Origin: Bacteroidota bacterium | GTDB taxonomy: Bacteria > Bacteroidota > Bacteroidia > Bacteroidales > PUMT01 | DNA: 64,000 bases | Reading direction: 5' to 3' | NCBI GenBank assembly: GCA_003551495.1 | Contig: PUMT01000231.1 | Location: 26,685 to 90,684 of the forward strand | Shown here: piece after piece, positions 1 to 64,000 of the stretch | How positions within the stretch are numbered: position 1 is the stretch's first letter | How the letters are laid out: each line of letters begins with the position of its first letter | Notes under the pieces: model-generated | What the model saw: the letters and a program-made list of their open reading frames with translations, nothing else | The model's database searches: none | Told to the model about the DNA's origin: nothing | Program-made: the position numbers and the translations under genes

Positions 1-1
1 T

Positions 2-124
2 TATGGCGACATATTATATAAATTAAAAAAAATAGATGAGGCTGTCAAAAAATGGAATAAAGCCATCGAATTTGGAGGGAATGAAGAAGAACTAAGAATA
101 AAAATTGAAAACGCAATTTTATGA
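2..124 (+). CDS. 3' end of a TPR-like protein gene, truncated by the window edge
   Basis: The frame is open from the window start and reads YGDILYKLKKIDEAVKKWNKAIEFGGNEEELRIKIENAIL, a TPR-like helical repeat. The TGA stop at 122-124 overlaps the next ATG (ATGA). Confidence 0.4.
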   Translation, partial: YGDILYKLKKIDEAVKKWNKAIEFGGNEEELRIKIENAIL

Positions 125-936
125 GCAAACTAAAAATAATACTTATACTCTTTTTTTTGATGTCGGCACTGTTAAATTCATGCAGGCCTTCGTTTTTGAT
201 AACTGAAGAGTATGAAAAAATAGATTATGATGAAATATATCTGCACTTTACAAAATTACACACTAAGATAGATACGTATTCTGTAAGGAGAGTCAGTCTC
301 AGATATACTGAGGGCAATCATACTCAGAATTTGAGAGGATCAATAAGAGGGAAAAAAGATAGTGTTATTATTATGAACGTGAATGTAATTGCTGGAATAG
401 AGGCGGCAAGAGTAAAATTTACCCCGGATAGTATTCATATTATCGATAGAATTAACAGGGAATTTTTCAGTGATTCGTATGAAAAAGCAGGTTCTGTATT
501 CCCGGTACAACTAAATTTTTTTGAATTACAATCAGTTTTACTTGGATCGCCCGTAAAGCTGCAGGCATTCTTAAAAGGAAAGGATAGTAAGGAAACAATA
601 AATTATTATCATACGGATGAGAATATTTTACTAAAGTACTATGAAATAGATAAACATAATAATTATAATGCAAATAAATACGAAATAAAACTTGTTTTAA
701 ACAGAGCTTTATTGCCTGAAAGTTTATCAATTATTGACATTGCAAATGCATGGGAATACAGTGTTAATTATAAAAATTATGAAAATATAAACGGTGAGGT
801 GCTACCACGGGAGTTTGATATAACTCAAAAAAGAGGAGACTATATTTCAGTTATGCAGTTTAATTTCTCCGGAATTGAAATAAACAGGGATTTAAATTTC
901 AGTTTCAGGATTCCATCAAATTATGAGGAAATGTAG
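121..936 (+). CDS. Lipoprotein, DUF4292-like (LolB-fold outer membrane lipoprotein family)
   Basis: 271 aa with a lipoprotein signal (MSKLKIILILFFLMSALLNSC). It lies between a TPR gene and an M23 peptidase gene, the arrangement I recall for DUF4292 genes in Bacteroidota. The family assignment is from memory, not from a search. Confidence 0.5.
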   Translation: MSKLKIILILFFLMSALLNSCRPSFLITEEYEKIDYDEIYLHFTKLHTKIDTYSVRRVSLRYTEGNHTQNLRGSIRGKKDSVIIMNVNVIAGIEAARVKFTPDSIHIIDRINREFFSDSYEKAGSVFPVQLNFFELQSVLLGSPVKLQAFLKGKDSKETINYYHTDENILLKYYEIDKHNNYNANKYEIKLVLNRALLPESLSIIDIANAWEYSVNYKNYENINGEVLPREFDITQKRGDYISVMQFNFSGIEINRDLNFSFRIPSNYEEM

Positions 937-2194
937 AAGGGTTAGTAATTTAAAAAAATTAAACACCGAAAGGGAAAAGGTTATGCATCATTTAAAGTTA
1001 ATTTTTAAAATGTTAAAATACATTTGTTGCATTTTTTTTCTCACAACATTTGTTTATTCTGGATTTTCTCAGACAAGAAGTGAACTGGAGAGAAAAAGAA
1101 GAGAAAATGAAAAGCAAATTGAATATACAAACCGTCTAATTTCCGAAACCCGCGAATCCAGAGAAACATCGCTGGAAAGACTCAATATTATAAATCAAAG
1201 GATCAAGTTGAGAAATGAGATGATAACATCTTTAAATCAAGAAATCTCAATTTTACAACAACAAATCAATGATCAAGTTGAGAATATCAAAAAACTTGAA
1301 ACAAAGATGGAAGAATCCCGACAGAATTATGCAAGAATGGTTAAAAGTGCCTATGCAAATAAAACTAACTACAATTTATTAATACACATTTTATCATCAC
1401 AAAATCTGAATCAGGCTTATAGAAGATTTATTTATATTCAACAGTACTCACGAGAAAGAAGAAATGAAATAGCCAATATTGAGAGACTTAAGAGTGAAAT
1501 ACAGGATAATTTAGATGAAAATATTAAGAAGAAAAATGAGCTCGATTTATTATCCCAGGAACAAAGAAAGGAAAAAATTTTGATGGAGAATGAATTAAGA
1601 TCAAGACAAAATGAATTGAGTGAACTAAAAAAGAGAGAGCAGGAGCTTAAGAATGAATTCAACAGAAGGAGAAAAATATCAAATGATTTATCAAACGAGA
1701 TAGAAAAACTAATAGCAGAAGAAAGAAAAAGATCAGAAGAAGCCGGATATACTGAAGTTTCAGAATATGAAAGTTTATCTGAAAACTTTAAAAACAATAA
1801 AGGTTCACTACCATGGCCTACTGAGAACGGAATTATCACAGGCCATTTCGGTGAACATCCACACCCTGTTTTAAGCGGGATTACAATTCAAAATAACGGA
1901 ATCGATATTTTAACAGACGAAAACGCTGAAGTTCGCTCAATATTCAATGGAGTTGTCAGAAGGGTTGTATCGATACCAGGTCAAAGTAACGCTGTTATTA
2001 TAAGACATGGTGATTTTTTAACCGTTTACTCCAATATGAATGAAGTTTTTGTAAAACCCGGGCAAAGAGTTGGGCAAAAAGAAATTATTGGCAGGGTTTA
2101 TACGGATAATATTGCCGGTGAAAATGCAGTATTACACCTGGAAATATGGGAAAAAGATTCAAAGCTTGATCCTGCACAATGGTTAATTCGTTGA
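923..2194 (+). CDS. M23 family peptidoglycan DD-metalloendopeptidase / EnvC-like murein hydrolase activator
   Basis: 423 aa with a long Glu/Lys/Arg-rich coiled coil followed by a C-terminal LytM/M23 domain (GIDI...VIIRHGDFLTVYSNM...LHLEIW). The true start may be the ATG at 983 (MHHLKLIFKMLKYICC, signal-like). Confidence 0.8.
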   Translation: MRKCRRVSNLKKLNTEREKVMHHLKLIFKMLKYICCIFFLTTFVYSGFSQTRSELERKRRENEKQIEYTNRLISETRESRETSLERLNIINQRIKLRNEMITSLNQEISILQQQINDQVENIKKLETKMEESRQNYARMVKSAYANKTNYNLLIHILSSQNLNQAYRRFIYIQQYSRERRNEIANIERLKSEIQDNLDENIKKKNELDLLSQEQRKEKILMENELRSRQNELSELKKREQELKNEFNRRRKISNDLSNEIEKLIAEERKRSEEAGYTEVSEYESLSENFKNNKGSLPWPTENGIITGHFGEHPHPVLSGITIQNNGIDILTDENAEVRSIFNGVVRRVVSIPGQSNAVIIRHGDFLTVYSNMNEVFVKPGQRVGQKEIIGRVYTDNIAGENAVLHLEIWEKDSKLDPAQWLIR

Positions 2195-2303
2195 TAACTA
2201 CCAGGAAGAGATTTTAAAAAAATAGTTCATACTTTTTGAAACTCTTTTTATCAATAAAAGTATAAGTAAACATTACAACATAAGATAGCAATCAATTATA
2301 CTT

Positions 2304-2699
2304 ATGGAAAAGAAGCTTTTGCTTGAATCAAAGATAGATAGTCTACATGATATAGAGAAGCTTATTGATGAAATTTCTGATAAACATGAATTCGCGGACG
2401 AATTATATGGAAATATTCTTATAGCTGCTCTGGAAGCGGTAAACAATGCAATAACTCATGGTAATAAATTTGATACCTCCAAAAAGATTGACTTCTCAAT
2501 CAAAATTGGGAATAAAAAGTTAATTATAATAACCCAGGATCAGGGTAAGGGGTTTGATTACAACAATATTCCAGACCCAACTGCACCCGAAAACATTGAA
2601 AATATTACAGGAAGAGGTATTTTTTTAATGAAAAAATTATCCGATGAATTACACTTCCATGAAGAAGGGCGTGTATCAGAACTAATATTCAATATTTAA
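2304..2699 (+). CDS. HATPase-type ATP-binding protein (RsbW/SpoIIAB-like anti-sigma regulatory kinase fold)
   Basis: 131 aa with an N-box (EAVNNAITHGN) and G-boxes (DQGKGFD, GRGIFLM). Confidence 0.65.
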   Translation: MEKKLLLESKIDSLHDIEKLIDEISDKHEFADELYGNILIAALEAVNNAITHGNKFDTSKKIDFSIKIGNKKLIIITQDQGKGFDYNNIPDPTAPENIENITGRGIFLMKKLSDELHFHEEGRVSELIFNI

Positions 2700-2703
2700 A
2701 TAA

Positions 2704-3129
2704 TTGGAAATATCTGTAATAATTCAGAATGTGCCGTTCAGGTACTACAGGAAACGTTTATTAAAGAGTTGGATAATTAGTACAATTAAAGAACTTAAAT
2801 TCGAAATAGGTTCTATTAATGTAATTATCACAAGCGACGAAGAACTTTTAATTTTCAATCAGAAATATCTCGGAAAAAATGAGTTTACTGATGTTATAGC
2901 TTTCGATTATACCGAAAGTGAAAGTATATCAGGAGATATATATGTAAGTATCGATAGAGTTCGGGATAATACACAAAAATATCAAACTACAATAATAGAT
3001 GAACTCGAAAGAGTCATTATTCACGGAGTACTTCATCTATGTGGATACAGTGATGATACAGATGTAGAAAAAGATAGAATGACAAAAATTGAAAATTATT
3101 TTATGTTAAAACGACCAGATTTGAAATGA
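2704..3129 (+). CDS. ybeY: rRNA maturation RNase YbeY
   Basis: 141 aa with the zinc motif HGVLHLCGYSD and typical YbeY length. The start codon appears to be TTG. Confidence 0.85.
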   Translation: MEISVIIQNVPFRYYRKRLLKSWIISTIKELKFEIGSINVIITSDEELLIFNQKYLGKNEFTDVIAFDYTESESISGDIYVSIDRVRDNTQKYQTTIIDELERVIIHGVLHLCGYSDDTDVEKDRMTKIENYFMLKRPDLK

Positions 3130-3159
3130 AAAAAAATAAATATAGTTTTACCAAAACAC

Positions 3160-3199
3160 AAGCTTGAATGTTTAAGAATAAAATTCAAGCTTTTTTTAT
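3160..3199 (+). terminator. Rho-independent terminator after ybeY
   Basis: A 10-bp stem (AAGCTTGAAT / ATTCAAGCTT) is followed by a T-run. Confidence 0.75.
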
Positions 3200-3271
3200 T
3201 ACAGGAAATATCGTATTTGCAGAATTCGTTATAATCGAATATTTATTCTAAATATTTATTTTATTATTGTT

Positions 3272-3467
3272 GAAAGCCACATCAGCCTTCGGCAAACAAA
3301 ATGAGATGTACAAACATGGGGGTTTGACCTTTGGTCGATTTCAAATGTAAACAAATGCTCTTTGAGTTTCTTAATCAGATTTGAAATGCATACGACAGGA
3401 AGAAATGAACTTAATTGACATACTATAATAGCTCATAGAATATTAGTTTAATTAACCTTGTTTGTAC
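3272..3467 (+). repeat. Intergenic repeat element, copy A (about 196 nt; candidate ncRNA or regulatory module)
   Basis: It aligns without gaps to 16071-16266, with roughly 20 substitutions by eye. The core at 3312-3387 is identical to 16111-16186. It contains a 9-bp inverted repeat (ATTTCAAAT...ATTTGAAAT) and a GACC-TTT-GGTC mini-hairpin. Confidence 0.8.
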
Positions 3468-3478
3468 TTATGAATCGT

Positions 3479-3531
3479 CCATGACGATATTTTCAATATC
3501 TTCACACAATTCAATGAAAATATTGTCATGG
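3479..3531 (+). promoter_or_regulatory. 17-bp-stem inverted repeat upstream of mnmG
   Basis: CCATGACGATATTTTCA (3479-3495) pairs with TGAAAATATTGTCATGG (3515-3531) with one G-U position and a 19-nt loop. There is no U-tract on either strand. Confidence 0.5.
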
Positions 3532-3584
3532 TAAGATACATAAGGCCAATTACTTAATAAAAATATTTTCTTATAAATACATTC

Positions 3585-5465
3585 ATGATATTAAATGGAA
3601 AATATGACGTAATCGTCGTAGGTGCCGGACACGCCGGCGCTGAAGCTGCTTGTGCAGCAGCCAAAATGTCATGCAAAGTTCTTCTTATAACTCCCGATTT
3701 GACCAAAATAGCTTTTATGAGTTGTAATCCTGCAGTAGGTGGCATAGCAAAGGGGCAGATAGTCAGAGAGATAGGTGCACTTGGCGGACAAATGGCTGAT
3801 ATCACGGATAAAACAATGATACAGTTCAGAATGCTGAACAAAAGTAAAGGACCTGCAATGTGGAGTCCAAGGGCTCAATGTGACAGAAGGTTGTTCACTT
3901 ATGAATGGAGGAAACGTGTTGAAGAATTTACAGAGATCGACTTAATACAGGATGCCGTTACTTCAATAATAATTGAAAATGAAAAATGCAAAGGAGTTAA
4001 TACCAGATCAGGTTTAAAATTTAAATCAGAATGTACTGTTTTAACGACTGGAACTTTTTTAAATGGGATTATACACATAGGCAATAAAAAGATAGAAGGC
4101 GGACGAATATCCGAAAATTCTTCAAAAGGAATAACCGAAACACTTCAAAAATACGGCTTTAAAACTTCAAGATTAAAAACAGGAACCTCACCAAGGGTTG
4201 ATGAACGTACAATTGATTATACAAAGCTAAAAATACAGGAAGGTGACGAAGAACCTGGTAAGTTTTCATTTGATAATGAAAATTGTAAAATTGAACAACA
4301 GGTACCATGTTATATAACCCACACAAATGAAAATGTTCACAATATCTTAAAAAAAGGGTTCAGTCAAAGTCCTCTTTTTACCGGAAGGATTAAAGGAAGA
4401 GGTCCCAGATACTGTCCCAGTATTGAGGATAAGTTAGTCACATTTCCCGAAAAGGATAGGCATCAATTATTTGTTGAACCTGAGGGGAAAGAAACATATG
4501 AGGTTTATATCAACGGGTATACAACATCTTTGCCTGTTGATGTACAAATAAACGGGTTAAGAAAAATTAAAGGGTTCGAAAATTTAAGGATCATTACACC
4601 CGGGTATGCCATAGAATATGATTTTTTCAATCCCACACAACTCAAACACTCTCTCGAAACTAAACTGATTGAAAATCTTTTTTTTGCCGGACAAATCAAC
4701 GGTACAACCGGTTATGAAGAAGCTGCGGCACAGGGTTTAATTGCTGGGATAAATGCAACACAGAAAATCAGAAAAAGAGAAGAATTCATTCTCTCGAGAG
4801 ACAAAGCATATATCGGGGTTTTAATTGACGATCTTGTAACAAAAGGTGTTGACGAACCTTATCGAATGTTTACTTCAAGATCAGAATTTAGAATTTTATT
4901 ACGGCAGGATAATGCTGATTCAAGATTGATGGAATATGGGTATAAATTAGAACTAGTAAGCCAAAACAGATACAATGAATTTCTGACAAAAAAAAATAAA
5001 ATCGATAATATTGTTAAATTTATCAAAAGTGAAAGTATTACTCCCAAAGAAGTTAACGAGCTCTTAATAAAGAAGAATACAACTGAAATTAAACAAAAGC
5101 AGAAAATTCAAGCCCTGCTTAAAAGACCTCAGATTAGTGTACATGACCTGATTAGTCAAATCAGTAGAATCAAATCAAAAATAGAAGAATTAAATGCGAA
5201 TAAGAAAAATCTGCTTGAAGAAGCAGAAATTTTAATCAAATACGAAGGATATATTGAAAGAGAGAAGAACATAGCAGAAAAAATTTCCAATCTAGAAGGA
5301 ATATTTATCAGAAATGATTTCGATTACGACGCTATTGACTCTATATCAACAGAAGCAAAACAAAAGTTAACAAGAATAAGACCCAAAACAATTGGCCATG
5401 CCAGAAGGATATCAGGTGTGTCCCCATCAGACATAAATATATTACTTGTACACCTTGGAAGATAG
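3585..5465 (+). CDS. mnmG: tRNA uridine-5-carboxymethylaminomethyl(34) synthesis enzyme MnmG (GidA)
   Basis: 626 aa with the N-terminal FAD motif YDVIVVGAGHAGAEAA, family-typical length, and the C-terminal GidA-associated region (ISGVSPSDINILLVHL). Confidence 0.95.
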   Translation: MILNGKYDVIVVGAGHAGAEAACAAAKMSCKVLLITPDLTKIAFMSCNPAVGGIAKGQIVREIGALGGQMADITDKTMIQFRMLNKSKGPAMWSPRAQCDRRLFTYEWRKRVEEFTEIDLIQDAVTSIIIENEKCKGVNTRSGLKFKSECTVLTTGTFLNGIIHIGNKKIEGGRISENSSKGITETLQKYGFKTSRLKTGTSPRVDERTIDYTKLKIQEGDEEPGKFSFDNENCKIEQQVPCYITHTNENVHNILKKGFSQSPLFTGRIKGRGPRYCPSIEDKLVTFPEKDRHQLFVEPEGKETYEVYINGYTTSLPVDVQINGLRKIKGFENLRIITPGYAIEYDFFNPTQLKHSLETKLIENLFFAGQINGTTGYEEAAAQGLIAGINATQKIRKREEFILSRDKAYIGVLIDDLVTKGVDEPYRMFTSRSEFRILLRQDNADSRLMEYGYKLELVSQNRYNEFLTKKNKIDNIVKFIKSESITPKEVNELLIKKNTTEIKQKQKIQALLKRPQISVHDLISQISRIKSKIEELNANKKNLLEEAEILIKYEGYIEREKNIAEKISNLEGIFIRNDFDYDAIDSISTEAKQKLTRIRPKTIGHARRISGVSPSDINILLVHLGR

Positions 5466-5482
5466 TGTTCCACGTGGAAACA
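5466..5482. promoter_or_regulatory. Palindromic motif TGTTCCACGTGGAAACA directly after the mnmG stop codon
   Basis: The 12-bp perfect palindrome core TTCCACGTGGAA lies at 5468-5479. The same core recurs at 5689-5700. Confidence 0.5.
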
Positions 5483-5676
5483 ATTAAGTTAATTTTCTAC
5501 ATTAACCAGTCATTTCTTAAATATTATTAAAACAGGATACCAAAGCATTATTGTTATAATATTTTCATAATTAAGAGTATGTTAAATTTATAATTTACGT
5601 AAGGGTTTGCATTTGCCTAAAAATATAGTTAATAACACATTTTATCAATATTATAGTTTAATTAAGCAAAACTAAT

Positions 5677-5712
5677 TAATTAATAATGTTCCACGTGGAA
5701 CATTATTAATTA
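5677..5712. promoter_or_regulatory. 36-bp perfect palindrome (candidate operator) upstream of the adenine deaminase gene
   Basis: TAATTAATAATGTTCCACGTGGAACATTATTAATTA was checked pair by pair and is a perfect palindrome. It ends 24 nt before the ATG at 5737. AAGGAGGTG at 5726-5734 is a strong SD-like site. Confidence 0.55.
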
Positions 5713-5736
5713 CACACACATAATTAAGGAGGTGTC

Positions 5737-7365
5737 ATGGAGGATTGTCAATTGGTAAGAGGCAATATCGTTGATGCTATCAACAAAAAGATATTCCCGG
5801 GCGAGATAGTGTTGAAAAATGGAAAGATTTCTGAAATCCGGCAGGTATCTGAAAAATTCAATGAATATATTATGCCCGGGTTTGTTGATTCACATGTCCA
5901 TATAGAAAGTTCTATGCTTGTTCCCTCCGAGTTTGCACGTCTTGCAGTAGTTCATGGTACCGTGGCTGCCGTATCTGATCCTCATGAGATTGCAAATGTT
6001 TTTGGTGTAGACGGGATTAATATTATGATTAAAAATGGCGCAAAGACGCCATTTAAATTTTTTTTTGGAGCTCCTTCATGTGTGCCAGCTACAAATTATG
6101 AAACTTCGGGAGGGGTGGTTGGTGTGAGAGAAATTGAAGAACTCATGAGCAGGGATGATATATGGTTGTTATCTGAAATGATGAATTATCCTGGAGTCAT
6201 TGCTGGCGAAGAGGAAGTTTTAAAAAAAATTCAGGCTGCTAAAAGGTATAATAAAAGAATCGATGGTCATGCTCCTGGTTTAAGAGGGGAGGATTTGAAA
6301 AAATATCTTTTTACGGGGATAACAACAGACCATGAATCCTCACATTTTGAAGAAGCTGAAGAAAAGATAAAAAATGGAATGTTGATTCAGATAAGAGAGG
6401 GAAGTGCAGCAAAAAACTTCGGGGAGTTATATCCTTTAATTAATAAATATCCCGGAAAAGTAATGCTTTGCACGGATGATTGCCATCCTGAAGATCTGTT
6501 AAATGGCCACATAAATTCTATAATATCCAAAGGTATTTCTAAAGGGATTGATTTGTTTGATATTTTGCAAGCAGCAACAGTTAATCCTGTTATGCACTAC
6601 AAACTTCCGGTTGGACTGTTAAGGACGGGGGATAATGGAGATTTAATAATTACAGATAACCTAAAAAGTTTCAAGCCAAAAGCTGTTTATATTAATGGCC
6701 GGAGAATATTTTCAAATAGCGAAGTATTATTTAAAAAAAGCAGTATTGATATATCCGGTAATTTCAGGACAGAACCAATTGATGCAGACGATATAAAAAT
6801 AAGGCCTGGAAAAGGAAAAATGAAAGTAATAGTTGCACAAGACAAGCAATTATATACTAAGGTATTGAAGGCTGAACCCAAAACAGAAAATGGGTATGTT
6901 GTTCAGGATCAGGAACAGGACATATCCAAAATAGTAGTAGTAAATAAATACCGGGATGCGAAATGTGCAATAGGTTTTGTTAGGGGGTTCGGAGTTAAAG
7001 ATGGGGCAATAGCAGGTAGTGTTGCTCATGACAGTCATAATATAATCGGACTGGGAACCAAAGATGAATATATAGTTAAAAGTATCAATGAAATATTAAA
7101 AAATGGAGGCGGAATAGCTGCAGTTTCCAAAAATAGAACAGAATTCATCCCACTGGAAGTAGGTGGATTAATGACAAACAGGGATGGTAAATAATTTGCA
7201 GGGTTATATCTTGAAATAGAAAGGTTTGTAAAAGAAATGGGATCACGGTTAACGTCACCATTTATGACTCTTTCATTTATGTCTTTGTTGGTAATTCCGG
7301 AGCTTAAAATTAGTGACAAGGGGTTGTTTGATGTTAAAAATTTCAGATTTACCCCGTTATTTTAG
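5737..7365 (+). pseudogene. ade: Adenine deaminase interrupted by an in-frame TAA at 7192-7194
   Basis: The 485-aa ORF (5737-7194) has the amidohydrolase metal motif (PGFVDSHVHIE). The same frame then continues [56 protein letters not shown] to a TAG at 7363-7365, which matches the conserved Ade C-terminus. The combined length of 542 codons is typical for the family. Confidence 0.75.
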
Positions 7366-7547
7366 GCTCACTTAAATAACCCGCGTCTTTTAGGTGCGAT
7401 AATGCCCGGCAGGGTTTTGCCAGAAAGACATATGCGTTTATAAATTCGTTGTGCGAAGCAATAACAGGGATTAAAGCCACCTATTTCAGTGGAGGATAGT
7501 CCGGTTTTAGCGAATTTTTTTTATACTCTAAGTAAGAGTTAACCATT

Positions 7548-9347
7548 ATGGATAGTAGTTTTGAACATCTGAATCCGATTATAAAGGCATTGCCTGCTGC
7601 ACCTGGTGTATATCAGTTTATTAATAATAAAGGGGAGATTATATATGTGGGAAAAGCCAAGAACCTCCGTAGTAGGGTTCGGTCCTATTTCAACAAAAAG
7701 AATTATGAATCTGCCAGGGTTAAAGTTCTTACAAGAAGAGTTTCTGATATAAGCCATATAGTTGTTGAATCGGAGGCAGATGCTTTACTTCTTGAAAATA
7801 ATCTCATAAAAAAAAATAAGCCCAGATACAATGTATTGCTGAAGGATGATAAAACTTTCCCCTATATATGTTTAAGCAACGAACGTTTCCCCAGAGTTTA
7901 TCAAACCAGAAAAAGAAATGAAACGGGCGCGCTGTACTTCGGGCCTTACACCTCGGTTCAAATGGTCAAGACCATTCTGGAACTGATAAAAAGATTGCAT
8001 CCACTCAGAACATGTAATTACAAACTAACAGAAGAAAATATTCGAAAGAAAAAATTCAAGGTATGTCTCGAGTATCATATCGGAAATTGTAAAGGGCCGT
8101 GTGAGGGCAAGCAGACTGAAAAAGAATATAATGAAAATATCAGAAGTATTAAAAATATACTAAACGGGAATATTTATGAGGTAAAAAAGTTTCTGATAGA
8201 ACAGATGCAACAGTATTCGACAGTCCTTAAATTTGAAGAGGCTCAGATAGTCAAGGAAAAACTTGAAATACTTGAAAAATACCGAAGCAAATCTGTTATA
8301 GTAAATCCAGCACTTAAAAATATTGATGTTTTTTCATATATTGAAGATGATAAGTATGCATATGTTAATTATATCAAAGTTTCAAATGGAGCTATAATAC
8401 AGTCAAAAACAAAAGAGATAAGAAAAGTGCTTAATGAACCTGGAAGTGAATTACTGGGACTTGCAATAGTTGATATACTTGCTGATCAGACATTCGAAAA
8501 AGGGGAAATAATTGTGCCGTTTGACCCTAATCCAGATTTGAATAACAAGAAGATAACAATTCCAAAAATTGGCGATAGAAAGAAATTGCTTTTATTGTCG
8601 GAAAGGAATGCAAAACATTTTAAAGTTGAAAAACAGAATCGCCAAAAAATCCGAACCAAAAATAAGAATAATCTATTGGAGATAATGCGTAAAGACCTCA
8701 ATATCAGCGCCAAACCGGTTCATATCGAATGTTTTGATATATCGAATATTTTGGGGAAAAATCAGGTAGCAGCTTGTGTGGTATTCAGGAATGGTGTTCC
8801 AAGCACACGCGACTACAGGCATTTTTTAATAAAAACCGTTTCAGGATCCGATGATTATGCCGCCATGAAGGAGGTTGTAATTCGTCGGTACTCCCGGCTT
8901 CTTGAAGAACAAAAATCATTGCCGCAATTAGTGGTTATTGACGGAGGAAAGGGTCAGTTGAATACTGTTCATAATGCTCTGAAAAAAATGCAACTATCTG
9001 ATAAAATAAATGTTATTGCTATTGCCAAAAAGCTGGAGGAGATATTTTTACCCGGAGATCCATTACCTCTCTATCTGGACAAGAATTCTCCAACTCTAAG
9101 AATCATACAGAATATCAGAAATGAAGCACACCGATTTGGATTGAGATTACACAGAAAAAAGCGCTCAGCAGAACAAACTGAATCGAAATTACTTGAAATT
9201 AATGGCATTGGTGCAACGACCATCCAAAAGCTTTTTATTGATTTCAAATCTTATGAAAATATCAAAAATGCAACCTCTGATGATCTTGCAAAATCAATTG
9301 GAAAGCATAAAGCCAAATTGATATTCAACTATTTTCAAAATGACTAA
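7548..9347 (+). CDS. uvrC: Excinuclease ABC subunit C
   Basis: 599 aa with an N-terminal GIY-YIG domain (GVYQFINNKGEIIYVGKAKNLRSR), a central UvrC endonuclease region and a C-terminal HhH region. Confidence 0.95.
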   Translation: MDSSFEHLNPIIKALPAAPGVYQFINNKGEIIYVGKAKNLRSRVRSYFNKKNYESARVKVLTRRVSDISHIVVESEADALLLENNLIKKNKPRYNVLLKDDKTFPYICLSNERFPRVYQTRKRNETGALYFGPYTSVQMVKTILELIKRLHPLRTCNYKLTEENIRKKKFKVCLEYHIGNCKGPCEGKQTEKEYNENIRSIKNILNGNIYEVKKFLIEQMQQYSTVLKFEEAQIVKEKLEILEKYRSKSVIVNPALKNIDVFSYIEDDKYAYVNYIKVSNGAIIQSKTKEIRKVLNEPGSELLGLAIVDILADQTFEKGEIIVPFDPNPDLNNKKITIPKIGDRKKLLLLSERNAKHFKVEKQNRQKIRTKNKNNLLEIMRKDLNISAKPVHIECFDISNILGKNQVAACVVFRNGVPSTRDYRHFLIKTVSGSDDYAAMKEVVIRRYSRLLEEQKSLPQLVVIDGGKGQLNTVHNALKKMQLSDKINVIAIAKKLEEIFLPGDPLPLYLDKNSPTLRIIQNIRNEAHRFGLRLHRKKRSAEQTESKLLEINGIGATTIQKLFIDFKSYENIKNATSDDLAKSIGKHKAKLIFNYFQND

Positions 9348-9546
9348 ATTACAGGATATTGAAAACTATAATTAAAGTATTGGTTTGGGAGAACCGGGAA
9401 AATTCCTGTAAATACTGAATTATGTCAAATATTTTTTTAAAATGGGAGGAGCCTTCTGACAATCTGTACGTAGAATGCATATAAAAGAGTCTTTTAAGTC
9501 ATAGATAAACAAGCGTAATAAATTGATAATGCTATACAGAAAAAAA

Positions 9547-9574
9547 GAGGCTGTCAAATTTGTACGACAGCCTC
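9547..9574 (-). terminator. Intrinsic terminator between the convergent uvrC and PHP-domain genes
   Basis: The stem is GAGGCTGTC / GACAGCCTC. An A-run on the + strand side gives a U-tract for the - strand transcript. It may also stop uvrC transcription. Confidence 0.7.
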
Positions 9575-9598
9575 AATAATGATTTAAAATGCGATTGG

Positions 9599-10681
9599 CT
9601 ACCTTTTTATCCCAAATGGCTGGGTTCCAGTAATAATTTCACCTGGACCGTGAATTTCAGCTCTCACGTAGTTTACATCTTCGTTAATGTTCCGAAGATT
9701 TATTATGTTCCCATTTTTTAAAATTTCACCTTTAGATATCCATATTATTGAATCATAATCTGATGCAGAAATTTTAATTTCACCTCTTCTGGAATTTACT
9801 TTAACTTTTTCTATTACAGGAGCAGCCGGACCATCATGCCCCTGAGGGGCATATATAAAGTAACTTAGACCGTTCTCCATGCCATGCCTGACCATATCAT
9901 GATTTAGTTCTGGAAGTATCAGAATATTCCAGTTTCTCCCGATTTGCTGAGAAGTGTGCATGTCGTCATTAGAGTATCCCCATACAGGTCTTTCAGGCAT
10001 TGTTACAGAAAGAATGGAATCCCATATTTTCCGGTCTTCAGGATAACGGTCACCCTGATTGTAAACCTCAAGCCCGAATAAGTGGTCATATTTGCTGTAA
10101 AGTTCAACATACCAGTCATATGTAAAATCATACCGGCCCGGATGGTACAACATGACTATTCCATCTTTTGCACCAACAGCTTCGACAGACTCCTCTTCAG
10201 TAGTTGTATTATTGTGATCGTTGAAAAAACTCCCCATATGATGGTGCCTGGAAAGTTCATTTGCCTGAATGTCTATCATTCCAAGTTCGATTGGATCGCG
10301 GTCTTCAAAGACCAGTTCTGCTGGCATTGTTTCAGGTTCGTTTTCCATTCTTCTTAAAGTAGTGCCGCCGGGTTCCATATTTGAAAATTCCGTCCACGGA
10401 TATGAAACAGCGTTATGATCGGTTATGGCAAGGATATCATATCCAAGCTGGTAGTATTTATCCACTACAGTATGCGGATTTAGCCTTCCGTCACTTATAG
10501 TTGTATGAGTGTGAAAATTAGCCTTGTATTGATAATGATGTTCCCAGTCTACCATATCATAGGGGTTTTCTATATCAAATCCAGGCCCGCACCCAAAAGC
10601 AATCAATGGGGTAATAATTAGCAAAGCTGCTTTAAGAATAATCGAACTGTAATTCTTTTTATAATCTGTTTTGGTTAACAT
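9599..10681 (-). CDS. PHP-domain metal-dependent phosphoesterase, predicted lipoprotein
   Basis: 360 aa with a signal peptide and lipobox-like AFGC. PHP motifs are present (FHTHTTISDG, ILAITDHN). Confidence 0.6.
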   Translation of the reverse strand: MLTKTDYKKNYSSIILKAALLIITPLIAFGCGPGFDIENPYDMVDWEHHYQYKANFHTHTTISDGRLNPHTVVDKYYQLGYDILAITDHNAVSYPWTEFSNMEPGGTTLRRMENEPETMPAELVFEDRDPIELGMIDIQANELSRHHHMGSFFNDHNNTTTEEESVEAVGAKDGIVMLYHPGRYDFTYDWYVELYSKYDHLFGLEVYNQGDRYPEDRKIWDSILSVTMPERPVWGYSNDDMHTSQQIGRNWNILILPELNHDMVRHGMENGLSYFIYAPQGHDGPAAPVIEKVKVNSRRGEIKISASDYDSIIWISKGEILKNGNIINLRNINEDVNYVRAEIHGPGEIITGTQPFGIKR

Positions 10682-10735
10682 AACAATAAAATTTTGAATT
10701 TATAAAAGTACAACATTTATAGAGAAGGTAAAGTT

Positions 10736-11710
10736 TCATTTTTTTCTTTCTGTTATGTAATTCATTAAAGAAATCATAGGGTCTTTTGCGGCTGAAGCCG
10801 GGAACTGGTTAATTATTTCAATAGCTTTACTTTTATTAAAATTCATCTTTTCAACTGCATAATCTATTCCATTGCTTGATTTGACAAAATCTCCAATTTC
10901 CCGGATATCTCTGTTGCTAATATTTTTTTTCCTCACTGAACGTATAATTCTTTTCCTGTCAGCTATTGAAGCTCTTTCAAGTGCGTGGATAAGAGGAAGT
11001 GTCAGTTTTTTTTCTTTAAGATCATTGCCGAATGGTTTCCCGGATCTTTTTTCTGATTTATAATCGAATATATCATCTTTAATTTGAAATGCAATTCCTG
11101 CATGAAGACCGAACTGCCTGGCAAGATTTAATTGCTCATTGTTTGCATTTACTGATTTTGCCCCGCAGGCAGTACATGCTGATATCAGAGCCGCTGTTTT
11201 CTTTTCAATAATTTTGAAGTATTCTTCTTCACTGATATCCAGACTTCTTGATTTTTGGATTTGGAAAAGCTCACCTTCACTCATTTCCTTTACTGCGGCA
11301 GAAACTATTTCCAGAAGTTCGTATTCACGGTTCTTTAAAGAAATCAACAATCCTTTAGATAAAAGATAGTCGCCTGCCAAAACAGATATTTTGGCTTTCC
11401 AGATAGCGTAAACTGAAAATAAACCACGCCGCTGATACGCATCATCCACAACATCATCGTGTATAAGCGTAGCAGTGTGCAGAAGCTCAACAAGAACTGC
11501 AGCCGTATAAGTTGAATTATTAGGTTTTCCGAGAAGTTTGGCGGTTAAGAAAACAAGAATAGGCCTGATCTGTTTCCCTTTTCTCCTTAATATATAATTT
11601 GTAATGAAATTTAATACAGGAATTTCAGATTTGACAGCTTTCCTGAAATACGGCTCAAAAAATTTCATTTCTTCTGTAACAGAGAGCCTGATTTCTTTAA
11701 TTCTGCTCAT
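10736..11710 (-). CDS. Polyprenyl diphosphate synthase (IspB/octaprenyl-type)
   Basis: Both Asp-rich motifs are present (LIHDDVVDD and IKDDIFD). The track ORF begins at a TTG (11731). The first ATG (MSRIKEI) at 11710 is the more likely start. Confidence 0.85.
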   Translation of the reverse strand: MSRIKEIRLSVTEEMKFFEPYFRKAVKSEIPVLNFITNYILRRKGKQIRPILVFLTAKLLGKPNNSTYTAAVLVELLHTATLIHDDVVDDAYQRRGLFSVYAIWKAKISVLAGDYLLSKGLLISLKNREYELLEIVSAAVKEMSEGELFQIQKSRSLDISEEEYFKIIEKKTAALISACTACGAKSVNANNEQLNLARQFGLHAGIAFQIKDDIFDYKSEKRSGKPFGNDLKEKKLTLPLIHALERASIADRKRIIRSVRKKNISNRDIREIGDFVKSSNGIDYAVEKMNFNKSKAIEIINQFPASAAKDPMISLMNYITERKK

Positions 11711-11983
11711 TGAACTATTTTGTTTCCTCAAAAATAGTTATTTAATTAGAGAATACTGATTCAGAATATACAATAAATAAAAGTGTCAGTAGATTAAAAG
11801 ATATAAATTCAAAAAATAAAAGACTTTCAAGTCCTTTAAAGACAGGTGAGTATGTGATAATTATCATATTTGGATGTGCTGTATATTTATATATTTGTAT
11901 TAATAAAGAAAAAATTTGTGAACATCCTTATAATACATCTCTATTTATAATATCTTAATTTCTGGAATTTAAATAAACATGCC

Positions 11984-12289
11984 ATGAAAATTGAAGATTT
12001 CACAGTGGAACAATTAGAGCAGGCTGCAAGTATGCTTAAGGCAATTGCCCACCCGGTCAGAATTTCAATTCTCAACTATTTAGACGGAGGCAATAAACTT
12101 ACGGTAACAGAGATCCATCAATTGTTGAACATTGAACAGTCTACCACCTCGCATCATTTGGGGATACTGAAAGACAAAGGGGTGCTTGCATCAAAAAGGG
12201 AAGGGAAAAACACCTATTATTTTCTTAAACATCCTAATTTAAGCAAAATAGTTGAATGCATGACCAATTGTTTCAAGCAGGATAGTTAA
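11984..12289 (+). CDS. ArsR/SmtB family transcriptional regulator
   Basis: 101 aa with a winged HTH (AHPVRISILNYL...TVTEIHQLLNIEQSTTSHHLGILKDKGV). Confidence 0.8.
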   Translation: MKIEDFTVEQLEQAASMLKAIAHPVRISILNYLDGGNKLTVTEIHQLLNIEQSTTSHHLGILKDKGVLASKREGKNTYYFLKHPNLSKIVECMTNCFKQDS

Positions 12290-12312
12290 AATATAAAAGT
12301 ACAGACCATTAA

Positions 12313-13980
12313 TTAAGGTTGCAGCAGTGAATAGTAGTAGCTTTTATTATCCATTATTTCAATAGCATTATTAATGACAGGGTCATTATTCAACGAAGAT
12401 TTTATACGTCCGCTTTTAAAATAGTATCTTCCGGTAATCTCATCCTCGATTAATTCTTTTATCTGACCTTTAAATGTTAATAAATCTCTTTCCAGATTGT
12501 TGACCAATTTTCTCTTCAAAGCACTGAATTCATCCTTTGAAATATTATAATAGTTCTCGTTTTTTGCAGTTTCAATCAACTCATTCAGCTTCTTCTCGCT
12601 TTGACTTTCGTAATCAAATTCAATATTGCCCAGATAATCAATAAAATCATCATATTCCTCATCTGACAGGGAGAATTCTTCAGGAGCAGGAATTGATTTG
12701 TTATTTAGAGTGTAAAGTGTTGCAAAATCAAATATTATATTGCGGGAATAAAGGGTTGCTGCCAAATGGCTTAATTTTTCCGGACTAAGTTCAATATCGG
12801 GGGTAATTCCTCCTCCACCGGTTACTATTCTGCCGTTCATGGTTTTATAATCAGAAACCTCAGTATAGGTGGGGTTATTCGTATCGGGTTTTTCGGAAGA
12901 TCCCGAAAAATCATGCGCCTGAATACTTCTGCCGCTTGGAGTATAATATCTGGCAGTTGTGATTTTTATCTGGGCATTATAGCTAAGAGGCCTGGTAGTC
13001 TGAACAAGGCCCTTCCCAAATGTTCGCTGACCAACTATAACACCTCTGTCAAGATCCTGAATAGCCCCGGCAATAATTTCAGATGCCGAAGCGGAATTGT
13101 TGTTTACAAGTATAATTAAGGGAATATCACTATCCACAGGTTCATTTTCGGCTTTGTAAACATTATTCCATTGCTCAATTTTACCTTTAGTGCTTACTAT
13201 AGTGCTTCCTTTATCTACAAAAAAGTTTGAAATAAGAACTGCCTCTCTCATAAGGCCGCCCGGATTTCCTCTAAGATCCAAAACAAGTGATGAAATCTCA
13301 GTATTTATTTTTAGCTCTTCAAAAGCAGTCTTAACATCTTTATGAGCATCTTCTGTAAATCGGCTCAGTCTTATATATCCGGTATTATCTCCAATAATTC
13401 CGTGATATGTTACACTGTTCAGTCTTATTTCTTCTCTTTTAACACTAATTTTCCTGACTTCATCTTCACCGGGTCGCTTCAGTGAAAGCTCTATTGTGCT
13501 GCCTGGAAGCCCCTTCAATTTTTCGCTGGCTTGTTCCGGCTTCAATCCACTTACAGGCTCACCGTCAATTTCAGTAATAACATCTCCAATCAGTACACCC
13601 GATTTGTGGGCAGGGAAATTTTCATAAATATCTGTAATCAGATAGTATTCATCTTTTTTTTGTATCTGGGCGCCAATCCCACCGTAACGACCTGTAGTCA
13701 TTGTTTCAAAACTTTCCTTTTCAGATTCGGGAATAAAGGTGGTATAAGGATCCAGTGCATTTAAGACCCCTTCGATCCCATGCCTGATAATATCTTCGGG
13801 GTCTTTTTCATCAACATAAAATACATTTATTTCACGTATGAGTGAGAAAAAAATATCCAGGTTTTTGGTAAGCTTAAAATCCCTGTCTGTAAAACTCCAG
13901 AAAGTCAATGATAAAGATATTAGCAGGATTGAAAGCAGTGTTATGGTTCTGTTATTTTTCAAAAACAAAATAAGCTTCAT
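12313..13980 (-). CDS. S41 family C-terminal processing peptidase with PDZ domain
   Basis: It has a PDZ region (GIGAQI...GDVITEIDG), a catalytic region (NNNSASASEI...GQRTFGKG) and an N-terminal membrane anchor. The start is taken at ATG 13980 (MKLILFL). The track ORF extends to a TTG at 14037. Confidence 0.85.
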   Translation of the reverse strand: MKLILFLKNNRTITLLSILLISLSLTFWSFTDRDFKLTKNLDIFFSLIREINVFYVDEKDPEDIIRHGIEGVLNALDPYTTFIPESEKESFETMTTGRYGGIGAQIQKKDEYYLITDIYENFPAHKSGVLIGDVITEIDGEPVSGLKPEQASEKLKGLPGSTIELSLKRPGEDEVRKISVKREEIRLNSVTYHGIIGDNTGYIRLSRFTEDAHKDVKTAFEELKINTEISSLVLDLRGNPGGLMREAVLISNFFVDKGSTIVSTKGKIEQWNNVYKAENEPVDSDIPLIILVNNNSASASEIIAGAIQDLDRGVIVGQRTFGKGLVQTTRPLSYNAQIKITTARYYTPSGRSIQAHDFSGSSEKPDTNNPTYTEVSDYKTMNGRIVTGGGGITPDIELSPEKLSHLAATLYSRNIIFDFATLYTLNNKSIPAPEEFSLSDEEYDDFIDYLGNIEFDYESQSEKKLNELIETAKNENYYNISKDEFSALKRKLVNNLERDLLTFKGQIKELIEDEITGRYYFKSGRIKSSLNNDPVINNAIEIMDNKSYYYSLLQP

Positions 13981-14077
13981 CTTAAGATTTATTATTAGAT
14001 GGTTATAACATATCATAATAAAACGGCAATAATACAATATTGTTTCAGTAATGTGAAAACATATCCCGGATAAAAAT

Positions 14078-14926
14078 TTAACCGGAAAAAAGCAGTGTAA
14101 TATAACTTACAACTGAATCGGACGGAATTATATCACCTGAATTCCCTTTACCAAGTAATTCTACTTCATAACCCCTAAACTTTTGCGAACAATATTCCAT
14201 TAGAGCCATAATCGGTCCGTATCCGCAGACCGAAAACCCTTTACTGGTTACCAGTTCATAAAGTTGTTCTGTATTTTTCCGGTAAATCAGTTCAAGAACA
14301 AGAGAATCTCTCCTTTCCGCTTCCTCCGGGGTTTCAAAATGTGTAAAATCTGAAGATGCTAACACAAGTACATTCCCGTCTGTCTTTTCTGTTGCGGCAA
14401 TAAGCCGTTGTGCAACAGTTTTTGCTGCTTTAACTGACTGATCCAGCATGTTAACAGATACCAGTCTGGTTCTTCCACCCAGATAATAAATTATCAGAGG
14501 GATCATAACTTCAGCAGAGTGTTCATACTTTTGGGCATACTGTGATACGGGGAAGCCCATTTTATTTGAAAGATCTATGTCCACTTCTATTAATCCCAAA
14601 GGAGAGCTCCAGTGGGTATGACCGTCAACTGATATTGCCGGGCCATATCCGCTGTGATTTGGATGCACAACAACAACTGTATCATATTTTTTGCCTGTTT
14701 TTTGTAAAAGACCGAAAAATGATGCAGCATGCATACCGGAAAAAATATATCCGGCATGAGGAACAACCCCTCCATGTATGTTCCTTTTTTCTGCTTTTAT
14801 AATAAATTCCTTCTCAAATTCAATTTTAAAGCTTTCAATCAATTCTATAAGTTCTTCCCTGTTATCAGGGTAAAATGTTCCTGAAACAGAAGGATGCCTT
14901 ATTAATGATTCAGAATTTTTTTTCAT
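14078..14926 (-). CDS. AmmeMemoRadiSam system protein B (MEMO1 family)
   Basis: 282 aa with the Memo hallmarks SGTFYP and GGVVPHAGYIFSG. It lies directly downstream of the matching radical SAM gene. Confidence 0.8.
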   Translation of the reverse strand: MKKNSESLIRHPSVSGTFYPDNREELIELIESFKIEFEKEFIIKAEKRNIHGGVVPHAGYIFSGMHAASFFGLLQKTGKKYDTVVVVHPNHSGYGPAISVDGHTHWSSPLGLIEVDIDLSNKMGFPVSQYAQKYEHSAEVMIPLIIYYLGGRTRLVSVNMLDQSVKAAKTVAQRLIAATEKTDGNVLVLASSDFTHFETPEEAERRDSLVLELIYRKNTEQLYELVTSKGFSVCGYGPIMALMEYCSQKFRGYEVELLGKGNSGDIIPSDSVVSYITLLFSG

Positions 14927-14954
14927 GATTTACCGGTTATCCGGTCTTTTGTGG

Positions 14955-15962
14955 TCAAATAACTACAACCTTGTTTTTGCAGTAAACACAGCAACCATCT
15001 TTATCTATGCCATCTGTTGATACATTATAACCCGTTCTTTCGATTACAAGGTTATTGCATTTTTTACATCGGGTATTGGATGAATCTGAGATCTCTCCGG
15101 TGTTACCTATATAAACGTAATTAAGTTTTGAAACTGCCAGGTTATAAAGCTTTTCCAGTGTTTCAACAGGGGTTGCCGGTATATTCATTCTGAATGCAGG
15201 GAAGTAGCGGTTTATGTGTAAAACAGTATCATTACCGGTTTCAGATACGATCCATCTGATCATTTCTGTGAACTCACCAGTATCATCATTAAGTCCCGGA
15301 ATAACCAGTAAGGTAACTTCCAGGTGCAGTCCCGCTTTTTTAATATCAATAATTCTGCTTTTTACTGGTTCGATATTTCCCGATACAAAATTTTTATAAA
15401 AAGAACTGTTAAATGATTTTAAATCAATATTAAAAGCATCAAATTGCTGAAGTATTAGTTTAAATGGTTCAGCATTAAGAAATCCGTTTGATACCAATAC
15501 ATTTTTCAAACCGTTTTCATGAGAAAGCTTTGCTGTATCCAATATATATTCAATCCAGATCAAAGGCTCATTATAGGTAAATGCTATACCTGTATTATCT
15601 TCTTGTTTTTTTGCATAAGTAACTATTTCTGCGGGAGAAGTAGATACGGCATTCGGGTATACAGACTCTTCGGGATGTGAAATATCACTGTTCTGACAAA
15701 ATCTGCAATTGAAATTGCATCCGAATGTACCTATTGAAAGAATATTTTTCCCGGGATTAAAGTGGTAAAGAGGTTTTTTTTCCAGAGGATCAAAATTGGC
15801 AGACAAAATTTTTCCATAATTTTCAGAGTATAAAATCCCTTTGTTGTTTACCCTGGAAAGGCAAATCCCTCTGGAACCCTCACTAATTTTGCAATTATGA
15901 GGACATAAGCGGCATACAACCCTTTTCTCCTCCTGTTGTTCAAAAAATAGAGCTTTCTTCAT
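14955..15962 (-). CDS. AmmeMemoRadiSam system radical SAM enzyme
   Basis: 335 aa with an N-terminal Cys cluster (CRLCPHNCKISEGSRGIC), the DPLEKKPLYHF motif and the radical SAM motif CNFNCRFCQN. Confidence 0.8.
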   Translation of the reverse strand: MKKALFFEQQEEKRVVCRLCPHNCKISEGSRGICLSRVNNKGILYSENYGKILSANFDPLEKKPLYHFNPGKNILSIGTFGCNFNCRFCQNSDISHPEESVYPNAVSTSPAEIVTYAKKQEDNTGIAFTYNEPLIWIEYILDTAKLSHENGLKNVLVSNGFLNAEPFKLILQQFDAFNIDLKSFNSSFYKNFVSGNIEPVKSRIIDIKKAGLHLEVTLLVIPGLNDDTGEFTEMIRWIVSETGNDTVLHINRYFPAFRMNIPATPVETLEKLYNLAVSKLNYVYIGNTGEISDSSNTRCKKCNNLVIERTGYNVSTDGIDKDGCCVYCKNKVVVI

Positions 15963-16070
15963 TTACTGGTTCCTTGTGAAAGATGATTAAAGGCAATATA
16001 ATGAATATTCCTGCAATTATTAAAACTTAAACAAATGCGCATTATTATTGACTTGCCCGAATAGTTTTAA

Positions 16071-16266
16071 GAAAGCCCCATCAGCCTTCGGCAGACAAAA
16101 GGAGATGAAGAAACATGGGGGTTTGACCTTTGGTCGATTTCAAATGTAAACAAATGCTCTTTGAGTTTCTTAATCAGATTTGAAATTTATACGACACAAA
16201 GAAATGAACTTAATTGACATACTAAAATAACTCTTTGAATATTAGTTTAATTAACTTTGTTTGTAC
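16071..16266 (+). repeat. Intergenic repeat element, copy B (about 196 nt)
   Basis: This is the direct-orientation copy of 3272-3467, with its core at 16111-16186 identical to copy A. It lies in the 525-bp divergent region between the two radical SAM genes. Confidence 0.8.
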
Positions 16267-16487
16267 GAATGAACTAAAGTCCAAATTGGCCGTTTTAGTG
16301 CACAATTTTGACTGACAGGAGGAACCGCTTTGCTTTCCCATTAATTTTTTCATCCGTATGTGGCTGTTTTCGGATAAAAAAAATTCATGTACATTTGTTA
16401 TTTACAAGCATTTTATAGTAGTGAAGTCATAAAATTTTTCAATAAAACAAACCGTTAAAATGTATACACATATCAAAGCATGTAAGT

Positions 16488-17555
16488 ATGAAAATTCGAA
16501 GAAGACACTTTTGCCGTTATATTCTTGCTGCCGGAGCAGGCGGACTGATTCCCGTGTTGTTTTCACCATTTTCACTCTCTCTGGCGAGGGGAGCTAACCC
16601 GGGGAACAATAAAAACAATATGTTGACCAGTAATAGCAGCGAGCCGGGTTATGTAAACCTTCATCGTTCAGGAGAACTGAAGAAAAGGGCAGTCGTTTTA
16701 TGGGATATGATGCGTAACTGTACGTTGTGTCCAAGAAATTGCGGAACAAACAGGCTTAATAATCAAAGGGGTGATTGCAATGCATCGTCAGAGCTTGAAG
16801 TTTCCTCATTCAGTCCCCATTTCGGAGAGGAACCTCCTCTGGTCGGCAGAAACGGCTCAGGAACCGTTTTCTTTACAAACTGCAGTTTGTTATGTGTATT
16901 TTGCATAAACTGGGAAATCAGTCAGGGTGGAATGGGCCAGAAACGTACAATAAAGGAGCTTGCCAACATGATGCTGTTGCTTCAGCGTATGGGTTGCCAC
17001 AACATTAACGTAGTTTCGCCTACACATTATATTCCTCATATTTTGCTTGCACTTGATGAAGCGGTTCCTGCAGGTCTTAAAATCCCACTGGTTTATAATA
17101 CAAGCGGGTGGGAGAAAATTGAAGTGGTGCAAATGCTTGATGGAATAGTGGATATCTATTTAACAGATTTTAAATATTTCGATGGGCAAATGTCCGACAA
17201 ATATTCTCCCGGAGCAGCAAATTATCCTGAAGTTACCAAAAAAGCGATACTTGAAATGCACCGCCAGGTTGGAGTCGCCGATGCAACACCTGAAAAGGGA
17301 GTTATGAGCAAAGGCCTGATAATAAGACATCTTGTAATGCCGAACAATGTCGGGGGAACAAGGGAGGTGATCAACTGGATAGCTGAAAACCTGCCTGATG
17401 AAACTTATGTTAACATAATGTCTCAATACACACCTGTTTACAAAGCAGATCAGTATCCGCAAATAGCAAGACGAATTACAAGGTCTGAATATAATCAGGC
17501 TTTAAGGGCTGCCAGAAATGCCGGATTGAAAAATATTGATGCACAGCCAATGTAA
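16488..17555 (+). CDS. Radical SAM protein, PflX/COG1313 type, with a twin-arginine-like N-terminal extension
   Basis: 355 aa with CTLCPRNC, HFGEEPPLVG and the CxxxCxxC motif (CSLLCVFC). The N-terminus MKIRRRHFCRYILAAGAGGLIPVLFSPFSLSLA resembles a Tat signal. An alternative internal start is the ATG at 16620. Confidence 0.75.
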   Translation: MKIRRRHFCRYILAAGAGGLIPVLFSPFSLSLARGANPGNNKNNMLTSNSSEPGYVNLHRSGELKKRAVVLWDMMRNCTLCPRNCGTNRLNNQRGDCNASSELEVSSFSPHFGEEPPLVGRNGSGTVFFTNCSLLCVFCINWEISQGGMGQKRTIKELANMMLLLQRMGCHNINVVSPTHYIPHILLALDEAVPAGLKIPLVYNTSGWEKIEVVQMLDGIVDIYLTDFKYFDGQMSDKYSPGAANYPEVTKKAILEMHRQVGVADATPEKGVMSKGLIIRHLVMPNNVGGTREVINWIAENLPDETYVNIMSQYTPVYKADQYPQIARRITRSEYNQALRAARNAGLKNIDAQPM

Positions 17556-17656
17556 ATATTTTATCGGGTTACTTTCGAAAGAGATCTTTAAAGCAGACTT
17601 ATAAAATAAATCAGTCATCTAAGTCCGCCCTGAATCATATTTTTAATCCAAAGCCA

Positions 17657-18106
17657 ATGATACAAGTAAGAGAAGCATTTTCTGATGAGGCTGGCACTAT
17701 TGCTCATTTTCAGGTTTTAATGGCAGAAGAAACGGAGGGGCTGAAACTCGACCCTGAGATGGTCAGAGATGGTGTTAATTCAGTATTTTCCGATCCATCA
17801 AAAGGGAAATATTACGTTGTTACAATAGGTGATACCATCGCTGGTTCATTGTTGACCACTTATGAATGGAGTGACTGGCGAAACAAATATTTTATCTGGA
17901 TTCAATCCGTTTATGTAAGTCAGCGTTACAGGGGTAAAGGAATGTTTTCTGAAATGTACATGAATATCAGGAAAATGGTCGAAAATTCCGATTCTTATGC
18001 TGGAATCAGGCTCTATGTTGACAAGGATAATCGTACAGCACGCAAAACGTACAGCAAACTGGGCATGATCGCTGACCATTATCAGCTTTATGAGTGGATC
18101 AGTTAG
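17657..18106 (+). CDS. GNAT family N-acetyltransferase
   Basis: 149 aa with the acetyl-CoA binding motif (VSQRYRGKGMFSEMY). Confidence 0.75.
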   Translation: MIQVREAFSDEAGTIAHFQVLMAEETEGLKLDPEMVRDGVNSVFSDPSKGKYYVVTIGDTIAGSLLTTYEWSDWRNKYFIWIQSVYVSQRYRGKGMFSEMYMNIRKMVENSDSYAGIRLYVDKDNRTARKTYSKLGMIADHYQLYEWIS

Positions 18107-18142
18107 TTATAAACATAGTTTCTGCAATTCCATAATTTTATC

Positions 18143-19267
18143 ATGCCGTTTATTATAATAATTCTTTTTATTCTGACAATTGCATATTTTGTATGGATTG
18201 GAGTATTCTGTTACGGCTGGATAAAGCTACCCTCTTTCAAATCAATAAACCAAACAGAATTTATTCGTGTTTCGGTTATAGTGCCCGTAAGATGTGAAGA
18301 AGATAAATTGACTGTTCTGTTGAAAGCTCTGCTAAACCAGGAATATCCAAATGAATATTATGAAATTATAGTGGTTAACGATCATTCAACCGATTCAACT
18401 GCAAAGATTGCCGGTAAATATTGTAATAAATACAACAATATAGCATTAGTTAATCTTCCGCCACACAAAACAGGGAAAAAATGGGCAATAAATGCCGGTG
18501 TGACAAATGCACAACATCCTCTGGTTATTACAACCGATGCCGATTGTGCTATGGGGCCTTACTGGCTGAGGGAGTTCTCTGCCTTTTATTCACTTTATAA
18601 ACCCGCACTTATTGCAGGCCCTGTTCTTTTTACGGAGGAGAATTCATTATTGGAGAAATTCTTGCAACTTGAACTTATCAGTCTGGTTTCCACCTCTGCA
18701 GGAGCCATAAATGCCAATTTGCCAGTGATGTGCAGCGGGGCAAATCTTGCTTTTGAAAAAAATGCTTATCTTAAAGTTTCAGAAAACCTGCAGTGGTGTT
18801 CTCCCTCAGGAGATGATGTTTTTTTGCTTCATGCTCTGGCAGGATACGGTAGCAGGGGAATTAATTTTTTAAAATCCCGGGATGCAATTGTATATACATC
18901 TTCAGAAAAAACCATTAAAGGCTTCTTAAATCAAAGAGTGAGATGGGCATCTAAAAGCAGGTATTACAAGCAGTTTTCTCCTTTGTTTACTGCATTTTTA
19001 GTTCTTTCGGTAAATCTGGCACTTACAGTTTTGGTTTTTTTTGGAATTTTTAACCCCCAATTGTTTAAATACTTTGCAGCATTAACAGTTATCAAGTCAG
19101 CTATTGATTTTACACTATTATTCAGCGCAACAAAATTTTTCGGGAAGAAAAAAATAATGTGGTATTTCATCCCCTCTCAAATACTTTATATTTTTTATGT
19201 GGCAAGTGTGTTTATTTTCGCTTTTTTACCATTTTACGGATGGAAAAACCGGACTCACAAAATATAG
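18143..19267 (+). CDS. Family 2 glycosyltransferase (membrane-bound)
   Basis: 374 aa with the GT-A N-terminal signature (VSVIVPVRCEE...EIIVVNDHSTDST, TDADC) and several C-terminal TM helices. Confidence 0.8.
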   Translation: MPFIIIILFILTIAYFVWIGVFCYGWIKLPSFKSINQTEFIRVSVIVPVRCEEDKLTVLLKALLNQEYPNEYYEIIVVNDHSTDSTAKIAGKYCNKYNNIALVNLPPHKTGKKWAINAGVTNAQHPLVITTDADCAMGPYWLREFSAFYSLYKPALIAGPVLFTEENSLLEKFLQLELISLVSTSAGAINANLPVMCSGANLAFEKNAYLKVSENLQWCSPSGDDVFLLHALAGYGSRGINFLKSRDAIVYTSSEKTIKGFLNQRVRWASKSRYYKQFSPLFTAFLVLSVNLALTVLVFFGIFNPQLFKYFAALTVIKSAIDFTLLFSATKFFGKKKIMWYFIPSQILYIFYVASVFIFAFLPFYGWKNRTHKI

Positions 19268-19402
19268 TTCACCAATAATGGCAAAAATTAAAAAATGAAT
19301 TAAATTTGTGAACCGTTTTTTATAAAACAAGAAATTCAAGGCTGCCCGGATAAATATTTTATGACGGATAACTTATTATTAAACAATGTAATTTTTTTAT
19401 TT

Positions 19403-20059
19403 ATGAAGAAAAGTTTAACATTATCGGCAATGATTGTTTTGCCGGCATTATTATTTGTATTGTATGGCCAGACTACAGAAAATAATAACAACCGGCAACC
19501 GCAATTAAGAGAAAATTTACTTTCTGATCCCAATCAAACTAACTTTTTGCTTAATCCCAACTGGCATAGGGGGGTTATAACTCTTCAGGACAATACAACA
19601 ATAACAGGACAGGCATACCGGTATAATGTTTATACAGATCAGATTGAAGTGGTTTCGGCACTTTCTCCAAGTGAGATAAAAGTAGTTGAGGTTAATTCCA
19701 AACAGTTTATTTATATTGATTTTCTAACTGGCAACGATGAATTGAGAAGAGGCTATTTTGAATTGGTTGAGGATGGCCCGATGAAGCTGCTTATCAGAAG
19801 AGAAATGTCTATTACCAGCTCATCTCCTCAATCAGATCATTATGGCTCAAGAGGTGGAGAAGACAGGATCCAGGAAACTCTTTATATTAAGCTGGGTGAC
19901 GAACCTGCACAAAAGATAAATCCCAGAAGGCGTGATGTTATTGAGTTTTTTAGTGATAACGAAATAATACAGAACTATTTTGATGAGAACAGAGTTTTGA
20001 GGATGAATGAATCAAGGCTAAGGGAGATTATTCGTTACTACAATGAAAACGTCGAGTAA
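19403..20059 (+). CDS. Secreted hypothetical protein (paralog of 29771-30481)
   Basis: It has a signal peptide (MKKSLTLSAMIVLPALLFVLYG). It shares GVITL...YRYNVYTDQIE and a C-terminal LREIIRYYNEN with the other copy. The start is taken at the internal ATG at 19403. Confidence 0.55.
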   Translation: MKKSLTLSAMIVLPALLFVLYGQTTENNNNRQPQLRENLLSDPNQTNFLLNPNWHRGVITLQDNTTITGQAYRYNVYTDQIEVVSALSPSEIKVVEVNSKQFIYIDFLTGNDELRRGYFELVEDGPMKLLIRREMSITSSSPQSDHYGSRGGEDRIQETLYIKLGDEPAQKINPRRRDVIEFFSDNEIIQNYFDENRVLRMNESRLREIIRYYNENVE

Positions 20060-20194
20060 ATAAGTTTATCTCTTCTGAGCTTCTCTGCAACATTTTTTTA
20101 AAAGGCAGCCAATTTTTATATGGTTTTTTTGCAGCATTTCTGTTGGTTGTTACAGGACGATGGTGAATATTAAATAAGATCTAAAGACAGAGCA

Positions 20195-21937
20195 ATGATT
20201 TTTTATCCCAAGACCTTCTCTTCATTAAGGGGGTATGACAGAAAGCAGTTTTTTGCTGATCTGAATGCCGGGATAATAGTCGGTATAGTTGCTCTACCAA
20301 TTGCACTGGCATATGCCATAGCTTCAGGTGTTTCACCTGACAGGGGCTTGATTGCTGCAATTATTGGAGGTTTCCTGATTTCTTTTCTCGGAGGTAGCAG
20401 GGTGCAGATAGGAGGCCCGGCAGCTGCATTTATTGTTGTAATTCACAGCATTGTTGAGCAGCATGGACTGGACGGACTCCTTATTGCTACTTTTATGGCA
20501 GGGGTGATCCTGATAGTTATGGGGTTATTCAGGATGGGGACAATAATCAGATTTATCCCCTATCCAATTGTTATCGGATTCATGAGTGCAATCGCCCTTT
20601 CAATTTTTACCACACAACTGAACGATTTCTTTGGGATAATACCGGCCGACGGCAAAGCCATGCCTTCCGGTTTTTTTGACAAATGGGCACAATTTTTCAG
20701 AAACATAAATAGTTTCAATGTTTATTCAGTTGCAATCGGGACAGGCACCATATTATCAATAATTTATGTGCCCCGAATTGTCAGGAAATTACCGGGGTCA
20801 CTTGTGGCGATTGTTCTGAGTACATTGGCCGTTATTATTTTTGATTTGGATGTCAGCACAATAGGGTCAAAATATGAAGCGATTGCAACAAGGATACCTT
20901 CTCCAGAAATTCCTGCATTCTCATATGAGAAAATAAGCCTTCTTATACAGCCAGCATTTACACTTGCATTTCTTGGTGCAGTTGAATCGCTCTTGTCTGC
21001 AATGGTAGCCGACGGGGTAGTAGGCGGCAACCACAGATCAAATACTGAATTGATATCACAGGGAGCTGCAAATATTGTTTTGCCCTTTTTCGGGGGGATT
21101 CCGGTAGCAGGACAAATTGCCAAAACAATGACTAATATTAGAAGTGGCGGGAGAACTCCTGTATCAGGTATGATACATTCAATTTTCATGCTTATTGTAA
21201 TGCTGATTTTCATGCAATATGTCAGCTTAATCCCGATGGCGTGCATGGCAGGAATACTGATCACTGTTGCATATAAAATGAGTGAATGGCATACTTTCAA
21301 AGGCTTTCTTAAATATCCCAAAAGTGACGGCGCTGTATTGCTTACTACATTTTTCCTGACGTTAATATTTGATCTGGCCATTGCAATACAGGTAGGTATT
21401 TTGCTGGCGATGGTTTTGTTTTTGAAAAGAGTCGCAGAAACCACCAATATTGAAGTATTCAAGGCACAAAACGACAAAAGCAGGGATACCGATTCAGAAA
21501 CAATGTTTGACAAACATTTCCAGAATATGGAAATTCCCGAGGGAGTGGATATTTATGAATTCAAAGGCCCTTATTTTTTCGGGGTTGCACACAGGTTCGA
21601 CGAAATAGTCAGAGAAGGACTCAAAGATACAACCGTAAGGATTCTTCGGATGCGCAGGGTTCCTTTTATTGATTCAACCGGACTTAAAAATCTTGAAAAT
21701 CTATACGAAAGATTCAAAGAGGAGAAAATTCATCTGATTTTTTCCGGTGTTAATCCCACAGCTCTTGAAGACCTTAAAAAGTCAGGTTTGTATAGTAAAA
21801 TAGGTCATGAAAACATATTTGATGATATCGTCCCCGCCCTGAAAAGAGCAAAAGAAATAGCAGATCAGAAAAAAGAGAAGGAAAGAATAAAGAAGAAAAG
21901 ATCCAATAATCCCGATTTTTATGATACAGAAAGCTGA
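20195..21937 (+). CDS. SulP family inorganic anion transporter with C-terminal STAS domain
   Basis: 580 aa, polytopic, with the SulP N-terminal motif (ADLNAGIIVGIVALPIALAYAIASGVSP) and a STAS region (RMRRVPFIDSTGLKNLE). Confidence 0.85.
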   Translation: MIFYPKTFSSLRGYDRKQFFADLNAGIIVGIVALPIALAYAIASGVSPDRGLIAAIIGGFLISFLGGSRVQIGGPAAAFIVVIHSIVEQHGLDGLLIATFMAGVILIVMGLFRMGTIIRFIPYPIVIGFMSAIALSIFTTQLNDFFGIIPADGKAMPSGFFDKWAQFFRNINSFNVYSVAIGTGTILSIIYVPRIVRKLPGSLVAIVLSTLAVIIFDLDVSTIGSKYEAIATRIPSPEIPAFSYEKISLLIQPAFTLAFLGAVESLLSAMVADGVVGGNHRSNTELISQGAANIVLPFFGGIPVAGQIAKTMTNIRSGGRTPVSGMIHSIFMLIVMLIFMQYVSLIPMACMAGILITVAYKMSEWHTFKGFLKYPKSDGAVLLTTFFLTLIFDLAIAIQVGILLAMVLFLKRVAETTNIEVFKAQNDKSRDTDSETMFDKHFQNMEIPEGVDIYEFKGPYFFGVAHRFDEIVREGLKDTTVRILRMRRVPFIDSTGLKNLENLYERFKEEKIHLIFSGVNPTALEDLKKSGLYSKIGHENIFDDIVPALKRAKEIADQKKEKERIKKKRSNNPDFYDTES

Positions 21938-22105
21938 AATTGAATAATCCAATCTCTGCCAGCTGACCCGCAAAAATAACCTGTTAATTTATTTCCTGGA
22001 AATATTTTTTATTCTATCCGATATTAGTCTGTACAGCAAGATGTTGCAAGAATCCAAAACGAGAAGAATTATAAGATATATCAGGCTATTTATCGTAAAA
22101 AAATT

Positions 22106-22135
22106 TGTAACTTTTCAATATTAAAGAACGTCATA
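22106..22135 (+). promoter_or_regulatory. Candidate ECF-type promoter (GTAAC-N17-CGTC) upstream of the sigma factor gene
   Basis: TGTAAC at 22106-22111 and CGTC at 22129-22132 lie about 60 nt upstream of the ATG at 22194. The match is by motif only. Confidence 0.35.
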
Positions 22136-22193
22136 GGGGAAGAACATTCCGGACATTACATGTGATGTATTAATTAATAAATTAATTAAGTGA

Positions 22194-22679
22194 ATGAGTA
22201 TAGAGGAGTATAATGCTGCGGTGGATAAGTATTCTGACAATGTTTACCGTTTTATTCTTAAAAACATCAAAGATGAAGAAAAAGCGAAGGATATAGTTCA
22301 GGATGCTTTTGAAAAGCTATGGGTTAAAGCAGAGAATGTTCCCTACAAAAAAGTAAAATCATACCTGTTCTCCACAGCATACCATACAATGATAGATGCT
22401 CTCAGAAAAGAGAAGAATCAAACAGGGATATCCGAGGCAGACTTAACCAGCCACATCCATACTGGGCAGTATTCTGATCTGAATGAAATATTACATAAAG
22501 CTATTGAAAAATTGCCCGGTTCACAAAAATCTGTTATTCTTCTTCGTGATTATGAAGGATACAGTTATGACGAAATAGCTGAAATAACCGGTTTATCAGA
22601 ATCGCAGGTGAAGGTTTATATATACAGGGGCCGGATGTTTTTAAGAAATTATATTGGGAGCCTTGAAACAGTTATTTAA
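22194..22679 (+). CDS. RNA polymerase ECF (sigma-70 family) sigma factor
   Basis: 161 aa with region 2 (DIVQDAFEKLW) and region 4 (SYDEIAEITGLSESQVKVYIYRGR). Confidence 0.9.
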   Translation: MSIEEYNAAVDKYSDNVYRFILKNIKDEEKAKDIVQDAFEKLWVKAENVPYKKVKSYLFSTAYHTMIDALRKEKNQTGISEADLTSHIHTGQYSDLNEILHKAIEKLPGSQKSVILLRDYEGYSYDEIAEITGLSESQVKVYIYRGRMFLRNYIGSLETVI

Positions 22680-22691
22680 AAAAATAAAAAA

Positions 22692-23810
22692 ATGAGAATT
22701 ACAAGGCAAAATTATGAACCATTTTTTGTTGACTTTCTTGATGGGAAGTTAACTGATGAGGTTGCAGCAGAACTTGAAAAATTTCTGGAGCAGAATCCGG
22801 ACCTGAAAGATGAGCTTGAGGGTTATGCAGAAATAATTCTCAGGCCTGAGGAATATACAGTTTTCACAAGGAAGGAAGGCCTCAAGAAAGGGGGAGATGC
22901 AAAAGAGATAAATGAGGATAATTTTGAACAGTTTTGTATTGCTGCGGCAGAAAAGGATATATCACCCCAAAAGAAAAGAGAACTGATAAGATTTATAGGA
23001 AATGATAAAAAAAAGGAAAAAATATTTAACCTCTACTCAAAGATAAAACTTATTCCCGATAAAATAGCCTACCCTCAGAAGCAGATTTTATATGCAGCCA
23101 AAACAATGCCTATTTACAGAAAACGTTTTTATCAGATTATGTCAGCTGCAGCATCAGTGCTTATAATCATATCCCTCTTTTTTCTTTTTGATTACAATGA
23201 TTCCTATCAGATAGCTGAGACACCTTATCTGCAATCCCCGTTACCAGAACTGCCTGATCCTGTTAAAAGAGAAATGATCACCGAAGATCCGACGGATGCC
23301 CGGTCATCATACGAAACAGTACAGACAGAATTACCCTATGAAATACAGGAATCTCTTTTAACGGATGCCTCAGAAAAGGATTTTGCTTATGAAGATATTC
23401 AGTTTTCGCCTCATTTTACTGAAACAACAGAAAGGCATGAAATGTCGAGGATAAAGAGTTTACCTCCCCATACACTGGCAAGCCTCACAGATGCCGGGAA
23501 AGACATTAAGCCCGTAAGGATGTCAGACGGATTTGACTATACTATCGAAACTGCTGCTTCTGATGAAATTTCAATACAGAGCATCGCCGGGCAATTAACG
23601 GCAGGACTGCTGAATAACAGGAACATTCCCGGAATTGGAGATGAGAGGATTAATTTGTGGAATATTGCTGATGCCGGCATAAAAGGGTTTACCCGTATTA
23701 CCGGGAGGGAAGTGCAATTCGAAAAAGAAACAGATGAGGAAGGAAAGGTAGTTGCTTTTTTCTTTGACGCCGGAAATTTTGGAATATCAAGAGTAAGGGG
23801 AAAAAACTGA
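22692..23810 (+). CDS. Putative anti-sigma factor (single-pass membrane protein)
   Basis: It starts 12 nt after the ECF sigma gene. There is one TM helix (IMSAAASVLIIISLFFLF). The N-terminal helical region is typical of anti-sigma partners, but I recognise no specific domain. Confidence 0.5.
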   Translation: MRITRQNYEPFFVDFLDGKLTDEVAAELEKFLEQNPDLKDELEGYAEIILRPEEYTVFTRKEGLKKGGDAKEINEDNFEQFCIAAAEKDISPQKKRELIRFIGNDKKKEKIFNLYSKIKLIPDKIAYPQKQILYAAKTMPIYRKRFYQIMSAAASVLIIISLFFLFDYNDSYQIAETPYLQSPLPELPDPVKREMITEDPTDARSSYETVQTELPYEIQESLLTDASEKDFAYEDIQFSPHFTETTERHEMSRIKSLPPHTLASLTDAGKDIKPVRMSDGFDYTIETAASDEISIQSIAGQLTAGLLNNRNIPGIGDERINLWNIADAGIKGFTRITGREVQFEKETDEEGKVVAFFFDAGNFGISRVRGKN

Positions 23811-23893
23811 TAACGATCTGTAACTATATAATGTTTCAGTACGTCATATGGACAAAAAATAAAATATATTATCTAATTTAACAACAAGAAAAA

Positions 23894-24802
23894 ATGAATG
23901 AGATTATTAAAAAAAGCACTCTTTTATTGCTTGTGGTATCAGTTGCATATGGAGCAGCCGGCCAAACATTACCAAATGTTGAAGAAACGGTTGAAAACGG
24001 ATTTACCCATGATTTCTCTTTTGCTGCTGTAGATACAATAGACGGAAATGATACCACCCGGATCAAGATGGGAAGGAGAGAGGTGGTTATAATTGAAACT
24101 GAAGGTGAAAAAAACATAAAAATTATTGACCTTGAAGAGACAAGGGAGCGTGAGACAAGAAGGCGCCCCTCAAATTTTAGAGGTCACTGGAGCGGCCTGG
24201 AGGTAGGATTAAACACTTTTTTAACTGCAGCGAATTCAATGTCTATTCCTGTGGAATATTCTTATATGGAAATATATGATGGTAATTCACGTAACTGGAA
24301 CCTGAATTTTTTGCAGTATGACATAGGGATTGCCGGAGACCAGTTCGGATTCCTTACAGGTATGGGCATTGAACTCAGCAATTACAGGTTCAGGCACAAT
24401 AATACAATCAGGGTGGTAGACGGAGAGGTGCAACCGCACGAATATGATGCTGCACTTGACAGGTCAAGGCTTAGAACTTACTATCTCACCGTGCCGCTGA
24501 TATTTGAAGTACAGTTTCCCGGTTATGAGTCCAGATACAGAAGAATGCATTTTTCCGCAGGGGTAATATCCTCAGTCAGAATAGGCTCAAACACCCGCGT
24601 TGTTTACCGCGATAATTCAAGCAAACAGAGAGAAAGGAACAAAGATTATTTTTACCTTTCTCCTTTCCGATACGGCTTTACCGCCAGGGCAGGAATACGC
24701 GCTCTGAATCTGTATGCAAATTATTACATGACACCATTATTCAGGGAGGGGAAGGGGCCTGAACTTTATCCTGTATCAATAGGGTTTTCGCTTTCTTTTT
24801 AA
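23894..24802 (+). CDS. Outer membrane beta-barrel protein
   Basis: 302 aa with a signal peptide, an alternating beta-strand pattern and a C-terminal aromatic residue (GFSLSF). Confidence 0.6.
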   Translation: MNEIIKKSTLLLLVVSVAYGAAGQTLPNVEETVENGFTHDFSFAAVDTIDGNDTTRIKMGRREVVIIETEGEKNIKIIDLEETRERETRRRPSNFRGHWSGLEVGLNTFLTAANSMSIPVEYSYMEIYDGNSRNWNLNFLQYDIGIAGDQFGFLTGMGIELSNYRFRHNNTIRVVDGEVQPHEYDAALDRSRLRTYYLTVPLIFEVQFPGYESRYRRMHFSAGVISSVRIGSNTRVVYRDNSSKQRERNKDYFYLSPFRYGFTARAGIRALNLYANYYMTPLFREGKGPELYPVSIGFSLSF

Positions 24803-24824
24803 AAAAGCTGTCCCGGAAATATTT

Positions 24825-24858
24825 AAAAATGATATTGGAAACAATATCATTTTTTTTG
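24825..24858 (+). terminator. Rho-independent terminator
   Basis: The stem is AAAAATGATATTG / CAATATCATTTTT with a GAAA loop, followed by a T-run. Confidence 0.75.
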
Positions 24859-24927
24859 TTCACTCATTTATTAATTGCTTATTTTTGTGAGGCTTGATAC
24901 TAATTAATATTTAAAATTTTATAAAAA

Positions 24928-25632
24928 ATGAAGCTTTTATTGATAAGTAACTCAACAAATGCAGGTGAGGAGTATCTTGATTACCCAAAATATGATATAA
25001 AAGAATTTTTGGGGGATAAACCGGTTAAGGCGCTATTCATTCCTTATGCAGGTGTATTGTTTTCATTTGAGGTATATGAGAAAAAGGTAAATGCCAGATT
25101 TCGTGAAATCGGTCATGAAGTTGTTTCGGTGCATCGTTTTGAAGATCCGGTTAAAGCTGTAAGAGAAGCTGAAGCTATTGTAACAGGAGGAGGGAATACT
25201 TTTCGTCTTACCCAGCTTATGCAACAGAATGGTTTGATTGAAGCCATAAGGGAAAGGGTGCTGGCCGGTGTTCCTTATGTGGGTTGGAGTGCCGGTTCAA
25301 ATGTTACCTGTCCCACCATAAGAACAACCAATGATATGCCCATAGTGGAACCTGAAAGCTTTAATGTCTTCAATCTTGTCAGATTCCAGATCAATCCTCA
25401 CTATTTGGATGCGAATCCTGAGGGGCATGCCGGAGAAACACGTGAGGCCCGGATAAAGGAATTTCTTGAGGTAAATCCTGGGATATATGTTGTTGGACTA
25501 AGGGAAGGCACTATGCTTCACATTGAAGAGGGCAGGATTAAATTAAAAGGGCCCCGTAAAGCCCGGATATTTCTTAAAGACAATGAACCATTTGAACTTG
25601 GGAGTGAAGACGATTTCAGTTTTCTTCTTTGA
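24928..25632 (+). CDS. pepE: Dipeptidase E (S51 peptidase)
   Basis: 234 aa with GGGNTFRL and the catalytic GWSAGSN motif. Confidence 0.85.
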   Translation: MKLLLISNSTNAGEEYLDYPKYDIKEFLGDKPVKALFIPYAGVLFSFEVYEKKVNARFREIGHEVVSVHRFEDPVKAVREAEAIVTGGGNTFRLTQLMQQNGLIEAIRERVLAGVPYVGWSAGSNVTCPTIRTTNDMPIVEPESFNVFNLVRFQINPHYLDANPEGHAGETREARIKEFLEVNPGIYVVGLREGTMLHIEEGRIKLKGPRKARIFLKDNEPFELGSEDDFSFLL

Positions 25633-25771
25633 AATTATATATGTCCGGTTTATTAAAAATGATCTTTTAGAAGTATCCGGGGGATAAATTAACTCATTCT
25701 GTTTTATATATTCATTATTACTGCTTAAACGTTATATGTGAAAAAGATTTATACATCAACGGTTACTTCAA

Positions 25772-28363
25772 ATGCGGATTATTAAGTTTATCCTGGCTGG
25801 CATTTTTCTGCTTCTGTCAATTGCAGTTTCCCTCGGGGTTATAATAGCCCATATATACGGGGATGATGTTAAACGGTTTTTTGTTGATGAAATAAACCGG
25901 AATGTTGATACTCAAGTTATTGTAGGTGATTTGAGCTTTTCAGTTTTACGCAGGTTCCCTGATGCTTCAATTGAATTCAAAGATGTGCTGGTAAGACCAT
26001 CAAAGGGTTATGGGAGCAATTCCGGTAATGCTGACACTTTGTTTACTGCGTCAAGCCTGTTTCTTCAATTCAGTATTCTTGACCTCTTCAGGGGAAGTTA
26101 TAATGTTAACGCAATATATGCCTTAAACGGGGAAGCAACTATTTTCACCAGTGAAACCGGAGAAAAAAATTACCGGTTTTGGAAAGAAAACCATACTGAA
26201 CAGGGTGAAATGCAGATAGAGCTGACTGATGTAAGGCTAAATGATTTCGCTTTTTTTTATCAAAACCAAAAGACCTCAAATACTTTTAAAGGGCATATTA
26301 ACTCGCTTCACCTTAAAGGCTCCTTTTCTGGTTCGGCTTCTTCTTTCAGGGTCAATTCCGTAATACAATCAGACAAATTTTCAACCAATGGAACAATTTA
26401 TAAACGCAATCACAACATTCGCGCCGGAGTAGAAGTTCAGGCTGAAAACGGGGAATTTTTATTCAAGGAAGGGATAATCGACATAGACGATGTTAAGCTA
26501 AATGTAAACGGCAGCTATTCAGTTTCAGATAAAGCTGCAGAGGTTTTAATTAATGGAAGCGATATCGAAGCGGAAAGGTTCTTAAATTTAATAACTGAAG
26601 ATAATCGGGTCTTATTAAATGGGATGAATCCTGGAGGATTGATAACATTGAACGGAATGCTGCGAATACCGGCGGAAGGTCTCCTCAGTCCTGACCTCAA
26701 CCTGAAGATAGGGATGGAAAACGGGATACTGTACAAAAACAGGAGAGAAGTTTTCCTTTCCGGAATAATTTTTAGTGGCTCATTTAAAATAAAAGATCTT
26801 AATGACCCGGCAACATCTTTACTGCTGATTGATTCCCTGGCTGCAAAAACTGAAACCGGCAGAATCGGTATAAAAGGTTCAGTAAAAAACCTCGGTTCAC
26901 CGCAGATAAATCTGCAATCAGTAAGCAATCTGAATCTTTATGAGGTTCCCCGATTTGTTAATTTACCAGGAATAAGAGAGATAAACGGGAATATTGAAGC
27001 CACTCTATTGCTCAGGGGTGTATTGGAAAACAGCCGGAAAATCGACTGGAATGCCCTGTCAGGTCTGGACCTGAACGGTCAAATAACTGTAAGAAACGGA
27101 CACATAGAAGTTGAACACTGGAAATACCAGCCAGGCAGAATAAACGGGAAATTCATACTGTCTGATAATATTACAGCCGAGAATCTCGATTTTTTCATTG
27201 ATGATGACTATTTTCTGATAAATGGGGAAATTGAGAATGGACTTGGATATTTGCTTGAGAAAGGCCAAATGATGAGTTTTACAGGAAACATTTTTATTCC
27301 TGATCTTAACCTGGATAATTATATTCAAAAAATCAACACCCCGTCGCAATCTAATGAAAAACCAACAAAACCGGTATTCCCTGAGAACCTTGAGATGAAT
27401 CTGAATTTTGAAACGCAGAATTTTAATTTCAGGAATTTTTCCGCATCAGGGGTAAAAGGGGAACTCACATATAAACCCAGAATGTTTACAGTAAATTCAT
27501 TTGACATTGCTTCAATGGGTGGGAGTATCTCAGGTAATGCTGTAATAGTACAGCGATACAATGACGATTTTTTGATTAACAGCCAGGTTTATCCCAGAGG
27601 TGTTGAAATAGACAAAGTGTTTGCCTCATTCAATAATTTTAATCAGAATTTTATAAAAGATCATAATCTGCGTGGGAGACTGACCGGGAGTATATATTTC
27701 GCCTCTGGATTTTCCCCGGAACTCAATATTATTTCTGAAAGCACCGTGGCTGAAAGTTACATTGAAATTGAATCGGGAGAGCTGGTTTATTTTGAACCCT
27801 TACAGAGTCTTTCCAGGTTTATTGAAGTTTCAGAATTGCAACACATTCAATTTTCTACACTTAAAAATGAAATATTCATCAGCAACAGGCGCATAACTAT
27901 CCCTCAAATGGATATCAATTCATCTGCAATAAATATATCCGGTTCCGGGATTCATTATTTTGACAGTGAATTTGAGTACCGCCTGAGGGTTGGCTTGTCT
28001 GATGTATTATACGGCAGGTCAAGGGCGGCGAGGACTTTAACTCCTGAATTTGCTGTTGTAGAGGAACATGGAAGGGGCGGTGCAAACCTGTTTCTTCTGG
28101 TTGCCGGTAATTCCGATGATTATGAAGTTTCGTATGACCGTCAGGCCGCCAGGGAAGCCTTGCGTGAGCAGATACGGGATGAAAGGAGCTTGTTGAAAGG
28201 AATTCTTAACCAGGAGTTTGGATGGTTCAGCAATGACTCATCAATAACAGACCTGCCGCCAAAGAGTGAATCACCTTCACGTTTCCGGATTGTCTGGGAT
28301 GAGGAAGTAAAACAGGATACACTTAAAAAGAAGCCACCTGATAAAAACGGCCTTAGACGTTAG
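25772..28363 (+). CDS. AsmA-family protein (large envelope protein)
   Basis: 863 aa with an N-terminal membrane anchor and a long beta-rich body with an AsmA-like C-terminal region. The family call is from overall architecture. Confidence 0.55.
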   Translation: MRIIKFILAGIFLLLSIAVSLGVIIAHIYGDDVKRFFVDEINRNVDTQVIVGDLSFSVLRRFPDASIEFKDVLVRPSKGYGSNSGNADTLFTASSLFLQFSILDLFRGSYNVNAIYALNGEATIFTSETGEKNYRFWKENHTEQGEMQIELTDVRLNDFAFFYQNQKTSNTFKGHINSLHLKGSFSGSASSFRVNSVIQSDKFSTNGTIYKRNHNIRAGVEVQAENGEFLFKEGIIDIDDVKLNVNGSYSVSDKAAEVLINGSDIEAERFLNLITEDNRVLLNGMNPGGLITLNGMLRIPAEGLLSPDLNLKIGMENGILYKNRREVFLSGIIFSGSFKIKDLNDPATSLLLIDSLAAKTETGRIGIKGSVKNLGSPQINLQSVSNLNLYEVPRFVNLPGIREINGNIEATLLLRGVLENSRKIDWNALSGLDLNGQITVRNGHIEVEHWKYQPGRINGKFILSDNITAENLDFFIDDDYFLINGEIENGLGYLLEKGQMMSFTGNIFIPDLNLDNYIQKINTPSQSNEKPTKPVFPENLEMNLNFETQNFNFRNFSASGVKGELTYKPRMFTVNSFDIASMGGSISGNAVIVQRYNDDFLINSQVYPRGVEIDKVFASFNNFNQNFIKDHNLRGRLTGSIYFASGFSPELNIISESTVAESYIEIESGELVYFEPLQSLSRFIEVSELQHIQFSTLKNEIFISNRRITIPQMDINSSAINISGSGIHYFDSEFEYRLRVGLSDVLYGRSRAARTLTPEFAVVEEHGRGGANLFLLVAGNSDDYEVSYDRQAAREALREQIRDERSLLKGILNQEFGWFSNDSSITDLPPKSESPSRFRIVWDEEVKQDTLKKKPPDKNGLRR

Positions 28364-28496
28364 TTTCAATCCGGGTTTTGGGTTGATTGCTGAACAATTC
28401 AATTGAACCTGTGTTAGAAAGCACTAATACCTGGATGGATGCAGAAATGAGCAGGGGAAAGTGTTTTTTCACAAATATCTTTAGTTACGGGATAAA

Positions 28497-29774
28497 ATGA
28501 ATTTTAAAAAAAAAATCAACCGGGGTGATATAGAACTACTTTCACCTGCAGGATCTTTCGAGTCTTTGATGGCTGCAATTCAGGGAGGAGCAGATGCTGT
28601 TTACTTCGGCGCAGGCGAGCTTAATATGAGGATACGGTCTGCAAACAACTTTTCTCTTGACGATCTGGCTGAGGTTGCCGAAATATGCCGCAAAAACAGT
28701 ATCAAATCCTATCTGACAGTCAACACTGTTGTTTACGACGGGGAAACTGCAATGATGAGAGAAATTGTGAGAGAAGCAAAAAAAAGCGGTATTTCTGCAA
28801 TAATTGCAACAGACCATTCTGTAATTTCATTTGCACATTCAATCGGTATGGAAGTGCATATTTCTACACAGGTTAACATTTCAAATATTGAATCTGTGAA
28901 ATTTTATTCCAAATATGCCGATGTTATGGTTCTTGCAAGAGAACTGACCCTGGAACAAACAGGAGCAATTTGCAGGGCGGTTCAAAAAGAGCAGATAAAA
29001 GGCCCGTCAGGTAAAAATGTTGCAATTGAGATCTTTATTCACGGTGCCCTTTGCATGGCTGTTTCAGGAAAATGCTATTTAAGCCTCCATGAAAAAAATT
29101 TATCTGCCAACAGGGGGTCATGCATTCAAACCTGCCGTAAATCATATCTTGTAAGAGAAAAGGAATCGGGTTATGAGCTGGTGATTGACGGCGAGTATAT
29201 TATGTCGCCTAAAGATCTATGTACTATTCATTTTTTAAATAAAATCATTGATTCAGGTGCCACAGTCCTGAAAATTGAAGGAAGAGCGCGTTCACCTGAA
29301 TATGTAAAAATAGTTACGCAGTGTTACAATGAAGCACTGGAATCTATAGCAGCTGGAACATACAGTGCAGATAAAATAGATAACTGGAAAAAAAGGCTTT
29401 CAACAGTATTTAACAGGGGTTTCTGGGATGGGTATTACCTGGGCCAGAAAATGGGAGAATGGAGCCATAAATACGGTTCTGATGCTGCAATGAAAAAGGT
29501 GTATGTAGGCAAGGGCACCAATTATTATTCTAAAATCAATGTGGCTGAATTTATTATTGAAAACGGCACACTTTCTGTTGGTGACCAAATATTAATTATA
29601 GGCCCAACAACAGGTGTTATTGAAACAACAGTAAAGGAATTAAGAACCGGTAACGGACCGGTTTATGAAGCAGTCAAAGGTGAAGCCTGCTCGATATATG
29701 TTGACCGGATCGTCAGGCGTTCTGACAAGCTTTACAAATTTGTTAGAAAAACCGGCTACGAAAACCCCGGTTAA
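28497..29774 (+). CDS. Peptidase U32 family protein
   Basis: 425 aa with the N-terminal ELLSPAGSFESLMAAIQGGADAVYFG and the U32 core (IFIHGALCMAVSGKCYLS, KIEGR). Confidence 0.85.
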   Translation: MNFKKKINRGDIELLSPAGSFESLMAAIQGGADAVYFGAGELNMRIRSANNFSLDDLAEVAEICRKNSIKSYLTVNTVVYDGETAMMREIVREAKKSGISAIIATDHSVISFAHSIGMEVHISTQVNISNIESVKFYSKYADVMVLARELTLEQTGAICRAVQKEQIKGPSGKNVAIEIFIHGALCMAVSGKCYLSLHEKNLSANRGSCIQTCRKSYLVREKESGYELVIDGEYIMSPKDLCTIHFLNKIIDSGATVLKIEGRARSPEYVKIVTQCYNEALESIAAGTYSADKIDNWKKRLSTVFNRGFWDGYYLGQKMGEWSHKYGSDAAMKKVYVGKGTNYYSKINVAEFIIENGTLSVGDQILIIGPTTGVIETTVKELRTGNGPVYEAVKGEACSIYVDRIVRRSDKLYKFVRKTGYENPG

Positions 29775-30481
29775 TAATTCTTATCATAATGCTCTATAAG
29801 GCGTGCAATATCCCTGGCCTCTCCCATATCAAGATCTTCCTGCCTTATCAATTGGACCAAACCCCTCCTCTTTTCATCGGTGAACCTGCCAAAAAAGGAA
29901 GTTTCAGCAAGGGTATTCAGGACTGAACTTTGCCTTTTACGAAATTCGTCAACGCTTCCGTCTTCCCTTATCAGATAATACCTGCTTGTAGGAGTAAACC
30001 TTTTTTCAGGAGAAGGCTGGCCGTACCCTGGAACAAGTTCTTCCTGGAATCTTTGCCTGAAACGCTCAATGAATGTGATGCCTCCTTCATAATGTACAAT
30101 GTAAAATGTTTCGGAGTCAAGTCCTTCACCCTGAAAACCTTTTCTGAAAGTAACAGTGTCCCTTATATCCCCTCTTCTGTATCTCATTTGAAATTCCTTT
30201 ATAAGGTGGTTTTTCAGGGAATACACCCTCCCTTCATGGGAATATTCAATTTCATTTTCATATGCGTTATAACGGATCAGTGCATCCCTGAAAACTTCTC
30301 CGCTTATAAGATGTACATCTCCGGTAGTGAAATCTTCATCAAAGTAGGGCGTACCATGTATCCCGGCATATCGTTTAATTGTTAAACGCTCCCCGGTTAC
30401 AACATCCTGCACGTACTGTGCATTAAGAGCAGCTGAAGAGGCGGTAAAAATTACAATGATAATTAATGCAAATTTTTTCAT
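29771..30481 (-). CDS. Secreted hypothetical protein (paralog of 19403-20059)
   Basis: 236 aa with a signal peptide (MKKFALIIIVIFTASSAALNA). It shares the GDVHL...IRYNAYENEIE motif and a C-terminal LIEHYDKNY with the other copy. Confidence 0.55.
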   Translation of the reverse strand: MKKFALIIIVIFTASSAALNAQYVQDVVTGERLTIKRYAGIHGTPYFDEDFTTGDVHLISGEVFRDALIRYNAYENEIEYSHEGRVYSLKNHLIKEFQMRYRRGDIRDTVTFRKGFQGEGLDSETFYIVHYEGGITFIERFRQRFQEELVPGYGQPSPEKRFTPTSRYYLIREDGSVDEFRKRQSSVLNTLAETSFFGRFTDEKRRGLVQLIRQEDLDMGEARDIARLIEHYDKNY

Positions 30482-30696
30482 ATTGCTATTTATTTAATTT
30501 CTATAGGGTATTTCATTATATAAAGGATATTCAGCACAAACTAAAATATTAGACAGAGTTAAAGTAAACTGGTTTAATCGTTGTAATATTTTTGTAAATA
30601 TAATAGTAAAAATTGGCAGATATTTTAAATAATAAACACAAATTAAAGCTTTTTGGTATATTGCATATCTGAAAATTTTTTATATCAAAGTGCATG

Positions 30697-31635
30697 TCAG
30701 TAACCCTTTGACCTGTATTTCTCATTATCTTCAAAATAAATGCTCAAATAGCTTTCATATCTTTCTTCACTAATCTCTTTATCATAAACAGCCTGTCTTA
30801 CCGCACATCCAGGTTCCCTGACATGCATGCAGTTATAATATTTGCAGTTTTCAGATTTTTTGAAGATCTCAGGAAAATAATGAAACAGCTCATCCCTGTC
30901 AATATCGATAATGCCAAAACCTTTTATGCCGGGGGTATCTATAATAAAACCGCCAATATCAAGTGTGTGCATTTCAGGAAAAGTTGTTGTGTGTTTCCCT
31001 GTTTTATGATATTTTGAAACCTCGTTTGTCCTGATATTATGCCGGGGGTCTATTATATTTATAAGTGTTGATTTACCAACCCCTGAGTTGCCTGCAAGTA
31101 CACTTATTTTCCCTTTCAGGGTACTTTTCAGCTTTTCAATACCCGATTTATCTACAGCAGAAGTTGCAAGGCACTGGTATCCGATATTTTCATAAATACC
31201 GGAAAGATATTGCATCCTGACAACCAGTTCATTGTCGTAAATATCGGTTTTATTGAAAATGATCCCTGCAGGGATTCTGTATGCCTCGGCTATGCAAAGG
31301 AACCTGTCGATAAAACGTAGCGGAGTTTCCGGCAGTTTCAGTGTAACTATCAAAAATGCCTGATCAACGTTTGCTGCAAGTATGTGTGAACTTTTTGAAA
31401 GCTTTGATGACTTTCTTATTATATAGTTTTTCCTGTCAAGGATATCAGTTATAACACCAGTACCTTCCCGTTCAATTCTGTAAAATTCCACACGGTCTCC
31501 TACTGCAACCGGATTTGTGCTTCTTATTCCGCGTGTACGAAGATTACCCCTGATTGAACAACTCACCTTATTGTTAAGGGAATCAATTACAGTGTGCCAT
31601 TTACCTGTTGTTTTTATTACAAGACCCTGCTCCAA
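30697..31635 (-). CDS. rsgA: Ribosome small subunit-dependent GTPase A
   Basis: 312 aa with an N-terminal OB fold, circularly permuted GTPase motifs (NKTD...GNSGVGKSTLIN) and a C-terminal zinc knuckle (CKYYNCMHVREPGCAV). Confidence 0.9.
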   Translation of the reverse strand: MEQGLVIKTTGKWHTVIDSLNNKVSCSIRGNLRTRGIRSTNPVAVGDRVEFYRIEREGTGVITDILDRKNYIIRKSSKLSKSSHILAANVDQAFLIVTLKLPETPLRFIDRFLCIAEAYRIPAGIIFNKTDIYDNELVVRMQYLSGIYENIGYQCLATSAVDKSGIEKLKSTLKGKISVLAGNSGVGKSTLINIIDPRHNIRTNEVSKYHKTGKHTTTFPEMHTLDIGGFIIDTPGIKGFGIIDIDRDELFHYFPEIFKKSENCKYYNCMHVREPGCAVRQAVYDKEISEERYESYLSIYFEDNEKYRSKGY

Positions 31636-31640
31636 ATTTA

Positions 31641-32975
31641 TCAGGTTAGTTTATGTTTTTTAAGGAAATCTTTAATTACATCAGAAAGATCAGGCTTCCC
31701 AATCTCCTGAAGCTCATAACTTATCTTGACATTTGGTTTGTTTATCCTGATTACCCTGCTGATATCAATGGGAGTTGCTATGGCAACCAGATCGCATGGT
31801 GTGTTTTCAATAGTAACTTCGAGATCTTTAACCTGCTGGGGACTGTAACCCATTGAGGGGAGAACCGGACCGAGTTCAGGATACTGCTCATAGGTTTCCT
31901 TTAATTTACCGACTGCATAAGGACGCGGGTCCACCAGCTCGCTTGCACCATATTTTAATGCGGTAATACTGCCATAACTGTGTTTTATTTCACCGTGAGT
32001 AACAGTTGGGCCTTCTTCAATCACCAGAACACGTTTTCCTTTAAAAAGTCCCGGATTATCAACAAAAGTAGGTGAACAAGCATCAACAAATATTGCATTG
32101 GGAGCAGTTTTTGCAGCATTTTTCCGAACAAGTTGAAGATCTTTAAGGTCGGCACTTTCTATTTTATTTATAACCACAACATCAGCTATACGAAGAGTTG
32201 TTTCACCCGGGTAGTAGCTTAACTCATGTCCTGCACGCTGTGGATCAACCATGGTAATCATAAGGTCGGGCTTTATAAAGGGGAAATCGTTGTTGCCACC
32301 ATCCCACAGAATAACATCGCAATCTTCCTTTTCAGCTTCACGCAGGATTGCTTCATAATCAACACCCGAATAAATTACGGTATTGCGTATTACATGTGGT
32401 TCATATTCTTCCATCTCTTCAATTGTACATTCATGCTTTTGCAGGTCCTCAATTGAAGCAAAGCGCTGAACGGCCTGCTTGACAAGATTTCCGTAAGGCA
32501 TAGGATGGCGTATAGCCACAACTCTTATTCCTTCTGATTTAAGTATTTCTGCGATTCTTCTGGATGCTTCACTTTTTCCGCCGCCCGTTCTTACAGCACC
32601 TGTTGCTATTACCGGTTTAGTCGACTTTAACATAGTGGAGTTAAGCCCGAGAAGTTTAAAGTCTGCTCCGGAAGCGTTTACTAAGGCTGCAAGGTTCATT
32701 ACTTTGTTATAAGACATGTCACTGTAGGAAAAAACACATTCTTCAACGTTATATTCATTTATCAGTTCAGCAAGTCCCTCTTCGGAACAGATAGGTATGC
32801 CGTCAGGGTATTGTTCTCCTGCAAGGTCTGCAGGGTATCTCCGGTTATCAATATCTGGTATTTGTGCGGCGGTAAATGCTACGACATTAAAATCCGGATT
32901 GTTTCGGTAGCAGGTGTTAAAATTGTGAAAATCCCTTCCGGCTGCACCGATAATAATCACATTTCTCTTTTGCAT
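31641..32975 (-). CDS. COG2403-type P-loop protein (predicted GTPase / cyclic 2,3-diphosphoglycerate synthetase-like)
   Basis: 444 aa with the N-terminal IIIGAAGRDFHNFN, Walker A-like RTGGGKSE, RHPMPYG and WDGGNND. The family was recalled from memory. Confidence 0.5.
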   Translation of the reverse strand: MQKRNVIIIGAAGRDFHNFNTCYRNNPDFNVVAFTAAQIPDIDNRRYPADLAGEQYPDGIPICSEEGLAELINEYNVEECVFSYSDMSYNKVMNLAALVNASGADFKLLGLNSTMLKSTKPVIATGAVRTGGGKSEASRRIAEILKSEGIRVVAIRHPMPYGNLVKQAVQRFASIEDLQKHECTIEEMEEYEPHVIRNTVIYSGVDYEAILREAEKEDCDVILWDGGNNDFPFIKPDLMITMVDPQRAGHELSYYPGETTLRIADVVVINKIESADLKDLQLVRKNAAKTAPNAIFVDACSPTFVDNPGLFKGKRVLVIEEGPTVTHGEIKHSYGSITALKYGASELVDPRPYAVGKLKETYEQYPELGPVLPSMGYSPQQVKDLEVTIENTPCDLVAIATPIDISRVIRINKPNVKISYELQEIGKPDLSDVIKDFLKKHKLT

Positions 32976-33147
32976 AAAGTAAAGTTTGAATTAGTACTCT
33001 GGTTAAATAATATGAAGAATTATTTTCATTAAAGGTAAAAAATTCTTTTAATTACTGTGAAAAAAATACCTTCACTATTAAAATGCCTCAGCCAGTGGAC
33101 TATGCGGACTTGTTTAAAGAGCTATAAACATAAAAAAATATAAATAA

Positions 33148-33212
33148 ATGGGGGTTTGCCTGCATTAGTTTTCATTCGTACAAATGAGTTTTTTTTAACT
33201 GATTTTGAAAAT
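33148..33212 (+). repeat. Possible degenerate third copy of the repeat core
   Basis: It shares ATGGGGGTTTG, ACAAATG and GATTT(T)GAAA(A)T with the 76-nt core. The hairpin arms become TTTTCA / TGAAAA versus ATTTCA / TGAAAT in copies A and B. The alignment is hand-made and has gaps. Confidence 0.3.
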
Positions 33213-33251
33213 ATATTTATTTATTTTTATAGGGTAAAAATAGTATTATTG

Positions 33252-33866
33252 ATGAATTTTTTGGCACACATATACTTATCAGGTGATTCTGACCAGATAA
33301 AGGTGGGTAATTTTATCGGGGATTACGTTAAGGGAAACAATTATGAGAAATATCCCGAACTCGTAAAAAAGGGTATTATTCTGCACAGGGAAATCGATTA
33401 TTTTACCGACCATCACCCTATATTTAACAAGAGTAAAAGGCATTTGCAAAAACGGTATCACAAATATGCAGGTGTGATCGTAGATATATTCTATGATCAT
33501 TTCCTGGCAAGTGAATGGGAAAATTTTTCAAAAGTACCGTTACCTGGCTTTGTAATAAATATGCACGAGATACTCGTTGCGAATTATTTCATTCTGCCTT
33601 CTGAGATTAAAGCCTTTCTTCCTTTTTTTATTATAAACAACTGGCTTGAGGCATATACTACAATTGATGGTATTGCCAGTGTTTTAAAGCGAATGACAAA
33701 GAGAACTTCCCTGCCCCGGGAGACTTCATTTGCAATTTCTGAACTGCGGGAAAAATACAGTATTTTCAGGGAAGATTTTTACAGATTTTTCCCCGATCTG
33801 ATCAACAGTGTTGAAAACGGCTACGGAATACCTGTTTCAAAAGTTCATTTGCGATCGCCACAATAA
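33252..33866 (+). CDS. acpH: Acyl carrier protein phosphodiesterase
   Basis: It starts MNFLAHIYLSGD...GNFIGDYVKG, the AcpH family signature. The track ORF extends upstream from a TTG (33156), which I consider spurious. Confidence 0.8.
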   Translation: MNFLAHIYLSGDSDQIKVGNFIGDYVKGNNYEKYPELVKKGIILHREIDYFTDHHPIFNKSKRHLQKRYHKYAGVIVDIFYDHFLASEWENFSKVPLPGFVINMHEILVANYFILPSEIKAFLPFFIINNWLEAYTTIDGIASVLKRMTKRTSLPRETSFAISELREKYSIFREDFYRFFPDLINSVENGYGIPVSKVHLRSPQ

Positions 33867-33874
33867 AGTGGTTA

Positions 33875-35293
33875 TTATTTCATAAGTGCCATTCTGCCGG
33901 CATCCATACGCAGGAGGACAAAAAGCATCAGGGTGAAAGACCAAAGGGATGATCCCCCGTAACTGATAAAAGGCAAAGGAATTCCAACGACCGGGACAAG
34001 ACCCAGTGCCATACCAATATTTATAGCAAAATGGAAAAAAAGAACCGAAACTGTGCAATAGCCAAAAATCCTGCAAAATACTGATCGTTGCCGCTCAGAA
34101 ATAAAAATAAGCCTTAACAGCAGTAATACAAATGCCAAAATTACTATAAATGTGCCGGCAAACCCCCATTCCTCGCCTATTGTGCAAAAAATAAAATCGG
34201 TGCTTTGCTCTGGAACGAAATCAAATTTTGTTTGTGTCCCCTGCATGAACCCTTTTCCCCATAGGCCCCCTGATCCTATTGCTATTTTGGATTGGTTGAT
34301 GTTATAACCATCTCCAAGCGGGTCGTTTTCAATACCCAGAATTACATTTATTCTTTTCTGGTGATGCGGCTGCAGTACATTATCAAAAATATAATCTGCA
34401 GAATAAGTAAACAGAAGAGAACCGAAAAGTATAAAAAGTACGGGGACAACGAATTTCAACCGGTGAATCAATACCAGTATCATATAGGGCAAAACAGAGG
34501 CTCCTGCAGCCAGCAAAAAAATATGCTCTGTTTTCAAACCCAGCGTGAAGATTGCATCAGTTGCTTTAATTATACCCCAAAAACCGCCCATTATGGACAG
34601 CCCCATAAAAAGGTACCTGAACCTGCGGCTCAAAATCAAGTATATGAAAGCAGAAAGAACCAGTATAATGAGTATCATATTCAATTCATTGAGCAGTAAT
34701 GCCAGAATAAAGAGTGCTACGAGGAGAATCCCGGCACCAATAACTACCGGCGAGAGTCCCTCCCGGTACAGTGCCAGCGAAAAAGATAAAAAAACTGCTG
34801 ATGATCCCACGTCGGGCTGCATCAGAATAAGCGAAACAGGCAGAAATATCATACCTCCAATCCTGAATAAATTGCGTGTATCGTTAATTCTCCCGGGAAA
34901 TGAATTCAAATATCTTGCAAGAACCAATGCAGTTGTAAGCTTTGCAAATTCAGCCGGCTGTATCTGGATGCCTCCAAACTGAAACCATGATTTTGAGCTG
35001 CTGACCTCTGTCCCGAAGAAAAGTACAGAAATCAACAACAGTATAGTTGTTGAATAAAACAAATATGAGAATACGTAAAAGAATTTGGTGTCAATAAGCA
35101 TAACCGTTACTGCCAGTATTAATGCCGCTCCAATCCAAATAATCTGCTTGCCGTAGCGTTCACCCGTATTCAGGATAGTTTGGTGGGATTCATCGTAAAC
35201 GGTTGAATAAATATTGAGCCAGCCGGCAAATACCAGCAGAAGGTAAATGATCACTGTCAGCCAATCAATATTTTTCAGCAGATTAGTCCTCAT
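33875..35293 (-). CDS. rodA: Rod shape-determining protein RodA (SEDS family)
   Basis: 472 aa, polytopic, with FtsW/RodA motifs (QPAEFAKL, PEQSTDFIF, GLVPVVGIPLPFISYGGSS). It lies downstream of mrdA. Confidence 0.9.
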   Translation of the reverse strand: MRTNLLKNIDWLTVIIYLLLVFAGWLNIYSTVYDESHQTILNTGERYGKQIIWIGAALILAVTVMLIDTKFFYVFSYLFYSTTILLLISVLFFGTEVSSSKSWFQFGGIQIQPAEFAKLTTALVLARYLNSFPGRINDTRNLFRIGGMIFLPVSLILMQPDVGSSAVFLSFSLALYREGLSPVVIGAGILLVALFILALLLNELNMILIILVLSAFIYLILSRRFRYLFMGLSIMGGFWGIIKATDAIFTLGLKTEHIFLLAAGASVLPYMILVLIHRLKFVVPVLFILFGSLLFTYSADYIFDNVLQPHHQKRINVILGIENDPLGDGYNINQSKIAIGSGGLWGKGFMQGTQTKFDFVPEQSTDFIFCTIGEEWGFAGTFIVILAFVLLLLRLIFISERQRSVFCRIFGYCTVSVLFFHFAINIGMALGLVPVVGIPLPFISYGGSSLWSFTLMLFVLLRMDAGRMALMK

Positions 35294-37109
35294 TTGTTAT
35301 AAAGTCAGCATTCAGGATATGATCTTCCAGCCACTTTCGGGTTACGTTACCGGTAAGATATTTTTCAATCATCAGGCTTGCGATGGGGGCAGCCCAGGTT
35401 GCCCCATAGCCTGCATTTTCGACGTAAACAGAAATTGCAATTTGCGGATCATCTTTTGGGGCGAAGGCGACGAAAACCGAATGATTTTCACCGTGAGGGT
35501 TTTGTACTGTCCCGGTTTTGCCACAAATTATAACCGATTGCATTTCTGCAAGCCTCCCTGTACCGCCTTCCGGACCGTTAACTACAGCTTCCATCCCGTC
35601 AATTACATATTCAAACCATGTTGAATCTATTGAAGTATAATTTTTTGTACTGAATTCTCCGGGGAGAGATGTGCCGTTCTTAATTTCTTTTACAATACGG
35701 GGCGTATAGTAATAACCCCTGTTTGCTATAGCCGCTGTCATATTAGCCATTTGAAGAGGTGTTACCGTTAATTCCGCCTGCCCCAGGCCAAGTGAAACAA
35801 CCTGTAGTGAGCGCCACCTGTTTTCCCCGTAAAACCTGTCGTAATAAGCCGACTCAGGTACATTCCCCCTCAATTCGTTGGGGAAATCGCTGTTAAGTTT
35901 ATCTCCAAGTCCGAATGATGTAATATGATCCCTCCAGACATTATAACCGTTCGTTACAGAGCCGTATTTGGGATGATCCAGAATTTTTCTGAAAAGGTCA
36001 CTGAAATAGGTATTGCAGGAGTACTGAATAGCTTCCGGAAGATTTACAGGGGATTTATGGAAACGGCACCGGATGGTGAGAGTCCCTACAGTATAACTTC
36101 CCGGGCAGTATAGTTGATCAGACGCAGAAACAATATTTTCCTCCAGTGCAACAAGTCCGTTTATTATCTTGAATATAGAACCGGGAGGATAATGTGCCAT
36201 CAATGCCCTGTTAAAAAGGGGGTTTAATGTGTCCACAGCAAGTTTCCTGTAGTTTGATGATCGCGGCCGGCCGACAAGCAGTGAAGGGTCGTATGAGGGA
36301 GATGATACAAGTGAAAGAATTTCTCCGGTCGCCGGCTCTATTGCAACAATGCTTCCGCGTTTGTTCTCCATTAGCATTTCCCCGTATTCCTGCAATGATG
36401 CGTCTATTGTAGTGACAATATCCGAGCCCACAAAAGCCGGAGTATCGTATCTGCCTTCCTGGTAAGACCCCATTATCTGCCCGTGCACATTTACAAGGAA
36501 GTTACGAAAACCTTTTTCTCCCTTCAATACATTTTCATAGGTTCTTTCTATACCGGTTACACCAATATAGTCGCCCATGGCGTAGCCTTCGTTGTTTCTG
36601 ATAAACGGCCTGTCAGCTTCTCCTACGTAACCAAGTACATGAGCTGCAATATTCTTGTGGTAGTTTCGGAGTGTCCTCGGCTGAACATAAAAACCCGGGT
36701 ATTTGTAAAGCTTTTCCTGTAAAACGGCGTAGGATTCGGCAGATAACTGTTTCAGGAATACGGAAGAACGGAATCGGGAAAACTCGCTTGCCCTTTTAAG
36801 ATTATTTTCAAGGTACTCCCTGCTTATATCAAGAATTTCACATAATTCTATTGTATCAAATTCAGATAGCTGAACAGGAGTGACCATAAGGTCATATGAG
36901 GGTTTATTTGAGACAAGCAGTTCCATGTTCCTGTCATATATCAACCCCCGTGAAGGGTATTCTGTAACACGCCTGACTACGTTACTGCTTGCGCTTAGTT
37001 TGTAAGACGGATCCATTATCTGAAGTGAAAACAGTTTCCCCAGGAATACCACTGATGTAATTATTATCAATGCACCTATAAGATATTTTCTTTCAGAATA
37101 AAGTTCCAT
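35283..37109 (-). CDS. mrdA: Penicillin-binding protein 2
   Basis: 608 aa with a transpeptidase domain carrying SxxK (PGSIFK), SCN and KTGT motifs. It lies in the mre cluster. Confidence 0.9.
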   Translation of the reverse strand: MELYSERKYLIGALIIITSVVFLGKLFSLQIMDPSYKLSASSNVVRRVTEYPSRGLIYDRNMELLVSNKPSYDLMVTPVQLSEFDTIELCEILDISREYLENNLKRASEFSRFRSSVFLKQLSAESYAVLQEKLYKYPGFYVQPRTLRNYHKNIAAHVLGYVGEADRPFIRNNEGYAMGDYIGVTGIERTYENVLKGEKGFRNFLVNVHGQIMGSYQEGRYDTPAFVGSDIVTTIDASLQEYGEMLMENKRGSIVAIEPATGEILSLVSSPSYDPSLLVGRPRSSNYRKLAVDTLNPLFNRALMAHYPPGSIFKIINGLVALEENIVSASDQLYCPGSYTVGTLTIRCRFHKSPVNLPEAIQYSCNTYFSDLFRKILDHPKYGSVTNGYNVWRDHITSFGLGDKLNSDFPNELRGNVPESAYYDRFYGENRWRSLQVVSLGLGQAELTVTPLQMANMTAAIANRGYYYTPRIVKEIKNGTSLPGEFSTKNYTSIDSTWFEYVIDGMEAVVNGPEGGTGRLAEMQSVIICGKTGTVQNPHGENHSVFVAFAPKDDPQIAISVYVENAGYGATWAAPIASLMIEKYLTGNVTRKWLEDHILNADFITNED

Positions 37110-37110
37110 T

Positions 37111-37617
37111 TTAACGCCTGTAAATAAAAAACTGACTTAAAATAACCAGAATTATTGAAAAAGCTGAACTTAAAAGAGCTCTCCACAATGTAAAAAAGAA
37201 ATTGTGAAAATGGAAAACCTCAAGGTAAAAAAGAGCAAGATGATGTATAACTATTAAAATTGATGCATATTTGGAGAACCATAAAAACCCGTAATAATGA
37301 GCTCTTGGGAATGTGCCCGGTTCATATCCGTCTCTCGGGGCAAAATGGTTCAGCACAAAAGGTCGCATGAAAGCCATTAATACTGTTGCAGAAGAATGCA
37401 ATCCGGGAGTACCGGAAAAGAGGTCAACAGAGAAACCGAGTGTGAAAGCGGCAACAAGCAAAAACCACTTAGGGGTTTCAAAAGGAAGGAGCAGGATAAA
37501 CAAAACATACATATAAGGGTTAACCTGACCCATAAACTGAATATTATTCAGAATGAAAACCTGAATGAATACAAGTACAATAAAACGAATTATATTTCCT
37601 GGCAGTACTTCAATCAT
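37111..37617 (-). CDS. mreD: Rod shape-determining protein MreD
   Basis: A small polytopic membrane protein after mreC. The start is taken at ATG 37617 (MIEVLPGNIIRF), which overlaps the mreC stop in ATGATTGA. The track ORF starts at 37641. Confidence 0.75.
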   Translation of the reverse strand: MIEVLPGNIIRFIVLVFIQVFILNNIQFMGQVNPYMYVLFILLLPFETPKWFLLVAAFTLGFSVDLFSGTPGLHSSATVLMAFMRPFVLNHFAPRDGYEPGTFPRAHYYGFLWFSKYASILIVIHHLALFYLEVFHFHNFFFTLWRALLSSAFSIILVILSQFFIYRR

Positions 37618-38437
37618 GCTGAATGGTGTTTTCCAGTTCAATTTGTTCTTCCCTGAAGTGGTTTTTTATGACATAAACATGGCTAAGATTGCGAAAGTCT
37701 GTTGACAGCTCAACTGTAGCATTGTAGAAATTGCCTCCGTAAATTTCGTAACCGGTTATTGTTCCGATTTTTATTCCTTCAGGGAAGATAGCAGAATATC
37801 CGCTTGTTATTACTTTATCCCCTGTATTCATTTTTGCATGGTGGGGTATATCAACAAGCGAAGCTCTTACCGGATTTTTGCCGTCCCAGAAAAGAGAGCC
37901 GAAATATCCACTGTCTTTAATTCTTGCGCTGATTCTCAGGTTTATGTTAATAACGGGGATCACAGTTGAATAATGGTTGGATACCCCCTTTACAATACCC
38001 ACTATGCCTTCGGATGAGACAATCCCCATTTCGGGCTCCACACCGTGAATGCCGCCCTTGTCTATGGTGATGTAATTGAGCTGTTTATTTACAGAATTGC
38101 TGACGATTTTTGCAGCTATATAGCTGTATTGTTTGCTGTAAACGGAATCGAATTCCGAAAAAGGCTCTGCAACAACTGACAGGTAGGAATTCATCAGTTG
38201 ATTCCTGAGCTGATAGTTTTCATTGAGCAACTTCTCATTTAACTCACGAAGCTTCAAATATTCCCTGAAAGAGAAGATACGGCCGTTTATGTAGCCTTTA
38301 ATGTTCCTGACCGTATTAACCGCCAGGCTCTTCTGATAGTAATTGTGCTGAAACATCAATGTAAGTGAGAGTGATTGGATCAGAACAAACAACAGTATAA
38401 AATGGTACTTCAGTATGAACCTGATTAAATTCTGCAT
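37610..38437 (-). CDS. mreC: Rod shape-determining protein MreC
   Basis: 275 aa with an N-terminal anchor, a coiled coil (ENYQLRNQL) and beta-barrel domains. It lies between mreB and mreD. Confidence 0.85.
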   Translation of the reverse strand: MQNLIRFILKYHFILLFVLIQSLSLTLMFQHNYYQKSLAVNTVRNIKGYINGRIFSFREYLKLRELNEKLLNENYQLRNQLMNSYLSVVAEPFSEFDSVYSKQYSYIAAKIVSNSVNKQLNYITIDKGGIHGVEPEMGIVSSEGIVGIVKGVSNHYSTVIPVININLRISARIKDSGYFGSLFWDGKNPVRASLVDIPHHAKMNTGDKVITSGYSAIFPEGIKIGTITGYEIYGGNFYNATVELSTDFRNLSHVYVIKNHFREEQIELENTIQHD

Positions 38438-38465
38438 TTTTTATTTGCCTGATATCATTTCACAT

Positions 38466-39488
38466 CTACCTCATCAAAAACGAAAAGTTTTCGGCATTTT
38501 TCAAAGCTATTGCAGTACCCCTGGCAACTGCATGCATCGGATCTTCAGCAATATGGAACGGGATATTTATTTTATCAGAGAGCCGCTTGTCAATGCCTCT
38601 CAAAAGTGCTCCCCCCCCTGCAATGTTAATTCCTTTGTTTACAATGTCTGCATAAAGTTCCGGCGGTGTTTGTTCAAGAACTGTCAGAATTGCAGATTCA
38701 ATTTTTGAAATTGACTTATCAAGGCAGTGAGCTATCTCCTGATATGAGATGGGCATTTCAACCGGCATTGCTGTCATCAGGTTCGGGCCGCGAACTATAT
38801 AGTCTTCAGGGGGGCTATCTATATCGGGAAGTGCAGAACCTACGCATATTTTTATATTTTCTGCAGTTCTTTCCCCTATCTTAATATTGTGTTGCTGCCT
38901 CATATAGGACTGAATGTCGGCAGTGAATCCGTCTCCAGCGATACGGATTGACTCATTGCATACAATACCCCCAAGGGCAATTACAGCAATTTCTGTGGTT
39001 CCTCCCCCAACATCAACTATCATACTGCCGTGCGGAGCTTCCACATCAATCCCGATACCAATTGCAGCTGCCATAGGCTCATGTATCAGGAACACATCCC
39101 TTCCTCCCGCATGTTCTGAGGAATCTCTTACTGCCCGCACTTCAACTTCCGTACTTCCTGAAGGGATGCAAACAACCATTCTCAAAGAAGGGGTAAATAA
39201 CCTGGGCTTGCTGTTTATCATTTTTATCATCCCGCGGATCATCAGTTCAGCCGCGTTAAAATCTGCAATAACACCGTCGCGAAGAGGGCGGATTGTTTTT
39301 ATGTTTTCATGTGTTTTACCATGCATTTGTCTTGCCTTGTCGCCAACTGCAATCAGTTTGCCTGTTTTCTGGTCAATTGCAACGATAGACGGTTCGTCAA
39401 CAACTATTTTATCATTATTGATTATTATCGTATTGGCCGTTCCCAGATCAATAGCCAGTTCCTGCGTAAAGAAAGAAGACAATCCCAT
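38466..39488 (-). CDS. mreB: Rod shape-determining protein MreB
   Basis: 340 aa with actin-like ATPase motifs (IDLGTANT, VDVGGGTTEIAV, GGGALLRGID). Confidence 0.95.
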   Translation of the reverse strand: MGLSSFFTQELAIDLGTANTIIINNDKIVVDEPSIVAIDQKTGKLIAVGDKARQMHGKTHENIKTIRPLRDGVIADFNAAELMIRGMIKMINSKPRLFTPSLRMVVCIPSGSTEVEVRAVRDSSEHAGGRDVFLIHEPMAAAIGIGIDVEAPHGSMIVDVGGGTTEIAVIALGGIVCNESIRIAGDGFTADIQSYMRQQHNIKIGERTAENIKICVGSALPDIDSPPEDYIVRGPNLMTAMPVEMPISYQEIAHCLDKSISKIESAILTVLEQTPPELYADIVNKGINIAGGGALLRGIDKRLSDKINIPFHIAEDPMHAVARGTAIALKNAENFSFLMR

Positions 39489-39524
39489 CTTAAGTTTTTT
39501 TATTTTGGTTCATAAACAGTTTAA

Positions 39525-41048
39525 TTAATGTTTAAAATGCCTTACTCCTGTAAATACCATTTTCATATTGTTTTTGTTACAGAAGTTAATTGAATCGTTG
39601 TCCCTTACAGAACCTCCTGGCTGAATTACTGCAGTTATTCCGGCGTTACCGGCAATTTCAACCGAATCTGCAAAAGGGAAAAATGCATCTGACGCCATAA
39701 CTGCCCCGTTAAGGTCAAATCCAAGTGAATTAGCTTTGGCAATAGCCTGCTTTAATGCATCTACCCTGGAAGTTTGTCCTGCACCCACTCCGACAAGTTG
39801 TTCATTTTTCGCCAGCACAATGGCATTTGATTTTGAATGCTTGACAATAATGTTTGCAAACAACAAGTCTGTCAGTTCCCTCCCTGTTGGGGGAAGGGTG
39901 GTTACAACTGTCAAATCTTCAGCTGTTTCAGTTTTAAGGTCCCTTTCCTGCATCAAGATTCCGTTCAGAACAGATCTTGCATGACGGGGAGGTAAATGTA
40001 GCTCTTTTTTTAATAAAATAATACGGTTCTTTTTCTCTTTTAAAATATTCAGGGCAGCAGGATCATATGAAGGGGCAATAATAATTTCAAAAAAAAGCTT
40101 GTTGATTTCTTTTGCAGTTTCCTGATCAACCCTGGAATTTGTTGCAATAATTCCGCCGAAAGCAGAAACCGGATCACCTCCAAGAGCGTCACTCCAGGCT
40201 GCTGTCAGATCACCCCGCGATGCGACCCCGCATGCATTGTTGTGTTTTATTACAGCAAATGTATTCTTTTTGAACTCTTCAATAAGCGATACAGCAGCAT
40301 CAATGTCAAGAAGGTTGTTGTAGGATATTTCCTTACCGTGCAACTGTTCGAATGCGCTATCCTGGTCGCTGAAAAACCATGCTTTTTGATGAGGGTTTTC
40401 GCCGTATCTTAATTGCCTGCCATCTGTAAAGCTCTCTTTATAAACTGGAAGCTGAAAAGAGGAATTAAAATAGTTGAAAATTGCTGTATCGTAATGAGAG
40501 CTTATACTGAATGCTTCAGCAGCAAATTTTTTGCGTTCATCAATTGCAGTTTCACCTTTTTTCAGGGTTAATATATCTTTAAGTTCCGGGTATTGTCCGG
40601 AATGTGATATGATTACAGTATCTTCAAAATTTTTGGCGGCAGCCCTGATAAGAGAGATCCCCCCAATATCAATTTTTTCAATAATATCATCATCTTTTCC
40701 CCCCGATCTGACAGTCTGTTCGAAAGGATACAGGTCGACTACAACCAGGTCAATTTTGGGAATGGCATACTTTTTCAGCTCTTTTTCATCAGAATCATTG
40801 TTCAGCCGTGAAAGGATACCACCAAATATTTTTGGATGAAGGGTTTTAACACGTCCTCCAAGTATTGAGGGATAACCTGTAATTGATTCCGCTCTTATAA
40901 CATTGATTCCGCTCTTTTCAATATGATCTGCTGTACCACCCGTAGATACAATTTTTATTGAGCATTTTTCAAGTTCTTTAGCAAGCTCAGTAATTCCGTT
41001 TTTGTTGTATACCGAAATAAAGGCTGTGGTTATTTTTAATCCATTCAT
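39525..41048 (-). CDS. purH: Bifunctional AICAR transformylase / IMP cyclohydrolase
   Basis: 507 aa with an MGS-like N-terminus (ALISVYNK-type: AFISVYNKNGI, STGGTA, GRVKTLHP) and the C-terminal AICARFT domain (QPGGSVRD). Confidence 0.95.
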   Translation of the reverse strand: MNGLKITTAFISVYNKNGITELAKELEKCSIKIVSTGGTADHIEKSGINVIRAESITGYPSILGGRVKTLHPKIFGGILSRLNNDSDEKELKKYAIPKIDLVVVDLYPFEQTVRSGGKDDDIIEKIDIGGISLIRAAAKNFEDTVIISHSGQYPELKDILTLKKGETAIDERKKFAAEAFSISSHYDTAIFNYFNSSFQLPVYKESFTDGRQLRYGENPHQKAWFFSDQDSAFEQLHGKEISYNNLLDIDAAVSLIEEFKKNTFAVIKHNNACGVASRGDLTAAWSDALGGDPVSAFGGIIATNSRVDQETAKEINKLFFEIIIAPSYDPAALNILKEKKNRIILLKKELHLPPRHARSVLNGILMQERDLKTETAEDLTVVTTLPPTGRELTDLLFANIIVKHSKSNAIVLAKNEQLVGVGAGQTSRVDALKQAIAKANSLGFDLNGAVMASDAFFPFADSVEIAGNAGITAVIQPGGSVRDNDSINFCNKNNMKMVFTGVRHFKH

Positions 41049-41254
41049 ATTCAGATGATTATTAGATTATGCAAAGTTATTAAAAAGTTGCCTAAAAATT
41101 TCGCATATCCCCGTAAAATAGCAGGCTAAACAATAATTTTTATTTTTTTTTGTTAATTGGAAAAGTAAGTAATGTTGCAGGTTTTTTTTTACACGACAAT
41201 AATTTTTCAAAAAAATAACCATATTTGCTTCATAAATAGTTCGATTGTGAAATA

Positions 41255-42511
41255 ATGCTGATATTCATTAAACTTTTCAGGGAAAGTATACTGTTTGCCT
41301 ATGGTTCAGTTATGGCAAACAAGTTGCGCACTTTTCTGTCTCTTCTGGGCATAACAATAGGAATTTTTGCCATTATATCAGTCTTTACAATAGTTGACTC
41401 CCTTGAGCGCAATATTCGCGAAAGCCTGGCTTCTCTCGGTGACGATGTGATTTATATACAAAAATTTCCATGGGACTTCGATCCTGACTATGCATGGTGG
41501 ACCTACATGCGAAGACCTGTTCCCGATCTCAGGGATTACCAGGGCATTATCCGGCGATCACAGGTTTCATCAGCTGTTGTTTTCTCTGTATCAACTTCAG
41601 CCAGTGTTACATCAAACGGTAATTCATTGGACAGAGTTGGCATTTGGGCTAATTCTCATGATTTCGATCAGGTAAGGTATCTGGAACTTGCCTCCGGGAG
41701 GTATTTTACTCAATTCGAGTCCGAAACAGGCAGAAATGTTGCAATAATAGGTCATGAAATAGCTCAGCAGCTTTATCCCGGCAATGATCCGGTAGGTTCG
41801 ACCTTCCGTCTGAGGGGCAGGCCTGTTACTGTTATTGGTGTTGCTGAACCCGAAGGCACTGATTTTTTCGGTGGCGACAGCCTGGACGAATTAATTTTAC
41901 TGCCTTTGAATTTTGCGCGAAATATTTACAATATAAGAAGCAACAGGCTTAACCCCATGATTATGGTTAAGTCAAAAGCCGGTGTAACCAATCAGGAACT
42001 TATAGATGAGCTGCGTACAATAATCAGGTCTGTCAGGCGGCTTAAACCTGCAGATGCGGATGATTTCGCACTAAATCAGGCAACGCTCATAACACAGAAT
42101 GTGATAGAACCGATTTTCAGGATGATAAATATTGGTGGATGGATAATTGGAGGGTTTTCAATTCTTGTCGGGGGGTTTGGCATAGCAAATATCATGTTTG
42201 TTTCGGTAAAGGAGAGAACCAAAATTATCGGCATTCAAAAGGCCCTGGGAGCAAAAAACTATTTCATTTTGCTTCAGTTCCTTTACGAATCGGTTTTGCT
42301 GGCTGTTGCCGGTGGGTTGCTTGGACTGGTTCTGGTTTTCGCAGGAACACAGATTGTAAGCTATTTATCTGAATTTTCGATTACACTTACACCCGGGAAT
42401 ATTGTTCTGGGACTGACAGTCTCTGCCGTGATCGGTGTGGTATCAGGATATGCCCCTGCATATTCAGCTTCCCGATTGAATCCTGTTGAAGCAATAGCCA
42501 CAACATTTTAA
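41255..42511 (+). CDS. ABC transporter permease (MacB/FtsX family)
   Basis: 418 aa with an N-terminal TM helix, a large periplasmic domain and a C-terminal FtsX 3-TM bundle (GGFGIANIMFVSVKERTKIIGIQKALGA). Confidence 0.85.
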   Translation: MLIFIKLFRESILFAYGSVMANKLRTFLSLLGITIGIFAIISVFTIVDSLERNIRESLASLGDDVIYIQKFPWDFDPDYAWWTYMRRPVPDLRDYQGIIRRSQVSSAVVFSVSTSASVTSNGNSLDRVGIWANSHDFDQVRYLELASGRYFTQFESETGRNVAIIGHEIAQQLYPGNDPVGSTFRLRGRPVTVIGVAEPEGTDFFGGDSLDELILLPLNFARNIYNIRSNRLNPMIMVKSKAGVTNQELIDELRTIIRSVRRLKPADADDFALNQATLITQNVIEPIFRMINIGGWIIGGFSILVGGFGIANIMFVSVKERTKIIGIQKALGAKNYFILLQFLYESVLLAVAGGLLGLVLVFAGTQIVSYLSEFSITLTPGNIVLGLTVSAVIGVVSGYAPAYSASRLNPVEAIATTF

Positions 42512-42540
42512 AAGGTACTTTTTGCAATCAAAAATACGTG

Positions 42541-43311
42541 TTAACTCCTGCCGCCTTCAACCATATTTGTTAGCATAACAAAATCATTAACACCTAGTTG
42601 CTCCGGTCGTTTATCCAGTATGTCGCTGCTAATTGAAGTCTGTGGCAGGAATCTTTTGAGTGAGTTGCGAAGGGTTTTCCTTCTCCGGTTAAAAGCGGCT
42701 TTAACGATAATGAAAAACAGTTTTTCGTCACATTCAAGTTTTTCAGTATTATTTCTGGATAATTTTATTACAGCAGATTTAACTGCCGGTGGGGGGTAAA
42801 ATGATTTTTCAGTTACGGTGAAAAGGTATTCAATATTGTAAAATGCCTGAAGCAATACACTTGTAATACCATAGATCTTGTTGCCCGGAGATTCGGCTAT
42901 ACGAACCGCAACCTCCTTTTGCAACATACAAACCACTTCTCTTATCAGATTTCTGTTTTCAAGAATCCTGAATAAAATCTGGCTGGAAATATTGTAAGGG
43001 AAATTACCTGCTACTGCAACTGGTTCATTAAATTTTTCAGACAAAGGAAAACGAAGAAAATCTTCATGAAATATTTTCCCTTTCAGTGAAGGTAAATGTT
43101 TTTTTAAATAGCTTACGGCCTCCCGGTCAATTTCTACTGCATAAACATCCAATCCCTTATTTAGCATTATCGAAGTAAGAATACCGGTACCCGGACCAAC
43201 TTCAATTATTTTGGAATAACCTTCAAGACTCAGGCTGTCAACTATTTTCCCGGCAATATTTTTATCCGTTAAAAAATGTTGACCAAGTCCTTTTTTGGGG
43301 GTCACAAACAT
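42541..43311 (-). CDS. rsmA: 16S rRNA (adenine1518/1519-N6)-dimethyltransferase
   Basis: 256 aa with GQHFL and the SAM-binding motif (EVGPGTGILT), plus NFPYNISS. Confidence 0.9.
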   Translation of the reverse strand: MFVTPKKGLGQHFLTDKNIAGKIVDSLSLEGYSKIIEVGPGTGILTSIMLNKGLDVYAVEIDREAVSYLKKHLPSLKGKIFHEDFLRFPLSEKFNEPVAVAGNFPYNISSQILFRILENRNLIREVVCMLQKEVAVRIAESPGNKIYGITSVLLQAFYNIEYLFTVTEKSFYPPPAVKSAVIKLSRNNTEKLECDEKLFFIIVKAAFNRRRKTLRNSLKRFLPQTSISSDILDKRPEQLGVNDFVMLTNMVEGGRS

Positions 43312-43385
43312 TGATTGATATGGTAAATATGTGAATACTCTTGTGAATATTGTTCAGGAAAGGACAGGGGAGTTCTCACCATATT

Positions 43386-44609
43386 TCAGGCAACCTTGAG
43401 CTTTTTAAAATTAACCTTCTCAATTTTTTTCTTTGCATACTTAATATCAATGCTTAGTTCTTTTGCCTTTCCTGAAGGCAATTCAAACATCGGGTCTATC
43501 ATAATAGCTTCACAAATAGATCGCAACCCCCTGGCACCCAGCTTAAACTCAATGGCTTTGTCAACTATATATTCAAGAACCTCCTCATCAAAATGCAATT
43601 TTATTCCGTCCATCTTCAGTAATTTAATATACTGTTTAATGATCGAATTTTTAGGCTCGGTCAGGATAGCCCTGAGGGCATTACTGTCAAGAGGATCCAG
43701 ATGTGTGAGTACCGGCAGCCTGCCGATAATTTCAGGAATAAGACCGTATGCTTTCAAATCCTGTGGAGCAATATATTGAAGAAGATTGTCCCTGTCAATA
43801 TTTTCTGATATAGTTGATGCAGTGTAACCTACTACCTTTGTGTTAAGACGCTGCGCAATTTTTTTCTCAATACCGTCAAAGGCACCTCCGCAGATGAAAA
43901 GGATGTTTTTTGTATTTACAGCTATCATTTTCTGGTCGGGGTGTTTTCTTCCTCCCTGTGGAGGCACATTAACAACGGATCCTTCCAGCAACTTGAGCAG
44001 TCCCTGCTGAACTCCTTCACCGCTAACATCTCTGGTTATTGAAGGGTTATCACTTTTGCGAGCTATTTTATCAATTTCGTCAATAAAAACAATACCCCTT
44101 TCAGCTGCTTCAAGATTGTAATCAGAAGCCTGCAATAACCGTGTAAGCACACTTTCAATATCCTCTCCCACATAACCTGCTTCGGTTAAAACAGTTGCAT
44201 CAACAATTGTGAAAGGTACCTGAAGCATTAGTGCAATGGTACGTGCAAGCAAAGTTTTCCCTGTACCGGTTTCCCCAACAAGTATAATGTTTGATTTTTC
44301 AATTTCAACATCGTCTTTTTTGCTTTTTTGGGGTTTTTGTGTAAGCCTTTTATAATGGTTGTATACTGCAACTGACAAAAATTTCTTGGCCTCTTCCTGT
44401 CCAATTACGTACTGATCAAGAAATGCTTTTATTTCCGCAGGCTTAAGGAGTTTTATATGCTGCAGGTCAAATTCACTTTTTGACTTGATTTCCTCAAGCA
44501 CTATGTTATAAGCCTGTTCGGCACAACTATCGCATATTTGCCCCGAAATACCTGCAATCAGAAGCTTTGACTCCTTTTTGCTTTTGCCGCAGAATGAACA
44601 CTTTTCCAT
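43386..44609 (-). CDS. clpX: ATP-dependent Clp protease ATP-binding subunit ClpX
   Basis: 407 aa with an N-terminal C4 zinc finger (CSFCGK...CDSC), Walker A (GETGTGKT) and Walker B (IVFIDEIDK). Confidence 0.95.
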
Positions 44610-44778
44610 TAATTACAATTTTTCAGCATTACAGCCATCATGATAAAACGGTAAACCTGAAGGGTATAGTCTCTTTATTTTACAATAGTTGAAAAATAAT
44701 CAATTTTTTCAAACGGAATGCAAATATCGAAAATATTAACCAAAAACAGAAACAGTTATCAACAATTATTCCCGTGTA

Positions 44779-46692
44779 TTAAAATTCCCTCAATACTTCA
44801 TGGGCACCTTTGTGTATTTCATACCAGAATTCAAGTGCTGCTTCCTGTTTGTTTTTTTCAAATTTTTCGCACCATTGGTTAAGGGAAGTATTGTTTTCTC
44901 CCTCCTCTTTTTTCTTATTTAAAAAGGTTGATACAAAATCCATATTTCTTTCCGACTCCCAGAACACTGATGCGTTTCTGCTGTGAATTCTGCTTGCTGT
45001 GAGCTTTATGGAACGGAGAAAACTTTTCTTGTTACCAAAAAGCTTGTCTACTATATCCGGAAGTATTTCTTCTGCCCATGCTCTGTGGAAACGGCAGAAC
45101 CCCATATTGTCAATCATCAGTTCCCTTAACATTCGCCTGGCGTTTTCCCTTCCCAGTTCACGGGGTTCAATGAAATCTTTTCCGTAATTCATATAGTATT
45201 TCCCCATTATACTCATGGGAGAAAGTACGCCCGGTGTCCAGTACTGGTTGGGCACCATCCATCCATGTCTTGCAAAGCCGTTGTGAATGAAAATATCCAT
45301 TATTCTCCTGTTGGAGGAGCGAGCCATTTTACGGGCAAATTTTCTGGCCCCTTCCCTAAGGTTTATCTTTCCGTTTTCATTTACAATTTGTTCAAGCAGC
45401 TCAATACCAAGCCGGGCGTTATGCATTGAATCTTTTTCAAGATTGAAATTCTCAGGTGAAAAAACAGGCTTATTGCTTACTCCCAGTTCCTCAGGTTCTA
45501 TAAAATTTTCATGAAGGCACTCCAAGAGCCATGACAGCACCCCGCCAATACTTATAGCATCAAACCCAAGAGTATCAGCCCTGCGGTTAAGCAGTTCTGC
45601 AGCTCTCTGGTCAAATATTCCGCATAGAGGCCCCATTGTTTGGTAAGGCTCAAAATCTTTTTTGAATTCGTTGTTTAATTTTTTGCAAACTGCAACACAG
45701 GGCTCCCCGCAGTTCTTTTGCTGCTTCTTCTTGATCGTTTCTTCATTGAATTGCTTAAGGTAATGGTTAACGATGAATTTTTCGTGAAGTTCCTGACGCT
45801 CTTTATTTGACCAGTAAATTGTACGGTAATTGAATGCTATAATATTGTCTTTTACTGTTGTATAATTTACGCCGAATGTTCCGCCTGTGTTAAATGCAGG
45901 GTCAAACCTGTACTTGGTGGTTGCTTCAATATCTTTTGCAGCCATTTTTTTCTGGTAGTGATCCTGGAACCAGGAATCGGCTACGCTGCGATCACGAAAA
46001 TCTTCATCAACAAAAGTGCCGCCGTAAATAATAGCTGCAATTCCATGGATCTTAAGCATTTTTGTTCCAAAACCGCCCCTGCCCGCCCAGGTGTCGGCAT
46101 GGGTCAGTTTCCCCCTGATTACAGGGACAGAGCCTATGGCACCAAAATCGCTGTACAAGGATGCCGGTCCGGTTGCAATAATCCTCGGGTCTTTTTCATA
46201 TCTGTGAGAGAAAATGGATAAACAGTGTTCCATGAGCCCATAAACACCTTTTTTACCTTCTTCCCATATTTTTGAAAGATCTACGGGGTGAAGCTCAACC
46301 TCAATCTCTTCCCCGTGGGTTCTGTTCAGGTAAAGGATTGATGGTGTTCTTGCCCTGCCAGTTAAAGAGAGCAGGTTAATACCGAGATTATCGAAAACAA
46401 GTCCGGCACCACCCATTGAAGATACGTAAAAACCGTGCCAGCATGGACTGAAACCGGTAAAAAACAGACGGTTAGAGCCAGGGAAGATACTTCCGGCAAG
46501 CAGTCCTGTACCAATGTTAAGGCTGTCATGTTTTTTAGAAAGGTGAGCACCAAGATCGACAGGGCCCCAGAAGTTTCCGAGTTCGTAACGGACTGTCCTG
46601 TAAAAACTGCTGCCTGCATCAACAAGCAAAGCTTTCAGGTGGGATTTGTTCATTTGCATATTTGTCGGGTTTTTACTTAAATGAACCGGCAA
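44779..46692 (-). CDS. Aldehyde:ferredoxin oxidoreductase (AOR) family protein, divergent
   Basis: 637 aa with an AOR N-domain pattern (GRGGFGTKMLKIHGIAAIIYGG), a Cys cluster (NCGEPCVAVCK) and the DNMGFCRF motif (D-x-x-G-x-C-x-F). The start could be the ATG at 46653 (MNKSH). Confidence 0.65.
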   Translation of the reverse strand: MPVHLSKNPTNMQMNKSHLKALLVDAGSSFYRTVRYELGNFWGPVDLGAHLSKKHDSLNIGTGLLAGSIFPGSNRLFFTGFSPCWHGFYVSSMGGAGLVFDNLGINLLSLTGRARTPSILYLNRTHGEEIEVELHPVDLSKIWEEGKKGVYGLMEHCLSIFSHRYEKDPRIIATGPASLYSDFGAIGSVPVIRGKLTHADTWAGRGGFGTKMLKIHGIAAIIYGGTFVDEDFRDRSVADSWFQDHYQKKMAAKDIEATTKYRFDPAFNTGGTFGVNYTTVKDNIIAFNYRTIYWSNKERQELHEKFIVNHYLKQFNEETIKKKQQKNCGEPCVAVCKKLNNEFKKDFEPYQTMGPLCGIFDQRAAELLNRRADTLGFDAISIGGVLSWLLECLHENFIEPEELGVSNKPVFSPENFNLEKDSMHNARLGIELLEQIVNENGKINLREGARKFARKMARSSNRRIMDIFIHNGFARHGWMVPNQYWTPGVLSPMSIMGKYYMNYGKDFIEPRELGRENARRMLRELMIDNMGFCRFHRAWAEEILPDIVDKLFGNKKSFLRSIKLTASRIHSRNASVFWESERNMDFVSTFLNKKKEEGENNTSLNQWCEKFEKNKQEAALEFWYEIHKGAHEVLREF

Positions 46693-46714
46693 AAACGGTT
46701 AAATCCTATTTTCC

Positions 46715-47383
46715 CTATTTTCTGACTAGCACTTCATCTATCATTCCGTACCCTTTTGCTTCTTCAGCAGTCATCCAAAAATCGCGGTCAGCATCTTTTT
46801 CAACCTTTTTAACAGTGTTGCCGGTATGAGAGGATATAATCTCATAAAGCTCATTTTTGAGTTTCTGGATCTCGCGCACGGTGATCTCGATATCTGCAAT
46901 AGGCCCCTGTGCGCCCCCCATTGGCTGGTGTATCATTATCCTTGAATGCTTTAATCCTGAACGCTTACCTTTTGTGCCTGCTGCAAGCAAAATTGCAGAC
47001 ATTGATGCTGCAACACCGGTGCATATCGTTGTGATATCCGAACTGATGTATTGCATGGTGTCGTATATTCCAAGGCCTGCATGAACTGAGCCACCCGGAC
47101 TGTTTATGTAGATCTGGATATCCTTCGATGGATCTGACGATTCAAGGAACAGAAGCTGGGCTTGCACGATATTGGCAACATAATCATCAATCGGCAATCC
47201 CAGGAATATAATCCTGTCCATCATCAGCCTTGAGAAAACATCCATTGTTGCTATATTAAGCTGGCGCTCCTCAATTATTGTCGGAGAGATATAGCTGCTT
47301 ACAATTTTTTTGTAGCTGTCAATCCTGGAACCACTAAGTCCACCGGAAGTTGCATATTTGCGGAATTCATCATTTGAATGCAT
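46715..47383 (-). CDS. clpP: ATP-dependent Clp protease proteolytic subunit
   Basis: 222 aa with a catalytic Ser context (GVAASMSAILLAAG) and His context (IMIHQP). Confidence 0.95.
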   Translation of the reverse strand: MHSNDEFRKYATSGGLSGSRIDSYKKIVSSYISPTIIEERQLNIATMDVFSRLMMDRIIFLGLPIDDYVANIVQAQLLFLESSDPSKDIQIYINSPGGSVHAGLGIYDTMQYISSDITTICTGVAASMSAILLAAGTKGKRSGLKHSRIMIHQPMGGAQGPIADIEITVREIQKLKNELYEIISSHTGNTVKKVEKDADRDFWMTAEEAKGYGMIDEVLVRK

Positions 47384-47489
47384 CTTGTAATAGTGTTTGG
47401 TTAGTCTATGTAAATTTAGAAAAATTATACCTCAATTGCACAAATTGAAAAGGTGAATTTTATTAGTACCGGGGTTTTTAAAAGGTGCG

Positions 47490-48848
47490 TTATTCATCCC
47501 GGAACAATCCGGCAAACTCTTCTTCCTTCAATTTTTTGGGGTTGAGATTTACAGAATTTTTTACAAGTTCAATGATCTTTTCCTGGAATTTTTGTTCGTA
47601 AAGCTTCCTTCTTTCATCTTCTTTTTTAAGCATTTCGGCAGCATAATTATCCAAATGCTCGTCACCAATATCAGTCATGCCATACTGCCTGAACTGCATC
47701 TTTAAATGTTCCTTTGCAAGATCCTCAACCTCCTCTTTCTCTACCTTAAGTCCGAATTTGCCAATAATCTTGTCCTGAATAAGCTGCCATCTCAAACCCT
47801 TTACAAATTCCGGAAATTCCTTTTCAAGTTGTTCCTCAGTAATCTTTTTTTCATTTGATTCAAGCAGCCATCTTTTGAGAAAATCTTCAGGCAGATCAAA
47901 TTTTGTTTTGTTAATCATTTTTTCTCGGAAGTCAACAAGCAACTTATAATCACTTTGGCGGCTGTAATGAAAAGAGATCTCATCTGCTATCCTCTTTCTG
48001 AATTCTTCTTCAGATTTTACTTTGCCTTCTCCAAAAGCCTTGTCAAAGAGCTCCTGATTTATTTCTGCCTTTTCCCACCGTGATACCGAATTTATTTTAA
48101 GCTGGAAATGGAGTTGTATATTCTCAATTTTTTCCTTGTCAGTATTAAGAATCTTTGATAGCTCCGTGTCGTTGGGATAAGCTTTTCTCAGGTCAATTGT
48201 CAAAATATCACCTGTTTTGGAACCTGCAATTTCCTTTTTGATATCTTCATCTTTTATAACTGAAACGGAAAGTGTTGAGTCTTCAGTTTGTATCCCACCT
48301 TCGGCCGGCTCCCCGTTTTCGCTTATCTGTGTAAGAGATGCGGTAATGATGTCATTATCGCCCACTTCCTGAACTTCAACGGATTCACCGAAACGATTTG
48401 CATAGCTATCCGCATACTTGTCGAGCATTTCATCATCCACATCAATCTCATAATATGGCAATTTGTCTCTCTTTGAAATGTTTACTTCAAAATCGGGGGC
48501 AATTGCAATATCAAAAACAAATTCAAAATCTTCCTGGTTGTCAAAATCGGGTGTTTCCTGCAACTCTTTATTTGGAAGTGGCTCTCCCAGAATATTGAGT
48601 TCCTCATCCTTAATATAGCGGGTAAGAGACTCCGATACAATCCTGTTGATCTCTTCCAGCAAGAGTGGCTTCCGGTACAAACGCCTTATCAACCCCATAG
48701 GTGCCATTCCCGGTCTGAAACCGTCAAATCTTGCGTTCTTTTTGTATTCTTTCAGTTTTTCATTGACCTGCTGTTCATAATCCTCTTTTTTTACTTCAAC
48801 CTTTATTATGGCATTGAGGTCATCTTTTGTCTCCCTGGTTATGTTCAT
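47490..48848 (-). CDS. tig: Trigger factor
   Basis: 452 aa with an N-terminal ribosome-binding motif (GFRPGMAP) and a highly acidic, Lys-rich body. It lies upstream of clpP. Confidence 0.9.
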   Translation of the reverse strand: MNITRETKDDLNAIIKVEVKKEDYEQQVNEKLKEYKKNARFDGFRPGMAPMGLIRRLYRKPLLLEEINRIVSESLTRYIKDEELNILGEPLPNKELQETPDFDNQEDFEFVFDIAIAPDFEVNISKRDKLPYYEIDVDDEMLDKYADSYANRFGESVEVQEVGDNDIITASLTQISENGEPAEGGIQTEDSTLSVSVIKDEDIKKEIAGSKTGDILTIDLRKAYPNDTELSKILNTDKEKIENIQLHFQLKINSVSRWEKAEINQELFDKAFGEGKVKSEEEFRKRIADEISFHYSRQSDYKLLVDFREKMINKTKFDLPEDFLKRWLLESNEKKITEEQLEKEFPEFVKGLRWQLIQDKIIGKFGLKVEKEEVEDLAKEHLKMQFRQYGMTDIGDEHLDNYAAEMLKKEDERRKLYEQKFQEKIIELVKNSVNLNPKKLKEEEFAGLFRDE

Positions 48849-48948
48849 AGGTATTTTTTATGGGTTTTTCAGTTGCGGTTAAAAAAATACTTTCTTTTTC
48901 AAAAGCCTGGGTTAAATATCACCGGTAAAAACTAATGTTTAAAAATTT

Positions 48949-48994
48949 AAAACCGCAAAACTGCCGGTTGCCTGTCCGAAAGTTCAGCGGTTTT
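48949..48994 (-). terminator. Hairpin terminator downstream of tRNA-Leu
   Basis: The stem is AAAACCGC / GCGGTTTT. On the - strand it is followed by a T-rich tract. Confidence 0.5.
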
Positions 48995-49005
48995 GTAATT
49001 TAGTG

Positions 49006-49087
49006 TGCGGATGGAGGGACTCGAACCCCCACGCCGTGAGGCACCAGATCCTAAGTCTGGCGCGGCTACCAATTACGCCACATCCGC
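49006..49087 (-). tRNA. tRNA-Leu (anticodon UAG)
   Basis: The reverse complement reads GCGGATG...CCAGACTTAGGATCTGG...GGGGGTTCGAGTCCCTCCATCCGCA. It has a 7-bp acceptor stem, an anticodon loop CTTAGGA, a long variable arm and a T-loop GGTTCGAGTCC. CCA is not encoded. Confidence 0.9.
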
Positions 49088-49173
49088 CCGGAAAATTCTG
49101 CGCAAAGATATTAAAATTTTCAACAAACCAGTCCACTTCGCTGAAAAAATATAAAAGCATTTTAATCAGATCC

Positions 49174-49920
49174 TTAACGTCTCAGTTCGAAGCTTTGTCC
49201 CAGGTAAAGTTTTCTTACCTGCTCGTCCTGTGCCAGCTCTTCAGCATTTCCGTATTTCAGGATTTTCCCCTCAAAAAGCAGATAGGCACGGTCGGTTATT
49301 GAAAGGGTTTCATGTACGTTATGGTCTGTTATGATAATCCCGATATTCTTCTTCTTTAGTGTCAAAACAATTTGCTGGATATCTTCCACGGCTATTGGAT
49401 CTACTCCGGCAAAGGGCTCGTCAAGCAAAATAAACTTAGGTTTAAGCGCAAGGGAGCGTGCAATTTCTGTCCTCCTTCTTTCACCACCCGAAAGCTGTAT
49501 CCCCTTGCTTTTCCTTATTTGCTGCAGTCCGAATTCATCAAGCAAAATCTCCAGCCTTTCTTTTTGTTCACTTTTGGACATATCAGACATTTCCAGTATT
49601 GCCCTTATATTGTCTTCTACACTTAACTGTCTGAAAATGGATGGCTCCTGCGGTAGGTATCCAATCCCCTTCTGGGCTCTTTTGTAAACCGGCTCATGTG
49701 TTATATCCACATTGTTAAGAAATATTTTGCCCTCGTTTGGTCTTATTAGTCCTACAATCATGTAAAAAGATGTGGTTTTCCCGGCACCATTCGGACCCAG
49801 CAGTCCGGCAATCTCTCCTTCCTCCACCCTGAAAGAAACATTATTTACAACTGTGCGTTTGCGGTATTTCTTGACCAGGTTTTCAGTCCTCAGGATCATT
49901 TTATTTTCTGTATTATGCAT
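49174..49920 (-). CDS. lptB: LPS export ABC transporter ATP-binding protein
   Basis: 248 aa with Walker A (GPNGAGKTT), the signature LSGGERRR and Walker B (ILLDEP). Its context next to tatC and kdsD supports the call. Confidence 0.85.
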
Positions 49921-49989
49921 GATAGATATTTAAGTGTTTAAGCGGGTTGAAAATATGCATTTTATATCCTGCTGCCAATCGGAAAAGAA

Positions 49990-50817
49990 TTATTCAACAT
50001 CACTTTTTGATATTACTGTATTCTGTTCAGCCACAATTTTGCGGGATATTCTTATACCAATTTCATAAAGGAACATTAAGGGAAATGCAACCAGTATCTG
50101 GCTGAACACATCTGGCGGGGTAATTATTGCAGAAAGTGCCAGTACAAGTACAAGTGCATGGCGGCGGTATTTTTTGAGAAATTCGGGTGTTACCAGTCCC
50201 AACTTTGATAGCACAAAAATGAGGATAGGTAACTCAAAAATCAGTCCTGCAGCAAGAGCGATGGAGCTTACAGTAGTAATGTAAGAGATAAGGTTAATCT
50301 GGTTGATCACTTCATGGCTTACCGAATATGAACCAAGGAAATGCACAGACAGTGGTATTATTACAAAATATGCAAAAACTATTCCCATAAGAAACAGGAT
50401 CGACACGTAAAACACCCCCCCACGGGCATATTTTTTCTCCTTATCATAGAGTGCAGGACTGATAAACCTCCACATTTCAAAGACCAGGTAAGGAAAAGCC
50501 AGGATGATGCCAACAAAAAAGGATACCATTATGTGAGTGGTGAACTGTCCCGCCATATTAATATTAATTAACTGAAACGGCTCAGAGTTTATGCAGAGCG
50601 CCTTTATCCCGAGCAGATTGCCAAGACTGCACAATGTACGGTTTGTTATAAAATCGGGTGTTTTAGGAGCAATAAGGATCTGGCTGAAAATAAAGTCTTT
50701 GAAAATAAATGCTCCAATTGCAATTAATGCAACGGCAAGTATTGAGCGTACCAGATGCCAGCGCAGTGCTTCAAGATGCTCCAGAAAAGTCATTTCCTGT
50801 TGTTCCGTTGCCGACAT
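49990..50817 (-). CDS. tatC: Twin-arginine translocase subunit TatC
   Basis: 275 aa with six TM segments and the N-terminal motif MTFLEHLEALRW. Confidence 0.9.
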   Translation of the reverse strand: MSATEQQEMTFLEHLEALRWHLVRSILAVALIAIGAFIFKDFIFSQILIAPKTPDFITNRTLCSLGNLLGIKALCINSEPFQLININMAGQFTTHIMVSFFVGIILAFPYLVFEMWRFISPALYDKEKKYARGGVFYVSILFLMGIVFAYFVIIPLSVHFLGSYSVSHEVINQINLISYITTVSSIALAAGLIFELPILIFVLSKLGLVTPEFLKKYRRHALVLVLALSAIITPPDVFSQILVAFPLMFLYEIGIRISRKIVAEQNTVISKSDVE

Positions 50818-50835
50818 AAATTTATGATTATCCTG

Positions 50836-51804
50836 TTATACAATTCCTTCCTTCAAAATATCATGAATATGGATTATTCCGATATATCTGCAGTTTTTTA
50901 AAACGAGAAGCTGTGTAATATTGTTTTGTTTCATCCTTTCAAAAGCATCAACTGCGAGGGCATTATAATCTATAGTTTTTGGATTTGGTGACATTATTTG
51001 GCGGGCTGTAAGGTTTTCAAGAGACACATGTTTTTCAATCATGCGGCGTAAATCCCCGTCTGTGATAATACCTGTAAGCTCTCCTTTCTCATCGAGCACT
51101 GCAGTGGCGCCAAGTCGCTTTGACGATATTTCAAGAATAACCTTCTTTATAGTGTCATCCATGCGGACTTTAGGCAGTTTCCCTTCAAGATAAAAATCAC
51201 CCACCCTCATATAGAGTTTTTTCCCCAATTGTCCCCCGGGGTGGAATTTTGCAAAATCTTTTTCGGAAAATCCCCTGCATTCAAGAAGGCATACTGCCAG
51301 GGCATCGCCTATTACCATTTGAGCTGTTGTGCTTGATGTTGGCGCAAGGTTGTTCGGACAGGCTTCTTTTTCTACGTGTGCTTTTAAAACAAGATCGGCT
51401 TTTTGTGCAAGGTAGGAACCGGTTTCCGATACCATGCCGATTATGGTGTTGCCCATATTTTTGATTAGAGGCACAAGTACTTTAATTTCTGGAGTATTCC
51501 CGCTTTTGGAAATGCAAATAAGTATGTCCTCGCTCCTGATTATCCCAAGATCCCCGTGTATTGCATCTGCTGCATGCATGAAAATAGCAGGGGTTCCGGT
51601 AGAATTGAGCGTTGCTGTAATCTTGCCGGCTATTATGGCACTTTTACCAATACCGGTAACAATCACTCTTCCCTTGCTTTTGTAGATTATTTGTACAGCT
51701 TTTGCAAAATCATGGTCAATCTGTGAGGATAGATTACTTATAGCTTGTGATTCTGTAAAAATTGTTCTTTTGGCTATACTGAGAATCTCTTCTGATGTTT
51801 TCAT
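50836..51804 (-). CDS. kdsD: KpsF/GutQ family arabinose-5-phosphate isomerase
   Basis: 322 aa with a SIS domain (VIVTGIGKS, ISKSGNT) and tandem CBS domains. Confidence 0.85.
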   Translation of the reverse strand: MKTSEEILSIAKRTIFTESQAISNLSSQIDHDFAKAVQIIYKSKGRVIVTGIGKSAIIAGKITATLNSTGTPAIFMHAADAIHGDLGIIRSEDILICISKSGNTPEIKVLVPLIKNMGNTIIGMVSETGSYLAQKADLVLKAHVEKEACPNNLAPTSSTTAQMVIGDALAVCLLECRGFSEKDFAKFHPGGQLGKKLYMRVGDFYLEGKLPKVRMDDTIKKVILEISSKRLGATAVLDEKGELTGIITDGDLRRMIEKHVSLENLTARQIMSPNPKTIDYNALAVDAFERMKQNNITQLLVLKNCRYIGIIHIHDILKEGIV

Positions 51805-52080
51805 TTTTGCCCGGTTTCATTCTATTAGTCAGCCCGGGAACACCCGGGGCAGTTCTGATTTTTTAAAAAACAAAAATATACAATAAAAAAAACAAAAATA
51901 TCAGTCTTTAAATTTGGTTTTTTCAATTATTATATTTATATATGTGCCTTTCTAATTTTATTTTAATGTGCAAATTTTATATATTTACTTTTAATTATCC
52001 CGCATTGGTGTAAAAAAAAAAACAAATTCAATTATTTGCACATTTTTTGCTGACGGAAGCGAAATTAATGGAAATGTAAA

Positions 52081-54279
52081 ATGATTAAAGTAGAGACAAA
52101 AACTTCTTTGTCTGACTACCTTAAGAATTATTTTGGTTTTACCAAGTTCAAAGGTAACCAGGAAGAGGTAATTAAAAATGTATTGTCAGGCAATCACACT
52201 TTCGTGCTGATGCCTACCGGAGGAGGCAAATCACTTTGCTACCAGCTGCCTGCAATCATAATGGAAGGAACAGCCATTATAATTTCACCCCTTATTGCCC
52301 TTATGAAAAATCAGGTTGATGCAATAAGAGCTTTCAGTTCGGAAGACGGGGTGGCTCATTTTCTTAACTCATCATTAACAAAGGTAGCCATACAAAAGGT
52401 TAAGGAAGACGTATTGGGCGGAAAGACAAAAATGCTTTATGTGGCACCGGAATCCCTCACCAAACAAGATAATATTGAATTCCTGAGACATATAAATGTA
52501 TCTTTTTATGCTATTGATGAGGCTCACTGTATCTCGGAGTGGGGACACGACTTCAGGCCGGAATACCGCCGTATCAGGGCAATTATTAATGAAATAGGTG
52601 AGGCACCTGTAATAGCCCTTACAGCAACCGCAACTCCGAAAGTGCAGCACGACATACAGAAAAACCTCGGCATGCTTGATGCCGATGTTTTCAAATCATC
52701 ATTTAACAGGCCAAACCTCTATTATGAGGTCAGGCCAAAAGCAAATTCCGTTAAAGAGATTATAAAGTTTATCAAGAACAACCAGGGTAAATCAGGGATA
52801 GTTTATTGCCTGAGCCGTAAGAAAGTTGAGGAAATGGCAGAAACCCTCTTGATTAATGGTATTAAAGCATTACCCTATCATGCCGGGATGGATTCGGCAA
52901 CACGTTCAGCAAATCAGGATAAATTCCTTATGGAAGATGTAGATGTGATAGTTGCAACTATTGCTTTTGGTATGGGAATTGACAAACCTGATGTTCGTTT
53001 TGTAATACATTACGATATTCCGAAAAGTCTTGAAGGTTACTATCAGGAGACAGGACGTGCCGGAAGGGACGGCGGAGAAGGCAGATGCATTACTTTTTAC
53101 AGTTATAAGGATATACAGAAGCTGGAAAAGTTCATGCAGAATAAACATGTTGCAGAACAGGAAATAGGAAGGCAGCTTCTCCTTGAAACAGTTTCATATG
53201 CCGAGTCGTCCGTTTGCCGCAGAAAACAACTGCTGCATTACTTTGGGGAGGAGTATGGTGAAGATAATTGTGAGAATTGCGATAATTGCCTCCATCCGAA
53301 AGTTCAATTCGAAGGGAAAGATTATCTTACTTTGGTACTCAATACTGTTGTGGCTGTAAATGAGAAGTTCAAAGCTGACCATATAGCAGCTGTTATAGCA
53401 GGGAACTCCACGAGGTCTGTTCAAACATACAAACATGATGAGCTCCCGCTGTTTGGTGAAGGAGGAGAGAACGATGAGAAGTTCTGGAATGCTGTTATCC
53501 GCCAGGCTATGATTTCCAAATTACTGGTAAAGGAAATTGAAAATTACGGATTGTTAAAAGTTACAGAGGAAGGATATAAATTTCTGGACAACCCTTATTC
53601 CATAACATTGACAAAAGATCATGATTATGATGAATCGGAATCTGATGATCTTGAAGGAAACAATGGTTCGAGAACCAGTACTGTTGATCTGGAACTACTG
53701 GAGGTACTTAAAGATCTGAGAAAAAAGATATCGAAAAGAAAAAACCTTCCCCCGTTTGTTATATTTCAGGATTCGTCACTTGAGGATATGGCCCTGCAAT
53801 ATCCTGTTAACCTGGAAGAAATGCAAAATATAACAGGTGTTGGTGCAGGCAAGGCGAAAAAATACGGTAAGGATTTTGCAGAAGTAATCTCCGCATATGT
53901 TGAGGAGAAGGAAATAGAGCGTCCGCAGGATATGATAGTAAAATCGGTGGTAAACAAGTCCGGTTTGAAAGTGTCAATTATTCAGGCGATTGACAGGAAA
54001 ATGATGCTGGAGGATATAGCAGCTGCCAAAAATCTTGAAATTGGCGAATTACTTTCTGAAATAGAGGCCATAGTAAATTCCGGAACCAAAGTTAATCTGA
54101 ATTATTATATTGATAATGTAATAGATGAAGAGCGTCAGCAGGAAGTTTTTGAATATTTCCGGGATGAGGCTGAATCGGAATCCGTTGAGGAAGCTCTAAA
54201 TGAGCTTGGGGAAGATGATTATTCTGAAGAGGATATCAGACTGATGCGGATTAAATTTATTTCTGAATTCGGTAACTGA
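52081..54279 (+). CDS. recQ: ATP-dependent DNA helicase RecQ
   Basis: 732 aa with helicase motifs (MPTGGGKSLCYQLP, DEAHCISEWGHDFRPEY), an RQC zinc cluster (CRRKQLLHYFGE...CENCDNC) and an HRDC region. Confidence 0.95.
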   Translation: MIKVETKTSLSDYLKNYFGFTKFKGNQEEVIKNVLSGNHTFVLMPTGGGKSLCYQLPAIIMEGTAIIISPLIALMKNQVDAIRAFSSEDGVAHFLNSSLTKVAIQKVKEDVLGGKTKMLYVAPESLTKQDNIEFLRHINVSFYAIDEAHCISEWGHDFRPEYRRIRAIINEIGEAPVIALTATATPKVQHDIQKNLGMLDADVFKSSFNRPNLYYEVRPKANSVKEIIKFIKNNQGKSGIVYCLSRKKVEEMAETLLINGIKALPYHAGMDSATRSANQDKFLMEDVDVIVATIAFGMGIDKPDVRFVIHYDIPKSLEGYYQETGRAGRDGGEGRCITFYSYKDIQKLEKFMQNKHVAEQEIGRQLLLETVSYAESSVCRRKQLLHYFGEEYGEDNCENCDNCLHPKVQFEGKDYLTLVLNTVVAVNEKFKADHIAAVIAGNSTRSVQTYKHDELPLFGEGGENDEKFWNAVIRQAMISKLLVKEIENYGLLKVTEEGYKFLDNPYSITLTKDHDYDESESDDLEGNNGSRTSTVDLELLEVLKDLRKKISKRKNLPPFVIFQDSSLEDMALQYPVNLEEMQNITGVGAGKAKKYGKDFAEVISAYVEEKEIERPQDMIVKSVVNKSGLKVSIIQAIDRKMMLEDIAAAKNLEIGELLSEIEAIVNSGTKVNLNYYIDNVIDEERQQEVFEYFRDEAESESVEEALNELGEDDYSEEDIRLMRIKFISEFGN

Positions 54280-54342
54280 TTATCTGCACCTTTTTGTAAC
54301 TTTATCAGATGACAGTCGTCTTCATCTTAAAGGTTATTAATT

Positions 54343-55254
54343 GTGGGTGCAATTCTCGAAGTTAACGCCATAAAAAAGTATTTTGGAAGAATATGTGCAG
54401 TAGATGGCCTCTCCTTCAGGGTTAACAGGGGCGAGGTTTATGGTATTCTGGGCCCGAACGGAAGCGGAAAAACTACCACCCTTGCAATAGTAATGGGCCT
54501 GATCAATTCGCAGGATGGTAAATATTCATGGTTCGGGGGGAGAATACCTCCTGCGGAAGCAAGGAAAAAAAAGATTGGAGCCCTGATTGAAGTCCCCTAT
54601 TTTTACCCATATCTAAATCTTGAAGACAACCTGAAAATTATCGCCAAAATCAAGAATATCCTTCCTGGAGGGATAGACCGTGTGCTAAAATCTGTAAACC
54701 TGCATCACAGAAAAAATACCGGGTTCAAGACACTTTCTCTTGGCATGAAGCAAAGAATGGCTATTGCGTCAGTATTGCTGGGAGATCCTGAGGTACTCGT
54801 GCTTGACGAACCTGCAAACGGGATGGATCCACAGGGAATAGCTGAAATCAGGGAGATCATAATCAACGAAAGAGAAAAAGGGAAAACAATTATAATGGCC
54901 AGTCACATACTGGCAGAAGTTGAGAAAGTTTGCACCCATGTAGCAGTACTCAAAGACGGGAAATTACTCGCTGAATGTCCCGTGACTGAACTGCCTGGAA
55001 AAGAAACAAAAGTTCTGCTTGCTTCGGAAGACAATAATAAACTTTATCAGGTACTTATTTCATCTGCAATTGCCAAAAATGTCACACCGGGCGAAGAATT
55101 TGTTACAGCTATCCTGAAGGAAGGAATTACAACTGCAAAGGTTAACCGTTACCTGATGCAGCAGGGGATTGTCCTTTCCAGGCTCGAAGAAAAGAAAATC
55201 AGTCTGGAATCACATTTCCTTGAACTTGTTAAATCTCCCGGAACCTCTAACTAA
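54343..55254 (+). CDS. ABC transporter ATP-binding protein
   Basis: 303 aa with Walker A (GPNGSGKTT), the signature LSLGMKQR and Walker B (LVLDEP). The start codon appears to be GTG. Confidence 0.85.
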   Translation: MGAILEVNAIKKYFGRICAVDGLSFRVNRGEVYGILGPNGSGKTTTLAIVMGLINSQDGKYSWFGGRIPPAEARKKKIGALIEVPYFYPYLNLEDNLKIIAKIKNILPGGIDRVLKSVNLHHRKNTGFKTLSLGMKQRMAIASVLLGDPEVLVLDEPANGMDPQGIAEIREIIINEREKGKTIIMASHILAEVEKVCTHVAVLKDGKLLAECPVTELPGKETKVLLASEDNNKLYQVLISSAIAKNVTPGEEFVTAILKEGITTAKVNRYLMQQGIVLSRLEEKKISLESHFLELVKSPGTSN

Positions 55255-55264
55255 TAATAAAGAG

Positions 55265-56092
55265 ATGCGGACAAGTCTTTTAGGCATAGAATTGATAAAA
55301 ATTTTAAAGTACAAATCCTTCAGGGTTCTGGCAGGTCTACATTTGTTCTTTTTTTTAGCAGTTGTTTTTCTTGCCTCCAGAATAAACATTGAGATACCCG
55401 GGTTCAATCCACGAAATTTGTTTGCTTTCCCGTATGTTTGGCAAACAGTTGCCTGGTTTGCAAGCTGGTTTAATATTTTACTTGTATTTATAATAATAAT
55501 GCTTACCTGTAATGAATTCTCCTACAATACTTTCCGGCAGCATATTATAAACGGGTTAACACGAGACCAGCTTCTGGCAGGAAAAGGTGCCGTTATCCTT
55601 TTACTGGGTGTTTATTCTTTTCTGCTGGTTCTGATAACAGGAGGGTTATTCGGACTCTTTTTCAGTACTGATATGACAATCTCCCGGGTTTTCAATGATT
55701 TTCACATTTTACTGGTTTATTTTTTGCAAACAATTGCCTATATGGTTATTGGGATGGCTATTGCAATTCTTATGAAAGGGACTGCATTGTCGATTGTAAT
55801 GTTTTTTCTTCTGCGTATATTGATTGAACCAGTACTGAGAAGTTTTTTCGACCCTGTTGCCAGACAATATTTCCCTGTAAGAGCTATATCAAACCTGACA
55901 CCTGTACCGGAATTCCTCTCAATTGCATCGGAAAGTCAAATTATTACAGATGGTAACGATATGCTGACCTTTGAATCTATGGGACTGGTTTCCCATCAGC
56001 TTCCCCTTTTGACCAGTGTGCTCCTGGCAGCCGGCTATACCCTGATTTTTATAATTCTGATCAGAAACTACCTTAAACGAATCAGCCTGTAA
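55265..56092 (+). CDS. ABC-2 type transporter permease
   Basis: A polytopic membrane protein following the ATPase gene. The start is taken at ATG 55265 (MRTSLLGIELIK). The track ORF's upstream extension overlaps the ATPase gene. Confidence 0.7.
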   Translation: MRTSLLGIELIKILKYKSFRVLAGLHLFFFLAVVFLASRINIEIPGFNPRNLFAFPYVWQTVAWFASWFNILLVFIIIMLTCNEFSYNTFRQHIINGLTRDQLLAGKGAVILLLGVYSFLLVLITGGLFGLFFSTDMTISRVFNDFHILLVYFLQTIAYMVIGMAIAILMKGTALSIVMFFLLRILIEPVLRSFFDPVARQYFPVRAISNLTPVPEFLSIASESQIITDGNDMLTFESMGLVSHQLPLLTSVLLAAGYTLIFIILIRNYLKRISL

Positions 56093-56209
56093 AAGGTTCC
56101 CATATTTCATTTTCCCGGCAACTTTTTGTAAACTTCCGGGCTTGTAGCATATTTAATACGATCAAATTTTTTGTATATTTTTGTAATTAATAATCAATAA
56201 TTTGATGTT

Positions 56210-57655
56210 ATGCATATTGTCGATCTACTGGTTTTTATTGTTTACATGATAGTTGTACTGGGAATAGGGTTCTATTTTCTTATCCGGAATATCAACCCTG
56301 ATGATTTTTTTGTAGGAGGACGCAAGATGGGTCCTCTCCACGTGGGCTTGTCGGTTGTAGCAACCGATGTGGGCGGAGGCTTTTCAATTGGGTTGGGTGG
56401 ACTTGGTTTTATAATGGGCCTTGCCGGTTCATGGATGCTTTTTACCGGACTGATAGGGGCATGGCTCACAGCGGTGATACTCATACCAAGGGTCAGGGCA
56501 CTGTCGGATAAGAAGCCTATGTTTACCTTCCCGCAAATATTCGAGCATTTCTACAATCCAAAAGTTGCAATAACTGCCGGGTTTATTTCAGCAATCGGTT
56601 ACATAGGCTTCACAAGCTCACAGATACTGGCTGGAGCAAAGCTTGCTTCAGCCACATTTGTGGCACTTGATATGACAACCGCCCTTATCGTTATGGGTAT
56701 TATTGCAATTGTATATACAGTAATGGGAGGTCTCAAGGCTGTTATTTATACCGATACTTTCCAGTGGATAATACTGATGGGCGGACTTATTTTCATAGGG
56801 ATACCAATAGGATATAGTTCAGTTGGCGGGATGGAAGCAATCAGGAGTACAATCGGTCCGGAATTTATGTCATTCCGTAATGTGGCCTGGCAGACAATTG
56901 TAAACTGGGCTGTAACAATACTGCCAATCTGGTTTGTGGGAATGACACTTTACCAGCGAATATATTCCACGAGAGACAAAAAGCAGGCGCAGCGGGCATG
57001 GTTTATTGCCGGAATATTTGAATGGCCGCTTATGGCAATGATGGGAGTGGTGCTTGGACTCTTTGCCAGGGTTGCCTTTGAAAACGGAATGTTTGAATAT
57101 CTTGGATATATGGCCGGAGATGAGCTTGATCCGGAAAAGGGCCTTCCGCTTCTGTTGCGTACGGTATTGCCTGTTGGACTGATGGGATTAATGATGGCAG
57201 CCTATTTTTCAGCAATTATGTCAACAGCTGATAGCTGCATGATGGCTGCTTCGGGCAATATTCTTACTGATATACTCGATAAATTTTTCAATATCAAAAG
57301 TGATCCTAAAACAGTACTAAGAATATCACAGGCACTTACATTCATAATCGGGTTTCTTGCCCTAATGCTGGCCCTTTATATGGAGAATGTTCTTGAGCTG
57401 ATGCTGTACTCCTATGCGTTTATGGTATCCGGACTGCTTGTTCCGGTTATTGCTGCTTTTTTCTGGAAAAAAAGGAATTCTGTTGCTGCCCTTTGGTCAA
57501 TGATAGCTGGTGGAGGGACTACCCTTATTCTTACTGCAACAGAGACAAAGCTTTTATTCGACCTTGATCCAAATATTTTCGGAATTACCGCATCAGCACT
57601 TGTTTTCATAACTTTTCTGAAAATATTCCCTGACAGGCAAAAAGCTGCTTCCTGA
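56210..57655 (+). CDS. Sodium:solute symporter family transporter
   Basis: 481 aa with about 13 TM segments and SSF-like motifs (FFVGGRKMG, GGLKAVIYTDTFQ). Confidence 0.8.
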   Translation: MHIVDLLVFIVYMIVVLGIGFYFLIRNINPDDFFVGGRKMGPLHVGLSVVATDVGGGFSIGLGGLGFIMGLAGSWMLFTGLIGAWLTAVILIPRVRALSDKKPMFTFPQIFEHFYNPKVAITAGFISAIGYIGFTSSQILAGAKLASATFVALDMTTALIVMGIIAIVYTVMGGLKAVIYTDTFQWIILMGGLIFIGIPIGYSSVGGMEAIRSTIGPEFMSFRNVAWQTIVNWAVTILPIWFVGMTLYQRIYSTRDKKQAQRAWFIAGIFEWPLMAMMGVVLGLFARVAFENGMFEYLGYMAGDELDPEKGLPLLLRTVLPVGLMGLMMAAYFSAIMSTADSCMMAASGNILTDILDKFFNIKSDPKTVLRISQALTFIIGFLALMLALYMENVLELMLYSYAFMVSGLLVPVIAAFFWKKRNSVAALWSMIAGGGTTLILTATETKLLFDLDPNIFGITASALVFITFLKIFPDRQKAAS

Positions 57656-57762
57656 AAACTGATGCTTTTTATGCTAACTTAAAAGAGGCTGTATTAAATG
57701 AAAAATTAAGCCCCCGGGAATTGAGTATCAGGAAATCTTTTCGGATAATAAGTACACAAAAA

Positions 57763-57794
57763 AGAGGGTGTTTCATTCTTTTGAAACACCCTCT
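57763..57794 (-). terminator. Intrinsic terminator between convergent genes
   Basis: A 13-bp stem (AGAGGGTGTTTCA / TGAAACACCCTCT). An A-run on the + side gives a U-tract for the - strand M16 transcript. Confidence 0.8.
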
Positions 57795-57825
57795 TTGGAG
57801 CGGGCAATTCTTTCCCTGTTCTCAC

Positions 57826-59910
57826 CTATTCCGGACTGAATAGCTCATCTGACAGACCCTGGTTAATTTTTATATTTGTTACTTCCATGTCTATCGACTG
57901 TGGGCCGGCCTGCTGCATCATCCTGAAAGGGAATTTTAATCCGTTTACTGTTCTGTAATCACTGTAAGTGGTAATCTGTGTTATTTCTCCCATAGGGGAC
58001 TGTTCCGTAACCGTAGTCTGAACTCTGAAGCCAGTTTCAACATCAAAATGATCTGTTCTTTTAATGTTTCCCGGTCCGGTAATGTTTATTTTGTAAGCGC
58101 TTACCCCGTTAATGGCTTCAATTCCGTCAAGTTCCAGTTCAAACCCCATTTCTTCATAATAAAGCTCGATATTCATTGTAAACTGCAGCTTCATTTGCTT
58201 AATCATCTCATCGTCAAGGTTCATTTCGCCCTGCGGCATTTTAATAACACCTTTCTCACCGTCAAATATTTGCTCCTGCAAAATGTTGCCGCTCATGCTC
58301 ATCGATGAATAATACTTGTTTGGTGCTTTCTGGTGGGTTACTGTTTGGATGCTCATCCCCTGCATTGAAGCTTCCATTTCAATCGTTATATCCTCAATTT
58401 TTTCAAGATTTCTCCTGCCACCTACAGCATCAATGTATTTATCGATCACATCAGTGGCCTCAAGTCCTTCCGGCACAGCCTGGCCTGTGTCAACAAGCCG
58501 GTTTCCGAAAGGATCGAAGAATTCCACGTCACCTGAAATGCTGAATTTCTCCAGTGTTTCAGCAACCTCGTTCCTGTTGCCTCCTACCACTATGTAGGCG
58601 TTATCAGGGAGAAGGTATCTACGGGCCATTTTTTGCACATCAGAGACCGATACATTATTAAGCCTTTCAAGATATGTGGTATAATAATCATCCGGCAAAT
58701 CATAACGCTCAATATTGAGCGCAAAATTTGCTACTGTTTGCGGACTTTCAAGTGACCTGGCAAAACTTCCCGTCATAAAATTCTTAATAAGGTCCATTGT
58801 TTCATCATCAACAGGCTCGTTCCTCAATCGCTCCATTTCGTAAAGGATTTCAGTTACCGCACTGTCTGTTACAGAGTTGCGAACCTCTGTGCGGGCATTG
58901 AAGCGCGCTGCAAGCGGGTCAGTTGAAATGCTTGACCTGGCCCCGTATGTATAACCCTTGTCCTCACGCAGATTCTGCATTAGCCTTCCCGAAAAAACAC
59001 CCCCTCCCAGAATGCTGTTCATCACACTGGTGCTTATTGCATCAGGATGACCGGGAGTAAGCTGAATGGGGTATGTTACTGAGATAACCGACTGAACGGC
59101 TCCGGAACGGTTTGCAAATGCCACTCTTCTCCCATCAGGAGGCTGAGGTGTTTCATATTTGTGAGAAGGCACTTCACCCGGCTCCCAACCGGAAAAAAAC
59201 CTGTCAATCAGCTCTTCAGCAGTCTCAACGTCCATATCACCTACAACTACCATATATGCAACATTTGGTTTGAAATAGGTTTCATAGTATTCCCTGCATT
59301 TCTCAATTGTTATATTTTCAAGTGTTTCTTCAGTTGTTATTTCACCGTACGGATGGTCACTGCCGTAAACCAGTACCGATGAAACATTGTTCACCATAGA
59401 TGAAGCATCTGTTCGGACAGTTGAAAGGGCAGATTTTGACTGCCTCAGGCTGCGTTCCAGTTCTTGTTGCGGGAAAGTTGGGTTCAGCAAAATATCTGAC
59501 ATAAGATCCAGGAGCGATTCGGCGTGCCTGGTCAGGGATGAGCCGAACATTCCCCTTGAGTGGGTGTTTATTGTCGCACCGAGAAAGTCTGTTTCTTCAT
59601 CAATCTGCTGTTTTGTCCTGTTACTGGTGCCTGTTCTCATAAGCTCACCGGCCATGCTAACGTATCCTTTGGCATCTTTTTCCAGAATCCTGTCAATATC
59701 CAGGGTAATCTGGAAGGAAACTACCGGTACAGTCCTGTTCTCCACAACAATAACCCTTATTCCGTTATCTGTTGTAAATGTTTCATATTCACCTATATGT
59801 ATGACCGGAGGGGGTCCGGGTTCCGGCGGTCTGCTGCGATCAATCTGTGCATTGGCAGACACTGTTAAAATTAAAGTGAAAAGAAAAATCAGGGGTATTA
59901 TTTTTTTCAT
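57826..59910 (-). CDS. M16 family peptidase-like protein (non-catalytic type) with an extra C-terminal domain
   Basis: 694 aa with a signal peptide and the two-lobed M16 fold but no HxxEH motif. About 220 additional beta-rich residues lie at the C-terminus. Confidence 0.7.
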   Translation of the reverse strand: MKKIIPLIFLFTLILTVSANAQIDRSRPPEPGPPPVIHIGEYETFTTDNGIRVIVVENRTVPVVSFQITLDIDRILEKDAKGYVSMAGELMRTGTSNRTKQQIDEETDFLGATINTHSRGMFGSSLTRHAESLLDLMSDILLNPTFPQQELERSLRQSKSALSTVRTDASSMVNNVSSVLVYGSDHPYGEITTEETLENITIEKCREYYETYFKPNVAYMVVVGDMDVETAEELIDRFFSGWEPGEVPSHKYETPQPPDGRRVAFANRSGAVQSVISVTYPIQLTPGHPDAISTSVMNSILGGGVFSGRLMQNLREDKGYTYGARSSISTDPLAARFNARTEVRNSVTDSAVTEILYEMERLRNEPVDDETMDLIKNFMTGSFARSLESPQTVANFALNIERYDLPDDYYTTYLERLNNVSVSDVQKMARRYLLPDNAYIVVGGNRNEVAETLEKFSISGDVEFFDPFGNRLVDTGQAVPEGLEATDVIDKYIDAVGGRRNLEKIEDITIEMEASMQGMSIQTVTHQKAPNKYYSSMSMSGNILQEQIFDGEKGVIKMPQGEMNLDDEMIKQMKLQFTMNIELYYEEMGFELELDGIEAINGVSAYKINITGPGNIKRTDHFDVETGFRVQTTVTEQSPMGEITQITTYSDYRTVNGLKFPFRMMQQAGPQSIDMEVTNIKINQGLSDELFSPE

Positions 59911-59936
59911 TTTGTCAGGTTAAAAATGGTTAATAA

Positions 59937-61262
59937 TTAATTTTCCGGTTCAGGCAGGAAATAGAGCACCACCCTGTTATCCTCCCTGAAATACCTGTTG
60001 GCAACCCTCTGAATATCATCCCGGGTAACCTCCATGTATTTTGAGAGTTCGGTATTTATTCTGTTTGCATCTTTGAAAATTGTGTGATAAGTTGCAAGGT
60101 TGTTCGCCCGGCTGGCAATAGTCCTGTTACTGTTAACAAAACTGTTCTCAGTCTGATTAATTACTTTTTGCATCTCAAACTCAGATATTAATTCGTTCCG
60201 GACTTTCTCCAGCTCCTTGTTTATTGCAGCTTCAAGTGTTTCCGGATCTGTACCGATATTTGGCATAGCATAAATTATTGCCAGTCCGGGATGCTCGAGC
60301 CCCAGTGGCATGGCCTGAACCATCATCGCTATCTGCTGCTCGTCCACAAGTGAACGGTGCAACCTCGAACTTTCACCTCTGGAAAGCAGTGCTGCAAGCA
60401 TATCAACTGCATAATAGTCATCACTTCCCTGAGCCGGTATGTGGTAAGCCTGTAAAACCAAAGGCAACTGGATGTTATCGTAAACAGTATCGCGCACTTC
60501 GGCTGTTCTGACAGGCTCAACCGGCTCCGGACGGTAAATCTCATGCCTGCCTCGCGGTATATCTGCAAAATATTTTGCAACCAGTTTCCGGGTTTCTTCT
60601 ATTTCAATGTCACCCGCAATTGTAAGCACTGCATTTTCAGGCACATAAAACATGCTATGAAATTCACTGAATTCATGGTCCTCCGCATAACGGATATGCT
60701 CTTCCTTGCCCAGCACGTCCCAGCGGTATGGATGCTTTGTGTAAGCCCTGCTTAATGTTTCTGCCAAAAGCCTTCCGTAAGGCTGATTGTCACGTGTTTG
60801 CTTCATTTCTTCTATTACCACATCTTTTTGGGTGGCTATGCCAACCGAATCGACTTTAGCATGAAGCAGTCTTTCGGATTCCAGCCACAGTCCGAGTTCA
60901 AGCTGGTTTGAGGGAAGTAGCTCGAAATAGTAGGTTAAATCGAAGGAGGTATATGCGTTAAGTGTCCCCCCTGCTCCTTCAACATAACGGTCGAATTCAC
61001 CCCTTTCAATGTGTTTGGTCCCTTCAAACATCAGATGTTCGAAAAAGTGGGCAAAACCTGTTCGTTCAGGGTTCTCATTTTTAGAACCCACATGGTACAT
61101 CATTGTCACTGCAACGACAGGCGTTGAATTATCCTTGTGAAGGATTACATGTAATCCGTTGTCAAGGGTGTATTCAACAAAATCTATCCGGGTTGCCTGC
61201 GCTTGCAGCAAAGTATGACCTGCAAGGCAGATCAGAATCTTTAAGATAAGTAGTTTTCTCAT
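59937..61262 (-). CDS. M16 family zinc metallopeptidase (pitrilysin/insulinase type)
   Basis: 441 aa with a signal peptide, the inverted zinc motif HFFEHLMFEG (HxxEH) and a downstream Glu. Confidence 0.85.
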   Translation of the reverse strand: MRKLLILKILICLAGHTLLQAQATRIDFVEYTLDNGLHVILHKDNSTPVVAVTMMYHVGSKNENPERTGFAHFFEHLMFEGTKHIERGEFDRYVEGAGGTLNAYTSFDLTYYFELLPSNQLELGLWLESERLLHAKVDSVGIATQKDVVIEEMKQTRDNQPYGRLLAETLSRAYTKHPYRWDVLGKEEHIRYAEDHEFSEFHSMFYVPENAVLTIAGDIEIEETRKLVAKYFADIPRGRHEIYRPEPVEPVRTAEVRDTVYDNIQLPLVLQAYHIPAQGSDDYYAVDMLAALLSRGESSRLHRSLVDEQQIAMMVQAMPLGLEHPGLAIIYAMPNIGTDPETLEAAINKELEKVRNELISEFEMQKVINQTENSFVNSNRTIASRANNLATYHTIFKDANRINTELSKYMEVTRDDIQRVANRYFREDNRVVLYFLPEPEN

Positions 61263-61392
61263 TCTTTTCAGGAATAGGTTTTTATAAAAAATTTAGGTGA
61301 TATTTTTCAAAGCAGGACAGCAAATTATTATCAGAAGTTATTTTAGGGAATTTAATTTTTTTCTAAAATAAAAGTAATAAAAAATCAGATAC

Positions 61393-61428
61393 AAAAACAC
61401 TCCGTAAAAAAAATTACGGAGTGTTTTT
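61393..61428 (-). terminator. Intrinsic terminator after the S9 peptidase gene
   Basis: The stem is AAAAACACTCCGTAA / TTACGGAGTGTTTTT with an A6 loop. T/A runs on both sides make it potentially bidirectional. Confidence 0.8.
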
Positions 61429-61520
61429 CAAAGGCAGCATCCACTGCTTATTCTTCCAGGTACCAGAACGGATCGGGGCCGGCAATAAAACATTTCATTG
61501 CCATAGTATATAAAATACCC

Positions 61521-64000
61521 TTAAAGATTTTTCTCAGGATATTGCTCTTCCCACCATTCCGGCTCACTTTTCAACCATTTGTCGAACCATGCCAGAATAG
61601 TATTGTTCCAGTCGATACGCCTGTCATACTTTAAAATATGATGATCTTCACCGGCCACTTTAACAAGTTCAACCGGACTCCCAAGTATCTTCAGCGCAAC
61701 GTACATCTGTATGCTCTCGCCCGGTGGAACGTTGGTGTCAGAGTCACCGTGAAGCATAAGCAAAGGTGTGGTAATTCTGTCAGCGCTATATAACGGGCTC
61801 CTCTCAACATAAAGTTCGCGGTTGTTCCATGGATAGCTGCCGGCACTGGCTTCAGCACTGTAACCATATCCCCAGTATCCTTCTCCCCAGTAGCTTGCAA
61901 TATTACTTATACCTGCATGAGACATTGCGGCCGAAAAAATATCGGTTCGGGTCAGCAACAGCATTGTCATGAATCCGCCATAGGAAGCTCCAAGGCACCC
62001 AACCCTTTCTTTGTCAATAAAAGGATGGGCATTGAGAAATTTTTCTGTACCCTCAATTATTTCATCTGCTACAGTTGCCCCCCAATTATTGACGTGTCTT
62101 GCCGAGAATTCCTGGCCAAAACCAATTGCACCGCTTGGCTGAAGCACATATACCACATATCCGTTAGCCGCATAAAGGTTGAAGGGGTATCGTCCCCCAA
62201 AACCCCTGGTAACAGGAGTGGTGCCGCCATAGTAGTAAACAAGCAGAGGGTACTTTTCTGATTTGTCAAAACCTGGCGGATAATAGATTCGGCCTTTTAT
62301 TGTCGATCCGTCAGAACTGATAAAATCCCAGTCCTGATTTTCCCCGAACCTTACATGCCTGTATTTTTCCTCTTCCGGTTTTTCAAGGATCCGGAATCGA
62401 TTGCTTTTCAGATCCATCTTGTAAACTGCAGGTGGTGCAGAGATGGAGGTTCCGGTATATACCGCCTGAAGTGCGCTGTTTGCAGTCCTGAAGCGCGAAG
62501 TTATGTCAACCCCGGTATCAATTGTTGTAAAACTCCTGTTGCCGGGGTTATAAGTGTAGAGTCTCTGGTAATCTTCATCCTGTGCCACCAGGTAAATCAG
62601 GTTATCTGGTTTGTTCCATAACGCTTCTGAAACGGAAGGGGCAAAATCCAGGGTTATGGGATCGATCCTGCCCGTACCTATATCGTAAATATAAGCCTGG
62701 GTATCATAATTGTTTGCAATCATTCCTTCCGGGATATTTTCACCCAGTTCACCGAAAGCAGACGGCCCCCCGGTCATAAGCAGTTTTCTGCCATCTGGCG
62801 AAAAACCGGCAGATACACCCCACCTCAATTCCTTAAATATTGTATCGACTTCTTTGGTAGAAAGATCCATCAAATAAACGTTCTGTTTTGAAAATGGTCT
62901 TTCCTGGTAATCGGGCCAGCTTTGACTGAATACAATCCTTTTGTTGTCAGGACTTATATCATGCAGGGATGTAGTTAGAAAACCATGGGTCAGCCTCTTG
63001 CGCAAACCGGTTTCAACATCAACGATATAAAGGAAGCTTCTGCTGCGGAAGCCCGGAATGCGGTCACGCATTCCATGCACCCTTTTAAAGTCGCTATTCC
63101 TGCCGGAGAGTTCTTCACTTATGGAAAATATTATATGTTTGCCGTCAGGTGTCCATTTGTATGAACCCATATTTTCAATTCCTTCAAGAATTGAATAATA
63201 ACTCCCTTTCTCAAGGTCATATAACCACAGGGAAGCTTTACCCTGCCTTGAAGTTCTGAAAGAAAACCTGTCACCTGCCGGGGCCCATTCAAAGGATGAG
63301 ATGTTGGCATGTCGGAATGTTTTTACAACACTTCCGTCAGATACTCTTCTGATTTCTGTCCAGTTCTCCGAGTCCCCGTCAGGAGGATATGTATAACTGT
63401 AATGTATGGCATACCTGGCGGCATCAGGAGAAAGTATCACATTCCCTGCTTTTTGTCCGTCAAGCACATGATTAATATTTTTACCCATAACAGGTGAAGT
63501 CCCGGCAGCAACAACGTTATCACCTGCAAATTCTGCCGGAGTGAATGCGCCTTTTAACGACCAGTCATTTTTTTCACTTCCGTAATGGAAGCATCGAACC
63601 ATTACGAGATGGTTTCCTGTAGTCAGTTTCAGTTCTCCTGACCACCTGCCCGGATCATCTTCCGGCTCTTCCCGTGTGGTTTTTGTTCCAATGCTTTTAC
63701 CATCTATATAAACTTCAAAGGGGTAACGGCTGGTAATTTCCAGCATCCCTTTTGTCCATCGCCCGGTTTCCAGATAAAAGGCCATATAACCGGTAAGATA
63801 CTTACCGCTAAAGCTTTTGGGCAACAATGCAAAACCTTCTTTATCAGCTTTGACCTTCTCCCATTTACTGCTGTGGGATGCGCTCCAGGCAAATTTTTTT
63901 CCAGCTTCCGGATATAAACCCGATATATCCTTTGGAATAAAAGCAAACAGATCTTTTGGCGTAAAAATTTCTCCTTCCAGGTTTTCTGTTTCAGAAAAAA
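61521..64000 (-). CDS. S9 family serine peptidase (prolyl oligopeptidase / acylaminoacyl-peptidase type), 5' end outside the window
   Basis: It has beta-propeller-like repeats and a C-terminal alpha/beta hydrolase domain with the nucleophile motif GASYGGFM and HGDSDTNV. The reading frame stays open past the track's TTG at 63827 to the window edge. Confidence 0.85.
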   Translation of the reverse strand, partial: FSETENLEGEIFTPKDLFAFIPKDISGLYPEAGKKFAWSASHSSKWEKVKADKEGFALLPKSFSGKYLTGYMAFYLETGRWTKGMLEITSRYPFEVYIDGKSIGTKTTREEPEDDPGRWSGELKLTTGNHLVMVRCFHYGSEKNDWSLKGAFTPAEFAGDNVVAAGTSPVMGKNINHVLDGQKAGNVILSPDAARYAIHYSYTYPPDGDSENWTEIRRVSDGSVVKTFRHANISSFEWAPAGDRFSFRTSRQGKASLWLYDLEKGSYYSILEGIENMGSYKWTPDGKHIIFSISEELSGRNSDFKRVHGMRDRIPGFRSRSFLYIVDVETGLRKRLTHGFLTTSLHDISPDNKRIVFSQSWPDYQERPFSKQNVYLMDLSTKEVDTIFKELRWGVSAGFSPDGRKLLMTGGPSAFGELGENIPEGMIANNYDTQAYIYDIGTGRIDPITLDFAPSVSEALWNKPDNLIYLVAQDEDYQRLYTYNPGNRSFTTIDTGVDITSRFRTANSALQAVYTGTSISAPPAVYKMDLKSNRFRILEKPEEEKYRHVRFGENQDWDFISSDGSTIKGRIYYPPGFDKSEKYPLLVYYYGGTTPVTRGFGGRYPFNLYAANGYVVYVLQPSGAIGFGQEFSARHVNNWGATVADEIIEGTEKFLNAHPFIDKERVGCLGASYGGFMTMLLLTRTDIFSAAMSHAGISNIASYWGEGYWGYGYSAEASAGSYPWNNRELYVERSPLYSADRITTPLLMLHGDSDTNVPPGESIQMYVALKILGSPVELVKVAGEDHHILKYDRRIDWNNTILAWFDKWLKSEPEWWEEQYPEKNL

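Follow-up and report, generated by a model that had tools for sequence, protein, structure and literature searches.

A low-copy, modular, non-coding element, probably an insertion element without terminal inverted repeats, in related uncultured Bacteroidales

Introduction

BOX elements of pneumococci and ERIC sequences of enterobacteria are intergenic, often co-transcribed families that form stem-loops, are built of modules that can be missing or repeated, and reach tens to hundreds of copies per genome. To our knowledge, no family of this type rebuilds a start codon or carries a 70-nt invariant centre. MITEs and the Correia and NEMIS elements are likewise small, non-coding, intergenic and multi-copy, with internally deleted variants; they lie near genes with which they are co-transcribed, and may carry promoter-like sequences.

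Members of the IS200/IS605 family have no terminal inverted repeats, use a short target and fold their top strand, and their orientation relative to genes is that expected from insertion into the lagging-strand template (PMC5027513, PMC3201880). [quoted passage not shown]

Here we describe an element, two copies of which lie in a 64,000-nucleotide stretch of a Bacteroidales contig (hereafter, the window), and which shares features with each of these systems. Its modular build resembles that of the BOX and ERIC families, to which it has no sequence relationship. It is small, non-coding and intergenic, as MITEs are. Like the non-autonomous derivatives of IS200/IS605 (PATEs), it lacks terminal inverted repeats and a fixed-length target duplication, lies next to a putative short target (TGAA), is predicted to fold on one strand, keeps a consistent orientation relative to genes and comprises 200–300 non-coding nucleotides. 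We consider it probable that this is a low-copy, modular, non-autonomous, non-coding insertion element without terminal inverted repeats, present in a few related uncultured Bacteroidales.

Results

Two direct copies of the element in the window

Direct alignment and a repeat finder both showed that positions 3272–3474 (copy A) correspond to 16071–16273 (copy B) over 203 nt, with 92% identity and no gaps, at a spacing of 12,799 nt (Table 1). A reading of this DNA from its letters alone (the sequence-only reading) had described a gap-free pair of direct copies with an identical 76-nt centre (3312–3387 = 16111–16186), and this we could reproduce; the pair, given there as 196 nt long, is real, but its end has to be moved to 3474/16273, where ATGAA forms the terminal bases of similarity in both copies. 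A 30-mer from the core occurs exactly twice in the window, as compared with no occurrence in 100 shuffles. The flanking genes are also as previously stated, both copies lying in the same orientation upstream of mnmG and of a radical SAM gene. An inverted-repeat search found in both copies the 9-nt inverted repeat with its 32-nt spacer, as well as the GACC-TTT-GGTC hairpin, that had been noted before. In agreement with the earlier statement that terminal inverted repeats are absent, the same search, applied to both copies and their flanks, identified no pair that joins the two ends, and there is no complementarity between GAAAGCCCCATC on the left and TTTGTACGAATGAA on the right.

Table 1. Features of the element and of its surroundings in the window
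Feature	Position	Strand	Basis or remark
Copy A (M1-M2-M3)	3272–3474	+	nhmmer E = 3e-62; covariance model 144 bits
Copy A, M1 (5' stem-loop)	3272–3317	+	folds, pair counts
Copy A, M2 (70-nt core)	3318–3387	+	96–100% identity, five copies, two genomes
Copy A, M3 (AT-rich 3' arm, ~85 nt)	3388–3474	+	terminal ATGAA 3470–3474
Copy A, 3' extension	3475–3573	+	M4 split by palindromic expansion
Copy A, flanks	ybeY 2704–3129; mnmG 3585–5465		gene order YbeY, copy A, MnmG
Isolated M3-type motif AATATTATAGTTTAATTAA	5647–5665	+	upstream of ade
Copy B (M1-M2-M3)	16071–16273	+	alignment, repeat finder, nhmmer, covariance model
Copy B, modules	M1 16071–16116; M2 16117–16186; M3 16187–16273		terminal ATGAA 16269–16273
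Copy B, site	radical SAM gene 14955–15962 (-); radical SAM gene 16488–17555 (+)		divergent spacer
Rearranged relic	33148–33184	.	one-mismatch M1/core junction and exact 14-mer

Other explanations were considered and rejected. The copies are not the att sites of a 12.8-kb island, since the DNA between them is housekeeping synteny (mnmG-ade-uvrC and further genes) that is repeat-free in relatives. Nor are they the template and variable repeat of a diversity-generating retroelement (DGR), as both copies lie outside genes and the changes between them are not confined to adenines. Resemblances to a hammerhead on the minus strand were discarded on inspection by eye, as the core pairs do not fit.

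Besides the two copies, the window contains shorter sequences of the same type. In the rearranged segment at 33148–33184, ATGGGGGTTTGCC, which matches the M1/core junction on the plus strand with one mismatch, is followed after 9 nt by TTTGTACGAATGAA on the minus strand, a 14-mer that also forms the right end of copy B and for which 0.08 occurrences are expected by chance. The 14-nt M1/core pattern has four matches in all, as compared with 0.09 expected. By its sequence, this relic is junction-like. Furthermore, the recurrence of AATATTA-TA-GTTTAATTAA upstream of ade, pointed out previously, holds up (three matches versus none expected). Around this motif we detected no wider similarity, local alignments being no better than those of shuffles, and it could represent a relic or else a regulatory motif that these sites share.

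Copies in other genomes

Public collections were searched by exact patterns, and the fetched loci by sequence and structure profiles. An exact 21-mer from the core matched only one of 185,579 species representatives, in two contigs of the MAG 'Bacteroidales bacterium CSSed162cmB_490', and a different exact 22-mer from the core matched three contigs of one sediment metagenome, which represent the same two loci and a third. The copies of this species (hereafter, the CSSed species) lie upstream of argR (L002/L004), htrA (L003/L006) and gldF (L005), and none of the genes at these loci has a homologue in the window. Profile searches added a shortened copy (L007) in a relative with ybeY-mnmG-ade-uvrC synteny, a core-less copy at the end of a locus (L020) and a diverged copy upstream of pfk (L021), and profile and covariance-model searches together added two diverged pieces (L024). 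Related copies are found in at least four other Bacteroidales lineages, and the hosts, to judge by sample names, look like soda-lake organisms. A weak protein-like resemblance (E = 0.013) was seen at L007 18055.

The genes that neighbour the copies are unrelated (mnmG, a radical SAM gene, argR, htrA, gldF, a 96-aa ORF, pfk and the dnaN region), and all copies are co-oriented with the downstream gene. Exact-pattern searches yielded two to three intact cores per genome; to judge by unbiased flanking sequence, degenerate copies may be far commoner than intact cores. A phage or plasmid origin was rejected, as phage and plasmid collections searched with blastn in 'distant' mode gave no match, and viral contigs, scanned four times by exact pattern, contained neither the core nor M1 nor M4. 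The window genome (GC content 38.6%), whose MnmG has a best homologue of 66% identity among 5.8 billion proteins, is by its sequence an isolated lineage; the genomes of L007 and L008, a syntenic locus, have a GC content of 35% and the CSSed species one of 42%.

The 92% identity of two copies only 12.8 kb apart would suit an inert segmental duplication or gene conversion within one genome, and a short frame, ...SAFGRQKEMKKHGGLTFGRFQM followed by a stop in the core, which by eye recurs and is open in some copies, would suit a degraded or very small protein gene. Both ideas are hardly credible. The core occurs at unrelated loci in other genomes, which rules out the purely local, recent duplication that the sequence-only reading had itself allowed for, and is far more constrained than the arms. 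As for the short frame, copy B provides no start codon for it, a stop interrupts it in L007 and a frameshift in the argR copy, and the gldF copy does not have it; the core shows no synonymous-type variation, and nothing longer than about 26 codons is common to the copies. A small ORF or leader peptide was therefore rejected, in line with the earlier view that the element is not a degraded gene: protein coding is not consistent across copies.

Modular anatomy and conservation

The element is composed of three modules (M1-M2-M3, ~200 nt), to which an optional fourth (M4) may be added (~300 nt). M1, of about 46 nt, starts with GAAAGCC or GAAACCC, and its first ten bases are predicted to pair with a terminal G-run, ATGGGGGTTT, to form helix P1; in copy A, AAAGCCACAT (3273–3282) would pair with ATGGGGGTTT (3316–3325), and there is an equivalent pair in copy B. 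M2 contains hairpin P2 (GACC 3326–3329 and GGTC 3333–3336 in copy A) and the long hairpin P3, the 9–10-bp helix of which is formed by ATTTCAAAT and ATTTGAAAT (3338–3346 and 3379–3387 in copy A; 16137–16145 and 16178–16186 in copy B) and encloses a small inner CTC-TTT-GAG hairpin. M3 of copy A carries the sequence TTGACA-18 nt-AATATT and the motif AATATTAGTTTAATTAA (3439–3455). M4, about 50 nt long and beginning GTCATGGYAAGATACATAAGGCCAATTA, is also present 3' of the element in the gldF copy and in L020; in copy A (GTCATGGTAAGATACATAAGGCCAATTA..., 3523–3573) it has a 47-nt palindromic expansion inside (arms 3479–3495 and 3515–3531). Tentatively, M4 might represent the degenerate beginning of a further unit.

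Conservation differs markedly among the modules. Pairwise identity is 96–100% for M2 (five copies from two genomes) and 78–89% for canonical M1, as compared with 65–71% for M3 between subfamilies (87% within one genome), and the large excess of M2 over M3 conservation holds across genomes that differ in GC content and in their proteins. The frozen core with drifting flanks that had been proposed from the window alone is thus borne out. With 0–3 changes in 70 nt while the arms are about 30% diverged, the core cannot be neutral; it is constrained irrespective of past transfer, and far more strongly than the arms. Its near-identity across lineages could in part reflect recent horizontal transfer in addition to selection.

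The variants illustrate the modularity. The gldF copy has an unrelated left module, the argR copy has an M1 with a 40-nt expansion, L007 has a P3 loop shortened by 12 nt and retains little of M3, and L020 lacks the core. The element is therefore modular, existing also in truncated, core-less and head-to-tail forms, the last of which is described below.

Empty and filled sites

Comparison of orthologous spacers revealed insertion polymorphism at three loci. The clearest case is htrA. In a relative (L010/L009) whose HtrA is 76% identical, the dapF-htrA spacer of 162 nt can be aligned over its whole length with the 166 nt that precede the element in L003; a conserved -7 box (TATATTTG) lies within the aligned part, and both sequences terminate in CATGAAA. 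L003 then has exactly 197 extra nucleotides, followed by a second ATGAAA, which is the htrA start codon. The element is also absent from relatives with 65–67% identical HtrA, and it is present, unchanged, at htrA in three more assemblies of the L003 species.

At the site of copy A, the ybeY-mnmG spacer measures 456 nt in the window versus 170 nt and 143 nt in the syntenic loci L007 and L008, whose ybeY-mnmG spacers contain no copy of the element; subtracting 3272–3573 from the window spacer leaves about 150 nt. The spoIID-gldF spacer is 331 nt long in L005 versus 145 nt and 52 nt in relatives whose GldF is 88% and 80% identical, respectively; the promoter-proximal part is conserved and the element-bearing block is extra in L005.

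These comparisons show that the element is inserted DNA with defined ends that is absent from the orthologous spacers of relatives. The sequence-only reading had dismissed a mobile origin for want of terminal inverted repeats, and on this point it does not stand, because empty and filled sites demonstrate insertion. It was right, however, that the element does not look like a MITE: terminal inverted repeats and a fixed-length duplication are both absent, even though insertion polymorphism is present. A classical MITE differs further in that the copy number is apparently very low here, and in that the repeats flanking our element, of 3–9 nt, are TGAA(A)-like rather than fixed-length copies of an arbitrary target.

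Junctions and start codons

The left junctions read TTGAA in copy A and L007, AAGAA in copy B, and ATGAA in the argR, htrA and gldF copies; on the right, five copies end in ATGAA and the gldF copy in AAGAA. TGAA is thus found at the left flank in five of six assessable junctions, including that of the gldF copy with its unrelated left module, and at the right in five of six. The left TGAA runs directly into the conserved GAAAGCC of P1 and is not cleanly separable from the element; independent evidence on it comes only from the gldF copy, the empty site at htrA and the junction in L024. The direct repeats that flank the element are 9 nt long at argR (GATGAAAGC), 6 nt at htrA (ATGAAA), 5 nt in L007, and 4 nt and 3 nt in copies A and B, respectively; all of them resemble (A)TGAA(A). 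Judged by these sequences, the junctions seem to represent a short, specific target (or a core for crossover) that the element's own end carries as well.

Two arrangements would follow from such an end. Since the end carries the ATGAA-type sequence, insertion into ATG-AAA would rebuild the start codon, and a rebuilt start codon is what we found at htrA and argR of the CSSed species, where the old ATG now opens a short, non-conserved upstream frame with its stop inside the core. Head-to-tail insertion would follow as well, and L024 contains a head-to-tail junction (...TTTATACGAATGAA directly followed by TTCCCCAT...), in which an M1-like stem-loop (TTCCCCAT...ATGTGGGGAA) and then a P2-like hairpin come after ...TTTATACGAATGAA.

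Microhomology-mediated recombination between ATGAAA sequences could generate the same junctions without a dedicated enzyme, and a site-specific recombinase that integrates an excised circle would likewise produce them. At the other extreme, the element may be an undescribed site-specific mobile element that homes to TGAA(A)/ATGAAA, including the first two codons of genes, and restores the start codon, its 70-nt centre directing or licensing mobilisation by an enzyme whose gene lies elsewhere and the whole serving as a portable leader for the captured gene. The 70-nt module could then be a guide-like or bridge-like RNA, or a folded single-stranded DNA site. We regard this reading as a whole as distinctly unlikely.

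Folding and the possibility of a structured RNA

In most copies the plus strand is predicted to fold into P1-P2-P3. In all six core-bearing copies it folds more stably than the antisense strand (the opposite applies to the M1-only fragment L021), and several helix pairs are G-U on the plus strand and mismatches on the other strand. The element could therefore be imagined as a structured RNA, either a set of sibling small RNAs or a portable cis-acting leader, in which M1-M2 form the three helices, the core serves as an RNA domain to which a protein, another RNA or a ligand binds, and the DNA copies are by-products that arise as the RNA gene is duplicated and transferred. The strong constraint on the core would agree with this, as would the position of L003, where the element must be transcribed because it lies between the conserved native promoter and htrA.

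Support from sequence change in the helices is mixed. Among six clear homologues, no pair has changed on both sides, so that P1–P3 are neither supported nor refuted by them. In L021, whose loop sequence is clearly homologous, P1 shows a two-pair compensatory change (AAA/UUU to GG/CC), and by eye a C-G pair of P3 has become U-A in L007. When two 27-bit hits (E ~0.01) are added, 19 of 27 pairs are double-changed, a value reached by none of 500 shuffles, but the alignment of these two weak hits is fitted to the structure, and the covariation that depends on them is no more than suggestive. The earlier proposal of selection on an RNA structure or a protein-binding site may hold: the sequences allow the helices, although these do not covary among the six clear homologues.

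Other observations speak against an RNA. The minimum free energy of either strand is not significantly better than that of shuffled sequences (z = -0.2 to -1.3). Rfam identified only a tRNA-Leu (49006–49087) in the window, which was also the only gene reported by ARAGORN, with no tmRNA, and it had no match in six copy-bearing loci; under permissive thresholds, copy A and L005 gave chance-level miRNA and leader matches far below threshold. The statement that the element belongs to no recognised RNA family therefore holds at gathering as well as at permissive thresholds. No conserved promoter precedes M1 and no terminator follows it, the position of the element relative to promoters varies, and core-less copies persist. 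As for a riboswitch or leader, the downstream genes are unrelated, without a common function, and the element lies anywhere between 0 and 215 nt from the start codon. Weighing both sides, we consider a structured RNA unlikely to be the explanation of the family; the predicted folding could concern RNA or single-stranded DNA.

Promoter-like signals

On its minus strand, the core of copy A has a perfect match to the Bacteroidetes-type -7 box, TACATTTG (3342–3349). This box is conserved in the five full-core copies (the truncated L007 has TACATTTA) and coincides with one arm of the inverted repeat, the other arm of which reads CAGATTTG on the plus strand. Boxes of the -7 type (TAnnTTTG) also precede several genes of the window. 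On the plus strand, TTGACA-18 nt-AATATT is found in both window copies and TAACTTTG near the right end of copy B; neither is conserved across subfamilies.

The element may thus be viewed as a mobile promoter or regulatory DNA cassette that rewires expression of the downstream gene, with outward-facing -7-like boxes, (T/C)A(C/G)ATTTGAAAT, one per 9-nt repeat arm, accompanied by a factor-binding site, and with the AT-rich arm supplying the translation initiation region and the start codon. In keeping with this, the window copies (upstream of mnmG and a radical SAM gene) and the copies of the CSSed species (upstream of argR, htrA and gldF) are highly similar non-coding DNA upstream of non-homologous genes, the operational definition of putative mobile promoters (PMC3488235). 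Every copy faces the downstream gene, the element abuts and rebuilds the start codons of htrA and argR, and, by eye, the core shows a repeat of CAAATG at a distance of one helical turn. That definition, however, describes a class rather than a mechanism, and the putative promoters of the element are matches to consensus sequences. Moreover, no properly spaced -33/-7 pair is conserved on the plus strand across subfamilies, the sole perfect box faces away from the downstream gene, and 70 invariant base-pairs far exceed the needs of a promoter and one operator.

For copy B, the predicted -7 box of the downstream gene, TACATTTG, lies at about 16390, downstream of the element, and for the gldF copy the predicted promoter of the next gene is also downstream of it; at htrA, the native promoter is kept upstream, so that a new one is not required. 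Because the promoter is downstream in the former two and upstream in the latter, the place of the element within the transcription unit varies, and this speaks against a classical 5'-UTR riboregulator. We judge it quite improbable that the family is primarily a mobile promoter, and note that both the RNA and the mobile-promoter readings are compatible with mobility.

Discussion

Taken as a non-autonomous insertion element, the family is best compared with the IS200/IS605 PATEs. Several differences stand beside the likenesses given above. Similar subterminal hairpins at both ends are absent, the left end having the stem-loop P1 and the right-end hairpin not being conserved across subfamilies; the strongest conservation is central rather than terminal; and the TGAA of the target recurs at the right end. 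A right end that equals the target is not the rule in studied members of the family such as IS608 (TTAC versus TCAA). Neither 10-kb flanks nor exact-pattern scans revealed a cognate TnpA/TnpB element with the same ends, and the family would be no more than a candidate member of IS200/IS605.

The Pfam domain lists for the 10-kb flanks of the copies include no transposase or recombinase domain, which fits a non-autonomous element. Nor did these flanks or the exact-pattern scans reveal an autonomous partner or a mobilising enzyme, which counts against an insertion element, as do the two to three intact cores per genome, a number unusual for an element that proliferates. The central position of the conserved part and the lack of a right-end hairpin conserved between subfamilies weigh in particular against an enzyme of the IS200/IS605 type.

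If the element is mobile as we suppose, it would be moved in trans by an enzyme that recognises the short TGAA(A) core or target together with folded DNA, and not inverted repeats at the ends. The candidates that we favour are an HUH/Y1 transposase of the IS200/IS605-like 'peel and paste' type and a site-specific recombinase that would act on an excised circle. The plus ('top') strand would be the active strand, since the helices use G-T/G-U pairs. The invariant core would be the part that is read by the trans-acting partner, be it the mobilising protein or, if the element doubles as a portable expression module, an RNA or a DNA-binding factor. Insertions would persist only in the orientation and at the positions in which the AT-rich arm, with its terminal ATG, maintains expression of the gene downstream.

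For practical purposes, the family gives rise to assembly breaks and mis-called short ORFs in these MAGs. Were our reading to be true, non-coding DNA would spread both within and between the genomes of these Bacteroidales without terminal inverted repeats, leaving genes intact even when inserted at a start codon. The contrast between core and arms would then mark a sequence that some trans-acting partner must read, and finding that partner, which may be a transposase, a recombinase or a regulator, could bring to light a new mechanism of mobilisation or of gene rewiring in Bacteroidota.

Contig ends and palindromes around the element

Two contigs from two related genomes, L024 (13755-13892) and L020 (4105-4230), terminate within a copy of the element, in both cases at a position upstream of dnaN, as dnaN is placed in L021, the locus with a diverged copy. 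Since these contigs end, and the window-derived Logan contig L001 begins (within M4, the optional 3' extension), inside the element, the repeat family evidently breaks assemblies. In copy A, M4 carries a 47-nt palindromic expansion that is not present in the M4 copies of L005 and L020, and a terminator scan flagged a short stem at 3474-3488, in the left arm of the palindrome, followed by ATTTTCAATA.

L001 also breaks at the site of a 16-nt palindrome with a CACGTG centre, TGTTCCACGTGGAACA, which occurs twice in the window, one copy with two mismatches, against a chance expectation of none. The two copies, which flank the mnmG-ade spacer on both sides, might serve as paired operators or form a hairpin. 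The spacer motif resembling M3, the AT-rich arm of the element, is not embedded in any longer stretch of element-like sequence and may represent either a relic or a motif shared by promoter regions. A strong Shine-Dalgarno-like sequence, AAGGAGG, lies 4 nt ahead of the ade start codon; such a motif is unusual for Bacteroidota, and most genes in the window have AT-rich leaders without one. Across the window (1-64000), GC content rises steadily, from about 31% in the first 4 kb to about 44% in the last 4 kb.

Coordinates of repeat-related and neighbouring features
Feature	Location	Sequence	Context
Palindrome, 17-bp arms	window 3479-3531	CCATGACGATATTTTCA / TGAAAATATTGTCATGG	within M4
CACGTG-centred palindrome	window 5466-5481, 5687-5702	TGTTCCACGTGGAACA
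M3-type motif	window 5647-5665	AATATTATAGTTTAATTAA	upstream of ade
Shine-Dalgarno-like motif	window 5722-5736	AAGGAGG	ade
Element-like pieces	window 33148-33184	ATGGGGGTTTGCC (+); 9 nt on, exact 14-mer TTTGTACGAATGAA (-)	divergent spacer 32976-33251
M1/core junction look-alike	window 34156-34169 (-)	ATGGGGGTTTGCCG	coding region 33875-35293
Weak M1-like matches	L007 18055-18088 (+), 20371-20401 (-), 3790-3819 (-)	...CATCAGCCTTGGGCTG... or ...GGCAGACAGAATGATAT...
Covariance-model match	L024 6041-6149 (-)		pheT/surE spacer

Look-alikes and candidate relics

The window contains a one-mismatch version of the junction between M1, the 5' stem-loop, and the core, a resemblance that is probably coincidental. 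In L007, the locus with a shortened copy, the weak M1-like matches have E values of 0.01-0.03 and might have arisen by chance, represent hairpins of the terminator type or be old relics; at the peptide level, one of them resembles the short frame of M1 (SSIGRQNDIKK versus SAFGRQKEMKK).

The minus-strand 14-mer of the element-like pieces reproduces the right end of copy B exactly, and the locus resembles either a relic of this element family left by rearrangement or a junction between the element's right and left ends. The covariance-model match in L024 (27 bits, E about 0.01) retains CAGACA, CGATTTC and TCAGAT, while the M1 helix P1 is altered to UUUUUU/AAAAAA and the core hairpin P2 to GGC/GCC; it is possibly an old, diverged member of the element family.

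Follow-up and report, generated by a model that had tools for sequence, protein, structure and literature searches.

Why does a stretch of about 196 nt, present twice in the window (the whole 64-kb piece of DNA analysed here), have one of its copies in the divergent control region of two radical SAM operons? Such a position invites the idea that the element either codes for small proteins or regulates the genes on both sides of it. The comparison with related loci points elsewhere: the copy between the radical SAM genes (copy B) is probably a passenger, one of many copies of a non-coding, non-autonomous, modular mobile repeat that belongs to a family found in soda-lake Bacteroidales.

Copies in the window and their neighbours

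Copy A (3272–3467) and copy B (16071–16266) align without a gap over 196 nt at 92.9% identity, which bears out the proposal of two indel-free copies of about 196 nt in the sequence-only reading of this DNA. An exact 30-nt core is found twice in the window against none expected from shuffled sequences, and profile and short-word searches of the 64 kb gave no third copy, so that the window holds two copies only. The coordinates given earlier for the copies, the mini-ORFs, the CCCCAT/ATGGGG stem and the 525-bp divergent region were all verified. Past the earlier extent of 16071–16266 the element continues for a few bases, as family alignments place a terminal ATGAA at 16269–16273 in copy B and at 3470–3474 in copy A. 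As a whole, copy A spans 3270–3474 on the + strand and is made up of a hairpin module (H), a second module (S) in reverse orientation (3324–3386), a type-1 body and a right end. It is directly followed on its 3′ side by a further palindromic module (3475 to about 3560) that extends towards the start of mnmG (3585).

Copy B lies within the divergent intergenic region 15963–16487 (525 bp), between an operon on the − strand and a Radical_SAM gene on the + strand. The first two genes of the − strand operon encode an AmmeMemoRadiSam radical SAM enzyme (TIGR04337, 308 bits at a cutoff of 220) and the corresponding protein B (TIGR04336). For the + strand gene, the earlier label “PflX-type” holds in so far as the product is a Radical_SAM protein; the PflX type itself is loosely supported, by homologs that JGI labels “putative pyruvate formate lyase activating enzyme”, and no NCBIfam model matched the protein. 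Looking up the protein by exact match gave no entry. We refer to it below as the PflX-like gene.

Modular anatomy, covarying hairpins and insertion at ATGAA

Read on the + strand of the window, members of the family share one order of parts: a flanking ATGAA, the hairpin module H, a variable body and a conserved right end that closes in another ATGAA. The left junction pentamer is a degenerate ATGAA in both window copies, AAGAA in copy B (16069–16073, + strand) and TTGAA in copy A (3270–3274). Of 56 family copies, 38 have a perfect ATGAA at this place and 44 fit nTGAA, at a background of 0.23% per position; at the other end of the element, a perfect ATGAA closes 19 of 25 distinct right ends. 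Module H of copy B (16074–16122, + strand) consists of an outer stem that pairs 16074–16081 with 16115–16122 around the core CCCCAT/ATGGGG; enclosed in it are a small stem-loop, CAGCC-TTC-GGCAG (16082–16094), and an A-rich loop with an internal ATGAA (16105–16109). Its family consensus runs (a)CCCnCAT, CAGCC-TTC-GGCAG, ACAAAAtaac-ATGAA-yAAAc(c), ATGnGGG(t)TCCAT. The type-1 body of copy B (16186–16251, + strand) contains TATACGACACAAAGAAATGAACTTAATTGACATACTAAAATAACTCTTTGAATATTAG, and other members have different bodies of 60–90 nt that fall into several mutually unrelated subtypes. Common to all of these subtypes is the right end, in copy B TAACTTTGTTTGTACGA plus the terminal ATGAA (16252–16273, + strand); the consensus of 25 distinct ends has TTG at −34 to −32 and T..TTT(A/G)TaCg at −12 to −2, followed by ATGAA.

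Units also occur in tandem, always in direct orientation and with one common ATGAA between them (loci L101, L112, L016, and L121), and there are mini versions of about 37 nt, that is, about 31 nt plus ATGAA (L002, L091, L030, L079, L095, L097, L070, and L120), which brings the range of element sizes to 37–205 nt. The ends of the element are not inverted repeats of each other: in all subtypes the left end ACCCGCATCAGCC is unlike the reverse complement of the right end TTTGTACGT. A candidate for a larger, autonomous parent, an insert that interrupts the hairpin after ACATGGG in L013, L042, and L048, was revealed by the metagenome scan to be a group II intron.

Both window copies carry a nested module, S, which most family members lack. 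In copy B it covers 63 nt (16123–16185) on the − strand, opposite to H, with the terminal inverted repeat ATTTCAAAT/ATTTGAAAT and the small hairpin GACC-TTT-GGTC; S thus comprises one long hairpin and, towards its 3′ end, a small one. A profile search (nhmmer) located S at about 20 places. It sits within the H loop, straight after the internal ATGAA and in the orientation of H, in L023, L026, L047, L078, L108, and L115, and it follows the 3′ arm of H in the opposite orientation in the window copies, L072, and L047. On its own strand, the pentamer preceding an opposite-orientation S is ATGAA in L072, ATGCA in copy A and ATAAA in copy B. The 5′ flank of S is TGAA or TCAA and its 3′ end always GTCAA; in S–S tandems, the second S follows this GTCAA.

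The hairpins of both modules are real and have been kept by compensatory change. A family alignment of 32 sequences (A2) shows 91% pairing in the outer helix of H. One pair of this stem (alignment columns 10/51) appears as GC 14 times, CG 13 times and UA once, and the covariation score was reached by none of 500 shuffles and by no slid control. The two window copies had earlier been noted to lend the CCCCAT/ATGGGG stem no covariation; at the level of the family the stem is backed by it. The inverted repeat described earlier is the terminal stem of S (8–9 bp), which shows 98% pairing across S copies; in five of its pairs both partners have changed, a result equalled by none of 500 shuffles. The small inner stem-loop was fixed by the search pattern and is uninformative on conservation. 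Stability of the element is unremarkable when single sequences are folded on both strands as RNA and as DNA (z from −0.2 to −2). An assignment of strand from a conserved A·C mismatch in the outer stem, which would be G·U on the − strand, was dropped, as nearly all copies have inherited the mismatch and it is no independent evidence. Hairpins are unevenly placed along the element: the left end has the small stem-loop 8 nt from the junction in addition to the covarying outer stem, and near the right end there are A/T palindromes only, with no G+C-containing hairpin comparable to those on the left.

Relatives were collected by a pattern scan (CATCAGC-N3-4-GGCARACAAAA) of one genome per species, in which at least 116 stretches matched; all sequences compared outside the window are MAG or metagenome contigs. 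Among the matches listed, at least 55 are relatives of the H motif, from about 10 Bacteroidales MAGs of soda-lake sediments (CSSed, T1Sed, and similar), with at least 16 copies in PWHJ01 and at least 14 in SLPB01. The remaining matches, from other phyla, lack any flanking feature of the family and were set aside as chance matches. As far as the scan shows, the family is thus confined, among the matches listed, to a haloalkaliphilic clade of soda-lake Bacteroidales. Copies within one genome are 74–96% identical over 137 nt, and the 50 nt to each side of them are unrelated. Without S, the window copies are 80–85% identical to type-1 copies of PWHJ01 (L010 and L112), above the 66–72% identity of neighbouring coding DNA between the window genome and PWHJ01. 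Plasmid and phage collections (blastn) and viral contigs (pattern scan) yielded no copy, and there is no sign in them of a plasmid or phage vector for the element.

The lnt locus provides an exact pair of an empty and a filled site. In L131, a relative with 87% amino acid identity, the empty site reads CGAAAAATAACGAAATGTT-ATGAA-AAACAGTACCAGATGG; in L021, the filled site reads CGAAAAATACCATAAATTA-ATGAA, then 137 nt ending in CAC-ATGAA, then TAACAGGACCAGATGG. The N-termini of the two Lnt proteins align (MKNSTRWMLAVSGG vs. MNNRTRWMLAVSGG). The left flank available before the contig end is 19 nt long, of which 13 are identical, including an exact run of 9 nt; an automatic alignment had slid this flank onto the A/T-rich right end of the element, and direct comparison is the better of the two (13/19 vs. 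8/17). Insertion was therefore precise, immediately 3′ of ATGAA, and the element regenerates the ATGAA. This is the one exact empty/filled pair: in an all-vs-all blastn of the fetched loci for further pairs, only L043 and L119 were syntenic, and an extra gene makes their site uninformative.

At both of the window's own sites, syntenic relatives lack the element. For the spacer between the radical SAM genes, which measures 525 nt in the window, the length is 217 nt with no match to H in L001 (a relative with 80% amino acid identity) and 131 nt in L002 (PWHJ01, 68%), where about 40 nt resemble the left end of the element and represent a 37-nt mini version only. The exact insertion point of copy B is unmappable in these two relatives, whose spacers have diverged beyond the promoter-proximal 30 nt. 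At the site of copy A, the ybeY–mnmG spacer measures 455 nt in the window. Two relatives with full synteny have spacers of 169 and 142 nt, which contain only the ybeY terminator and an A/T-rich stretch and none of the modules. As relatives show, the radical SAM locus can do without copy B.

Mini-ORFs, regulation and the promoter-like right end

The + strand mini-ORF of copy B (16105–16149) would encode the 14 residues MKKHGGLTFGRFQM, with MYKHGGLTFGRFQM as its counterpart in copy A (3306–3350), and the − strand has an ORF of 16 codons in both window copies. That both ORFs are intact in both copies had suggested that the element might code for micro-proteins of 14 and 16 amino acids, an idea that we now consider barely credible. 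Among 53 family copies, the ATG of the + strand ORF is missing in 11, the ORF varies from 2 to 35 amino acids, and a 1-nt indel puts it in two frames (MNKHGG... vs. MNKPCGFH...). On the − strand, the ORF lengths in type-1 copies are 9, 9, 11, 16, 16, 29, 32, 49, and more than 77 codons; in one of these copies, L088, the start codon is replaced by ACA. Both window ORFs also stop inside S, which is absent from most copies. The homologous copies thus break the mini-ORFs in the way that had been named beforehand as the end of the coding idea, and the accompanying remark that their retention could be incidental was sound, since two copies that are 93% identical and free of indels are bound to retain them. 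The mini-ORFs are not conserved genes and the element is non-coding.

A cis-regulatory RNA, either leader- or riboswitch-like, or a small RNA serving the radical SAM/Fe-S locus would suit the divergent control region, the covarying stem and the hairpin in copy B that encloses an ATG preceded by AAAAGGAG, the start of the + strand mini-ORF. We regard this as very unlikely nonetheless. The family has no special link to radical SAM genes: its neighbours differ in function (beta-lactamase-fold, MFS, Lnt, ThuA, PAP2, ABC ATPase, SDF symporter, and others), and the radical SAM pair is found without the element in L001 and with the mini version only in L002, which is where the earlier proposal of a cis-regulator or small transcript for an Fe-S/radical SAM locus fails. 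The modular, nested, and tandem architecture likewise speaks against an RNA regulator, as does the lack of a conserved promoter–terminator pair; the TACATTTG box on the − strand of the window S is replaced by TGCATGTG in other S copies. A search of Rfam 15 with the window element and nine family loci, at gathering and E-value thresholds, returned nothing beyond chance-level matches (E > 2), and the folding z-scores are unremarkable. For the radical SAM locus, two attractive readings—micro-proteins and a regulator specific to radical SAM genes—are thereby removed. A generic cis effect on neighbouring genes, by way of the hairpin or the promoter-like right end, is possible.

This right end has a bearing on genes in another way, as the terminal ATG of the element opens a long ORF in 12 copies. 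Nine of ten such ORFs tested have a Pfam domain that starts within the first 30 or so residues, and their functions are unrelated: beta-lactamase fold, MFS, Lnt, ThuA, DUF3748, PAP2, endonuclease/exonuclease/phosphatase (EEP), ABC ATPase, and SDF symporter. At least nine genes with no relation to one another have the terminal ATG as their real start codon. At the other end of the element, the upstream gene in L070 and L078 terminates with the TGA of the left (A/T)TGAA, and several copies lie just after stop codons. Of 37 downstream genes, 24 are co-directional with the element and 13 convergent, an orientation that is biased and not uniform. In copy B the terminal ATG opens ATG AAC TAA only, and the PflX-like gene starts 215 nt downstream.

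Promoters of Bacteroidetes have a −33/−7 geometry with the −7 consensus TAnnTTTG. The two blocks kept before the terminal ATG across all body subtypes, TTG at −34 to −32 and T..TTT(A/G) at −12 to −6, resemble this geometry, from which we infer that transcription would begin at the ATG or a few bases before it. A scan for sigma-70 promoters is irrelevant in a Bacteroidetes host and was disregarded, and the promoter and terminator scan found no intrinsic terminator. One may accordingly picture the element as a mobile promoter or 5′-leader cassette under positive selection, which would drive leaderless or near-leaderless mRNAs and, at copy B, act as a second promoter toward the PflX-like gene. 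We think this possible but on the doubtful side. It would explain why two blocks stay at a fixed distance from the terminal ATG despite differing bodies, and why this ATG starts at least nine unrelated genes, including those in L011, L100, and L107, where the upstream neighbour is divergent and so unable to provide read-through transcription. The match of the −7 block to TAnnTTTG is imperfect in most subtypes, however, 13 of 37 copies face a convergent gene, several lie just after stop codons, and copy B itself is 215 nt from the gene it would drive; a perfect TAnnTTTG (TACATTTG, 16391–16398) is closer to the PflX-like gene than the right end of copy B. The conserved blocks could equally be transposition signals.

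Putative mobile promoters have been defined as similar non-coding stretches of at least 50 nt and at least 80% identity directly upstream of non-homologous genes within one genome, and families with many copies were suggested to be non-autonomous mobile elements (Matus-Garcia et al., 2012; PMC3488235). The SLPB01 copies upstream of EEP, ABC, DUF3748, and SDF genes, 74–96% identical over 137 nt, correspond to this operational definition as similar upstream stretches at non-homologous genes in one genome, with promoter activity being predicted. Unlike that operational class, which comes without anatomy, the ATGAA family has boundaries, a target motif and an empty site. Insertion at ATGAA explains how unrelated genes can have identical upstream regions of about 130 nt that abut their ATG, and “promoter propagation” gains a concrete mechanism here.

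Mode of movement and relation to known repeats

The reading that we prefer, a passenger copy of a mobile repeat, can be extended to a mechanism. The element would move as single-stranded DNA by “peel-and-paste”, using an HUH/Y1-type enzyme supplied in trans. Several features suggest single-strand movement: terminal inverted repeats are lacking and a strict 5-nt adjacent motif equals the terminal motif, the hairpins are kept by compensatory changes and modules nest in both orientations, and units of 37 nt would be hard to bend as duplex circles. When an ATGAA start codon is hit, the codon is rebuilt, because the element brings its own terminal ATGAA, and insertion at ...A-TGA-A can leave a stop codon intact. 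Enrichment at the starts and ends of genes may then reflect which ATGAA sites tolerate insertion; no function is needed for it, because sites at which ATG is restored or TGA preserved survive. At 16071–16273, the element would lengthen the divergent control region of both radical SAM operons, and copy B may add a hairpin to read-through transcripts while its promoter-like right end faces the PflX-like gene. Against such a mechanism, no convincing second hairpin lies near the right end, as the ends of IS200/IS605 would call for, and no transposase came to light: a tblastn search with an IS200 TnpA sequence gave no hit in the window or in about 1 Mb of loci, fetched as 8-kb pieces of the MAGs.

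A 5-bp target duplication, or site-specific recombination at an ATGAA core, would leave ATGAA on either side just as well. A classical MITE, mobilized by a DDE transposase with a preference for ATGAA and a 5-bp target-site duplication, would account for this flanking, for a length below 300 bp, the lack of an ORF, the copy number and the insertion polymorphism, and the family shares with MITEs that it is short, non-coding, multi-copy, and flanked by direct repeats (37–205 nt, at least 55 copies). It departs from them in the point that defines their ends, since ACCCGCATCAGCC is unrelated to the reverse complement of TTTGTACGT and terminal inverted repeats are therefore absent. Units of 37 nt and strictly oriented tandem arrays would also be unusual, and the fetched loci showed no related full-length IS that has these ends. 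We hold a DDE MITE to be unlikely, and single-strand “peel-and-paste” by an HUH/Y1 enzyme would be the better fit to the architecture. Taken with its details, our tentative picture, for which the odds are somewhat short of even, is that of a very small (37–205 nt) single-strand-type element whose adjacent and terminal motifs are both ATGAA, which would leave no scar at start codons and TGA stops, stack and nest at unrelated genes, possibly donate a promoter for leaderless mRNAs, and serve as a homing site for a group II intron.

Comparison with known systems places the family among small non-autonomous intergenic repeats. REP/BIME sequences, the partners of RAYT, are imperfect palindromes of 20–40 nt with a 5′ GTAG, found mostly as inverted pairs, and the RAYT gene is flanked by REPs. 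At 31 nt plus ATGAA, the mini unit has the size of a REP and, like it, begins with a brief conserved 5′ segment that leads into a small imperfect palindrome; the family, too, is intergenic, has many copies and often lies just past stop codons. It differs from REPs in that it has no GTAG head and no inverted pairs, its units being direct and tandem, in that it often abuts start codons, and in its longer bodies. Inverted repeats form the ends of bcr1 and the termini of Correia and ERIC elements, BOX is composed of A, B, and C boxes, and the target is TA or not specific. BOX (Streptococcus pneumoniae), Correia (CREE; Neisseria), and ERIC (enterobacteria) resemble the family as hairpin-forming intergenic repeats close to genes, modular in the case of BOX, but have no start-codon pentanucleotide. 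Modular or hairpin-forming intergenic repeats near genes are covered in PMC3488235; some of them, such as the Correia and ERIC MITEs, can carry promoter parts at their termini.

Similar in some respects are the interspersed repeats bcr1–bcr3 of the Bacillus cereus group, which are given as lineage-restricted, 100–400 bp long and joined to the pentanucleotide TTTAT at their junctions in the passage of PMC6542083 that cites Okstad (2004) and Kristoffersen (2011). Restriction to a lineage and mobility tied to a junction pentanucleotide are shared with our family; the phylum, the pentanucleotide and the sequence are different, and regeneration of a start codon is undescribed for bcr in that passage. 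A parallel in the proposed mechanism is found in the PATEs derived from IS200/IS605, which are mobilized by TnpA through “peel-and-paste” (PMC10055086; PMC7290912) and whose adjacent and terminal motifs are termed TAM and TEM in PMC10055086. Like these, the family has no terminal inverted repeats, is strand-specific, tiny, and non-coding, has a strict left adjacent motif (4–5 nt in PATEs), an encoded 3′ motif and hairpins with compensatory change, and inserts precisely without rearranging its flanks. Its adjacent motif is apparent from the left ATGAA of 38/56 copies, from the lnt pair and from the position of S after TGAA or TCAA. Unlike PATEs, it has identical adjacent and encoded motifs (ATGAA), and neither a clear right-end hairpin nor a TnpA/TnpB partner or an omega-RNA-like part was identified in the window and the fetched loci. 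Its sequence does not appear to resemble known IS ends.

The family corresponds neither to a curated RNA family (Rfam 15) nor to a small protein gene. The class to which it belongs, the small non-autonomous intergenic repeat, is an ordinary one; what is unusual, and well supported, is that target and terminal motif are both ATGAA, so that start codons are regenerated. This makes the family a clean natural case of a mobile repeat whose target is a common start-codon context and which mends the codon that it splits. If an ATGAA-specific HUH enzyme does exist, then the enzyme and its 37-nt minimal substrate would be of interest for single-strand transposition. Several of the contigs compared here stop inside repeats, that is, MAG assemblies are broken by the family, and such repeat-broken contigs matter for the binning and annotation of uncultured lineages.

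Group II intron in the hairpin module

A group II intron on the - strand of one locus (L122:1380-3400), carrying a reverse transcriptase ORF of 432 aa and matching Rfam RF02005 with 126 bits, was also found in L013, L042, L048, L123 and L125. At all six different loci it occupies one identical position in the 3′ arm of H, the hairpin module of the ATGAA-bounded repeat, with the junctions ACATGGG|TAGCGCC...CCCGGA|GGTCCAT, and the repeat is therefore the homing site of this intron. Class IIC introns insert after terminator-like inverted repeats (PMC1702495), and the intron in H recalls them in its type of insertion site.

Start codon junctions as candidate landing sites

The eamA and lnt genes of more distant relatives (L133:1490-1510 and L134:1490-1510) overlap in ATGA, where stop and start share bases, whereas in the lineage of L131 and L021, the empty and filled sites at lnt, this junction has been opened (L131:1427-1500; L021:1-161), by a variant mini unit in L131 and by the full element in L021. 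Comparison of these sequences suggests that the element favours ATGA(A) junctions, in which a stop and a start codon overlap, as landing sites. A 37-nt mini unit adjoins the AmmeMemoRadiSam radical SAM gene in the relative PWHJ01, a soda-lake Bacteroidales MAG (L002:2860-2912). The junction between the two is the palindrome TTCATGAA, which therefore places ATGAA on both strands, as the start of the gene on the - strand and as the target on the + strand.

Palindromic module and variant mini units

Copy A is separated from mnmG (start at 3585) by a further repeat module (window 3475-3584), a long palindrome (CCATGACGATATTTTCA...TGAAAATATTGTCATGG), which directly abuts the terminal ATGAA of copy A and reaches the mnmG ATG. 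It shares 92-93% identity with copies in the MAG SLPB01 (L053, L115, L121), which likewise terminate in ...TTTACTT-ATGAA. A Logan contig with identical mnmG (L128) starts 40 nt upstream of this gene, approximately where the likeness to other copies of the module stops, as expected of an assembly-breaking repeat.

In L112:280-420, L053:240-275, L034:3130-3166, L016:2330-2370 and L121 (downstream of the palindromic module) there are variant mini units that keep the layout and differ in their small stem-loops, for example CCCCAT-GTTAC-TGT-GTGAC-ACAAAAAGAC-ATGAA and TTCCCCAT-GATTC-TGAA-GACTC-ACAAAAAGAC-ATG. These variants hint at possible covariation in the inner stem-loop, which was fixed in the family search pattern, variation there being outside its reach.

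Other features of the window

At 16352-16376, in the stretch that separates copy B from the PflX-like gene, T-runs and A-runs border the inverted repeat ATCCG...CGGAT, which a terminator scan of both strands found not terminator-like. Rfam and ARAGORN detect a single feature in the whole window, a tRNA-Leu with the anticodon TAG on the - strand at 49005-49087.
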